NCBI GenBank assembly: GCA_012295275.1 | Contig: CM022674.1 | Location: 17,546,001 to 17,610,000 of the forward strand | Source of the DNA: Chrysomallon squamiferum | Lineage: Eukaryota > Animalia > Mollusca | Length of the DNA: 64,000 nt | Direction of reading: 5' to 3' | In this document: positions 1 through 64,000 of the stretch, in pieces | Layout of the letters: the number at the start of each line of letters is the position of its first letter | Position numbering within the stretch: the stretch's first letter is position 1 | The notes under the pieces: generated by a model | What the model saw: the letters and a program-made list of their open reading frames with translations, nothing else | What the model was told of the DNA's origin: nothing | Databases searched by the model: none | Program-made: the position numbers and the translations under genes

Positions 1-1448
1 CACTTAAATTATTTTAATGACTTGTATTGTGTTCATCTTTTCTGTATATGCTCATAAACACACACACATACCAGTATACAGACTACAAACATACAAACAT
101 ACATACATACATACATACATACATGCACTAACATACTGCTGTTACTAAAATGTTCTGAAATGAAGAAAGTTGTAATACATTTTTATTTGTCTTTTTTTCA
201 GTTAACATTTGATCATTCATAATTTGTTATATTTTACATTTGAATATTCAGAAAAAACAAACAAATACGTAATAAATATTTTGCTTTTCCGCATTCCTAA
301 TTGTTACAAAAGTTACTTTAATTTGTATATTCATAATATATTAGCATAATACTTTAATTTGCACATTCATAATATTTTAGTGTAACAATTGCTTTTATTT
401 CCCTATTCACGACAGATTACTGTTACAATATTTTTACATTAGCAGATTCAAAACACATTATTAAACCACGAAAGGGGAAATAACTGAACTGTGATAAAAC
501 TAGATGAAATCCAGGCTTTGTGTTTAGCCATAAAACAGTCATTGTGAGTGTTCAGCTTATTCCTAATTTGTTATGATAATTATTATTTTACATTTTCGTA
601 CTGAAAATAATTATGATTTAACAATTATTTTACATACATGCATTTTAAATTAAATGTATTTGTTAAAGGTAATAATTCAATTTGTTATTATAATTAGTAT
701 TTCATATTTGCTTATTAATAATCATTATGTTTAATGATTATTAATTTTCATTTAAATGTTTGCAATTAATTATCAGTGAAATTAACTTCTACACTTACTC
801 GAATAGGGTGCCCAGTACAGGCATGATTGAACATTGAGAATGCTAATCATTCCAAACTGTTTGCTTATAATCCTTAGAATAATTTGTAAAATATCTTCGA
901 TTTGTTTGTTAACCATGTTTTAAATAAATCTGTTGTAAATCAGTTAATAATCATGATTTTTTTGAATAAAAAATCTTTTAAACTTTTGAATCAAGTGTTA
1001 CTTGTGTTTATTAATAACTAATGGAAAGAAAGTGAAACTAGTGGAAAATAAAAATATTTATTCACAATATTTGTGAGTTTATTTCAAACCAGAGTGAATA
1101 TATAAGTTTTTCTGTGAATTCAGTGTAAAACATACAACAGTTATATATATGTGTTTGTTTCTCTCTCTCTCTCTATATATATATGCAATATACACACATA
1201 TGTACATAGATATACACGCAGACACACACGGACAATGTATGTATGTATGCATATCTATAGATATATCACTTAAGTATACATATTCAAATCACTCTCATCC
1301 AAACACATGTATTCTTCTACCTCTGTACATTCTATGGTTGACTTAATTTCAAAACTTAATCATAGCCCATATTTCTTTTTTTATTTGACTCACAACATAA
1401 CTATGTATACAGGTATAACACTGTCTTTCATTTATTGTGTGGCCCAGC

Positions 1449-1455
1449 TATAAAA
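1449..1455 (+). promoter_or_regulatory. TATA box upstream of a candidate signal-peptide exon
   Basis: TATAAAA after a short GC-rich stretch (ggcccagc), about 190 nt upstream of the ATG at 1639. Weak alone in AT-rich DNA. Confidence 0.35.
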
Positions 1456-1638
1456 ATAGTACACAGGCATTCATGCTGAAGGTGTAAACACTTCCTGGTA
1501 CATCAAGTTTAATACTTCACTACAGAACATTTAACCTGGTACTGATTTCCAATTTCCATGATTCTTTACTACGTGGATTGCTTTCGTAATACAGTTGTTA
1601 GCAAGTCGTTAACGTAATAAGTGTAAACAATAGAAAAT

Positions 1639-1702
1639 ATGAAGACCTACATTGCATGGCAGATCTTTTTATCGTGTGCAGTGTTAGCTTATGTTTTCCA
1701 TG
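1639..1702 (+). CDS. Candidate first coding exon encoding a signal peptide (MKTYIAWQIFLSCAVLAYVFH)
   Basis: ATG at 1639, Lys at position 2, hydrophobic core, ends at a consensus donor G|gtaagt (1703), phase 1. Confidence 0.55.
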
Positions 1703-1983
1703 GTAAGTGTTTATGTTATTTACACAGTATATAAGTTAGCTTTGTTTCTACGGTTTTGTTCAAACGTAAATATACGTCGTTTACACTGTAGTTGGATATA
1801 TAAAAATATAACGTTGTTATTATTGTCATATCTTAACATAAATATAACTTTTTTATTTTTCCAATTGCTTATCGTAGAATATAACTTGTTAATTTTTTCA
1901 ATAAATATCTTTAGAATATCTTTAATAGTTTTAATGTTCATGCAAAATTGATCAATATTTGTTTTATTTTTTGCCCTTTCCAG

Positions 1984-2019
1984 CTAATAATGCTTGTCCC
2001 AGTTCATCCAATACTGCAG
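1984..2019 (+). CDS. Candidate 36-nt micro-exon (ANNACPSSSNTA), phase 1-1
   Basis: Polypyrimidine tract and ccag acceptor (1981-1983), donor CAG|gtatgt (2020); open and in phase with 1639-1702. Confidence 0.5.
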
Positions 2020-2854
2020 GTATGTAATAAATATTTTAGCATCAGGAAAATGTCTAAGTGAATTGTACAAACCGATCGGTCACGTGACATTTGCAGCGGA
2101 ATGCGCCTCAAAATGAACGAGGTAGGTGATTATTTTCTCGAGTTCTGGCCTTAAATCAATAAATCTTGAAAAACAAAAAATTATCACCTACTTCAAGTTT
2201 AGTCTATTAGTGTCTTCATTCAGTTTTAAAACATCTACTGGGTTTATTGTATTTAAATAACGGCACACGAAAATCAGCTGGTAGTCATACTTTTCTGCAA
2301 ACCCAAGTGTTACATTATTCAATTTAATTATTAATGCTTTTAATATTAGATACAATTTGTATGTAGATATTAGTCAGAATAATTAGTATAAATGCTTGTA
2401 AATTTTGGTTCAAGGATCCAAGAACATCGGTCCAGTCTCAGTGAATGCGTTGTGCAAATTGCTGCTGACTTAGTGCTGGTGACCACCGTGTCATACTCTG
2501 ATAACACACCACAAATGTAACTGATTTATTTGACTGGTTTGATGCAGCTTACACAAAAAGGACCACTACCACTATCTCATAATGTTTACAAAACGTTCAA
2601 TAATGATTGTAGAAATCAGAACAGTACTATGCACTGCAGACAACTCTGTGACGACTGATCAGATGAGAAAAAAATCTTGACTGAACTCAGAAAATGCTGA
2701 AATTAAAAAGGTTTTCAACTGGTATAGTCACCAAAGACAACATGAAAGACACGGCTGATGTATATAAAAAAGTAATGTATTGTTTGTAAGTTACAAAGAG
2801 ATGGAACAGAGGATACCATGTACTCCTGTTAACCGAACAGACTTATTATGATAT

Positions 2855-2924
2855 ACCGGGGAGCGAAACCAGTACCTACCAGCCTGTTAGCATATGGCTT
2901 AACCACTGCGCCAACAAGGCCGGT
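2855..2924 (-). mobile_element. tRNA-derived SINE head, truncated
   Basis: Minus strand reads ccggccttgtTGGCGCAGTGGttaagcc...ggtactGGTTTCGCTCCC, i.e. pol III A-box and B-box-like motifs at tRNA-like spacing; I cannot fold a full cloverleaf. Confidence 0.6.
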
Positions 2925-3233
2925 ATTATCATTGTCATCTGTAACTACATGTATAATTTCTTCGTTTAATAAAATGGCCATACTTGATACTTTAGCAAAA
3001 ATCGCAGCCTAACTACTTTTTTGTTTCGTTGATTGATTACTGTACATTTAGATTATGTCATGATATGTGTGTAGGTTATGCATATTCATTTTTATTATGA
3101 AAGGTCCTGTCGGATTCACTCTTGAAATTGTTGAATTAGATTTAGAAGCCTTTAATTTATCCAAAAAGATATAACATTACATATTGATATACATTTATTT
3201 TATTTTACTTTATTTATTATTTAAACATTTAAG

Positions 3234-3343
3234 TGATCACCATTTGGATCAATCTGGAAGAGCGGAATGAAAACCCAAAAGAAATCGCTCGTCATTCACA
3301 CCATTATCTTGGCAGCTGGGCGAACACTTGGAGTGAAGTCTGA
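3234..3343 (+). CDS. Possible terminal exon of the small secreted protein (VITIWINLEERNENPKEIARHSHHYLGSWANTWSEV*)
   Basis: T-rich tract and aag acceptor at 3231-3233, phase-1 compatible, open to TGA 3341-3343, GC higher than flanks. No recognised homology. Confidence 0.3.
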
Positions 3344-4456
3344 ATGACATCGTTTTAACGGATCCAAGATTACATCACACATTAGAGAAGGAATAGACTG
3401 TTATAGATGAGATACTAATAATCACCATCATGAAATCGTGTCTGAACATTTATTGTGTTTTAAGACTAACAGACGTTTGAGAACAGCAACAACGTATCAA
3501 CTCCTGGCCACTTTTTTGTGAAAAAAAAATCTTTTTAACTTTTGAATCAAGTGGTACTTGTGTTTATTAATAACCAATGGAAAGAAAGTGAAACTAGTGT
3601 AAAATAAAAGTATTTATTCACAATATTTGTGAATGCGATGTTGCAGTTGGAGTTTACTGCTGTTTTATATCCACAATAACAGCTGTAAAATTTAACAAGC
3701 GGATTTCCTTAAGTGGCGGAGGCTTTAAAACTGTCAGTGTGCAAAATCCTGGATGCTCTGATTCTTCCAGGAAACTCTCCAGAAGTCCATCTGTCTCTGT
3801 TACTATGTGAATGAAACCTGTTTAGAAGCCTAAATAAAATTAATTATGAAATTTTAATTCGCAGGTAGTGCCTGCATATAAATTATATAACATAACGTTG
3901 TTTTACAAATTTAAGCTTACTTTAAACTGATACAGCACCAAAAAAGTAAAACGTTGATAAACCACACTCTCTACACCAAATCATCGACACTCCATACACA
4001 GCAGAAGTCTCACATTTTAGCAGTAACTAACTTGCATATGTCGGCTTAACATTAATATGCTTGCATGTAAACATACCAAATGTTATTCATATAACTCTCT
4101 GTGTTATTTAACTTCATAATTTGTATTATTTGATTGGTAACGACCTTTTCGTAAGAGTAACCGTCATCAGTTTGAATTAATTATTAGCTACCTATATATA
4201 TATAGGTTTACCACTCACACACACAAAACACATACACATTCATATACATACATACATACATACACACCTACGCTCATAACGCTATTTAAGAGACTGTGAG
4301 GGTTGACAAATCATGTATTGTTATGTTGCATATATTGTTGTGAACTGTTGCCGATCAGGAATTTTCAAAAAATGCTTTGTTAGTTGTCTCTTTTTTAGTA
4401 AAATTGCCTTTTACGTTTCTGTCTTTTGACTCATTTAAAAACCGACGTGACACAGA

Positions 4457-4501
<45 letters not shown>

Positions 4502-5202
4502 GTACACATATAAATGCATATACAAACACACGCAGATACATTCAAACATTATAACAATATTATATACACATTAATTACACAGACACACTAGGTATAAACA
4601 TATAAAAACAGACACAAGTACAACATACTTAAGCAGAGGATCTCGCTAGGGAATACATTCTGTCTCTCTACAAATTCAATGCATCAAATACACTGGTTTA
4701 CACACTGAACCGTTGCAAATAATTTCATCCAGAGTTACGGTTCTTGCTATTTATAGACAGGGAAATACCAACATTAATACAATAAATGTCATTGTTTCAG
4801 TAACATAACTTATTTAAATAAACGTGTTTGGATTATAATAAGCTTTAGTTCATTGTCGATTATTAAATATGTGAAAGGAACAGAAGGCCAAAACATCCTT
4901 TGTGGCATCTATAAATAGACAGAAAATTGTATTTGCGCAGTTAATGAAGACTGCAGGGTGTCAGTTTAAGAATGGGTTGTATGCACGCTTCACTTAGATA
5001 TCTCGCTTCTGGAACTAATATGTTGTTGGGCTTCACTCAGTGTTTACACATTTTTAATAACATGTAGACGAACTTTCATTCGAAAAAAGGTTTCATTGTA
5101 ATTTCTATATTTTCTGGTGTTGTTTGTAGCTAGAAATCTTTCTGAGATTCAGTATCTACCTGTCATATCGTCTGTCCATGAATAATACACTGCCGTTCTA
5201 GA

Positions 5203-5249
<47 letters not shown>

Positions 5250-5398
5250 CACAAGAAACAGAAAGAAAACAAAAGAAAAAAAAGTACAACTCGAAAAAAA
5301 ACGAAAAACACAAAATAAAAAAATAAAAAATAAAAAAACGAACAAAAAATATCAATAACAAAAAAAACAACAAAAAAAAAATACAAACAAACAAACAA

Positions 5399-5450
<52 letters not shown>

Positions 5451-5569
5451 TGAAAACCTCCCTCCCTACATGGAAGAATTAATCTGGGTGGACACTAAAC
5501 AAATTTACATTTGTTTTTATGTGGCTTTATCAGCAGCTTCCCTTCTTTACCCTTACCACGTCTCGCTCC

Positions 5570-6075
5570 ATTCACGCCCCGCCCCCAACTTGTCAATCAT
5601 TCATTACGAACACTGAAAGTAGTATTACCCACATTTCTACATTCCTGTGTCACAAGATACTAGCTTTCCGCTTTATGTGTTATTTTTAAAGTGATTCTCG
5701 TTCCTCCAGTTTGTAAATCATTTCGTACATTATTCTCGCAGTCTCCGACCTTGACACCTACATCAGACGAACGTCTGTTTATGAATGAACCAATAGAGCC
5801 GCACGCCACTTAGCTTTAACTTAGCAATGTGTGTCGAAACCCCGCTTATTCAAAGGCAAATAAAAAACTTGTCAAACTGGTTTCTGTATTTAACTTTACC
5901 CGGCCTATCTACCAGCTTTAACGTGACAACAAGTAAAAACAGATTTTTTACACTAAACTACTTCCTTGTTTGATTCGGCGCTCGACCGAACGGCAGACGA
6001 ACATGAACTAAAAGTTCTATAGTTGTTTTTCTTCGTTTTGTGCTGACGTCAGACTGAAATTGATCTGTTGTAAGT
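5570..6075 (+). promoter_or_regulatory. CpG-richer promoter-like region with a possible non-coding first exon
   Basis: GC-box-like cgccccgccccc (about 5575), CCAAT (about 5790), TGACGTCA (about 6044), clustered CpGs, and a donor-like gtaagt at 6070. Confidence 0.35.
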
Positions 6076-6667
6076 CAGTGGCAGGCCGAGAATATTGTTT
6101 CTATATTTGGATTTATATAAGCTGAAACGGGACTGTTCATTTTCGTCAATAATGTGTGTGTTTTTTTTTTTGTTGTTTCTTTTTTTTTAATTTTTTTTTT
6201 ACCTTTTACTTAACGTGACTTTAAGAAATAGTCTTTTTATGAATATTATGAAAAGTAATAGATATAAGATTGCCTATTTTTATCAAAGTATGTGATTTAC
6301 AACTGCCTTGAAAGTGAATATAATACAGTTTTTCATTAATATATTTGTATAATATTTTTTTATTAGTTTATAAACTAAAATGTATCTAAATGTATTGTTC
6401 ATATTTAATATTTAAACACTACTGGATTATAAAGTGACATGTCTTTATGAAAATCTGACATTATTTGGATTTATATGGACCAGGAAGTGAATGTTTTAGG
6501 GGTGTTTTATACCGATTTAAGTTTCTGTATTTAACGAACTGGAAACTGCAGCAAATGTATCTTTGTTTGTAATGTTTCAGTTTCATTGTTTGTCCAAATA
6601 GTCTTTCAAGTTAAACGTCTAGATAAGTAAAGTTTATATTTATAAATTATAATTTCTTTGTTAATAA

Positions 6668-6717
<50 letters not shown>

Positions 6718-7034
6718 ACACTTCATACCTGCTTCCTTGTAAACTGAATTCATTTAAGAAAAACTTAAATGTATATTTTTTATAATGGAAATGCATAAGA
6801 TTTCATCGTTAAAAATTATTATTTTAAGATATACAGCTTAATATTTATTAACGTGGAAATTGAAATGGACTCTAGCCTATGATTTTTTGTTATCATGTTG
6901 TTATCAGTGTTAGTGAACTCATGTTTTAAAACTGTAACGTGGATACGAGCTGTGAATTTCTATCAAATTATATCTCTTCGTGTTTGTGAATTTACGTAAG
7001 CTCTGGGCGTCTTTTGGTGTACTCCGATTTAATT

Positions 7035-8608
7035 CACTGTTGTACTAACCTCATCTTAATATCCTTGTATCCATTGTAGTTTACTGTTATACTAACCTCA
7101 TCTTTGTATCCTTGTGTCCATTACATTTTACTGTTATACTACTCTTATCTTAATATCCTTCTATCCATTGCATTTTACTGTTATACTACTCTCATCTTAA
7201 TATCCTTGTATCCCTTGCATTTTACTGTTATACTACTCTCATCTTAATATCCTTGTATCCATTGCATTTTACTGTTACACTACTCTCATCTTAATATCCT
7301 TGTATCCATTGCATTTTACTGTTATACTACTCTCATCTTAATATCCTTGTATCCATTGCATTTTACTGTTATTCTACACTCATCTTAATATCCTTGTATT
7401 CATTCGATTTTACTGTTATACTGCTCTCATCTTAATAGTCTTGCATCCATTGGATTTTACTGTTATACTACTCTCATCTTAATATATCCTTGTATCCATT
7501 ACATTTTACTGTTATTCTACACTCATCTTAATATCCTTGTATTCATTGGATTTTACTGTTATACTGCTCTCATCTTAATAGCCTTGTGTCCATTGGATTT
7601 TACTGTTATACTACTCTCATCTTAATATATCCTTGTATCCATTACATTTTACTGTTATTCTACACTCATCTTAATATCCTTGTATTCATTGGATTTTACT
7701 GTTATACTGCTCTCATCTTAATATCCTTGTGTCCATTGGATTTTACTGTTATACTACTCTCTTCTTAATATCCTTGTATGCATTGCATTTTACTGTTATA
7801 CTACTCTCATCTTAATATCCTTGTATCCATTGCGTTTTACTGTTATACTACTGTCTTCTTAATGTTCTTGTGTCCATTGCATTTTACTGTTACACTACTC
7901 TCATCTTAATATCCTTGTATCCATTGCATTTTACTGTTATACTACTCTCATCTTAATATCCTTGTATCCATTGCATTTTACTGTTATACTACTCTCATCT
8001 TAATATCCTTGTATCCATTGCATTTTACTGTTATTCTACACTCATCTTAATATCCTTGTATTCATTCGATTTTATGTTATACTGCTCTCATCTTAATAGT
8101 CTTGCATCCATTGGATTTTACTGTTATTCTACACTCATCTTAATATCCTTGTATTCATTGGATTTTACTGTTATACTGCTCTCATCTTAATATCCTTGTA
8201 TCCATTGGATTTTACTGTTATACTACTCTCATCTTAATATATCCTTGTATCCATTACATTTTACTGTTATTCTACACTCATCTTAATATCCTTGTATTCA
8301 TTGGATTTTACTGTTATACTGCTCTCATCTTATATCCTCCTTGTGTCCATTGGATTTTACTGTTATTGGACTGTTATACTCTCATCTTAATATATCCTTG
8401 TATCCATTACATTTTACTGTTATTCTACACTCATCTTAATATCCTTGTATTCATTGGATTTTACTGTTATACTGCTCTCATCTTAATATCCTTGTGTCCA
8501 TTGGATTTTACTGTTATACTACTCTCTTCTTAATATCCTTGTATGCATTGCATTTTACTGTTATACTACTCTCATCTTAATATCCTTGTATCCATTGCAT
8601 TTTACTGC
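7035..8608. repeat. 47-bp minisatellite, about 33 copies
   Basis: Unit actgttatactactctcatcttaatatccttgtatccattgcatttt; tatcctt recurs at 7201 and 7248. Confidence 0.97.
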
Positions 8609-8636
8609 TTTAATACAGGTATTTCTAAATGGAAAA

Positions 8637-8715
8637 ATGGCATACAGAAGATATATTCCGAAGATGTATACTATCTGGATGTGTGTCATGATTTACTTAG
8701 TGCGCAGCTTGAAAG
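8637..8715 (+). CDS. Candidate leader exon (exon 8619-8715; MAYRRYIPKMYTIWMCVMIYLVRSLK), possibly of the fibrinogen-domain gene
   Basis: Acceptor acag at 8615-8618 right after the satellite, donor AAG|gttagt at 8716, basic N-terminus then hydrophobic stretch; phase 1 matches the exon at 9422. Confidence 0.4.
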
Positions 8716-9421
8716 GTTAGTACTTGAGATTTCTTATTTTCACTTATCTGGTTGAAAGCAGTCTGCAATTCAGAGACAGATAAACAAAGATATAAGCAAC
8801 ACTATCCAAAGTAATTTAAGCAAAACAAAAGAAGATAAAAAAAAAAAAATAAATAAAGAAATAAATAATAAAATAAGTAAAATTCTAATACATTTTTAAA
8901 ATAAATATACAACATTTTAAACAATCAGAACAATAACAACAAAAACAAAAAAAAAATTTTCTTTTTTCTCGGTAAAAATGATACGTTTTTGCAGCGAGAG
9001 AAAAACATTGTTTTTTAATAAGTTATGAGAAAATTGGACATATTTATAATTAGAAGATTGATGTAGGTACAAACTACAGTTTAAGACAAGTAAAATAGTA
9101 TATATATTTAGATATAGACAATAAACAGTGTGAATATAAATAATATATGAAATGAACTACACAAAAAACAAAAACAAAAACGCCAACACATGGATAAAAC
9201 AATATATTTATATGTGTGTATGTAGCTAATGATATATTTGTTTAAATAAACAAAGAAGTATAAGTATTCGTACATTTATGTGTGCAAATAAAAATATACT
9301 TACACATATAGAGAAAACTTATATATAAATTATTTCAAAAAAAAAGAGAAAAAATTAAACAATTTTAAAAAGTAATTTTTTATGAACAGTGGCATCATCT
9401 TAATAGTAATTTTATTTTCAG

Positions 9422-9687
9422 GTGACGCTTTCATGAACCCTAGAAAAGAATGTTGGATTCTCAACGGAATGAGATTCTCTACAAAGGACAATGGAAGTAC
9501 ATGTCCTGTGAAATATAAGGGAGCCTGGTGGTACAATAAGTGTCAAACTTCCAATCTGAACGGTTTGTACCTCAACGGAACCAATGAACTCTTTGGTGAA
9601 GGAGTCACCTGGATGCCATGGAGAGGTGATTATTATTCGCTGAAGAAAACTGTGATGAAAATTCGACCATCTTCAGTTTTGAACTAA
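9422..9687 (+). CDS. Terminal exon of a fibrinogen-related (FReD, ficolin-like) protein, C-terminal P subdomain
   Basis: ttttcag acceptor ending 9421; translation has the hallmarks NGMRFSTKD, C..KYKGAWWYNKC, SNLNGLY, GVTW..WRG..YSLK.TVMKIRP; stop 9685-9687; AATAAA near 10038. Confidence 0.92.
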
Positions 9688-9970
9688 AACTGTGACGAAA
9701 ATTCGACCATTTTCTGCTTTAAACTAAAACTGTAATGAAAATTCGACCATCTTCAGTTTTAAACTAAAAATGTAATGACAATTCGACCATCTTCTGTTTT
9801 GAACTAAAACTGTAATGAAAATTCGACCATCTTCTGTTTTGAACTAAAAGTGTAATGAAAATTCGACCATCTTCAGTTTAGATCTAAAATGTAATGAAAA
9901 TTCGACCATCTTCGGTTTTGAATTAAAACTGTAATGAATATTCGACCATCTTCTCGTTTGAACTAAAACT
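9648..9970 (+). repeat. 40-bp tandem repeat, 8 copies, overlapping the fibrinogen-domain stop codon
   Basis: attcgaccat recurs at 9661, 9701, 9741, 9781, 9821, 9861, 9900 and 9940. Confidence 0.95.
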
Positions 9971-11199
9971 CTTCTCTCATTGGAAAGGATACAATAGTAT
10001 TTGTCTAATGAATATGAATTGGTAACTTGAGATATAAAATAAAAATAAAGCACGAAACAAAATTTATAATTTACAGGAATGTTTACTAGTCTGTATATTT
10101 AAAGTGATAAAGAAACACAATATACTGATAAAAAACATTGAATTGTTTATTTCATTTTGTATTGGTAGTGCATTTGAACGTATTATATTTATGACATATT
10201 TATAAGTGGTGTCTTTGCAAACGGTTTTTAAATGTTAATTTTACAACGTTTCTTTGGAAATAGTGTTCAAATTTAAATTTATAAACTGCTATTTTTGAAA
10301 TAGTTGCTCAAAGTAAATTTATAAAGTACTATTTCTGAAGCAGTTGCTGAATGTAAATATAACAATGGTCTTTGAATACAGTTGTTAAATGTAAATTAAT
10401 AATTGCTGTCTTTGGAAAGAATTGGAAATGTAAATTTACATAAACAAGAGTTGCTGAATTTTCTTATTTCTTTATATTTTAATTCCTGTTCTGGATAAAG
10501 ATAAATTCAAAACAATATTTAAAACAAAAATGTGATATCGGAAACGTTCGCCTGATACCGGTAGATTAAAAGATCGATCCCGGCTTCAGCAACCTTGTCT
10601 TTTTCACATTCGTGTTTGTTTGTGTGACTTTATATAAATACTGTAGTTTGTGTTGTGTACTGTATGAAACAGTTTGTGAATGATTCCTCGCTGCTGATAA
10701 AAAAAATGTATTTTGTGAAGAAAAATACTTGAAAGTTTTACCATTGTTGATTCTAGATTTGAAAATATCTCGTATTATCTCTTTAATAAGAAACAAAATG
10801 TTTTTATTATATTATTTTATTTTATTTATTTTTATTTTATTTTTTTTTTTTTTTGTTTATTAATTAATTCATTCATTTAAATATTTATTTATCTCTCTAT
10901 TTTAAAGTTCTTAATTATTCATAAAGAAATATGCTATAATAAATATTTAGAGTTTCTCCATACGTAATGGATTATTATAATACTTACTTTAATTTGCATA
11001 TTTATAATATGTTATTGTTTTAGTTTTTATTAGAATTCATAATATACTTTTTACTAATAATGATACATAACATTTGACACTTGCATATTCATAAAAAATA
11101 AATAAATATATATATATATTTGCTTATTAATAATATGTTCTTGTAGTAATTGTTACATATGGATGATAGACTTTTCACTTTTATCTTTGAGGTCATTAT

Positions 11200-11750
11200 T
11201 GACACTAAATGGGAAAGAACTGTCCTGTTGTAAAATTAGATGAAATTGAGGCTTTTTGTGTGATCAAAGGTTACAATAATTTCAAATTGGGCATTAAATC
11301 CTGACTGATTTATAAGTCATTGTAAGAGTTCAGCTTATTCCTAATTTGTTATTATAATTATTATTTTATATTTTCGTGTTTATAATAATTATAATGTAAC
11401 AATTATTCTATTTATGTGAATTTTAAATTAAATGTAATTTGTTCTTATTAACACCATTTAACATTATGATATTGATCACAATTACTGTTTTAAATTTTCG
11501 TATTGATAATAATTATGATGTAATAATTATTCTATATTTTAAATCAAATGAAATTTGTTATTATAATTAGTATTTCATATTTGGTTATTAATACTGATTA
11601 TCTTTATGGATTAGTAATATTCATTCAAATGTTTGCGATTAGTTCTCAGTGAAATTAACTTCTACATTTACTGGGACAGTGTATCCTGCACAGGCATGAT
11701 TGAAAATTGACAATGAAAAATCATTACAAACTGTTTATTCAATATATTTT
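11200..11750 (+). repeat. Dispersed repeat, second copy of about 460-880
   Basis: Shared ordered strings such as gttcagcttattcctaatttgtta, cagtgaaattaacttctaca and acaggcatgattga. Confidence 0.8.
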
Positions 11751-11759
11751 TAATAATGT

Positions 11760-12450
11760 GTAACCCTAACATTAACCCTAACCCCAAGTCAAACTCTATT
11801 TCTAATTCTAAACGTAACCGTAACGAAGAGGTTAAACGTAATTCTAATGCTAACACTAGTACTAACCCTGATAATAAAACTTTTGCAGATTGTGATCAGA
11901 CTCAAATAGACTTTGAATAATACTCGCCCTAACTGTCACCCTGATCTTGACCCTAGCTCAACTTATAAACCTAATCCTACCCAAGTCCCCATCATTAAAT
12001 CTTACCTTAACACTACTTCCAATCACGACCCTACCATTTTGTACACGTTATCATAACACTCATAATAACATTTAAATAACCCTAACCGTAATCCTAACCG
12101 TAATCCTAACCCTGACTCTATCCCTAACTCTAAACCTAACCCTTACGAAGTCATTAAACTTAATTTTAATGCAAACCCTAGTACTAAACCTGATAAAAAA
12201 AAAAAAAAAAAATAAAAATGTTTTGCAGATTCTCATGACTCATAATAAAATTTAAATAACTCACCATAACCCTAGTCCTAACCCAAATCTTAATCCTGAC
12301 TCAAACATTTGCTCAACTTCTAAACCTAGTCCTACCCCAGTCCCCAACATTAATTATTGCCCTATCGCTACTTCCAATCGTGACCCTCAAATTATTAACA
12401 CTCATAATGAAATTTAAATAACCCTAACTCTAACCCTAACCCTAACCTTA
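11760..12450. repeat. Degenerate (TAACCC)n telomere-like tract with an internal duplication of about 320 bp
   Basis: taaccctaac-type motifs at 11761, 12077-12140 and 12420-12450; ttttgcagatt and ctacttccaatc blocks each occur twice. Confidence 0.7.
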
Positions 12451-14198
12451 ACTATTAATATAAATTATTAATATAGCAAAAACTATTTGTCATGATCATC
12501 TTGGTAATAATAGTTTAAAATGCGGTTCAAATATAGTTATTAGTTTTAGGTAGGGAAAATGTGTTTTCTGTGTTCATACAAACAGTATAATCTGTGAATA
12601 ATAATATTGCACAAATCATACAAACTTACACAAGCAAATCACACTGAAAGCTCTTTCTGAGAGAAATAGACAAAACATTAATTTTTCCTTTTTGAAAATA
12701 ATTTTTTTCTTTTTCGTGAGAACGAACAAATTACGATTTGTCTGAAATGAACTTTATCTACACTCAGGTTTTAGTCTAAGGCATATGATGAGATATTCAC
12801 AGACAATTTAACATAATTATTACAGTTATAAGAAGACGGAGGATTCACAATCATGTACATAGCAATAAAATGCATGCAATATATCAACACATCAGCCAAG
12901 GGCTTTCATTTCCAGGTTTTATGGAAAGATTGATTATGTAAGCTCTATGGCTCAATTTTACACCCAACCAATTTCGTTCATAACAGAGCCTCATGTTGTG
13001 GTTATTAGTTTGTGGAGTATGTGTTTTATAGTTTTTATTTCTTGGCTTTTAATTTAATAATGACCAGGATCCCAAGGGTTAGCACATTTAAAAATTAATA
13101 ATAAGTGAACGTTTAATATATTTTTCAGTTTTTATTTATTTATTTCTTTTAATGACACTGGCAACAACATACACACAAAAACAAACACACAAACACACAT
13201 ATACAAACACAAACACACAAATATACACACTGAACTTTCATACCTCGATCATTGACTACTGGTTGGAATGTGATGTGTATATCTAAATATACAAACACTT
13301 GTCTAATATCTGCTATATCACATCTGTTACACAATCACTATACTGACTGATAAAGCAAGCCCCTGTAACATTAGTGCAATAATCACTTAAGAAAATTTAA
13401 TAATTCAGAAAGATATCTTCTAGTATACGCAAACAAAAATCTTAATTTTTATAAATTTTGTACCAATTTACACACTCTCTATACTTGTATATCTGAGATA
13501 TATATTTTTAATCTAGTAAATATGTGTTAATATTAATTAACATACACGTATTTATGTGTTTTATATACTTTGACATTTTAGTTTTGGTAAGTGGCGTTCT
13601 AAAATATTTTATGATAAAGTGTCACAGCAAGTTTTCATGTTAATAAAATACTTTATTTGATTGGTTCTGTATGTCACATGATAGTGGGGTTATCGTTGAA
13701 GGCTTTTTCTTTGGGATTAATAGCTGTGAAATTAATTTATATTCTAGTATGAACAGTTAAACCTCTATCAGTTGCTTTGTTTGAACTTAAGTAGTTTAAT
13801 GAAAACGATCTCTGTCTCATTATTAACAGTTTAACTTAGTGAAGTCCACTACATATAAACAGATAAAAGAAACACCTTCATTTCACAACCATAAAACAGT
13901 TATGACAGTGTATGTTCATTTGTTCACGAGGCAATTCATAAATTCTTCTCAATGGATTTTTATACAAGAGTAAACTGTGTAATAACTGTGAAGATCATTG
14001 CATTCTGGGTAAAACACGTAACTACCAGTTCACTCAGCCATGACCTGTGTCTGACAACTGGGATAAGGGACGGTTTGACAGATACCATACAAACTTACCG
14101 AGTTTTAATACATTAATCGTGGAGCGCTGGTTAGAATCGAAGAATAGCGATTAAAACAGCAATATGGAGCTACGAAAAAGAATAAAATAAAAAGAAAT

Positions 14199-14276
14199 AT
14201 GGAGGCAGACCCCCTGCTAATAATCATCTTCTGTTTTTTCCTTCATTGTTTAGCAGGAAAGAATCTCTTAGATATG
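14199..14276 (+). CDS. Possible orphan signal-peptide exon (MEADPLLIIIFCFFLHCLAGKNLLDM)
   Basis: ATG followed by a hydrophobic core and a donor-like ATG|gtaatt at 14277; no downstream exons identified. Confidence 0.25.
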
Positions 14277-14309
14277 GTAATTTTTGTGACAGTTTTTTTT
14301 TTGTGTTTT

Positions 14310-14418
14310 TTTTTTTTAAATATAATTTTAACTGTCAATATAATAACACATTTAACTTTCTTCCTACTACTGTGCCCGTTTGTTTATTCCACTTTAAAGT
14401 GTTTCAGTAGATTAATCG

Positions 14419-14460
<42 letters not shown>

Positions 14461-14820
14461 CCTACTTAATTTAATTCGGAAAACCCTTACACATCAGAGA
14501 GTTAAAAGTAAAATTAAAATATTTATTTCATATCAGTTTTACTTTTGAGGTACAGTAGAATTATAATTTTATTCAACATTGCTGATAATCCACCCATTAT
14601 GTTTCTGACTTTAACCTGAAATCACCTTTCAGAAACATGACACACTCAGAAAACTGACCGATTTTCTAACAAAGTCACAGTGACAATGTATTCAGCTAAA
14701 CCAGTGAGCTAGAACGAACGGCCCTTAGCACACACCCAATATTAAACTAGAGAGAATGGCGTGTTAGTCACATGATTTTTATTTCGAATGTAGGTAAAAA
14801 TATTCTACCAGAACATCATA

Positions 14821-14892
<72 letters not shown>

Positions 14893-15493
14893 AATAAATA
14901 AATAAACAAACAATGTCGGACTACTCTGAAAGCTAAACAAGGTAGTTTATTTCTGGGTGATTGACAGAGAAAGGAGACGGCGAATAAGTTGTGTCACTTC
15001 TGCTGGTAAGGAAAACTTACACTATATATTTTGTTGTAGTTTCGGATGCTTCTTTATTTATTTCACAGTATCTCATTGTGCTCGAAATTTTATCAAGATG
15101 CTGCAAACATGCTAACTGTATTTTTCACCTCAGGAAACACGGTCATATCGGTGATATATCGCTAAGGTGTCATGGCGGACCAAAATTCCTGTTATATGAC
15201 TTGTGTTTGAGGATCGATTATATTGGCTTATTCTTCATAAATTACTTACATATTACATAGAAGAAAGATGTTCCAATTGCTTTAATAGTATTTATCATCC
15301 GTACCTGTGTGTCGAATATCGGATGATTTGCGATTTTAAGTAGTAGTAGCATTATTCATGTTAAAGCATTTTGTACACATAGTAAGACAGGCAAACATTG
15401 TTTATTTAGTTGTTTAGTTTGTTTTCACAGCTCACATTACGCTTAAGAAATGTTTCCTAACAACTTTACAAGATAAATACGTAACCATACACA

Positions 15494-15565
<72 letters not shown>

Positions 15566-16140
15566 CAATAATATTATTTAGACTGGGCGGGCATATGTCC
15601 GTATCCAGTTTCTATTTCGTTCTTTGTTTGTTTGTTTATTTATTATTTATTTATTTATTTATTTTACTTTTATTCTTCAGTTAGAATATCTGGCAGTTTT
15701 GATTAAAATGTACTTTTTTAAATATAATTTTTACAGTCGCTACAATAACACATTTACTTTTCTTCCTTCTCCTGTGCCCGTTAGCTTATTCCACCTAAAA
15801 GTGTTTCAGTAGATTAGACCTTACACATGAGAGAAGTGAAATTAAATTTAAAATATTTATTTCATATCAGTTTTAATTTTGAAATACAGTATTATTAAAA
15901 TTTTATTCAACATTGTTGATGAACCACCGAATATCTTTCTGACTTGAACCTGAAATCAGCTTTCAGAAAATTGACTGTCATTTTCGCCATTTACAATGAT
16001 AATGTATTCAGCTGAACCAGTGGCGCAGAACAAACTGCTCTTAGTACATGAACAAGACTAAACTTGAGAGAATGGCGTGTTAGTCGTGTTACTTTTATTC
16101 AGAATATAGGTAAAAAATTGTACCAGAAACAATAATAATA

Positions 16141-16187
<47 letters not shown>

Positions 16188-16859
16188 TAATAAATTAATA
16201 AAAAATAAATAAACAAACAGTTTCTACTCGGAGTACTCTGAAAGCTAAACAATGTAGTTTCTTGCTTGGTGATTCACAGGGCGACGATATGGCGGAACAT
16301 TTGGGTCACTTCTGCTTGTAAGGAAAACTTTCACTATGTTGTTTTTTATAGTTTCTGATGGTTCGTTATTTATTTCACAGTATAAAAACTATTCGTATGT
16401 TTATCTTATTGTGTATGAAATTTATTCAAGATGATTCAAACATGCTAATTGTATTCTTTACCTCATGAAACAGGGTCATCTCGGCGATGTATCGCTAAAG
16501 TGTCATGGCGGACATACAATTCCTGTTATATGCCTTGCGTTTGAGTATGGATTATATTGGCTTGTTCTTCTTATATTCCTTGCATCTTACATAAGAATGA
16601 CAGAAAAAAGATTTCCCAAATGATTTAATGTTATTTATCATCCATAACAGTGTCTCAAATGACGGATGATTTGCGATTTTAAGTAGTAGTAGCATTATTC
16701 ATGTCACAGCAAGTTGTACACCCAGCAAGGCACACAAACATTGTTTATTTAGTTGTTTAGTTTGTTTTCACAATTCACATTACGTTTAAAATATGCTTCC
16801 TAACAACTTTACTAGATAAATACTTAATCATACACGCATTATTGTTAGTATTATTATTA

Positions 16860-16921
<62 letters not shown>

Positions 16922-17534
16922 TATACTGGGAGGGCTTTTGTCCGTATCGTTTCTATTTCTTTCAGTATTATATATTTTTGTATTCTTTTTTATTTATTAT
17001 TTATATGTTTCTTTTACTTTTATTTTTCTGTTAATTTCATGGTAGTTTTGCCTAAAATGTCTGTTTCTTTATTTAATTTTAACTGTCAATATAATAACAG
17101 ATTTACCTTTCTTCCTACTACTGTGCCCGTTTGGTTATTCCACCTTAACGTGTTTCAGTAGATTAGATGTCAAATTTTTATTTTATTACATAGGCATAGT
17201 TTATTTAATTATAACAAATCTTACAGATGAGAGAAGTAAAAGTAATGTTCAATATTTATTTCATATCAGTTTTAATTTTGAAATACAGTACTATTATAAT
17301 TTTATTCAACATTGCTGATAATCCACCGAATATCTTTCTGACTTGAACCTGAAATCAGCTTTCAGAAAATTGACTGTCATTTTCGCCAAGTCACTATGAT
17401 AATGTATTCAGCTGAACCTGTTGCGAACAACAATCTACTCTTAGTACATGAACAAGACTAAACTTGAAAGAATGGCGTGTTAGTCATGTTACTTTTATTC
17501 CGAATACAGGTAAAAAAATTGTACCAGAAACAAA

Positions 17535-17606
<72 letters not shown>

Positions 17607-18257
17607 AATAAATAAACAGTGTGTGTCGGAGTACTCTGAAAGATAAACAATGTAGTTTGTTGCTGGGTGATTCACAGGGCGACGACATAGCGGAAGATTT
17701 GGGTCACTACTGCTGGTAAGGGAAACTTACACTATATTGTTTTTCTGTAGTTTCTGATGGTTCGTTATTTATTTCACAGTATAAAAACAATTCGTATTTT
17801 TATCTTATTGTATGAAATGTTATCAAGATGATGCAAACATGCTCATTGTATTCTTTACCTCGTGAAACACGGTCATCTCGGCGTTTTATCGCTAAAGTGT
17901 CATGGCGGACCAAAATTCCTGTTATATGCCTTATGTTTGAGTATGGATTATATTGGCTTATTCTTCTTAAATTACTTACATCTTACATAAGAATCGCTGA
18001 AGAAAAGATGTCTCAAATGACTTAATGGTATTTATCATCCATAATTGTGTCAAATGATGACGGATGATTTGCGATTTTAAGTAGTAGTAGCATTATTCAT
18101 GTCACAGCAAGTTGTACATACAGGAAGACAGGCATACATTGTTTATTTAGTTGTTTAATTTGTTTTAACAGGTTACATTACGTTTAAAATATGCTTCCTA
18201 ACAACTTTACTAGATAAATACTTAATCATACACGCATTATTGTTAGTATTATTATGA

Positions 18258-18313
<56 letters not shown>

Positions 18314-18945
18314 TTACTGGGAGGGGGCATTTGTCCGTATCCAGTTTCTATTTCTTTCAGTGTTATATTTTTTTTTTTTTTTTTTTTTTTATTATTTATA
18401 TATTTTTTTTTTTTATTTTTCAGTTAATTTTGTGGTAGTTTTGCCTAAAATGTCTGTTTTATTTATTTAATTTTAACTGTCAATATAATAACAGATTTAC
18501 CTTTCTTCCTACTACTGTGCCCGTTTGTTTATTCCACCTTAAAGTGTTTCAGTAGATTAGATGTCAAATTTTTATTTTATTACATAGGCATAGTTTATTT
18601 AATTATAAAATCTTACAGATGAGAGAAGTAAAAGTAATGTTCAAAATATTTATTTCATATCAGTTTTAATTTTTGAAATACAGTACTATTATAATTTTAT
18701 TCAACATTGCTGATAATCCACCCAATATCTTTCTGACTTTAACCTGAAATCAGCTTTCAGAAAAAACGAACTGACTGTCATTTTTTCGCCAAGTCACTAT
18801 GATAATGTATTCAGCTGAACCAGTGAGCTAGAACAAACAATCTACTCTTAGTACATGAACAAGATTAAACTTGAAAATGAATGGCGTGTTAGTCATGTTA
18901 CATTTATTCGAATACAGGTAAAAAAAAAAATGTACCAGAAAAAAA

Positions 18946-19012
<67 letters not shown>

Positions 19013-19655
19013 AATAAATAAATAAATAGTGTGTCGGAGTACTCTGAAAGATAAACAAATGTAGTTTGTTGCTGGGTGATTCACAGGGCGACGACATGGC
19101 GGAAGATTTGGGTCACTACTGCTGGTAAGGAAAACTTACACTATATTGTTTTTCTGTAGTTTCTGATGGTTCGTTATTTATTTCACAGTATAAAAACAAT
19201 TCGTATTTTTATCTTATTGTATGAAATGTTATCAAGATGCTGCAAACATGCTAATTGTATTCTTTACCTCGTGAAACACGTCATCTCGGCGTTGTATCGC
19301 TAAAGTGTCATGGCGGACTAAAATTCCTGTTATATGCCTTATGTTTGAGTATGGATTATATTGGCTTATTCTTCTTAAATTACTTACATCTTACATAAGA
19401 ATCGCTGAAAAAAAGATGTCTCAAATGACTTAATGGTATTTATCATCCATAATTGTGTCTCCAATGACGGATGATTTGCGATTTTAAGTAGTAGTAGCAT
19501 TATTCATATTACAGCATATTGTACATACAACAAGACAGGCAGACATTGTTTATTTAGTTGTTTAATTTGTTTTAACAGGTGGCATTACGTTTAAAATATG
19601 CTTCCTAACAACTTTACTAGATAAATACTTAATCATACACACATTATTATTGTTG

Positions 19656-19717
<62 letters not shown>

Positions 19718-20335
19718 TATACTGGGAGGGCTTTTGTCCGTATCCAGTTTCTATTTCTTTCAGTGTTATATATTTTTTGATTCTTTTTTATTTATTATTT
19801 ATATATTTCTTTTACTTTTATTTTTCAGTTAATTTCGTGGTAGTTTTGCCTAAAATGTCTGTTTCTTTATTTAATTTTAACAGTCAATATCATAACAGAT
19901 TTACTTTTCTTCCTACTACTGTGCCCGTTTGTTTAATCCACCTTAACCTGTTTCAGTAGATTAATCGTCAAATTTTTATTTTATTACATAGGCATTGTTT
20001 ATTTAATTATAACAAATCTTACAGATGAGAGAAGTAAAAGTAATTTTAAATACTTATTTCATATCAGTTTTAATTCTGAAATACTGTACTTTTATAATTT
20101 TATTCAACATTGTTGATAATCCACCGAATATCTTTCTGACTTGAACCTTAAATCAGCTTTCAGAAAATTGACTGTCATTTTCGCCAAGTTACAATGATAA
20201 TGTATTCAGCTGAACCTGTGGCGAACAACAAACTGCTCTTAGTACATGAACAAGACTAAACTTGAGAGAATGGCGTGTTAGTCATGTTACTTTTATTCCG
20301 AATATAGGTACAAAAATTGTACCAGAACATCAAAA

Positions 20336-20419
<84 letters not shown>

Positions 20420-21079
20420 ACAGTGTGTGTCGGAGTACTCTGAAAGCTAAACAATGTAGTTTGTTGCTGGGTGATTCACAGGGCGACGACATGGCGGAAC
20501 ATTTGGGTCACTACTGCTGGTAAGGAAAACTTACACTATGTTGTTTTTCTGTAGTTTCTGATGGTTCGTTATTTATTTCACAGTATAAAAACAATTCGTA
20601 TTTTTATCGTATTGTATGAAATTGTATCAAGATGCTGCAAACATGCTCATTGTATTCTTTACCTCGTGAAACACGGTCATCTCGGCGATTTATCGCTAAA
20701 AGTGTCATGGCGGACCAAAATTCCTGTTATATGACTTGTGTTTGAGCTATGGATTATATTGGATCATTCTTCTTAAAACCTTTACATCTTACATAAGAAT
20801 CTTATCTTGAAGATAAACTTAAATGACCTGGTATTTATCATCCATAATTGTGTTACCCCAATGAAGGATGATTTGCGATTTTAAGTAGTAGTAGCATTAT
20901 TCATAATACAGCATTTTGTACATACAACAAGACACAGCATAACATTGTTTATTTATCCCTTGTTTAAACCTTTTTTCACAGGTCATTAAACTTATTTCGT
21001 TTAAAATATGCTTCCTTAACAACTTTACTAGATAAATAACTTAATCATACACACATTATTATTATTATTTGGCATTTTA

Positions 21080-21132
<53 letters not shown>

Positions 21133-21877
21133 TTTCATTTATGATTGCATTTGTCCGTATCCAGTTTATATTTTCATTTTCAGTGTTATATATTTTTAAA
21201 TGTATTTGATTTTTTGTTTGTCATTGATTATATATTTCGTTTTTATGTTGGGACTTTTATTTTTCAAATTAATTTCGTAGTATGTCTTGAACCTCTAAAT
21301 GTTGCTTTGTTTACACTTAAGTTTTTTTATTTTAACAGTCAATATTATAACAGTTTTACTTTTCTTCCTACATATAAATAGATAAAAGATACACCTTCAT
21401 TTCACAAGCAAAAAACCTGACAGAGTGTTTATTTGTTCATTAATCGTTAAATTTTCTCATTGGATTTTATTACATAGGCAAACTTTATTTAATTATAAAG
21501 AATCTTTGCATGAGAGAAAAAAAGTAATTTTAAATTCACGGATTTCCATATCAACTTTCGATTCTGAAATACATTAACTTTTATAATTTTATTCAACATT
21601 GAAGAATATCCAATTAATATCTTTCTGATATGAACCTACGAAAAAAAAAAATCAAAAAAAAGAAATCAGAAAAACCGCCTGTCAATTTCTTTTTTTCTTC
21701 ATTTTTACAATGAAAATGTATTCAGATATGGTAATTTTTCTGACAGTTTTGCTTAAAATGTTTATTTTTTATATATATAATTTTAACTGTCAATATAATA
21801 ACACATTGTTGAAATGGGCGTGTTAGTCATGTGACTTTTATTCCGACTATAGGTAACAATTTGTACCAGAACATCAA

Positions 21878-21940
<63 letters not shown>

Positions 21941-23004
21941 ACAATAAACAATAATAATAATAATAATAATAAATAAATAAATAAACAGTGTCTGCACGGA
22001 GTACTCTTGCTGAGTGATTAACAGAGCGAGGAGATGGCGAATAAGTTGTGTCACTTTTGCTGGTAAGGACAACTTATATTAATTCGTTTTTTGTAGTTTC
22101 TGTCGGTTCTTTATTTATTTCACAGAATACAATCAATTCGTTGTTTTTTTTTTTTTTTTTGTCTTATTGTGTTGGAAATTTTATTAAGATTCTGCAAAGA
22201 TGCTAATTGTATTTTTTACCTCGTGAAACACGGTCATTTAGGCGATGTGTCGGTAAGGTGTCATGGCGGACCAACATTTTTTGTTATCTGACTTTTGTTT
22301 GAAGATGGATAAGATTGGGTTATACTTCTTAACTTACTATTATTATTATTATAATCATTATTTAGACTGGGAAGGCATTTGTCCATATCATGTTTCTATT
22401 TCGATCTTTGTTTGTTTATTATTTATTTATTCATTTATTTTACTTTTATTCTTCATTAAATTTTTTGTTGCAGTTTTGATTAAATCGTATTTTTTTATAA
22501 TATAATTTTAACAGTCACTATAATAACACATTTACTTTTCTTCCTATTACTGTGCCCGTTTGTTCATTCCACTTTAAAATATTTCAGTAGATTAGATGTC
22601 AATTTTTCATTTTATTACTTAGGCCTACTTAATTTAATTTAAAAAAAAAAAAAAAAAACTTACACATCAGAGAAGTAAAAGTTAAGTAATAATATTTATT
22701 TCACATCAGGTTTACTTTTGAAGTACTGTCCTATTATAATTTGGTTCAACATTGTTGATAATCCACCCAATATCTTTCTGTCTTTAACCTGAAATCAAGT
22801 TTCAGAAGCATGAGACACTTAGAAAACAGACTGGCATTTTCGGCAAGTGCCTGTAATAATGTATTCAGTTAAATCAGTGAGTTACAACAAACTGCCCTTA
22901 GTACGTAAACAAGATTAGATTTGAGAGAATAGCGTGTTAGGCAGATTACTTTTATTCGGAATATAGGTAAAAAATTGTCCCAGAACACCAAAATAATAAT
23001 AATC

Positions 23005-23045
<41 letters not shown>

Positions 23046-23338
23046 TATAGTATAGTAAAATTATAATTTTATTCAACATTGTTGATAAACCACCCGATAT
23101 CTATCTGACTTGAACCTGAAATCAGCTTTCAGAAACATGACGTACTCATAAAATAGAATGACATTTTCGCCAAGTTACAATGATAATGCATTCAGCTAAA
23201 CCAGTCAGCTAGAACAAACTGCCTTGTTACACTTTGTTACAAACATTGTTACAAACATTGTTAAACTTGAGGCAATGGCACGTTAGTGACGTGAATTTTA
23301 TTCCAAGTACACGTATACAAATTTAAGAGATCATCAAG

Positions 23339-23371
<33 letters not shown>

Positions 23372-24165
23372 GAACAGTAAAATTATAATTTTATTCAACA
23401 TTGTTGAAAAACCATCCAATATCTATCTCACTTGAACCTGAAATCAGATTTCAGAAACATGACGTACTCATAAAATAGACTGACATTTTCGCCAAGTTAC
23501 TTTGATAATGTATTCAGCTAAACCAGTGAGCTAGAACAAACTGCCCTTAGTACAGAAATAAGATTAAACTTGAGACTATGACATGTTAGTGAAGTGAGTT
23601 TTATTCCGAATGTACGTATACAGATTTAACAGAAAATAAAGATAATAATAATACAAATAATAATAGTAATAAATAAATAAATAAACAGTTTATGCCCGGA
23701 GTATTTTGAAAGCTAAACAAAGTAGCTCATTGTGTGTGATTGACAGAGCGAGGAGATGGCAGAGATTGGATTTACTAATTGTATTCTTTACCTCGTTAAA
23801 CACGGTCATCTCGGCGTTTTATCGCTAAAGTGTCATGGCGGACCAAAATTCATGTTAGATGACTTGCGTTTGAGTATGGATTATATTGGCTTATTCTTCT
23901 TAAATACCTTACATCTTACATAAGAATCACAGAAAATAGATATCCCAAATGATTTAATGCTGTTTATGATCCATAATTGTGTCTCAAATGACGGATCATT
24001 TGCGATTTTAAGTAGTAGTTGCATTATTCATGTTCCACCATGTTGTGCATACAGTAAGACAGGCAGACATTGTTTATTTAGTTGTTTAATTTGTTTTCAC
24101 AGGTCACATTACGTTTAAAATATGCTTCCTAACAACTTTACTACATAAATACTTAATCATACAGA
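14310..24165. repeat. Tandem array of about 1.3-1.5-kb units (about 7 copies) with embedded (AAT)n and (TTA)n tracts
   Basis: ctggtaagg-type marker recurs near 15004, 16316, 17713, 19122, 20517 and 22060; gcgattttaagtagtagt occurs in nearly every unit. ORFs here are microsatellite artefacts. Confidence 0.95.
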
Positions 24166-24884
24166 TATAGCAAGATTTGTTGTGTCAGATTTTTGATGGA
24201 CCTTTTTTATTTGATCATCTGTCCTCTTGGTTTTCTGATTTATCCTTTTAATAGAAATGTGTTTTTTTCTTGGCATAAAATATTTTGATAGTATCCATTT
24301 TATTACACTGCACCTGCGAAAGTTTCTGGCGCAGACTCTGATTTGTTTTCCGAAGAATTTTGCAACTGTGACATCTGGAAATTTGCCTTGCTTTTAATGG
24401 TGACTTGTGCATAACAGTTTGAATTTCCCTGGATGCATCATTTACAAGTGAATCGGTTTCATTGGAAGCATCGTTCATGGGTAAGTCAATGACGGGCGAC
24501 CTGTCAAATGAAACTGGAACCAGCTGAAATTTTTTATGACAAATATCATCAAATTTGGAGAATTCTGAAGAGATTGTCAGATGCCTAAATTTTGAGACAG
24601 CTTCAACTAACGTTTTAAACTTATTTGTAAGGTGGTTTGTGGCCACAAGGACCTGATCCTGTGACATTCCAGATGATGAACATGAAAGGCGAGTCAAAAG
24701 TTCCCGAACAGTTGAACCACGACTATTATCAGACTCGTAATAAATGTTCTGCACATGGCCATTCAAAAACTCCGCTGGAACAGCAGGCTGGTTTTGGAAA
24801 AAGTATTTTAGATGCTGTCTTGCTACCCCCACCTTGTCAGCTTCTTGGGCTTTTGTCTTTGTTTTAGGAGGCATCTTCATGACC
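24165..24884 (-). pseudogene. Truncated exon of unknown function, probably transposon-derived (MKMPPKTKTK...CHSC...coiled coil)
   Basis: About 210 open codons with normal composition; minus-strand acceptor ttttacag just before the ATG at 24881; reading continues after a frameshift (IKRINQKTKRTDDQIKK) until the 1.4-kb array. Family not recognised. Confidence 0.5.
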
Positions 24885-25413
24885 TGTAAAATGAAAAGGT
24901 GCAAAGGTGAGAGTTTGAAGACATATCCCTAAGATGGCTTCACTATAAAACTAATACATTTTCCAATGCAACATGTGCAAAAACACATGGGTTTGTTAAC
25001 AAATAGAAAGGCTGTAAATGGGTCACGTGACCAAAATTCATTAAATCTACACAACTCATCATCACATAAAATGCTGCCATATAATGACTACATAGTTAAT
25101 AATAAATATGTCTCATAGGCGATAGATCAGCTTTCGGACAGCTGTTTTCTCATGTTAATTGTTTTACGCCTATTAAACTTATGGAAGAAAAAGCTTTGAA
25201 AGTTTCTAACAGGTATTACAACATGTAGTTCACGTTTCTATGTCTTAATTAAATTGTAATCCCTCATAGGTGTACATAAACTAGATGACCCTGTACTGAA
25301 ACAGTAGACATAAGTGAATCATCTTTCTGGATAGCTATTTGGATTTTCTCGCTATCTAGGTATCTGGACTTTTTTGCCCAAAAAGGTTAAATTATTTCGT
25401 AAGGAAAATTAAA

Positions 25414-25449
<36 letters not shown>

Positions 25450-25638
25450 CTTCATTTCATCCTGTCTGTTCCAATTATAACTCTCAACTTTTGAGAGTTA
25501 GGATTTTGTTGTTGTGGTTAATTTAGAAAAGAATAAGTTTTTTTTTTTTTTTTTTTTTTTTTATTTATTGTATTAAATTTATTTTATTTTATTTTAATAA
25601 TTTGAAAACACATATGTTTTGTGTTATTCTATTCGCAG

Positions 25639-27301
25639 GACCGAAAAGTTATAAGATCAGTTACAACAACTGGTTTAACATACAATAGTAAAAATCTAAA
25701 GATGGGATACATTGAATTATAAATAAGTAATTGTTTTGAGCTCAATCTATCGATGTACATAGGTAATTCTGCAGTGAATGTAAAAACAACAGCAAATGGA
25801 AATGATGAGTAATTCAGTACATTATGTATAAAAATGATTTCATCTCTATTTCTGTGGCTAATTTTAAATTTATGTCCTCAAATGACAGCAGATATTCACT
25901 CAATATTTTATTAAGAATTTTTGTGTTCACCATGTTCAGCTAAGAAATGGTTATTAGTCAACTTTCGGATTTCAAACTTGTGAAATCAGCTCATGTTTTC
26001 AGTCAGAACAGAGGGAGCCATGCTATCTCAACAACTTGTGTACAGATAAAACTATCATGTGACTGAAACAAATCTGGTATATTACAAATACACTAGTAAA
26101 TAGAGCTGATCTATTTTTTTTAAAGTTTGAGTTTTTATTGTATTACATTTGTTTCATAACTTTTTTATTAATATTTTGGATAAATGACAGCAGTTCTTTC
26201 ATTAAATAGTAATAATAATAATAATAAAATAAAGTCTTACTTGACAATGTTATTTTATGAAGCAGGGTAAATCAGTGTGTAAGTTTTGTATTGTTCTATT
26301 GACAGGACAGAAGAGTTGTATGGTCAGTTACAGACAACTGGTTTAACATACAGCAGCTAATGTCTAAAGATGGGTTAAACTGAATTGTAAGTAAATGTTC
26401 TGTTTGTTTAAATTAGTTACATTAAAATGTAATGTTATAAATGTGCAATGTACAGTACAAGACTGATAAAACTTTATTTGTCAAAGCCAGTCTCGGACTG
26501 GGTCCAGGTTTTATTAAAAAGTAACTTTTCATTCTTGTTGTAGTTTGTTAGTTATAATTATTTCTGTAACAGTTTTCAATCTTTACATAAAATAACTTAC
26601 ACTGACTTCAATAAGAAAATTTCATATTTGTCTCTCGTACCAGAAATAGTTAATAATAAATAAAATGATTTTTTACCTTAGTTACCTAATGTTTTCTTTG
26701 TTGCCATTTATTGATTTATCAACATTTCAAAAATGAAGTATCCAGACTTAGTGAACAGTTTCTAACTGGAAATTCTGATCAGTGTTATTTTTTTATTTTT
26801 TATTTTATTTTACCAAGTTAATAAAATGACTGTCACTTGTAATTCATTTAAAAAAGAAGATAAGTTGATATGTTTTCAGTCACTGAATATTCTCTGCTTT
26901 CTTCAAATATTTAATCAGTTTTCAGCAAGTATCATGTAATGAAGTAACCCCAGTTAGGTGACACTAACTTTCATACAAACATTTTGAAGCATAAAGACAG
27001 CTGTTCTTACTCATTTTGTCTTGACATAGTGAAGAAAATATTTGTTTCCAGTGCAGCTGTGTGTTTGTGTATATATATCTTCAATCTGATAGATATTAAT
27101 ATACTTAGTGTAGAAAAATTATCATTCAGTAACCTATTAAACAATTTAAAAACATAATAGAGTAATGACTGTTAGTATTATTTTAAAAATACATTTACAT
27201 TTAATGGTTAAGTGTAAGAATACATGTTCAAGCACAAACATATTTTATTATAATTACTATAGAATCAAGTTTAACTGCATGAAATAATTTTAAAACATTT
27301 A

Positions 27302-27353
<52 letters not shown>

Positions 27354-27640
27354 AGGTGTGGAGAAATCATCTTTAAAAATAAATAGTAAATAAAGAAAGT
27401 CTTTGTACATAGTATGATAATGGCTGAACACTGTACTATTCATAGATGTCACTACTGTATTGATGATGTATTAACATAACAGTTTCAAACACCGCACAGA
27501 TGAAATGTGTCTGTACATTAACATGAAATCAAGAAGTGACCAAGATTTGGAATGAAGAATCTAGCAGATTATTGAAAGATGAAGTCTACACATCCTTAAA
27601 CTATGTTTATATACAAAGAGACACAATACTGAAGAATAAT
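25639..27640 (+). pseudogene. Decayed exon relics: a duplicated exon of about 81 nt (25639-25718, 26306-26386) and a stop-riddled exon near 27483
   Basis: Both copies share the acceptor context ttctatt...cag; the second ends at gtaagt (26387). Consensus reads about TEELYDQLQTTGLTYNSKNLKMGYIE, with different stops in each copy. Confidence 0.35.
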
Positions 27641-28677
27641 CATACAATATTTATTTAATAGATATAACAGTTTTGTCACCCTGATATAAAGTATCAGACA
27701 TGTTCATACTGACTTATTCCAAAAATAAAATTTTAAGAATTTTTTTTATAGTACTAAGAAAGTACTAAGGAAGAGTTACAGCATTGGTTGCATGTAGAGT
27801 GTTGACGTCACTAATGGACTGATGTCTGTAATTGTTGTCAAACTAATGTTCTATAGGTTTGAGCCATAACTGTTGAATGAATTCTTATTTTGTGTCATAT
27901 TTGTGTTTATGATGTTAACCATTGTGTGAAGTTGACACTGAATGAGAGATGCGCTAAACAATGGAGTTGAAAATCTAATATGTGAGCATGCTGCGATTAA
28001 GAAAAACAAGAAAACATCATACACTGACCTTTAACAGTGAAATCATTTGTAACTGTCATTCAGAAAGATAGAACATCATTCTGTTGTCAGTCTCCACAAC
28101 TTTGTAATTACTTGTCACATTTTCACTCATTATGTTCAGGTATATATTGGTAATATTTTAATTTCTATTGTTTATATAAAATAATTTAGTGCAGTTGACA
28201 AGACTAAGAATACTACTTAGTAAAAATGTTCACGGTATAGCTATATATGTATTGTTTATACAATTTAGTAATAGGTCTGACAAAACTAAGATAGAAACTG
28301 ATTATAATATTATCAATATGATGCCTCACATGAATTTGAATCCTGAACTATCTGAACTGACGTAGCTGAGACAGTTCTGCGTATTTTAAAATTAAACATT
28401 GTTACTCACAGATTATCTTTCTGACTTTCCGTTCTGTTTGCAGACTGATGTTGGTATGTGTTTTCAATTTGAAAAATGTACTAAATGGAAAGTTGATATC
28501 ATGAATCGTAAATTAATCAATTTAATGGCAATGCAGTAATTTTTCTGGACTTTTGTTACAGTGCACTGGTTTTGTCGTTTACAATGGTTTCTGACAACTG
28601 TTCTGTTGATTTTTGTCATATTTACTTGTAATGTTTAGAAAAATGTTGAATAGCGCTAGTAAATCTGTGTGTTTCAG

Positions 28678-28797
28678 TTTGACTACAAAGCAAAGAAGCA
28701 GAACATCTGAGGAACACAGGAACCCAGAGCCAGAACCTGCCCCAGTCAGCCCATCACCAACCCCTAAAAAGATGGAACAGAACAAATCGAAAATGAG
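28678..28797 (+). CDS. STAND-ANK gene: Pro-rich repeated exon, copy 1 (120 nt, phase 2-2)
   Basis: gtttcag acceptor, GAG|gtaaga donor, open: LTTKQRSRTSEEHRNPEPEPAPVSPSPTPKKMEQNKSKM. Confidence 0.65.
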
Positions 28798-28950
28798 GTA
28801 AGACTAATTAATTAGAACTATGTTTTTAGGTAACAGTATTGTGAAATTGTGTTGTCTTCAGTATTTCTAAATAACATGATCAAACACTATTTAAAAAAAT
28901 TAGGATATTTATTTTAAAGCTTTCTGAATATGACTTTCCATCCTGTAAGT

Positions 28951-31900
28951 CAGAGGTGCCCAATACTTCGATCGTGATCGACTGGTCGATGGCCAATGTA
29001 GTGCCGGTAGATGGCACGACATTCAATTGCAAATCAGTTTCATGGTGGCCATAAACATATTCAGTTGTATTGTGGTATAAAGATTCATGCAGTGATGCAA
29101 AGTGCGCCAACATATAATTTGTATATAAATATATTCAGTACATATTTAAAAATGCATCGAAATATGGATCATGTCTGGTAACCAACCCATTTAGAAGTTA
29201 CCAAAAAACAGAACCTGGTAACCTATAGGTTACCACAAATTTATCAAGTTTACGATTCCCATAATTATTGTTGTGAAATCCCTAACACACATGAAAAGAA
29301 CAGTATAATATATTTGTTATTTATCCATATAACTATATATATTGTAAATTGTGTTTTCATTTAATAACTAAACAAGACAATTTAAAAAAGCATGACAATT
29401 TGTGTTGTTTTAATTAGTTTCCATTTTGTAACTGATCAAACAATACTGATACGAACATCTGAATGAGAAACTGGTTTCAGCTAGTATTTTGAGTTGTCCC
29501 TTTCATCAGTGTCTCAAGTATCAACTGTTCCACTTCGAGCATCATTCAAGACCTCTGAATCTGATGTTATTGCAAGAAAGTACTCTACACACATTAGTTC
29601 ATAGCACGTTATTTTTATCACATCTGAAGAGGGCACAGGTAAATCAGTATGTGTCTTTTAGTCTGACAACGAGTCTACAATCAGGTTGTCTATTGTACAA
29701 AATGCGGATCTTTTTTCTTCGTTTTTTATGATCTGTATATAGTGAAACAGCTTTGTAAGTTTTTGTTCATGTGAAGTGTCATAGCTTATAAGTGCAGGCA
29801 GGTAAACTCTAATCACCAGCAAATCATCCAGTGTGGAATTGGACATGTTCAACCTGGTATTTGTCAACTGCCGACTGAGAGCGCTTATGCCCCTCTCAAC
29901 ACTTGCACTAGCAAGTGCAACCGTCAAGATGATTTTAATGATAAGAAGAATGCGTGGATATTCAGTGATGCTGTCTGAATATTTGACACCACATGCCTTG
30001 TTTACTTTGGAATTGAATGAATTTGTTTGCCACAAGTTCCTTTATACCCCTCCATTCAGCAACAACCATTCAGCTAAATATTTAAATAAGTTTAATTTGC
30101 TCCAAGCCATATTTTTGATCAGATATATCCCACTGAGTCTGATTAGCTATTTTCATTGCCTTGAAGATAGGGTGATTGAAAGAATGCATTTGTTTAATCA
30201 GCTGTGTTGAAATTGCTGGGATCTGATTTGTTCTTATATATTTCACAGACTCTTATCCCTGGTGAACATGGTTCAGAACAAACTTTTCTTTTATTGTACT
30301 AACAACTTTCTCAGTTTGTTGTTTTTTGCTTGTTACTCAACTGATTGTCTTGTTTGAATCTTAAACTTGCTGTAAGGTTGGAATCCTCTGCTTTAAAGGT
30401 TGCCACGTGACCATCTTCGATCAGAGTAAATGGCAATGGCAGATCACTATCATCAGCAGCAAGTGTACTGAGTTTATCTACAGTTCCTTTGATTGTGTCA
30501 ATAACATCTGCGATTAATGGAGTTCAAATGTGCAGCATGTGACAAATGGACAGTTTGTTTCAGATGAGTCTGTAGAGATGCATAGATAGAACATACCTAT
30601 AACCTATTTTCCGCAAATCAACATAGAGGTAGAACATTTATGATCATAGATTTGATGGCCCTGTATTAATGAATTTGAAATCCTGTACCAGAAGGTTTCG
30701 GTATACGCCGGACTAGAACCGGTAACCGCTGAGCAATAAGTAGCAATATTCTGCAACACTTGCCACTATTCTTGATTCAATATCAAGTCATCCAATATTG
30801 CAAAGTCAACAATTTCAGCAAATGCATCTTTGACAGCCAGTTCAATTCTGTGTGCAGAGCAATGAATTATTAGCACCCATTCACTGCCTTCAGTTTTCAT
30901 TACAGTTAGAGCTCCAATCAATATACCAACATTAAATTTTGCTCCTTCTGTACAAGAACAAAGAAGACATTTTGTGTATTTTTCAGCAATAACGTCAGAT
31001 CGTTGAAATCATCATCTATAGCACGTTTCAGTTACTCCATAGAAATTAATAATTTGTTGACATTTAAATAATAGTTTAACAGGGTGGCCCCTCACTACAA
31101 TCTTCACATAAATTACATTTTTTATATCTCTAGTTTTGCGAGCTTCTGTGCTCTCTTGTTCAACTGACATCAAGTGTGCACCTTGTATCATCTGTTTGAT
31201 ATCATCCCTCATTGCTTGGGCAAAAAAATATTGAACAAAATCTCAAACATGACTGGTCATTGTCCTTCTCACTTACAAACTGCACCCCATACTTCTTCAG
31301 TAAGGGAATCAGGGACCGGTAGTCAGACATAGGTCTCTCCTGCATAACCAACCACAATGTGTATTGCAATGATTCTTATATTGTTCTTTACTGGTTTCTT
31401 CAAATAATTTTCCAGTGGAATTAGAACATGTAACGTTACGATTTACTTTCATACTATCAGAAGCTGAATTTGTTTGAGAATATGAACTGTTTTGTGAAAA
31501 TTTCTTTTTTGCCCAGTCGTGAAGACTACCTGTTTTCAGCTGCCTTTGCACGTTTGATTTGTATGTGTAGCCTGTGACGCAATCGATGTAGGCAAATAAT
31601 CCTTCAAGCGACTTACAAGTTACACGTATTAACTTGGCTTCATTTCTTACTGCCGTTTTTTTTTTGAGTACAACTTTTGCATTGTAGTTTTGATATTTTT
31701 TTTTAATTCTTTTCATTTACTTCGAACTAAAAGTCAATTGAAAAATTCCATTTTTTAAAGTTTACACGTGAATGGATTCTATTTTAATTAAATTGGTGCC
31801 CGGTAATGCTACGTTTAAATTCAGTACTGCTGCAAACGAAGTGACGTCACACTATGGACCGACGTCACTAAACATGTGACGTCACACCGTGGACGCATCC

Positions 31901-32722
31901 AAAAAATGGAAGCATTATAAATCGCTGGGCGCCAACTTTGGTGGAATTTCACACGAGAAAAAAACAAACAAAAAAACAAACAAAAAAAAACCCAACATAA
32001 TTCCGGAATCAATCGCCACGATGTTTTTCGGAAAAAGATTAATAAAAGACATTAGCCATTCATTGAAGGATTATTTGATTTGTGTGTGTAGCCTTTGAAG
32101 CCATCGATATAGGCAAGTACTCCGTCAAGCAACTTACAAGTTATACGTCTTCACTTGGCTTCATTTCTTACTGCCGTTTTGTTTTCAGTACAACTTTTGC
32201 ATTGTAGTTTTGATATATATATATATATTTTTTTTTCATTTACTTGGAAAAATCGCATTTTTTAAACGTTTAAACGTGAATGAATTCCATTTTAATAAAA
32301 CTGGTGCCCGGTAATGCTACGTTTAAATTCAATACTGTTGCAAACTAAGTAACGTCACACTATGGACCGACCGTCACTAAACATGTGACGTCAAACCGTG
32401 GATGCATCTAAAAAATGGAAGCATTATAAATCGCTGGGCGCTAACTTTGGTGGAATTTGAAACGAGAAAAATAAAATAAAAACGACACAATTCTGGAATC
32501 AATCGCCACGTTGTTTTTCGCCAAAAGATTCAGAAAACAAATCAGCCATTCGTTGAAGGATTATTGATACGTGGAAACATCCCCCTAACCTGATCGAGCG
32601 TTCTCAATTTATTTCGATGCCTGTTTATATAAAAATATTTAGTATTTTTTAATACAAGTAGATCATTTTGACCAGGTTATTTTAAAAGTAGCTCGCAAGC
32701 TCAAAAGGGGTGAGCACTCGTG
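28951..32722 (-). mobile_element. Composite hAT insertion, copy A: short outer hAT element containing a decayed ZNF862-like hAT transposase element (about 29151-32623)
   Basis: Outer ends cagaggtgcccaa and tgagcactcgtg; 8-bp flanks ctgtaagt and ctatatgc, versus a single ctgtatgc at the empty site in sister units; hAT dimerisation motif ASVERGISALSRQLTNTRLNMSNSTLDDLLVI; internal duplication of about 500 bp (31565-32570). Confidence 0.88.
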
Positions 32723-32965
32723 CTATATGCAGACTGATGTTTGTATGTGTTTTCAGTTTGAAAAATGCACGAAATGGAAAGTTGATATCATGAAACCTAA
32801 ATTGATCAATTAATGGCAATACACTAATTTTGATGGACTTTTGTTAAAGTGATCTGGTTTTGATATTTTCAATGATTTCTGACAACTGTTCTGTTGATTT
32901 TTGTCATGTTTATTTGTAATGTTTCAAAAAATGTGGAATAGCACTAGTAAATCTGTGTGTTTCAG

Positions 32966-33085
32966 TTTGACTACAAAGCAAACCAGGAGATCAGCTGACA
33001 AACACAGGAACCCAGAGCCAGAACCTGCCCCAGTCAGCGCATCACCAACCCCGGAAAAGAGTGAAAAGAACAAATCCAAAATAAT
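32966..33085 (+). CDS. STAND-ANK gene: Pro-rich repeated exon, copy 2 (120 nt, phase 2-2)
   Basis: Intact AG and gtaaga; open: LTTKQTRRSADKHRNPEPEPAPVSASPTPEKSEKNKSKI. Confidence 0.6.
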
Positions 33086-33440
33086 GTAAGACTAATCAAT
33101 TTGAACTACCTTTTTACATAACAGTATTGTGAAATTGTGTTTTCCTGAGTATTTCTAAATAACATGATGAAACACCTCTGTTTAAAATACTAGGACATTT
33201 ATTTAAGCCTTTTTTATATGACTTTCCGTTCTGTATGCAGAGTGATGTTGGTATGTGTTTTCAGTTTGAAAAACGCACTACAATTTAATGGCAATGCAGT
33301 AATTTTCACGACCTTTTGTTAGAGTGCACTTGTTTAGTCATTTACAGTGATTTTTGACAACCGTTCTGTTGATTTTTGTCCTGTATGTTTGTAATGTTTA
33401 GATAAAATTGCAATAGCACTAGTAAATCTGTGTGTTTCAG

Positions 33441-33566
33441 GTTGACTATGTCTACTCGACAAAGCAGCAGAACAGTTGAGAAACACAGGAACCCAGAGCC
33501 AGAACCTGCCCCAGTCAGCCCATCACCAACCCCTAAAAAGATGGAAGAGAACAAATCCAAAATGAG
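33441..33566 (+). CDS. STAND-ANK gene: Pro-rich repeated exon, copy 3 (126 nt, phase 2-2)
   Basis: Intact AG and gtaaga; open: LTMSTRQSSRTVEKHRNPEPEPAPVSPSPTPKKMEENKSKM. Confidence 0.65.
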
Positions 33567-33955
33567 GTAAGACTAACTAATTAGAACTACATTTTTACCT
33601 AACAGTATTGTGAAATTGTGTTTCCCTGAGTATTTCTAAATAACATGATCAAACACCTCTGTTTAAAATACTAGGATATTTATTTAAGCCTTTTTTATAT
33701 GACTATCCGTTCAGTATGCAGACTGATGTTCGTATGTGTGTTCAGTTTGAAAAATGCACTACATGGAAAGTTGATATCATGAATCATAAATTAATCAATT
33801 TAATGGCAATGCAGTAATTTTCATGGAGTTTTGTTCGAGTGCACTGGTTTAGTAATTTAATGTGTTTTCTGAGGACTGTTCTGTTGATTTTTGTCATGTA
33901 TGTTTGTAATGTTTAGGAAAATGTGGAATAGCACTAGTAAATCTGTGTGTTTCAG

Positions 33956-34081
33956 GTTGACTATGTCTACTCAACAAAGCAGCAGAACAGCTGAGAAACA
34001 CAGGAACCCAGAGCCAGAACCTGCCCCAGTCAGCCCATCACCACCCCCTAAAAAGATGAAAAAGAACAAATCCAAAATGAG
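33956..34081 (+). CDS. STAND-ANK gene: Pro-rich repeated exon, copy 4 (126 nt, phase 2-2)
   Basis: Intact AG and gtaaga; open: LTMSTQQSSRTAEKHRNPEPEPAPVSPSPPPKKMKKNKSKM. Confidence 0.65.
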
Positions 34082-34233
34082 GTAAGACTAATTAATTAGA
34101 ACTGTGTTTTTAGGTAACAGTATTGTGAAATTGTGCTTACCTGAGTATTTCTAAAAAACATGGTCAAACACTATTTTAAAAAAATTAGGAGATTTATTTT
34201 AGCCTTTTTCATATGACTTTCCATTTTGTAAGC

Positions 34234-37206
34234 CAGAAGTGTCCAATACTTCGATCGTGATCGACTGGTCGATAGCCAAAGTAGTTCGGGTAGATTGCAC
34301 AGCATTCACTGCAAGTCATCAAAGTGACTATAAACATATTCAGTTGTATTGTGCTGTAACGATTCATTTAGTGATGTAAAACAGTGCGCCAATATATAAT
34401 TTATAAAAAGGCATAATTATATTCAGTAACATCTTTAAAAAGGCATCGGACGTCGTAATCAGGATCAAACAATGTCTGTTAACCAACCAATATTGTTGAA
34501 ATCCCGTTATACATGAACAGGACCTGGTTAATGCATATCAGGTTCTCATTGTATTTGGACTATTTTTTATATATATATAAGTTTACGATTCCCATTATTA
34601 TTTGTTTGTTGTTTTCCTTAACCTAAGACATACATGATGAATCTGAATGACAACTTGTTTCAGTTAGTATTATGAGTCTGACAATTTAGTTTCACATCAG
34701 GTTGTCTGATGTATTGCTAGATGCTCTACACTTAGTTCATTGCATTATTTTTTTTGTCATGTTTTTGTATACAATGGAAACAGTTTGTCTGCTGGTCTGT
34801 TTTTTAATCATCTGTATATGAAAACAGCAATCTGTACAATAAAACAGGCAGGTTAACTCTAATCACCAATTCATCCAGTGTGAATTTTGTTCAACCTGGT
34901 TTTGTCAACTGCCGAATGAGAGCGCATATGCCCCTCTCAACACTTGCACTAGCAATAGCAACCGCCAAGATGATTTAAATGATCAAAAAAATGTGTGGAT
35001 ATTCAGAGTGATGATGTCTGAATATTTGACACCACTTGCCTTGTTTACTTTTGAAGTGGATGAATTTGTCCACCACAAGATTATTTAAACCCCTCCATTC
35101 AGCAACAACCATGTATATAGGAACGTTGTGGTCAGCAAGGCAGGTTTCAGCAAAATGTTTAGATAAATTTAATTTGTTCCAAGCCATATTTTGGATCAGA
35201 TATATCCCACTGAGTGTGATCAGCTATTTTCATTGCCCTGAAGATAGGGTCATTGAAAGAATACATTTGTTTAATCAACTGTGTTGAAATTGTGGGATCA
35301 ATTTTGTTCTTATATGTTTCACAGTCTCTCGTCCCTGGTGACCATGGTTCAGAACAAACTTTTCTTTTATTGTAGTAACAACTTTTTCAGTTTGTTGTTT
35401 TTTGCTTGATATTCAACTGATTGTCTTGTTTGAATCTTAGACTTGCTGTAAGGTTGTTAGCCTCTGTTTAATGGTTTTCTTGTAACCATCTTCGTTCAGA
35501 GTAACTGGAAATGGCAGATCACTATCATCAGCAGCAAGTGTACTGAGTTCATCTACAGTTGATTTTATTGTTTCAATAACATCTGTGGTTAATGGAGTTG
35601 CATTCTGAGCAGCATGTGACAAATGGGCAGTTTGTTTCAGAGTGAGTCTGTAGAGATGCATAGATGCCACATACCAATAACTCAGCCATGTGTTAAGGAA
35701 CCCCTTTAGTGTAGCGTTTTGGTCTGCTTTGCAAACTTTGTTTGAAGCCTGTATCATATTTTCCGCAAATAAACATAGAGGCAGAAAGTTTATGATCATA
35801 GATTTGATGGTCCTGTATTGATGAATTTGAAATCGTGTACCAGAAGCTTTCGGTATACGTTGGACTAGAACAGCTAACCGCTTGGCAATAAGTAGCAATA
35901 TTCTCCAACACTTGCCACTGTTCTTGATTCAACATCATGTCATCCACTTTTGCAAAGTCACCAATTTCAGCAAATGCATCTTTGACAGCCCCTTCAATTC
36001 TGTGTGCAGAGCAATGAATTATTAGCAACCATTCCCTCCCTTCAGTTTTCATTACAGTTAGAGCACCAATCAATTTACCAACATTAACTTTTGCTCCATC
36101 TGCACAAGAACAAATAAGAGATTTTTGTGTATTTTTTACTAGTAATGTCAAATCATGGAAATCATCATCTATAGCATGTTTGATTCTGTCTGAAGTTACT
36201 CCACCGAAATTAATCATTTTTTTGACATTTAAGTAATAGGTTAACAGGCTGGACCTTCACTACAATCTTCACATAACATTAATTATTTTTTTCTCTTGTT
36301 TTGCGAGCTTCTGTGCTATCTTGTTCAACTGACATAAAGTTGGCACATTGTGTCATTGTTTGATATCCTCTCATTGCTTCGGCAGAAAAGGAACAAAATC
36401 CCAAACATGATTTGTCTTCTTCCGACTTAGTAAGGCACCCTCTTCTTCAGTCAGGGACCGGTATTCAGACATATGCCTCTCCTGCATAACCAACCACAAT
36501 GCTGTATTGCAATCATTCTTATATTGTTCTTTACTGGATTTTTCAAATAATTTTCCAATGGAATTAGAACATGTAACGTTACGATTTACTTTCATACAAT
36601 CAGAAGCTGAATTTGTTTGAGAATCTGAACTGTTTTGTGAACATTTAATTGTTTTGCCCAGTCGTGTAGGCTACCTGTTTTCACATTTTTGTGTGTGTAA
36701 TTATAACAAGTTTGCAGTCGTTTTTAAGGCTTTCTTACCTGTTTTTAACATCGAACCAAAAGTCATTGGAAAAATCGCATTTTTAAACATTTCCACATTT
36801 TCCATTTTAATTAAACTGGTGCCCGGTAACGCTACGTTTAAATTCAATACTGTTGCAAACTAAGTAACGTCATGCTGTGGACCGACCTTCACTGAACATG
36901 TGACGTCACACCATGGATGCATCTAAAAAAAAAATGAAGCATAAAAATCGCTCGGAATTTCGGAAAAAGAATAAAACAAGAACAATTCTGGAATCAATTG
37001 ATGTTTTTCGCCAAAAGTTTCAGAAAAGAAATTAGCAATTCATTGAAGGATTATTGATACGTGGTAACCTCCCGGTAACCTGAACCAGCGTTTTCAATTT
37101 ATTTCGATGCCTGTTTAAATACAAATATTTAGTATTTTCTAATACAGGTAGATCATTTTGACCAGGTTATTTTAAAAGTAGCTCGCAAAAAATGTGAGCA
37201 CCCCTG
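34234..37206 (-). mobile_element. Composite hAT insertion, copy B (inner transposase element about 34440-37113)
   Basis: Ends cagaagtgtccaa and tgagcacccctg; flanks ttgtaagc and ctgtatgc; frameshifted transposase with DGAKVNVGK..G and HCSAHRIE..VKDA (hAT CxxH) motifs in ORF 35693-36217. Confidence 0.9.
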
Positions 37207-37451
37207 CTGTATGCAGACTGATGTTTGTATGTGTTTTCAGTTTGAAAAATGTACTAAATGGAAAGCTGATATCATTAACCCTAAGTTAATCAATTTAATG
37301 GCAAAGCAGTAATTTTCATGGACTTTTGTTAAAGTGCACTGGTGTTCTCATTTACAATGATTTCTGACAACTGTTCTGTTGATTTTGTCATGTATATTTG
37401 TAATGTTCATAAAACAAATTGTAATAGCACTAGTAAATCTGTGTGTTTCAG

Positions 37452-37577
37452 GTTGACTGTGTCTACTCGACAAAGCAGCAGAACAGCTGAGAAACACAGG
37501 AACCCAGAGCCAGAACCTGCCCCAGTCAGCGCATCACCAACCCCTAAAAAGATGAAACTGAACAAATCGAAAATAAG
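37452..37577 (+). CDS. STAND-ANK gene: Pro-rich repeated exon, copy 5 (126 nt, phase 2-2)
   Basis: Intact AG and gtaaga; open; phase matches the next exon at 38129. Confidence 0.7.
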
Positions 37578-38128
37578 GTAAGACTAATTAATTAGAATTG
37601 TATTTTTAGGTAACAGTATTGTGAAATTGTGTTTTCCTGAGTATTTCTAAATAACATGGTCAAATACCTCTATTTAAAAAATCAGGAGATTTATTTTAGC
37701 CTTTTTCCATATCACTTTCCATTTGATTAATTTAAAAAAATATTCCAGGCATTTATTTATAGAACATAAATTGAGAATACAGTCTATGAGTCAATGCTAG
37801 TATTAATACAAGGTACTAGAATTAGGTATCTAGTAAAGTGCGCAAGTTGTGTTAGATATTTGGATCAGTGCCTGCTGATTGAATCTTGAGCCGTTTTCAT
37901 TTTAGCAGTGCTCAACACATGATGTATGAAATAGTTTGTACTGTCTGTGGGTAGGTATAAATTAAACATCACTTGTTGTTAATAAGACAGAAGTGACTGC
38001 AGTGGGTTAGTTGTTTTGTTGTCTAACTGTTCCTAAATATTTTGTCTGACCTATATAACAGTAAATAAAATAATAAAACATTTCATTTCTTCCTTCTATA
38101 TAAAAGGTCATTATATTACTTTTTACAG

Positions 38129-38490
38129 GTCAGCCAATATGGATGACAAAAATGAGAGTTCAGAAGTTTCTTCTAACACAACAGCTGTTTCTTCTGGAGA
38201 GACTGTGACAGCTGTTTCTTCTACAGAGACTGTGACAGCTGTTTCTTCTGCAGAGACTGTGACAGCTGTTTCTTCTGCAGATATTGTGACAGCTGTTTCT
38301 TCTGTGGAGACTGTGACAGCTGTTTCTTCTACAGAGACTGTGACAGCTGCTTCTTCTGTGGAGACTCTGACAGCTGTGTCTCTCTTAGACCATACGACAA
38401 GTGTGTCTCACTCTGGCATCACATCTCATTCTTCCTTTGACATCAGACACACTGAGCATCATTTACAACTATCTGTGTCAAGCAGTCGTG
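38129..38490 (+). CDS. STAND-ANK gene: Ser/Thr-rich exon with a 27-bp coding repeat (ETVTAVSSx, about 7 copies), phase 2-1
   Basis: tttttacag acceptor ending 38128, donor GTG|gtaaca at 38491; in frame with ORF 38139-38534. Confidence 0.75.
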
Positions 38491-38968
38491 GTAACACACA
38501 GTATTTCATTGTAGTGTTTACTTTTTTAATATAATATTTCAATATATTATTTATGTTATTGATGGTAAATTCTAAACTGATAAATGTAGTATTTACATTT
38601 GTATCAATACACTGTTTCAATGTATTGTTTAGTTACTTCTTAGGCATTAGTAATTTGACACTTTTAAAAGTTATACTGATAATGAATTAATGTTATTGTT
38701 TTTTGTGGCCTTTTTGTTTAACAGATTAAAACAGTAAAGCAAAATACACTCAAGTTACTGTTTTGTTACTTCATCATGACCATTCTAATTAATCTTGTAT
38801 TGACTGTTAAACATTTTAATACTTTAAAGTAATACTTATTTCATAGCATCTGCACATAATCAGTGAAAAACATTTTAAAATAATATATTGTTATATGCAA
38901 TAATACTGTTAATAGATTGTATTAATACTGTATGCTTTCCTCAAAAAGGTATTTACTCTGTTTCACAG

Positions 38969-39037
38969 GTATTCAAATAAATCTACTTGCAAGTCAATGT
39001 GAAAATGTTCAAATAGGAAACAAAAACAAGTTAATTA
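38969..39037 (+). CDS. STAND-ANK gene: 69-nt exon encoding a RHIM-like motif (GIQINLLASQCENVQIGNKNKLI), phase 1-1
   Basis: tgtttcacag acceptor ending 38968, donor gtaagt at 39038; VQIG at 39007-39018 followed by x-x-N-x-L, as in RIPK1 (IQIGAYNYM) and RIPK3 (VQVGDNNYL). Confidence 0.8.
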
Positions 39038-39428
39038 GTAAGTTGAAAACTAAAAGTTTTCTTTTTCTGTACATGTTTAATATATAAGAGAATACAGATT
39101 AGTGCTTTTCTCTCAGACACTGTTAAATGAAGAACATCCACACATGTGACCCACTTTCGCTAAAGGAGACAAATCTATTTTTTTCTGAGATATGAATATA
39201 TTTGGCATTCACATACAATATCATTTCCAATGTATCATGCATGTATTTTGATGTTGTAGCAGTTTCTAATATTGATGTCACCATGATATCACAAAAAAAA
39301 CATTTAGGAAAAGAATGTACACACACATAAGCAGCATGCAATAGAATACCCAACCAATATTTTGCTGAAACATTCAGGAATTTTATATTGTAGAATTAAG
39401 AAGTAAATGTACATTGAGATGGTAATGT

Positions 39429-39483
<55 letters not shown>

Positions 39484-40004
39484 ATGTGTGTATATGTATG
39501 TATATGTATATATGTGTGTGTATATATATATGTGTGTGTGTGTATTTGTGAAATTGATGGAAGTTTTATCCTGTTTTGGTGCACATGATCTTACTGGATA
39601 TAAAATAAAACAGCAGTGAACTACACAAGTAAAACTACTCAAGTAGATTGATTAACAGACAAGCTGCATAACATAGCTCACTCAGTAATTGTTTAGAAGT
39701 CATTTTACTGCAGTGCTGACCTCTAGCAACTACATAGTTAAATTTTACCATAACAAAATTACTTCTTTTTCTTTAAATGAAACACTGACTAAATTTCTTG
39801 AACCTATTAATGTTGCCCAGAATACAAAGCCCACCTGTCATGTGTGACCTACCTCAACCAATAACCAGTACACTATCCAAGGAGTCTGTGATCTGCTATT
39901 TTCTGCAGTTAAACATTTTTTCTCACCTTTGCTTTTAGAAACTGGTTCTAAAATTGTCATTTTCCTTATCTTATATAAATGTGTATGTTTTAGCAATAGC
40001 TGGT

Positions 40005-40050
<46 letters not shown>

Positions 40051-40151
40051 GACACTTTTTTGATACTGTATGCTCTTCATGTAGCTACATACAGTTTTAG
40101 AAATAACACTTATAGGCTGTGAGTTTAAATAATTTATTTTTCTGTTTGCAG

Positions 40152-40250
40152 CAAAAGGAGCAGTGGTAGAACAAGATGTAAATATGAAAACAGATAAAAA
40201 TCTATCAAGTAACAGAAGTAGTGTATCAGGAGATGAAGCTGTGAAAACCA
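40152..40250 (+). CDS. STAND-ANK gene: 99-nt linker exon, phase 1-1
   Basis: tttctgtttgcag acceptor, gtaagt donor at 40251; open: TKGAVVEQDVNMKTDKNLSSNRSSVSGDEAVKT. Confidence 0.78.
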
Positions 40251-41181
40251 GTAAGTTAAAAAACAAAACTTACTTAATAGATAACAGAAATATATGTTAC
40301 ATTAATCGGTAGTATTTTACCATCTAACAGTATAACCAACACATACAAACACACATATAATACATACATACATACATGCCTACCCACCAAGAGTGCACAA
40401 ATTGTGTGAGCGACAACTTAGTTCACATGATTTGAGTACAAAATTTTGTGCTATGCTGAATGATAGATTACTCATGGATATAATTAAACTGCCATTCATC
40501 ACATCAACAACATTGGCCTGAGTGACTAAGATATATCTCACTTTAGAAATGTTCTATTATGAGACAAATAATATTTAATTGACAAGTCAAAAACAGAAAC
40601 TTTTGTTTTGCCTGCCTGTTTATTAGAATATGCATCAAAATACTCATTAGTATATATATATATAAACGCAAAAAGTCACGAACACACAGATGCAGACATT
40701 TAATATAAAGAATTTTACACATTTTTTAAAACATTGTTTTATTCAATAATAACAAATGACACATATTATTCATACTGTGTGCAGTGTATGATCTACATGT
40801 GGATCTGAGAAATGACGCTTGTAAGTTGTGAAATTGAACAATTTAATCATGAAGCAATCAGATTCCATATGGAAAATGTTATGACACATGTTAATGCTGG
40901 CCAATGAGTAATTTAAAAATTTCACAAATCTGTGAGATTCAAAGCTGCGTTCCTAACACTCGTTGGACAGTTTGAAGAAACTGAAGTCATGGACTACCTA
41001 GGAGAGCTTGTAATTTGGAACTAAATGTTTGAAGTTTATGATTTGTTAATCTTTGTAAAATAATAATTAGAATAACAACAATAATAACAAATGTTACGCC
41101 AGCGCAGTTTTGTTGGCGCATTTTGACATTTGTGCTTATGACATCCCACCCAAACACACACACACACACAGACAGACAGAC

Positions 41182-41223
<42 letters not shown>

Positions 41224-41351
41224 TATAAGTATCATCAATCTTATCTAGATTTTCTTATTAAGAGAATTCTGCATAAATTAAACAAGCCAACACATCTGCC
41301 ATTATTATAACTTGCAACTACTGAAAATCAGTAAAGAACATGATGATGATG

Positions 41352-41393
<42 letters not shown>

Positions 41394-41615
41394 TGAACAA
41401 TAACAGTAACTAAGAAACAATAGTGAGAAAAAAAACCAGTAGTTTTAATACCAGTAGAAATAATTATAGTAAAATATATTAGAAAGATATAATAATAATG
41501 CTATATGTTGACTGTTCCATGGATGGATTACAGAGTTACTGTACAGTTCACATTAATTATTCTTTTTTACTCAGCATCAGTAATAAAAACATGTTTTATT
41601 TTTATATTATTTCAG

Positions 41616-41648
41616 CAAAGACTGATGGACGAACATCCCATATCAAAG
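41616..41648 (+). CDS. STAND-ANK gene: 33-nt linker micro-exon, phase 1-1
   Basis: tatttcag acceptor, AAG|gtattt donor; open: TKTDGRTSHIK. Confidence 0.65.
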
Positions 41649-41687
<39 letters not shown>

Positions 41688-41904
41688 CTGTAAGATGTTA
41701 ATTTATACACCATCTAATACTGTGATAACACAGTATTGTCATTAAATTTTGATGAACTAAAATTATGACCAAAAAATCTGCTGCTTTATTTTAAAAACTT
41801 CACATCTGATGATTTGTTAAAAATTATATTATCTATATCTAAATAGTAAAATATATTTAAAATATGTTAATAATAGATTTTTTTTTTTTAATGTCGTGAT
41901 ACAG

Positions 41905-44900
41905 AGTCTACCAGGTCACAGTTAAACTTAGTTGAAAGAAGTGTCTATGTTGAAACAAGAGCAGAAGAAAGAGGAATAACACTTTTGAAAAAGAATGGTG
42001 TTGTGATTGTAGTAGGAAGTCCAGGTTCAGGAAAGACAACTCTAGGTCTGAAAATGATTAAACAGATAGAGAAAAAAGAAAAAATAGACTCTTACATCGT
42101 GACTCATCACTCTGATTTCAAATACATTCCTGTGTCTAAAGATAAACCATGTATTGTTCTCATTGATGACATATTTGGTAAAACTAATCTTGTATTAGAT
42201 TTTGTGTCGTGCTGGAAACAGCTATTTCCAGAGGTGTGGAGTCTTGTTAAAGACGAGTGTGTGAGATGTATTATTACTTTAAGAAAACAAATATTTACAG
42301 AAATTATAGCCAATCTGAAGGAATTTGATCTGTTCAATGAAAATCATCTCCTTGACCTGCAGAGCGATGAATGTTGTCTGAATTATTATGAGAAGTTAGA
42401 AATTCTAAACAAGTATCTTGAACAAAAGAATGTTACAATGGATGAAGATGATAAATGGACTGTCATTTGCTGTTCATGTACAGAGTTAGGATTTCCTCAG
42501 GTGTGTGTGTATTATGTTAATTCAAGTGATGCACAGAAAAGAGGAGTTAAGTATTTTGAGAAACCTGTAGAATATCTCAGACAACAACTGGAAAATTTGA
42601 AAAATGATAAATCTTCACAGATCAATTACCTGGTTCTACTGCTGATCTTGTTCCAACAAGACAGTCTTAGCATTGATTCACTGGACCCATTTGAAAATGA
42701 CTCTGACAGTGACATAATGAAATTAGTAAGACTGCTAGAGCAAGTCTGTCTGAGTCTGAAAAACACTGGCTTCACAGACATAAAGAAAACAGCTGATGAA
42801 ATGTGTGGTACCTATTTGAAGTGTTCTGACAATAAATACACATTTATTCACCAGTCAGTGTTTGATTCATTGTTTCTGATGTTTTCATCAGAGTTTCCAA
42901 AGAAAGCAGCAGAGTTGCTGGAATTGTGTCCTGTCTCCATGTTGTTAGAATATGTTGTGACGCCTGGAGTGTCTAACAAAAGTCACATTACAATGACTGT
43001 GAAACCTAACTGCTTTGATGTTCTTGCTCGCAGATTTAGTGACTTGTTGGCATCAAGCAATGCCGAAGACATTATTTCACATCCATCATTGAAAGATGAA
43101 GAGTTTTTGAAGTATCTCATAGAGGAAAAAAATACTTTAATGATAAATTGTCTGAAATAGTGCATCAGCAACTACATAAACATGTATATAATTATAAATA
43201 TATATCATCTGTGAACGTAAAACATCTTGATGAAATATTCAGCAATATTTCATGTGTTCTTGACAGTTATTCTATTTGCTTGTGTTATGATACTACCACA
43301 CATTTAACAAATTCATCGTGTGTTCTAAGTGAGTGTATTGTGAAGGGATTAAGAACATTGTTAACAATTTTCACTGAACATCTGTGTAAAATGAAATTAA
43401 CAAATCTGAAAAAAGAACTTCTGAATATGTCCTGTTTGTTTGGTTATGAAGATGTTGTGAGAATGTTGCTAAAATCAGGTAGTATTCCAGCATTTGATAC
43501 ACTGAGTGTAGCTGCTTGTTCAAAAACAGACAGTGCTACCATACTCAAAGAACTGTTACAGTGCAAAACAGAGATGCAGTTAAATGAATATTCACATCTC
43601 TTACTTACTTCTATTAGTTCAGGTAACATCAAGATTGCATGTCTGATAGCTGAATTGATAAATAATGAGAAACACAACAGTGAAATCAAGGAAAAAGCCA
43701 TTAAACTGTTATTGGTTAGGTTCCATAGACAAGTAAGACTTGAATCAGGAAGCTTGCATTTTGGGAACTCGAAGACTTCTGAAGTTGATGTAAGCCATCT
43801 TTTTAGAAATCTAGTTACCATTGATATAATAAACAAAATTAAAGACATTGCTATTATTGCTGTTTGCCTGAGTAATTCAGGTGTTATAAAAGAAATAGTA
43901 AAACTGAAACCTGATTGTTTAAATGATGAGAACAGAGATAAAGTACTTTTAGCAGCAGGAGCATTGGGAGTCTCTGATACAGTGAATTTTCTCATTGAGC
44001 AGAGATGTAATGATGGAGATGAGACCTGGAAGAAAAGTCAAGTACTGAAAGTGGCAGTGATGTGTAACAGTGCAGATGTTGTTCAGTGTCTTCTTGATAA
44101 AGGAGCTGATCCTAATGTGAATATAGCTGTTAATCAGAAATTCATTCAGTTGTTTCATGATGAATTTGTATTCAAACAATTGTCAGGTGTCTATATTAAT
44201 TTTCAGTTGTTGTGTTCATACACACCCCTCCATCTTTCAGTTCTCCGTGGTGATTTAGATATGATAAAATCACTGATAAAGAGACATGCTGATGTTAACG
44301 CAGTAAACAGTGAGGGAAAAACTCCACTTCATGAAGCTGTAAATGCAGTGTCACACAGAAAGGAAATAGCTTTGTTGTTACTGAAAAATGGTGCTGATAC
44401 CGATATAAGAGATGACCACGAGAATTCAGCATTGCACATAGCCTCTCAAATTGACATAGATGTTGTGAAAGAAGTAGTAAAAAAGGGTGCTGAAATAAAT
44501 GCAATTAACACTGAAGAGAAAACTCCTCTTCATGTATCTTTGATGTGTCACAGACCAGAAATAGCTTTATATTTACTAAACCAAGGAGCTGATCCTCATT
44601 TAACAGACAATGATAAGAATTCAGTTTTACACTTAGCAGCTAAACATGGAAATGTAGAAATTGTGAAAGCACTGATTGAAATAGGTGTTGATCTAAATGT
44701 TAAGAACATTCAAGGTGAAACTCCTGTCTTGACATTTCTGAATTGCAACAAATGTTATTTTTTACGAGATCCAGCTACGTCCTCTTATCACAGAAACATA
44801 GCTTTGATTTTACTGGAACATGGAGCTGATCCTTATTTAACAGACAATGATAACAATACTGTTTTACACAAAGCAGCTGAATGTGGAAATGCAGAGTTTC

Positions 44901-46459
44901 TCACAGCAGTAATTGAAACAGGTGTTGATCTAAATGTTAAAAACATCCAAGGTGAAACTCTTCTTATTACACTTCTGAATTACAAAAGATTTAATTTTTT
45001 AAAAGATCCATGTATAACAAAACTATCATTGGTTTTACTGGAACATGGAGCTGATCCTAATTTAACAGACAATGATAACAATTCTGTTTTACACTTAGCA
45101 GCTAAACATGGAAATGTAGAAATTGTGACAGCAGTGATTGAAAAAGGTGTTGATGTAAATGTTAAGAACAGTCAAGGTGAAACTCTTCTTTTTACATTTC
45201 TGAAATACTACTTACCTGATTATCATGACGATCTGTGAGTCCTCTTATATACCAAAACTATCTTTGGTTTTACTGGAACATGGAGCTGATCCTAATTTAA
45301 CAGACAATGACAACAATTCTCTTTTACACTTGGCAGCTCGATATGGAAATGTAGAAATTGTGACAGCACTGATTGATAAAGGTGTTGATGTAAATGTTAA
45401 GAACAGAAAAGGTGAAACTCCTCTTTTTACATTTCTGAAATACAATGAATTCGATTTTTAAAAGATCCACCTGTGTCCTCTAAGACAAACGTAGCTTTGG
45501 TTTTACTGGAACATGGAACTGATCCTAATTTAACAGACAATGACAACAATTCTCTTTTACACTTAGCAGCTCGATATAAATCTCTAGATATTGTGACAGC
45601 ACTGATTGATAAAGGTGTTGATGTAAACGTTAAGAACAGAAAAGGTGAAACTCCTCTTTTTACATTTCTGAAATACAATGAATTTTTTTTTTTAAATCCA
45701 TCCACCTGTGTCCTCTAAGACAAACGTAGCTTTGGTTTTACTGGAACATGGAGCTGATCCTAATTTAACAGACAATGACAACAATTCTCTTTTACACTTG
45801 GCAGCTCGATATGGAAATGTAGAAATTGTGACAGCACTGATTGATAAAGGTGTTGATGTAAATGTTAAGAACAGAAAAGGTGAAACTCCTCTTTTTACAT
45901 TTCTGAAATACTACTTACCTGATTATTTTTCAGACGATCCACCTGTGTCCTCTTATAAGAACAAAACTAGCCTTTACTTTACTGGAACATGGAGCTGATC
46001 CTAATTTAACAGACAATGACAACAATTCTCTTTTACACTTGGCAGCTCGATATGGAAATGTAGAAATTGTGACAGCACTGATTGATAAAGGTGTTGATGT
46101 AAATGTTAAGAACAGTCAAGGTGAAACTCCTCTTTTTACATTTCTGAAATGAAACTCTTTTTTACAATTCTGAAATACAATGAATTTTTTTTTATCAAGT
46201 CCACCTGTCCCTTAAGACAAATGATTTTGTTTTACTGGAACATGGAGCTGATCCTAATTTAACAGACAATGATAGCAATTCTGTTTTACACTTAGCAGCT
46301 GAAGATGGAAATGTAGAAATTGTTATAGCACTGATTGAAAAAGGTGCTGATGTAAATGTTAAAAATGGCCTAGGTGAAACTCCTCTTGACATAGCTAAAA
46401 GTTACAGACATGAAACTGTTTCCTTTTTATTGGAGCATGCAGCTAAAGATAGTAACTAA
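41905..46459 (+). CDS. STAND-ANK gene: large terminal exon with an nSTAND3-type P-loop NTPase, helical region and ankyrin repeats (about 6 apparent frameshifts)
   Basis: Phase-1 acceptor acag ending 41904; YVETRA before the P-loop, Walker A GSPGSGKT (42015-42038), Walker B IVLIDDIFG; many TPLH/LHLAA..G...V..LI..G.DVN ankyrin repeats from about 43950; ends GETPLDIA...AAKDSN, stop 46457-46459. Frame breaks near 43130, 45235, 45455, 45690, 45960 and 46150-46225. Confidence 0.92.
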
Positions 46460-47707
46460 ACTAAGTTTTGAGTGGAAACTGAACTTTTTGGATTTATACA
46501 TTATGTACACAGACTATCACTTTAAATGAACGATCAGCTAGTGAGATCATTTTGAAGTTGTTCAGAAATTGTATTTTTATATAAAACTCATGTTCATAAT
46601 AAACACAATAATCTAAATTCTGCTTGTAATTTCTACGGTACAAAGTTGATCTTAATGTTATTGTTCATCCTGAAATACAGTGATTTCTGATGTAGTCTCA
46701 GTTTGAGATGCTTCATTTGTGCACATTTTTAATGTAATGTTGTGTCAGTGTATTTAATTGTGTTAAATACTGTGTACAGTTTTAATTTTTCAATTCAAAA
46801 GTATAATTATTGATACATGAGCCAGACCACATTTTCAACATAAGATCTGTGAACTAATTGATTGTGATGAAGAATTAAATACAGTGTAAATTTGTGTAAC
46901 TATATTGCTGTGTAGTCTGGTGTATATTTAGATTCTGTAAATTGTTTCTATTCAGATATTCCATACTGTACTGTGCACTCTGCTGTTTCTGTTCAAATAT
47001 TGTATTCATATATTGTGTAGTTTGTGTTTCTATACAAACGTTGTTAACATATTTTATAGCTGCTGCATCTTTAAGCATTTTTTAGTCTCTATTGTATCTG
47101 AACATAACAAGAACTATTATAATAACTGTGGCTTTATGAAAATTTCACTTAATTTTAATTTCATTGAAAGAGTTTGGGGTGTTTATTGCACAATTCCATG
47201 AAAAAGATGTTAAGAAATGTTTGGTTGCCCAGCAATAATAAAACAACAGAAATACTGATGTTAATTTTGATCAGGTTATTCAGAAAAGTCAGGCAGTTTT
47301 TAAATCAGATTTGTTATATTATTCATGATGACTTGATTATTACTTGTGTTGCTGTTAGACTGTTTATGTGTGAGAATATCTGCTAAATAGGATGTTATAA
47401 TTAAAGTTGTGTTTTAAAGCAGAGTGCAGAATATTTAATGTATATTTTTTAATTGACAAAATTATTTTGCATTACTAAATATTTTACTATGTTTATATTA
47501 AGAAAAGTAGTAGAGTAATGTTGTGTGAAAATGTTTCTGTTTTCTTCTACACAACAGTTCTGTAACACTAAATCAACTTTTAATATATTTGTACTAAGTA
47601 AACTTGGATTTTCATTTGGAGTTTATATACATTTTTGTTTTACAAAATGTTTCTATTCATGCTTTTAATATATAAATTTATATGGTAAAATAAAATATAA
47701 TTTTAAA

Positions 47708-47770
<63 letters not shown>

Positions 47771-48524
47771 CACAAACACATACACATGTATGTTAGAGAT
47801 AGATTATTTTTTTAATAAATTGTTCTGTGGTACTAAATTTGTATTATGTTTATAATTTTAGATGTATAATGTAATATAGTCTATTTTTTATTGTTATTGT
47901 AATACAAAAGAAAATATGAGCATATTTCTCTGTTAATTAGAAGATATGTTTATATAATGTTTACATTTCACTAAATTATCATTAGAAAATACTAACAAAA
48001 TGTATAAAGCAAATTTAAATCTTCATTCATCTGATAGTTTTTACATATAGCTTTAATAATTACAAAATAGTTGATAGTAAAGTAAATGTAAGTTTTAAGT
48101 AGGAATATTTATTTAATAATGGTGAAATAGTGAATAATTAATAAAATAAATGCGATTTTAAATTAGAAACATGTTTGGCTAATGTTTACATTTATCTCTT
48201 TGACACTGAACTGTAAGTGTGGATTTAAACTGATTTAATTTGAGATAAAATTTTAATATATCTTTATTTTATTTGTCAATAAGTTGTATCGAACAAGATT
48301 ATTATTATTTTTTTAAATTTTATTTATTTTATTTTTTTTTTTTTTTGGGGGTGATTAGTTATTTTTATTAAAAACAATTTTGAGGAATGTGTTGGACTTA
48401 CACTGAGTGACTGTTTTGTATAAATATCTTGTATTTATTTTGTCTGTCTTGATGATTGTTTCCTTCCAGAAATTATTTTCTATTAATATTGATTTATTTT
48501 TATTGTGTTTGTTGCCATTATTAC

Positions 48525-48570
<46 letters not shown>

Positions 48571-48580
48571 TTTACTTTTA

Positions 48581-48635
<55 letters not shown>

Positions 48636-49383
48636 AGCTTTATAATTATTTACCTTTAATTTACTTTTTTGTTTTTCACTGATGCAAAACAGAAATGTGC
48701 TAACCTTTGCTGGTTATGCCATTATTACATAAACTGTACGAAATGTGTCAGTTTATGTATTGTTTATAATACTTGGCTATTGTATTCAATTAATATTTTT
48801 CATACATTTATTTTATCTTGATACACTAAATAAGAAGAGAAAGACTTTTTTTTGTAAATATATTTACATATTTATTCATTTGTTTATTTATATTATTGTC
48901 ATTATTATTAATTGGAATATATATATATTTATTTTTACTTCTATTTATTTAATCATAATAATATGCTGATTGAATCTGAATAGCAAATACTTATATATAT
49001 TTTTAGTTATACTGATTTGTTCCTGTTTTTCTTATTTAATTTGCATGATAGAATGTTTTTACTATCTTTATTTTCTGTATCAACTAACTTTAGTTCAATC
49101 TTGAACTTACATTTTTTATTAATTAACATGTTTCTTTAATTAATGGATGAAAATGGACAAATGGTGTTGGTCTCTCATTTGTTACACATCCAATTTGTTG
49201 CATACCTAGTAGTTACAGCTGAAGTGTAATTAAGTCAATTCCAGTAATATTAGTGTAATAGTTACAGTACTTTTAATTTTATTAATAAAACAAATAAAAA
49301 CTTTATATACAGCAATAATAATAATAGAAAGAAAGAAAGAAAAAAGCTTAGGAATATATATATATATACGTGTTACATAATTT

Positions 49384-49419
<36 letters not shown>

Positions 49420-49649
49420 GGACTTTTCATTCTTGCTGGCTGGCTTTCTATGAGATTGTGTTATGATAGAGTGCCACAACAAGTTTTCTCTACGATTGTT
49501 ACAATGATAATAACTGCAATGACCATGACTTCATTCTCATAAACTGTATGATTGTAGTACAGAGAGGAATGCATTACATATATATATAATAACAAAATAT
49601 AAACCCTCAAGCGTGGAAGTTTAACGTGAAGCACATATCTCTCACATAT

Positions 49650-51590
49650 AGTTATTAACAAACAAGAGTTTTTTTTAATACAAATATATTTTTACTGTTA
49701 AATTATTATAAGAAATTATGTTTGGATGTCTCATATATTTATCTGTTATACCTTTTCTTTCATTTAATAATATAGAATCATTACATTCAAATATATAGTG
49801 ATATTCATCTCCAATTTTGTTAAGATTACAAAAATGACATTTTCTGTTTTTAATTACAATATCAGACCATGGTCTGGTTTTAATAGGAAGTTTAGCATTC
49901 GCGTTTCCAAATTTACATAGGACTAATGAGGCAGAAAAGTAAGATAGTTTTCTAATTTCAGTTCATTTTTAATTTTTGTTTATAATTAATACCTTTTGGA
50001 GACGTTTTAATTTGATTTTTCCATAATTGTAGATGTTGATCATGTAATATTTTGGATATCATTTCACGTAATCATTTAACATTATCAATGTTTTGATATG
50101 TCCATATATATGTTAAATCACAATCATCAAAAATATTTTTTACAAATTTGTTCCAAGGAGAATCGATAACATGCATTAAATAATATAGTTGTGAGGAAAT
50201 CTTGTTTTGGGTTTTGCAAATTAGGTTCCTTGAAAAGGTTATCATTCTTACTTTTATAGAAATACAAAGGAATACCGTCCTAGATCATCATAGATCATAA
50301 AACCAGGGAGACGTTTATTAACATTTAGTAAATACTTACAAAATTTCATATGCAGTCTTTCTATTAGTTGTATATTTGTAAAACCCCATATTTGACAATC
50401 ATACAATAAATCAAGTATTCAGTCGATGGAGAGATTATTCTGATGACTTTTAGCTATTAGGCTATACATAGCTTTCACTGCTTTTTTATACAGTTGTCTT
50501 ACGTTGTAAGTGAATAGACCGTTTCTTGTAAAATGTATGTACAAATATTTATAATTATCTATAATCTCTCCATCAAATTTAAATATATAATCACTAGTTT
50601 TTGTTATTTGACTGAATATTCAGTTTCAAGCTGTTCAAAAGCATATACTCTATAGCGAAGAATATTAATGTCATCAGCCTTATCTGTTTTTCATTCAACT
50701 AAACATTATATCATACTTACTGATGGTTTCAATATATATAGCATCTCTGAGCTTACTTACAAACCGCCCACATTAATCTCTATAATTTTTGAAACATAAG
50801 GGTTTACTTCTTTATGATTTTTGTTTGGGGTATTTTTAACAAATGAGTTTTCTAACATTTGCTCAGCACTGTTTTAGCTTGGTAAGACTGGTCCTGCTCT
50901 ATTGTCCTATTGCACTGACTGAATTGTCTTGTCTTGGTGAGATTTCAAATCTCCGAGATCTTTTTTATTCCTTTCAAACCGACTGTTAATATAATTCATA
51001 CCCGTTTCCACATCGTGTACTTTTTTCTTAATATCAGTCATTTTGCCACTGACATCATACACAGTTATTTCCATACTATTCAGTCATTTTTCGATGATGT
51101 CCAATTTTTCCTGTTGATCACACATAATATCTAACTTTGTAGTCAAAGTATCTGATTTTATACTGACATCTTGATTGTGCACAACTAGTGAAATTAAACC
51201 AGAATACTGACCGTGAGATCCATAGTGCTGTCCAAATTGTCCATACTGTGACTGCTGAGACTGCTGGGTGGCGGCTTACTGTTGCATTGGTGTTGACTGA
51301 TAAAATGCTGCAGATGAACATTTAAGGTCATTTGACATTTGTGTATTTTGACATCCTCAGTATGATGACTTCTTGAACACCTTGGCTACTGCTTACCATT
51401 ATTTTCTGTTCACTTTCTCCACTTATATTTTTACTTTAATTTTTTTTTCTCTTTTTACGTTTTCTCATTTTGATGTTGCATACTCACTTATCTTTAGCAA
51501 TAATTTACATTGATAAAATGGATAAAATCCCTTTAATACTAATAAACATTATATATTTTCACAAAGAGATAAGAGACACGACTTTCATTT
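49650..51590 (-). mobile_element. Decayed, internally deleted non-LTR retrotransposon (RTE-X-like LINE)
   Basis: Minus-strand fragments in order: ORF1-like coiled coil (about 51100-50930), RT ADD remnant (about 50675), IWGFTNIQLIERLHMKFCKYLLNV (about 50390-50320), and C-terminal KLPI...RKCHFCNLNKIGDEYHYIFEC (about 49900-49780). Clade assigned from memory of motifs. Confidence 0.8.
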
Positions 51591-52041
51591 CCACAAGTTG
51601 CTTTTGTTTTCACTTTTAGGAAGAGGAAATCAGATTAACAAAATACTTGGTCTGATTGGATGTGCAAGTCACGTGATAGTGCAGTTGTATTAAGCTATTG
51701 TTTTTATTGGGAGTATCGACGTGGGAAATTAACTAACGTTCCAATATCACCAGTAATTTAACTGCTTTGTTTAAACTTTGCTGTTTTTTTTGTTTTGACT
51801 TCTGGTAAATCGTAATAGGGATCAACTGCTTAATTATTTCCTAAGCTGATTGTGCAACAAGTGGGAAGATGAATCCATTATTGTATACCAGATACAGGAC
51901 ATGACCTTTCTTTGTTATATGACAAATAGAAATGTAACAAAAGTGAAAGTATCCATAAAAGAAAACCTTATTTTGAATACTAAATGAGAAATATAATAAT
52001 TGTTATTAATATGTTTGTGTGTGTCTGTGTGTCTGTGCGTG

Positions 52042-52088
<47 letters not shown>

Positions 52089-54379
52089 CCAATATAATTT
52101 AGTTAAATGAGTAACTATTAAATCTGAATTTTACTGAAATATATTAATTTAGAGTTTACTGTTTTACTAATGTCTTTTAGATTTTTGTATTATCTCATTG
52201 TAATGGTAATTATTAATACGGAATTTATTGTAATGCTATTAACAATTAACTTAATAAATATGTTTGATAAAATGCAATTACTTTTGGTTTCTTTATTAGA
52301 TGAGCAATATTTCCTGTATTCAAGAAAAACACACTACAATGGAATAATGCATTGTACGAGTTCTTGTGACTCCTCTGACATCCACTAGTGGCATAGTGTT
52401 TGTACGGGAGACAGCAGTCTGCTCTTTAATATGCAACCTTAAGAATTATATAAGCTAAGCGTGACGGAGAAAGCAGTCTCCTGTTTAATATGTAATAGAT
52501 GTTAGATTTTTCTTCAGACTTGTATAAGCTATAGTGAGGTGTTGTTTTGGATACCCCTGGTACCTGTGTCTGCTAAAGTTCCATCCAGTCTCGACACCAC
52601 TCTGGGACATCTATTTTAAAAGAACCGCTGTGTGGTCTTTCCTAGGTAATAAAAGCAGATATCGTGTTTTGTTTGGGGCAATCAGTTTTTACACCGTACA
52701 GAACAGACGTGTGGCTAACCCTCAGATGGACAGTTACATAGATCCAGCTGACTCAGATAACTACAAGTTTTTAAGGCTCTGTTTGAGCAACTGAAAGGAA
52801 GTTTCATGTGGTTTTGTAACAAATATCATTTAACTACATATAGTTTGAAGTAGTATAACCATTAGTTGGAGAATGGCTGATAATCTGAAATCAGTCCAGT
52901 CAAAGTAAACTGTAATTATTATCTCTAAACAGCACGTGAGAATAGTGGGATATATCATCATCTTGCTAAGTAGTAGGTTATTTTCATATACTTGCATATT
53001 CAAATACATCTTAGGGTTTGGTATTTTACCTTGAGGGATAAACATATTTAATATCCCCCGTATGTTCACTTATGTGGTGGGAGTCATTTTGTGGCATGAA
53101 ACTGTTTGTAAACAGCCGTGTAAGCGTTGTAAGCTTAATCACTAAATAACTATTATTATTCTTTAAATCTAAACTTGTATTGTTGTGTTTCTAGTGATTT
53201 AACATTGGCTAAATTTAAATTCATATATGCCCTTGTTCCCTGAATACCGTCACTGCCGAGCCAAAGCGGGTAGCTATCTACCTGATACAGGGAGGTCTGT
53301 ATGTATAGTTAGTGGTAATTTGGGGGAGCAGTGTTACGGCTGTTGCGAGGTTCTAATTTGGTCACGTGACGACTGTGTTAATTACGGGTCGCATGCGACT
53401 GCGTTAGACGCCCCGTAGCAGTTTTACATACCAGCGAGTCTGGTAACTCTACTAATGTACAAGTAAATTGTGGAATGATTTAAGTAAAAATACAGACATA
53501 GTTTATTATGTTAATTTCGTCATACAGGGTAATAAGTAAATTATTCAGGTATATTCTTACATTTTCTTGCATTTTTATAGTTTATAGTATCTAGGGTTGG
53601 TGTATCATAAATGTATTGTTTGGTTTGTGTCAGTATGTGGGAATGCTGATAACAAACACTAGCACAGAAAATAACGCGGTCATCCACCCAAGTATTGAGT
53701 GTGTTCAAGGTAAAGTTTTGGACAAATTTTGTGGATAAAAATAAAAACGATAAAAAATATAACTGGTCGTTTTACGACAATTTTAATATTATCATTACTA
53801 TAGTATCTCAATATATTTTTTTTATAAATATCATCATAATCATCAAAATCATCGACATTATTTAACTTTTCCTTACAGCAAAGTCGAAAGAAAAACCGTA
53901 TTTTTGTTTTTTAGTCCACACACTTCATTTTCATGTAACATATTAATTGCATGAAACTTTATTTATAACAATGTATATAACTGCATAATCAATTGTTACA
54001 TTTCCAGTTAAAAGCGGTTAAGCTACACATTTTTTACGAAAAAGAAAATAATAATGAATATATATATATTGTTGAGAAACATATCAGAGCCAGAAACATA
54101 GACATCAGAAATTCCCAGTAGTGAAAATTTTATTCATGAGCAAATGAAAACAACTAGTACAATTGAAAAAAGGTTTATAATTCAGAAATATATTGGACTG
54201 CAAGGCAGAACCCAACAAAGACTGGATGATTTTTCAGAAAAATTGCAAAACCAAACCGTTTCAGTGCAAAAATTGGCAGCGGTAGATTGTATGAAAGTGA
54301 AAAAATATTTAAGGAAGATAAAGAAGCCAATTGGTGAAAAAATAAATATAACAATATTAGAAATGCGGGCCAAATCCAA

Positions 54380-55180
54380 ACTGCAACCTGATAATTTTAA
54401 GAAACAAGGTACTTTTCAGCAGACAGCTGTCTTAAAGCAGTGATGCAAGCCCTAGTAGCAAGTGATTTGCATGGTTAATTATTTATGAAAATAAATGTGA
54501 ACCTGTAACTGTATATTCTGATAATTATGTAAAATTACGAGTTCAATTAGTAGAAGAAAGTATACTGGAAATACCGCAACATTTGAAAGACGAAAATAAA
54601 CACTGCGAAGAGGTATCAGATGATATTTTACACAAAGTTGTATTAAATGTTGTATCAAAAGTTGTATCAAATATTTATGGTCAGCAAGATGCTTAGGAGT
54701 TTTTATTAAAAGTATTGGCAATATACTGAAAGAGCTTAAGGTAATATCATTGTATAACGTAAGTATATTTGTTTACAGTGAAGATCCGGGGAAATAAGTA
54801 TGGGCATTTCATACGTGCCAGCTTGATGCAATGGGTTACAGTTCTGTACAACAGTTATTTGATAATTTTCTTAAATCAAAGACAGTAGAAAAGACCTGCC
54901 TATGCTCACATGATAAATATTTATTAAAGAACTTTTAGTTTCTTTCCCTTCAACTCTTATTTTTATTTGATGAGTGAATATATCAGAAAAAAATCAAATT
55001 ACGTTCAAGTTCCTCACAATTTGTTCATAAAAAGTAATGATCAGAGAAAAAATGCAGAAAAAGCAGAGACTAAATATCAGCTGAAGAGTTTGAAACCCTG
55101 GTGATTTCTGTCACCAAGGTCAATATACCGCATCATTGAACATTGTGGTCAGTTTGTTTCATGTGATGATCATTATCTGT
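54380..55180 (+). pseudogene. Decayed ubiquitin-specific protease (C19/USP) domain
   Basis: Motifs in the right order: Cys box-like DSCLKAVMQAL (about 54423-54455), GQQDA*EFLLKVL (54679-54717), SVQQLFDNFLKSKTVEKTCLC (about 54845-54905), His box-like GQYTA...CDD (about 55118-55170); stops and frameshifts throughout. Confidence 0.6.
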
Positions 55181-55317
55181 CTTTTTCAACTGACAATTTT
55201 AATAAAACATGCTATATGTTATTCTGTCATAGAGTAGACAAACATCTGCCATTATTTACTCAATCTCTTATTAATGTTTGGTGTATCAGCAGTGGTTTCA
55301 AAGGTATAAAACGTGAC

Positions 55318-55766
55318 ATAACAGTGAACAGTACCTGGGTTTGAGTGAAGTCACTAAACATATCATGAAAGCAAGTAACAGCAGTGAACAGTACCTGGGT
55401 TTGAGTGAAGTCACTAGACGTATCATGAAAGCAAATAACAGCAGTGAACAGTAGCTGGTTTTGAGTGAAGTCACTAGACATATCATGAAAGCAAATAACA
55501 GCAGTGAACAGTAGCTGGTTTTGAGTGAAGTCACTAGACATATCATGAAAGCAAATAACAGCAGTGAACAGTACCTGGGTTTGAGTGAAGTCACTAGACA
55601 TATCATGAAAGCAAATAACAGTAAAGAGGACCTGGGTTTGAGTGAAGTCACTAAACATATCATCAAAGCAAATAACAATAGTTAACAGTACCTGGGTTTG
55701 AGTGAAGTCAGTAATCCTATCATGAAAGCAAATAACAACAGTAAACAGGACCTGGGTTTGAGTCAA
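55318..55766. repeat. 60-bp tandem repeat, about 7.5 copies
   Basis: Unit gcagtgaacagtacctgggtttgagtgaagtcactagacatatcatgaaagcaaataaca repeats in register with the 60-nt lines. Confidence 0.97.
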
Positions 55767-56197
55767 ATTTCAGTAGTTTTCAGAGAAAGAGTGAACATGT
55801 TATAAAAACACTGTCCTTGTGTTTACAAACTTAAGACTTCAACTGTTACTGTATCAGACTGTAGAAGTGTTAGACAAACAAGAAACGAACCAAATAACAT
55901 TACATGACGTGAAGACTGCCAGAACTTGATGGACCATCGTATAGGCTTAATTTATCTGTTGCAGAAAAGAATGGACAGTGGATTCTTGTTTGTTGTGAAG
56001 TTGATAGTTTGGAAATTAAGAATTGTGAAATGAAACCTGTAAATGACATAAACGTAATAGATTTACAAATATGCAGATCATTGTTATTATTTGACAAGAG
56101 TATAATAAACAGTGTATCATCACAGATATTACATTTTAATACGAAAAAATGGAGTGAGAGACACAGACAGCGCTTCATTGATTAGAATACAACAGCG

Positions 56198-56760
56198 ATG
56201 CAAACATTGGTATATTTTGTTAGCACTGAAATTGATGGTATAACTGTAAATGCAGATGTCATAAACCACATTCTTCTACATGATAGCTGCCTGAATAGCA
56301 GCCACATTAATTTATTCATGTCTGTACTACAAAAACAACTGAAGAATCAACATATTCACATGGTAGATTGTGGTTGGTTTGGTCAGAAGGTATTTGTGAA
56401 CGGTGATAGTGACCAACCCAGATGGACATTCCGCGTAGGAGAAAGTAAATGTAAAAGATGGTTTGATTATGAATACGTTGTTGTTCCTTTGAATGAAAGA
56501 AACACTCACTGAGTAATAACTGAAACAGATATATCTAAAAAAAGAGTACTGTACTACTGTGATACATTTGGAGGTGAAAACAATGAAGTCATTTTTCATG
56601 TTTCCAGCTATTTAATGGTGGAACATAAGATATATTATGGAAAACCCCATTGTGGTCTTCTGTTAATTACTCTGAAATGCCACACAGATTGATAGCAGTA
56701 ACTGTGGGGTATATGTTTGTGCTATAGAAAAAGCTATTTTAACTAATAACTGTATTACTA
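56198..56760 (+). pseudogene. Decayed Ulp1/SENP (C48) protease domain, probably transposon-borne
   Basis: INLFMSVL, FDYEYVVVPLNERNTH followed by TGA where Trp is expected, YYCDT, and QIDSSNCGVYVC (about 56685-56720): His, Asp, Gln and Cys in C48 order. Confidence 0.8.
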
Positions 56761-57200
56761 AATATCCAAAGGTATTTATATACAGACAAGAGACTGTTAA
56801 AGAAATAGCAAATTATCTTCACAAAAAGAAAAAAGATGAAACAAATTAATATACAATAAAAAAAGAAAAAGTGAACTAAAGTTAGTTGCAAATGTTAAAC
56901 ATTTATCATCACATGAATCAGATTCTAGCAGGAGATTTCATGTTGACATGCATTACATTTCTACAGGGTTTTTTTTTTTTGTTCTTTTGTTTTTTGAATG
57001 TATTTTGTCATACAGTCTGTAGTGATGTATCATAAAGAACAGTAATAAAACAAATAAAATAAAATAACAAAACAACAACATAATAACAATACAACTACTA
57101 ATAATATCACTAACAATAATAATAATAAAAACAACAGTAATAACATTAATAACAGTAATTATATAAAATAACACCAGCAACAACAACAACAATAATAATA

Positions 57201-57290
<90 letters not shown>

Positions 57291-57719
57291 GTAATAGTAA
57301 TAATACTTAGAATAATCCCAGGAAAACCCTTATGGCAATAAAGAAAAACACTCGAAAGACACTAAATGGATGGAAAGAAATAAGCCAAGAGTAAGACAGA
57401 AAAAAAAAACATTCTGGCTTTTTCCTGAGACACTGAATATTTTGTTAAATTTCCTAACTTACTACAATCAATCATGAACCATTCTGCAAGGATGAAGCTA
57501 AAACATTCTTATCACTGGACTAATATTAAATTATTGAAAAAAGGTTCAGTGTGTTTAGCTGCCGTTTTACTTATTTCAAAAAGATCACTTCTAATGTCCA
57601 GGCTTAACGGCAAATCCATGAAGCAATAGGACGGCTTAATGCCGGTCAAAATGGACACGATGTCTGTCAGTACTTTCGTGTTCATGACAGTACCACATCG
57701 CAACTCCGACAACACATAC

Positions 57720-58530
57720 ACTAAACTGGGCAAACGCTAAATCAACCTCGTTCTGGTAGACCACGATTAACTACTCCAAGGAAAGACAGGTATTCAGTCT
57801 TGTCATATCTATGTCACAGTTCAAAAATGCTCCATGTTTGGCTCATACTTTGCAGCAAACCACAGGCACTAGAATTCATGCTGAAACTGTCTGTAGCCAT
57901 CTCCACGCTGCTGGATTACAAGCAGGTCGCCCTGTTGTAGCCGTTCCCCTGACAGCGCGTCACGTTCAGGAACGTTTGAGATGGGCCAGAATAAACCAAC
58001 ACTGAATCAGACATTATTCACAGAGGAATCCAGGTTTTGTGTTCAGTTTGCAGATGGTCTGCATCATGTATGGAGGTGAATGGGAGATGTAGACGTCATT
58101 CAGCACGACCGATATGGCGGCAGTAAAGTTATTGTGTAGGCCGGCATTCATATTAGAGGTAAAGCAGATCTTGTTTTCATCCACGAGAACATGACTGCTC
58201 AATGTTACTGTGACGAGATCAATACACCAGTAGCCATTCCATTCCTGCAGCAGCATCCTGGCTTTCTGTTTGAACATGACAACTCTAGACATACCGCTAG
58301 GCTAACTAGTAATCTTCCTGAGAGGATCCACATCCAAGTGTTGAACAGGCCACCAAAATCTGCTGACTTGTTCCCAACTGAGCATGCATGGGACCTACTG
58401 GGCTATAGAATATGCATAAACCATTCTCAAGTTCTTAATGTCCATTGCTCTGGACACAATTACTGTTCCTGAGATTAATGCTCTCGTTAGAAGCATAAGA
58501 CAACGATGTAGTGCTTTCATCAATGACACT
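57720..58530 (+). mobile_element. Decayed Tc1/mariner transposase
   Basis: PRSGRPRLTT, GLQAGRP...PLTARH...RLRWA, FTEESRF, FEHDNSRH and PPKSADLFPTEHAWD motifs in order, with frameshifts; TIR pair not found. Confidence 0.88.
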
Positions 58531-59497
58531 AGTGCACACACACACACACACACGCAGACATTATTGAGTATCTCACCATTTTGGTAAATGTACCCCTCCA
58601 TTTCATCAGTTGACATTAAAGTAACGATGTTCACACCGTGACAATGTATATATGTGTGTGTATATATATACATACAAATAAATATACATATACACAAATA
58701 TATATATACGTATACATGTAAATATATATTCCTATACATACATATATATATATATACACATAAACATACATATATATACATATATATAGACATATAGACA
58801 TACATACATATATACATATACATATATCTCTACACACACATATATATATCTATACCTATACATATACACATACACATATATATAAACATATACACACATA
58901 TGTATAATCAAAGAAATATATAGATATCTAAAGATATATACATATCTATATACATATACATATATCTATACATATACACACACATATATAAACATATACA
59001 CACATGTGTATAATCACAGAACTATATAGATATCTAAAGATATATACATATCTATACACATATACATATATCTATACACACATATATATAAACACACATA
59101 TATAAACATATACACACACATTAAAAAATATATAATACTGTGAACACAAAGGAAAAATTAAAACATGCTCAGATATAAAGCACATTCCTTTCAGGACTTT
59201 AGTATGATAGAAGTATTCTGAAACATTATTTTTCTTAACATACTTAAATTTGAATGGCATGAACTATTTGAAAGAATTAATCATATGCAACTACATAAGC
59301 TGTACTAATATGATGCACAATATAAGCCATATGATAACAAAGGGCTAGTCACAAGTCAGTGATGTCAAATTAATAAAAGAAAGTGATCCCTTTGTTTATA
59401 TTTTTGCTTCCTTGATTATTCAAGTTCACTGACAACAAATATAATAAATACATACACTTTTTACATTTTTCCTGTTTTCAATAAATATATTTCTTAC

Positions 59498-59656
59498 AAG
59501 CTGAAAAATTACTTTTTTTAGTGGACAATCCAGGTATTATTCCACTTCTAAGTAACACAATCAGCATCACTATGACAACAATGACAGTCACAAAACCAAC
59601 AGCTCCTCCTACAGCTGCACCAAGCAGAGAACTAGAACCACTCTGTTCTTCTGAAG
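59498..59656 (-). CDS. Transmembrane exon of an Ig-superfamily type I membrane protein (159 nt, phase 1-1)
   Basis: Minus-strand ttacag acceptor and gtaaga donor; GAAVGGAVGFVTVIVVIVMLIVLLR helix followed by basic residues. Confidence 0.85.
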
Positions 59657-59951
59657 CTGTAATAGATAAATAACAAACATAATAACATTTTGTTCTTTTA
59701 AATGTGTAGTAAATAAAAACAGATATAATACAAATATACTTATTATAAAAGTATAATACAAACAATTTGAAACTTTTAATGCTTCTTCGCCTCTTGAGAA
59801 GGGGAAAAAAATAAGTATGAAATATCTCTTAAATTAAAAAAAAACAAAAAAACACAACAACATTTCTAACAAAATGTTCTATCATAAAATCAGTTAACAT
59901 AGCGAAGTAGATAATACAACAGATTAAAATATCGAATGTTAAATGTCTTAC

Positions 59952-60266
59952 ATGACACATCAAGTATTCCAGTGTTGGATGTAACAAGAGTTTTTCCAGG
60001 AATCCCTGCCTTGCAGTAAACAGTGTGTCCATCATCTGACTCAGTCAGTGTCAGTGACACAGAACTCTTTCTTACAGTCAGGTCACCTGATGTGATATTT
60101 ATGTTGGTGATTCCTGTGTTTATCTGTTGATTATTCTTGTACCAGTAAACAGACGAGACTGGGTTGCTAGGTGACGTGACACATGTCAGAGAGACAAAAC
60201 CTTCTCTGACTTGGATTTTATCTTTGTGTGAACTGATGTTTAATAATGTCACCTCTTTTACTTGTA
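59952..60266 (-). CDS. Immunoglobulin-domain exon (315 nt, phase 1-1)
   Basis: VREG..VSLTC.TS.SNP...VYWYKN...SVSLTL...DDG.TVYC.A has the Ig Cys-Trp-Cys pattern; canonical AG and gtaaga; in phase with the TM exon. Confidence 0.9.
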
Positions 60267-61157
60267 CTGTAATAAGCATATAAATAAATAGCAGTATTAC
60301 TGTATCATGCTTTTGTACTAAAATATTATATATTTATTTATTTATTTTTATTATAATTAAAAAATCGATTTAATATATTAATTATTAAGTAACTTCATAA
60401 ACACATATCAGTAATTAATTATATCTTATTGTGACTATATTAAACTTACAAAAAAGTATCGACATTGAATCTTTACTTACCTGGAAAGTGAGCAGTACAT
60501 ATAAACTTGTTACAGACATCATTATTATGCAAAATGTCCGTTCATGAAATCCTTCCAAAAAATAAAGACCATGCAGTGAATCTGCATAATATACTCTTTG
60601 AAAAAAGAAAGAAGAAAATGTCCGATTTTAAAAAATATAGGGCTTTTTGTACCGTGATGCTGAATGACCATGTGGTTAATGTTTCTTGATGATGATGATT
60701 ATTATTATTATTATTGAGATGTAATAAAAATACAATATTCTCATTTGAAATCAAAATTAATAAAAATATTTGTGGTTAATAGTTAACTCAGTGACTATCT
60801 TTGACAACAAATTCTGGAAAATACTATCATATTAACTTGATTTAACACTGTTCATAATACAAAATGAGTAGGAAACACTATAAGTATAATAATTAATTTG
60901 TCTGTTTCCTGTATATATAATTAAATGCTAATCTGCGAGTTAGTAATCTTGAAGAAAGACAAGGAATTCTTTACATTCATTATAATTAATTAATATCTTC
61001 ACTAATGTTATCTAATGGTAAAAGTTTCAATGGCAAAAGAGCAGATAATAACCAGACCTTGTGAACAGATGAAAATCTGATGGAATGCATCAGAGAAATT
61101 GATATAACTATAAAGTGATGAATAATAATGTATAATGACTGTAAACACTTGGCATAT

Positions 61158-64000
61158 GGTAAACAGTTAACTAAATCTAACCATAATACTATCTTTAACC
61201 CTAGTCATAAGGTAAACAGATAACTAAATCTAAACAAAATACTAACATTAACCCTAGTCATAAGGTAAAGAGATAACTAAATCTAGCCATAATACTAACT
61301 TTAACCCTTGTCATAAGGTAAACAGATAACTAAATCTAACCATAATACTAACTTTAACCCTAGTCATAAGGTAAACAGATAACTAAATCTAACCATAATA
61401 CTAACTTTAACCCTAGTCATAAGGTAAACAGATAACTAAATCTAGCCATAATACTAACTTTAACCTAGTCATAAGGTAAACAGATAACTAAATCTAGCCA
61501 TAATACTAACTTTAACCCTAGTCATAAGGTAAAGAGATAACTAAATCTAACCATAATACTAACTTTAACCCTAGTCATAAGGTAAACAGATAACTAAATC
61601 TAACCATAATACTAACTTTAACCCTAGTCATAAGGTAAACAGATAACTAAATCTAACCATAATACTATAACTAAATCTAACCATAATACTAACTTTAACC
61701 CTAGTCATAAGGTAAAACAGATAACTAAATCTAACCAAAATAATAAACTTTAACCCTAGTCATAAGGTAAACAGATAAATAACATAATAAATCTAACCAT
61801 AATACTAACTTTAACCCTAGTCATAAGGTAAAGGTAAAAGATAAAAAATCTAAATCCATAATACTAACTTTAACCCTTGTCATAAGGTAAACAGATAACT
61901 AAATCTAACCATAATACTAAAACTTTAACCCTAGTCATAAAAAAGAGATAATCTAATCTAAATAATACTAACTTTAACCCTAGTGATAAGGTAAAGAGAT
62001 AACTAAATCTAACCATAATACACAGTTTAACCCTAATAATAAGGTAAACAGATAACTAAATCTAACCATAATACTAACTTTAACCCTAGTCATAAGGTAA
62101 ACAGATAACTAAATCTAACCATAATACTAACTTTAACCCTAGTCATAAGGTAAACAGATAACTAAATCTAACCATAATACTAACTTTAACCCTAGTCATA
62201 AGGTAAACAGATAACTAAATCTAACCATAATACTCTAACTTTAACCCTAGTCATAAGGTAAACAGATAACTAAATCTAACCATAATACTAACTTTAACCC
62301 TAGTCATAAGGTAAACAGATAACTAAATCTAACCATAATACTAACTTTAACCTAGTCATAAGGTAAACAGATAACTAAATCTAACCATAATACTAACTTT
62401 AACCCTAGTCATAAGGTAAACAGATAACTAAATCTAACCATAATACTAACTTTAACCCTAGTCATAAGGTAAACAGATAACTAAATCTAACCATAATACT
62501 AACTTTAACCCTAGTCATAAGGTAAACAGATAACTAAAATCTAGCAATAATAATAACTTTAACCCTAGTCATAAGGTAAACAGATAACTAAATCTAACCA
62601 TAATACTAACTTTAACCCTAGTCATAAGGTAAACAGATAACTAAATCTAACCATAATACTAACTTTAACCCTAGTCATAAGGTAAACAGATAACTAAATC
62701 TAACCATAATACTAACTTTAACCCTAGTCATAAGGTAAACAGATAACTAAATCTAGCCATAATACTAACTTTAACCCTTTCATAAGGTAAACAGATAACT
62801 AAATCTAACCATAATACTAACTTTAACCCTAGTCATAAGGTAAACAGATAACTAAATCTAACCATAATACTAACTTTAACCCTAGTCATAAGGTAAACAG
62901 ATAACTAAATCTAACCATAATACTAAATTTAACCATTAACCCTAGTCATAAGGTAAACAGATAACTAAATCTAACCATAATACTAACTTTAACCCTAGTC
63001 ATAAGGTAAACAGATAACTAAATCTAACCATAATACTAACTTTAACCCTAGTCATAAACAGGTAAATCTAGATAATAATAAATCTAACCAAAATACTAAA
63101 AACAGATAACTAAATTAACCATAATACTAACTTTAACCCTAGTCATAAGGTAAACAGATAACTAAATCTAACCATAATACTAACTTTAACCCTAGTCATA
63201 AGGTAAACAGATAACTAAATCTAACCATAATACTAACTTTAACCCTAGTCATAAGGTAAACAGATAACTAAATCTAACCATAATACTAACTTTAACCCTA
63301 GTCATAAGGTAAACAGATAACTAAATCTAACCATAATACTAACTTTAACCCTAGTCATAAGGTAAACAGATAACTAAATCTAACCATAATACTAACTTTA
63401 ACCCTAGTCATAAAGGTAAACAGATAAACAGATAAAATCTAACCATAATACTAACTTTAACCCTAGTCATAAGGTAAACAGATAACTAAATCTAACCATA
63501 ATACTAACTTTAACCCTAGTCATAAGGTAAACAGATAACTAAATCTAACCATAATACTAACTTTAACCCTAGTCATAAGGTAAAGAGATAACTAAATCTA
63601 ACCATAATACTAACTTTAACCCTAGTCATAAGGTAAACAGATAACTAAATCTAAATCTAACCATGATACTAACTTTAACCCTAGTAATAAGGTAAACAGA
63701 TAACTAAATCTAACCATAATACTAACTTTAACCCTAGTCATAAGGTAAACAGATAACTAAATCTAACCATAATACTAACTTTAACCCTAGTCATAAGGTA
63801 AACAGATAACTAAATCTAGCCATAATACTAACTTTAACCCTAGTCATAAGGTAAACAGATAACTAAATCTAACCATAATACTAACTTTAACCCTAGTCAT
63901 AAGGTAAACAGATAACTAAATCTAACCATAATACTAACTTTAACCCTAGTCATAAGGTAAACAGATAACTAAATCTAACCATAATACTAACTTTACTAGT
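61158..64000. repeat. 53-bp satellite, more than 50 copies, running to the window end
   Basis: Unit ccctagtcataaggtaaacagataactaaatctaaccataatactaactttaa; acagata recurs at 62101 and 62154. Confidence 0.98.

Follow-up and report, generated by a model that had tools for sequence, protein, structure and literature searches.

A candidate RHIM-like motif on a cassette exon of an nSTAND3-ankyrin gene in the mollusc Chrysomallon squamiferum

Does an NLR-like gene of a mollusc carry a RHIM ahead of its NTPase, and could that motif work as one? The question is raised by a locus of Chrysomallon squamiferum in a 64-kb window (the whole stretch of DNA analysed here), where a short exon encodes the core VQIGNKNKL. 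We read the locus as a multi-exon nSTAND3-ankyrin NLR-like gene of a mollusc-expanded family, in which this core, on its 69-nt cassette exon, would be a signalling tag; we favour this reading tentatively and give it somewhat less than an even chance. The organisms known to date for amyloid-templated NLR signalling are fungi and bacteria, with amphioxus as a predicted case. Should the motif prove to be a working RHIM, molluscs would join them, a second NTPase clade (nSTAND3 besides NACHT) would be drawn in, and the spiralian RIPK1-RHIM proteins would gain an upstream receptor. If it does not, we are left with an ordinary, partly decayed gene from a large immune gene family that is specific to its lineage.

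Gene model and RNA evidence

The initial annotation had proposed a chain of exons with canonical ends that joins without stops up to a STAND NTPase, with an N-terminus free of visible death-fold or TIR domains on one side and C-terminal ankyrin repeats on the other. This architecture was borne out: all four introns between exons 1 and 5 are GT..AG, the five joined exons can be read without interruption from the ATG at 38139 as far as the stop at 43158-43160, and Pfam recovered the same domain order. The features of the locus are as follows.

28678-34081, + strand: four more copies of exon E0, ending at 28797, 33085, 33566 and 34081
37452-37577, + strand: exon E0, 126 nt, with AG before it and GT behind it; of all copies it lies closest to the gene, and its frame continues into exon 1
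38129-38490, + strand: exon 1, with the ATG at 38139; without a Pfam domain
38969-39037, + strand: exon 2, a 69-nt phase 1-1 cassette exon that encodes NLLASQCENVQIGNKNKLI
40152-40250, + strand: exon 3, 99 nt, phase 1-1, with RNA joints on both sides
41616-41648, + strand: exon 4, 33 nt, phase 1-1, with the joint 40250>41616
41905-43160, + strand: exon 5 in its first frame, coding for the nSTAND3 NTPase (helical and winged-helix parts included); stop at 43158-43160
43126-43132, + strand: run of seven A (A7), a frame break relative to homologues
43100-45238, + strand: second frame, 712 codons, recognised by Pfam ankyrin families and by tblastn with Gigantopelta proteins; stop at 45236-45238
45239-46459, + strand: five further ankyrin units in shifting frames, the last of which is a divergent end repeat that runs to the stop 46457-46459

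The gene begins further 5' than exon 1, at the coding exon E0, whose flanks read TGTTTCAG/GTTGAC ... AATAAG/GTAAGA (slashes mark the exon boundaries). Exons E0 to E5 join as an open frame, and the loose ends of RNA contigs before 38130 end in E0-like sequence (four contigs of run X3 and five of X4) that matches the E0 copies of the window. A DNA search of the window gave five E0 matches on the + strand against 0.02 expected. The four additional copies, which are 88-94% identical to the copy at 37480-37620 over 141 nt (blastn and alignment), are candidates for alternative 5' exons or duplication remnants. Exon 1 itself holds a 27-nt (9-residue) tandem repeat of 7.4 copies at 38181-38381, and its 117 residues matched zero Pfam families.

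The joint between exons 2 and 3 (39038>40153) was present in three of the four RNA runs (X1, with two contigs, X3 and X4), as was the GT..AG joint between exons 3 and 4 (40250>41616; two contigs in X1, and X3 and X4), and both were absent from the DNA run X5. Letters resembling exon 4 lie between 40250 and 41903 in X3, and before 41903 in four contigs of X4, leading into exon 5; exon 4 codes for the start of a family-conserved linker directly before the NTPase (linker alignment). RNA contigs reach the last (3') 45 nt of exon 2 only, and those 45 nt code for the motif, so that its coding sequence is found in spliced RNA in frame with the NTPase. The proposed junctions are thus seen in contigs for E2-E3, E3-E4 and E4-like-E5, whereas E1-E2 is not directly covered and is placed by its GT..AG ends and the open frame. 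The donor at 38490 is in use, with loose ends behind it (three contigs of X3) running into sequence absent from the window. A possible alternative acceptor of exon 2 lies at 38993/38994, and a candidate isoform joining E0 to 38994 would put the motif 13 residues after a Met.

The identity of the NTPase is clear. Pfam nSTAND3 (PF20720), the family to which it had been provisionally assigned, scored 90.3 bits over 41907-43160, well above the cut-off of 27.2 (E 1.3e-25), while Pfam NACHT reached 20.3 bits, below its own cut-off. The Walker A, GSPGSGKT, lies at 42015-42038 and the Walker B Asp at 42165-42167, and positions G37, G40, G42, K43 and D87 are nearly invariant across 34 aligned sequences. 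An AlphaFold2 model (mean pLDDT 91.5, pTM 0.88) had its best Foldseek matches among STAND/AAA+ proteins (NRC1 NB-ARC, NRC2, MalT, NLRP2, SAMD9, Apaf-1, NOD2 and Avs5), at E 1e-4 to 1e-6 and TM up to 0.46. The predicted fold, NBD followed by helical and winged-helix parts, resembles that of solved STANDs. In the second frame, a family-specific helical region is followed from about 44165 by ankyrin repeats (Pfam Ank_2, 2.9e-59, plus other ankyrin families).

The motif, chance and the relatives

The core VQIGNKNKL occupies 39007-39033 and its tetrad VQIG 39007-39018. Counted from the ATG at 38139, VQIG is at residue 131 and the Walker A begins at 222, placing the motif 91 residues ahead of it and not the roughly 80 first estimated. 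VQIG satisfies the RHIM core tetrad, (V/I)-Q-(V/I/L/C)-G as defined in PMC13506858, and in G-N-K-N-K-L the N at +3 and the L at +5 after the tetrad G fit the consensus given in the initial annotation; two positions after the tetrad are Lys. Pfam RHIM (PF12721) was the sole family to match exon 2, at 13.4 bits against a gathering cut-off of 20 (E 0.06; 22 residues scored, profile positions 9-21 of 22), a score that reflects little beyond the tetrad and the N and L behind it. Of the claim that this is a RHIM, the tetrad, the N, the L and the in-frame position stood and the profile score did not; on sequence grounds, RHIM membership of the exon-2 motif is not established.

Such a likeness could arise by chance in a fast-evolving, low-complexity tail rich in N, K and I, in a genome of 30% G+C, the tail then being a flexible leader and signalling proceeding by other means. 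The sub-threshold Pfam score is in keeping with this, as is a look-elsewhere effect, the motif having been selected from a very large scan. However, the strict pattern [IV]Q[IVL]G..N.[ML] is expected 0.02 times per window (mean of 200 block shuffles, all six frames) and was found once, in frame and at most about 220 residues before a STAND NTPase. The motif also has a phase-symmetric exon to itself, one that spliced RNA retains. We consider chance unlikely, though far from negligible, and the relatives of the gene bear on it from both sides.

The closest homologues are nSTAND3-ankyrin paralogues of Gigantopelta aegis (P0001-P0006, P0019 and P0020; e.g. XP_041355392.1), with 45-48% identity over the NTPase module. 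Three of these proteins hold four look-alike copies, of the form C-x-x-V-Q-F-G or close to it, in the corresponding slot 50-100 residues ahead of the NTPase, which argues against chance: P0020 has D-C-x-x-VQFG twice, once ahead of each of its two NTPases, and the N-terminal slots of P0003 and P0006 hold VHVG and TNVG. Further afield, Solemya velum P0098 carries VQVG and IQIGETN in tandem before its NTPase and Solemya P0066 carries IQLG, and a profile built from the Gigantopelta motifs and the window found VEIG in Potamilus P0073 (10.2 bits, E 0.006). When the window was left out of the profile, exon 2 scored 5.0 bits and ranked fifth of 3378 six-frame pieces; shuffles reach 11.9, so this match lies within the shuffle range and is not significant. 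Pfam RHIM at E<=10 matched 0 of 12 homologue N-termini, in a search in which the HMMER filters drop most matches above E ~0.1.

Across the family, 146 homologues have a Walker A, and in 3 of these a canonical tetrad lies N-terminal to it. Among 128 homologue N-termini, the relaxed pattern [IV]Q[IVLCF]G was counted 5 times where 1.65 were expected (P=0.023), and the canonical tetrad 4 times where 1.47 were, a marginal enrichment (P=0.058). The N-terminal tails of the relatives are highly variable tandem-repeat sequences, which again favours chance. Conservation of a RHIM-like motif in these alignments is suggestive only.

The Gigantopelta copies also lend themselves to a different reading, in which the motif is a conserved short linear motif of peltospirid nSTAND3 proteins that forms no amyloid and serves, for example, for adaptor docking, Cys-dependent modification or as a metal site. 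A Cys three residues before the tetrad is common to the window and Gigantopelta, P0020 and P0003 have a second Cys and H-x-H after the tetrad, which is not a RHIM feature, and the tetrad itself departs from the RHIM form, with F at position 3 in P0020 and Q replaced by H or N in P0003 and P0006. The window motif, however, lacks the second Cys and the His residues, and its four tetrad positions and the N and L behind them all fit a RHIM. We regard this non-amyloid reading as improbable.

Scanning 23 homologues with long N-termini found HEPN_DZIP3 in the same slot in 8, SAM in 2, and caspase, Death and Ig domains in 1 each, with a DED below its cut-off in one of the 23. Because relatives hold caspase, Death, DED, SAM or HEPN there, the N-terminal slot is the effector or adaptor position.

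Frame breaks and the state of this copy

The tripartite order of N-terminal slot, NTPase and repeats is present, but the frame is broken at 43126-43132 and again after 45238, and at least five breaks in all interrupt the window's copy. This copy may be a defective allele, or a pseudogene of recent origin, in a family that is otherwise active. More generally, the gene could be non-functional or truncated whatever the motif does, through pseudogenisation, a defective allele or assembly errors, and we take this as a serious possibility that nonetheless falls short of being the probable case.

At the A7 run, the frame of ORF 41892-43160 differs from that of ORF 43100-45238, and the tblastn alignment to three Gigantopelta proteins changes frame between 43124 and 43292; one additional A, or two fewer, would fuse the two ORFs. 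The RNA contigs of runs X1-X3 have the A-run length of the window, with no indel (depths 14.3, 23.3 and 51), whereas two contigs of the DNA run X5 have a net loss of two letters (102.6 and 115.4 of a depth of 516), which restores the frame. Beyond the stop at 45236-45238, the five ankyrin units fall in frames 3, 2, 3, 1 and 2, as part of a 235-nt tandem array at 44585-46387 whose period is not a multiple of 3. Against loss of function, exons 0-5 are intact up to 43158 and the second ORF remains open over its 712 codons, so that any break must be recent or an error.

Proposed mechanism and known systems

Returning to our preferred reading, of a receptor with a signalling tag, the following steps can be envisaged. 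The ankyrin repeats would recognise a ligand, and the NTPase would oligomerise in a nucleotide-dependent manner and gather several N-terminal tails, whose motifs, once clustered, are expected to form stacked beta-strands. The stack might then template a partner with a matching RHIM, such as a spiralian RIPK1-like kinase with RHIM and death domain, the whole amounting to an inferred sequence of ankyrin sensing, oligomerisation and amyloid nucleation of a partner. In zebra mussel and further spiralians there are RIPK1 homologues that have a death domain as well as a RHIM tetrad and that activate NF-kB through the RHIM (PMC12119088), and since molluscs have such homologues a partner for the snail motif is plausible.

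The initial annotation overstated the novelty, as RHIM-NACHT-repeat proteins of the amphioxus Branchiostoma floridae were described in 2014 by Kajava et al. (PMC4262963). As reported there, these invertebrate proteins likewise carry their RHIM in an N-terminal effector slot, ahead of a STAND NTPase and C-terminal repeats, and belong to a lineage-specific immune gene expansion. They differ in that their NTPase is NACHT and not nSTAND3, their host is a chordate and not a mollusc, and their RHIMs give a significant profile match (PMC4262963), where the snail motif is sub-threshold.

Fungal NLRs (NWD2/HET-S and those with the PP-motif) also have a short beta-forming motif in place of a folded effector domain, and the logic proposed for them is the same, oligomerisation-driven templating of a partner (PMC4262963). 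Their motifs lie within the first ~30 residues, whereas in the snail model it comes no earlier than residue 131. Their partner gene, with a matching motif, is adjacent, whereas a six-frame search of the 64-kb window for a second copy, by the strict or the core+N pattern, found none; of the 8 other long ORFs of the window, one has a Pfam domain above cut-off, an Ig domain.

The vertebrate proteins RIPK1, RIPK3, ZBP1 and TRIF share with the snail motif the form (V/I)-Q-(V/I/L/C)-G followed by x-x-N-x-(M/L), yet the vertebrate and spiralian RHIMs described in these sources sit on kinases and adaptors and not on a STAND NTPase (PMC13506858, PMC12119088), and the Pfam RHIM model does not accept the snail motif. 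Nearest in overall build are the Gigantopelta paralogues, uncharacterised RefSeq models that share the tandem-repeat N-terminus, conserved linker, nSTAND3, ankyrins and look-alike motifs in the slot, although none has a canonical tetrad (VQFG, VHVG and TNVG instead).

It is tempting to extend the preferred reading to the family. Short beta-strand motifs at the N-terminus might serve molluscan nSTAND3 receptors as amyloid-type signalling modules. They would resemble RHIMs in the vent snails and in Solemya, would belong to different conserved classes in abalones, and would lie on phase-symmetric cassette exons open to swapping or skipping. The NLR amyloid signalling of fungi and bacteria would thereby have a lophotrochozoan counterpart, one that feeds the spiralian RHIM-bearing RIPK1-like kinase. 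We offer this generalisation as speculation that is rather unlikely to hold. Another comparison is offered by the cryptic RHIMs of arthropods (PGRP-LC/LE and Imd), which as described in PMC13506858 have 'VxxG' and no Q-containing tetrad and are placed on PGRPs and adaptors and not on STAND NTPases, but in which invertebrate immune receptors do signal via degenerate RHIM-like motifs.

Gene model and transcripts of the receptor

The nSTAND3-ankyrin receptor gene is built on five exons, which we found where the initial annotation had placed them, with GT donors, CAG acceptors and a single open frame. RNA contigs additionally point to an upstream exon, here called E0, of which the window holds five copies. 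The features are as follows.

Exons of the receptor gene and copies of E0
28678-28797, + strand: E0 copy, AG/GT flanks
32966-33085, + strand: E0 copy, AG/GT flanks
33441-33566, + strand: E0 copy, AG/GT flanks
33956-34081, + strand: E0 copy, AG/GT flanks
37452-37577, + strand: E0, 126 nt, AG and GT flanks, in frame into exon 1
38129-38490, + strand: exon 1
38969-39037, + strand: exon 2 (69 nt), with the motif VQIGNKNKL
40152-40250, + strand: exon 3 (99 nt)
41616-41648, + strand: exon 4 (33 nt)
41905 onward, + strand: exon 5

The donors read, in order, GTAACA, GTAAGT, GTAAGT and GTATTT, each acceptor is a pyrimidine-rich tract with a terminal CAG, and the introns measure 478, 1114, 1365 and 256 nt. 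Once the exons are joined, 602 codons stay open between the ATG at 38139 and a stop codon at 43158-43160, with VQIG at residue 131 and the Walker A motif GSPGSGKT beginning at residue 222. Exons 2, 3 and 4 are each of phase 1-1, and therefore each could be skipped or swapped with the frame kept. Pfam scoring was done on exon-wise translations rather than on the spliced protein. It reports nSTAND3 at 90.3 bits for 41907-43160 (cut-off 27.2), strong ankyrin families in every ORF piece downstream, and no family in exon 1, which contains a 27-nt repeat in 7.4 copies; the earlier view was of an N-terminus with no visible death-fold or TIR domain.

Parts of the window were found in five public runs of one organism, X1 to X4 being RNA and X5 DNA. 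For X5, whose introns are covered at a depth like that of the exons and some of whose contigs are identical to the window, the same species is the probable source. In exon 3, about 5-6% of positions (5 and 6 of 98 letters) disagree between the RNA contigs and the window, and the contigs therefore derive from another allele or a close paralogue. The initial annotation had proposed that its junctions be confirmed in transcripts, and the joints of exon 2 to 3, exon 3 to 4 and an exon-4-like sequence to exon 5 are indeed present in RNA contigs. The joint 39038>40153, which is exon 2/exon 3 set one base 3' of the GT..AG boundary, occurs in one contig each of X1, X3 and X4, and the joint 40250>41616 (GT..AG) in two contigs of X1 and also in X3 and X4; neither was found in RNA run X2 or DNA run X5. 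One X3 contig has exon-4-like sequence between 40250 and 41903, and four X4 contigs have it ahead of 41903; the chain exon 3-exon 4-exon 5 is therefore used.

Only the last 45 nt of exon 2 (38994-39038) appear in spliced RNA, spanning the codons for QCENVQIGNKNKLI by alignment coordinates, and the 5' 24 nt have no cover from spliced RNA contigs. The alignment begins at 38994, directly behind an AG at 38992-38993, and may reflect either truncation of the alignment or an alternative acceptor. RNA contigs that leave exon 1 at 38490 run on into sequence absent from the window, not into exon 2. Ahead of exon 1, loose ends before 38130 (four contigs in X3, five in X4) terminate in sequence matching E0 at 37452-37577, so that an E0-like exon is spliced to exon 1 in these contigs. 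A direct join of E0 to 38994 would keep the VQIG frame and place a Met 13 residues before the motif; a direct join of exon 1 to 38994 would lose the frame. The copies of E0 are 120-126 nt long and encode a Pro-rich, K-rich leader, with an ATG near the start in two of them; the four further copies, likewise on the + strand and with ends at 28797, 33085, 33566 and 34081, are 88-94% identical. Their appearance is that of 5' exons of the receptor gene that are either alternative or duplicated.

A RHIM-like motif ahead of the NTPase

The motif in exon 2 had been called a RHIM. Its VQIG tetrad (defined as (V/I)-Q-(V/I/L/C)-G in PMC13506858) and the following N and L do agree with the RHIM consensus, but its Pfam RHIM score of 13.4 bits lies below the cut-off of 20. 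RHIM is the sole family reported for the exon; the match spans profile positions 9-21 only and therefore adds little beyond the pattern itself. Because the score falls short of the Pfam cut-off, the sole quantitative criterion available, we file the motif as RHIM-like, not as RHIM. Across the window, read in six frames, the strict pattern [IV]Q[IVL]G..N.[ML] has a single match where 0.02 would be expected, and this match is in frame before the STAND NTPase. Pfam RHIM was found at E<=10 in none of 12 homologue N-termini, and no usable match came from comparing exon 2 with the features of the protein Atlas.

Among homologous database proteins, 3 of the 146 with a recognisable Walker A carry a canonical tetrad N-terminal to it.

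Homologues with a canonical tetrad
P0098, Solemya velum: VQVG and IQIGETN in tandem
P0066, Solemya: IQLG
P0101, Haliotis asinina: IQLG, 190 residues upstream of Walker A

Compared with shuffles of 128 N-terminal segments, the canonical tetrad was observed 4 times against 1.47 expected (P=0.058), and, with F allowed at position 3, 5 times against 1.65 (P=0.023). Like the sub-threshold Pfam score and the 12 N-termini lacking a match, these numbers speak against a RHIM. A chance resemblance to RHIM within a low-complexity tail is in our judgement a serious rival, though well short of an even chance.

Look-alikes occupy the same slot in the vent snail Gigantopelta aegis. Its protein P0020 has NLTVKDC(R/S)(S/N)VQFGCTTHKHY twice, one ahead of each of its two NTPase modules, and its proteins P0003 and P0006 have NQNVHVGDVTHKHY and NCRETNVGCTVNKY. 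In common with the window motif, NLLASQCENVQIGNKNKLI, they have N-L, a Cys that precedes the tetrad by three residues, V-Q and G. A profile built from these four retrieves Potamilus P0073 (NNSSGVEIGCVVNK) at 10.2 bits (E 0.006). The Gigantopelta-only profile scores window exon 2 at 5.0 bits, rank 5 of 3378 six-frame pieces, with shuffled pieces reaching 11.9, so that it lies within the shuffle range. Common descent of the window and Gigantopelta motifs is therefore plausible from position and pattern, but not statistically significant. With a profile of six seeds, shuffles reached 5.1 bits at most and no further protein exceeded this, P0050 coming nearest at 4.1. A motif that is conserved but non-amyloid, acting in docking or through its Cys, would suit the shared cysteine; given the canonical tetrad, N and L in the window, we consider it distinctly unlikely.

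P0020 (3380 aa) contains two complete motif-NTPase units, with motifs at 12-36 and 1669-1692 and its best NTPase match at residues 1769-2154. Either the annotation has merged two tandem genes here, or the protein is a genuine double receptor.

Other subfamilies have conserved N-terminal islands different from the RHIM-like motif. In one class of Haliotis spp. proteins (P0007, P0009, P0010, P0035, P0036), the otherwise variable tails of nSTAND3-ankyrin proteins share an island of about 35 residues, of the form C-x-(K/R)-(P/T)-x-(L/V)-(I/V)-N-(E/D)-I ... (S/T)-Y-(I/V)-N. A search for non-NLR carriers with 75 residues of P0009 (lengths 133-2000), by a word index weak for this purpose, returned only P0009 and its orthologue P0010 among 10 candidates, and hence no partner protein. 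A third class, also from Haliotis spp. (P0037, P0041, P0042, P0044), has G-M-(T/S)-G-G-x-A-x-N-(C/S)-x-(I/V)-x-G ahead of the NTPase, and the 90% cluster of P0042 also includes short isoforms from its locus, 198-219 residues long.

NTPase family, effector slot and possible signalling

The closest database relatives of the NTPase module, at 45-48% identity, are from Gigantopelta aegis; abalones come next with about 30%, then bivalves, and 953 cluster representatives were found at E<=0.001. Judged by sequence comparison, the window is gastropod DNA and the receptor is one of a large lineage-specific family. An AlphaFold2 model of 41907-43160 (34 aligned sequences) has a mean pLDDT of 91.5, and its Foldseek matches are STAND/AAA+ proteins: the NB-ARC domains of NRC1 and NRC2, MalT, NLRP2, SAMD9, Apaf-1, NOD2 and Avs5. 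Searching the PDB with the single NTPase sequence gave P-loop matches only, and in a profile search with the family alignment ankyrin proteins swamped the matches. Family-wide conservation extends to the linker just N-terminal to the NTPase, encoded by exon 4 and the beginning of exon 5. We surveyed the N-terminal slot by Pfam in 23 of the 48 homologues with at least 150 residues before Walker A, finding HEPN_DZIP3 in eight, SAM in two, and caspase, Death, DED (below cut-off) and Ig in one each; in 8 of the 23 the slot was empty of Pfam families at E<=1e-5. The slot therefore corresponds to the position that effector or adaptor domains occupy in NLRs.

The best reading, which we hold tentatively and at somewhat less than an even chance, is of an NLR-like receptor with a RHIM-like signalling tag on its N-terminal tail. 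The ankyrin array would sense a ligand, the NTPase would oligomerise, the N-terminal tails would cluster, and beta-strand stacking of their motifs could then template a RHIM-bearing partner. Such a partner is made plausible by RIPK1 homologues, reported from zebra mussel, Lingula and other spiralians, that combine a RHIM tetrad with a death domain and activate NF-kB in a RHIM-dependent way (PMC12119088).

Branchiostoma NACHT-repeat proteins with a RHIM at the effector slot were described in 2014, including the parallel to fungal NWD2/HET-S (PMC4262963); the earlier statement was that RHIM-like motifs had been predicted in some invertebrate NACHT proteins. The present receptor differs in NTPase clade (nSTAND3) and in phylum. 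Thus, if real, it would represent a known RHIM-STAND arrangement in another clade and phylum, not a new category. The initial annotation knew of no described RHIM-nSTAND3-ANK system, and our literature search likewise found no paper joining RHIM and nSTAND NTPases; searches that combined RHIM with molluscs brought nothing relevant, and no paper on nSTAND3 was on molluscs, judged by title. Kaur et al. 2021 (PMC8195603) define nSTAND1 and nSTAND2, and 'RHIM' does not occur in that paper.

Integrity of this copy

The 5' half of the copy is intact to 43158. Three Gigantopelta proteins align with it in one frame until about 43124 and in another from about 43292, the second ORF extending over 43100-45238. 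The unaligned gap at the switch is 55 residues in protein against 56 in DNA for P0004 (36 against 62 for P0002), and the similar lengths for P0004 point to a frameshift rather than an intron. A 49-nt intron at 43112-43160 was rejected as the cause, being of the wrong phase, and the homologue gap lengths suit a plain frameshift.

The overlap of the two ORFs includes an A7 run at 43126-43132, and the frame would be restored if this run were longer by one A or shorter by two. Two contigs of DNA run X5 have a net -2 letters here; RNA runs X1-X3, at depths of 14-51, show no indel and keep the window's run length. The break may be an error, an allele or slippage. Read in frame, the run stands as A AAA AAT, which fits the pattern of a -1 slippery heptamer; slippage by -1 would connect both ORFs.

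Beyond the stop of the second ORF at 45236-45238, five ankyrin units follow in frames 3, 2, 3, 1 and 2. They belong to a tandem array at 44585-46387 that comprises 7.6 copies at 84% match; its period of 235 nt is not divisible by 3. The final unit, a divergent terminal repeat, ends at 46459. The shifting frames suggest that an out-of-frame unit was recently amplified, or that the assembly has collapsed here. Given the frame switch and the out-of-frame units, the 3' half of this copy is thus either defective or mis-assembled. Whether the copy is dead is a separate axis from what the motif does; with an open 5' half on one side and a broken 3' half on the other, we regard this as a real possibility that falls well short of an even chance.

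Microsatellites are abundant in the introns of the receptor gene: one tract of (TGTA)n, two of (AC)n, one of (ATA)n and a T32 run. An immunoglobulin ORF piece further along is probably an exon of a neighbouring opposite-strand gene.

Intron microsatellites and immunoglobulin piece
39431-39545: microsatellite
40006-40048: microsatellite
41154-41222: microsatellite
41352-41393: microsatellite
41652-41683: microsatellite
59890-60333, - strand: immunoglobulin C2-set ORF piece (Pfam C2-set_2, 34 bits, above cut-off)
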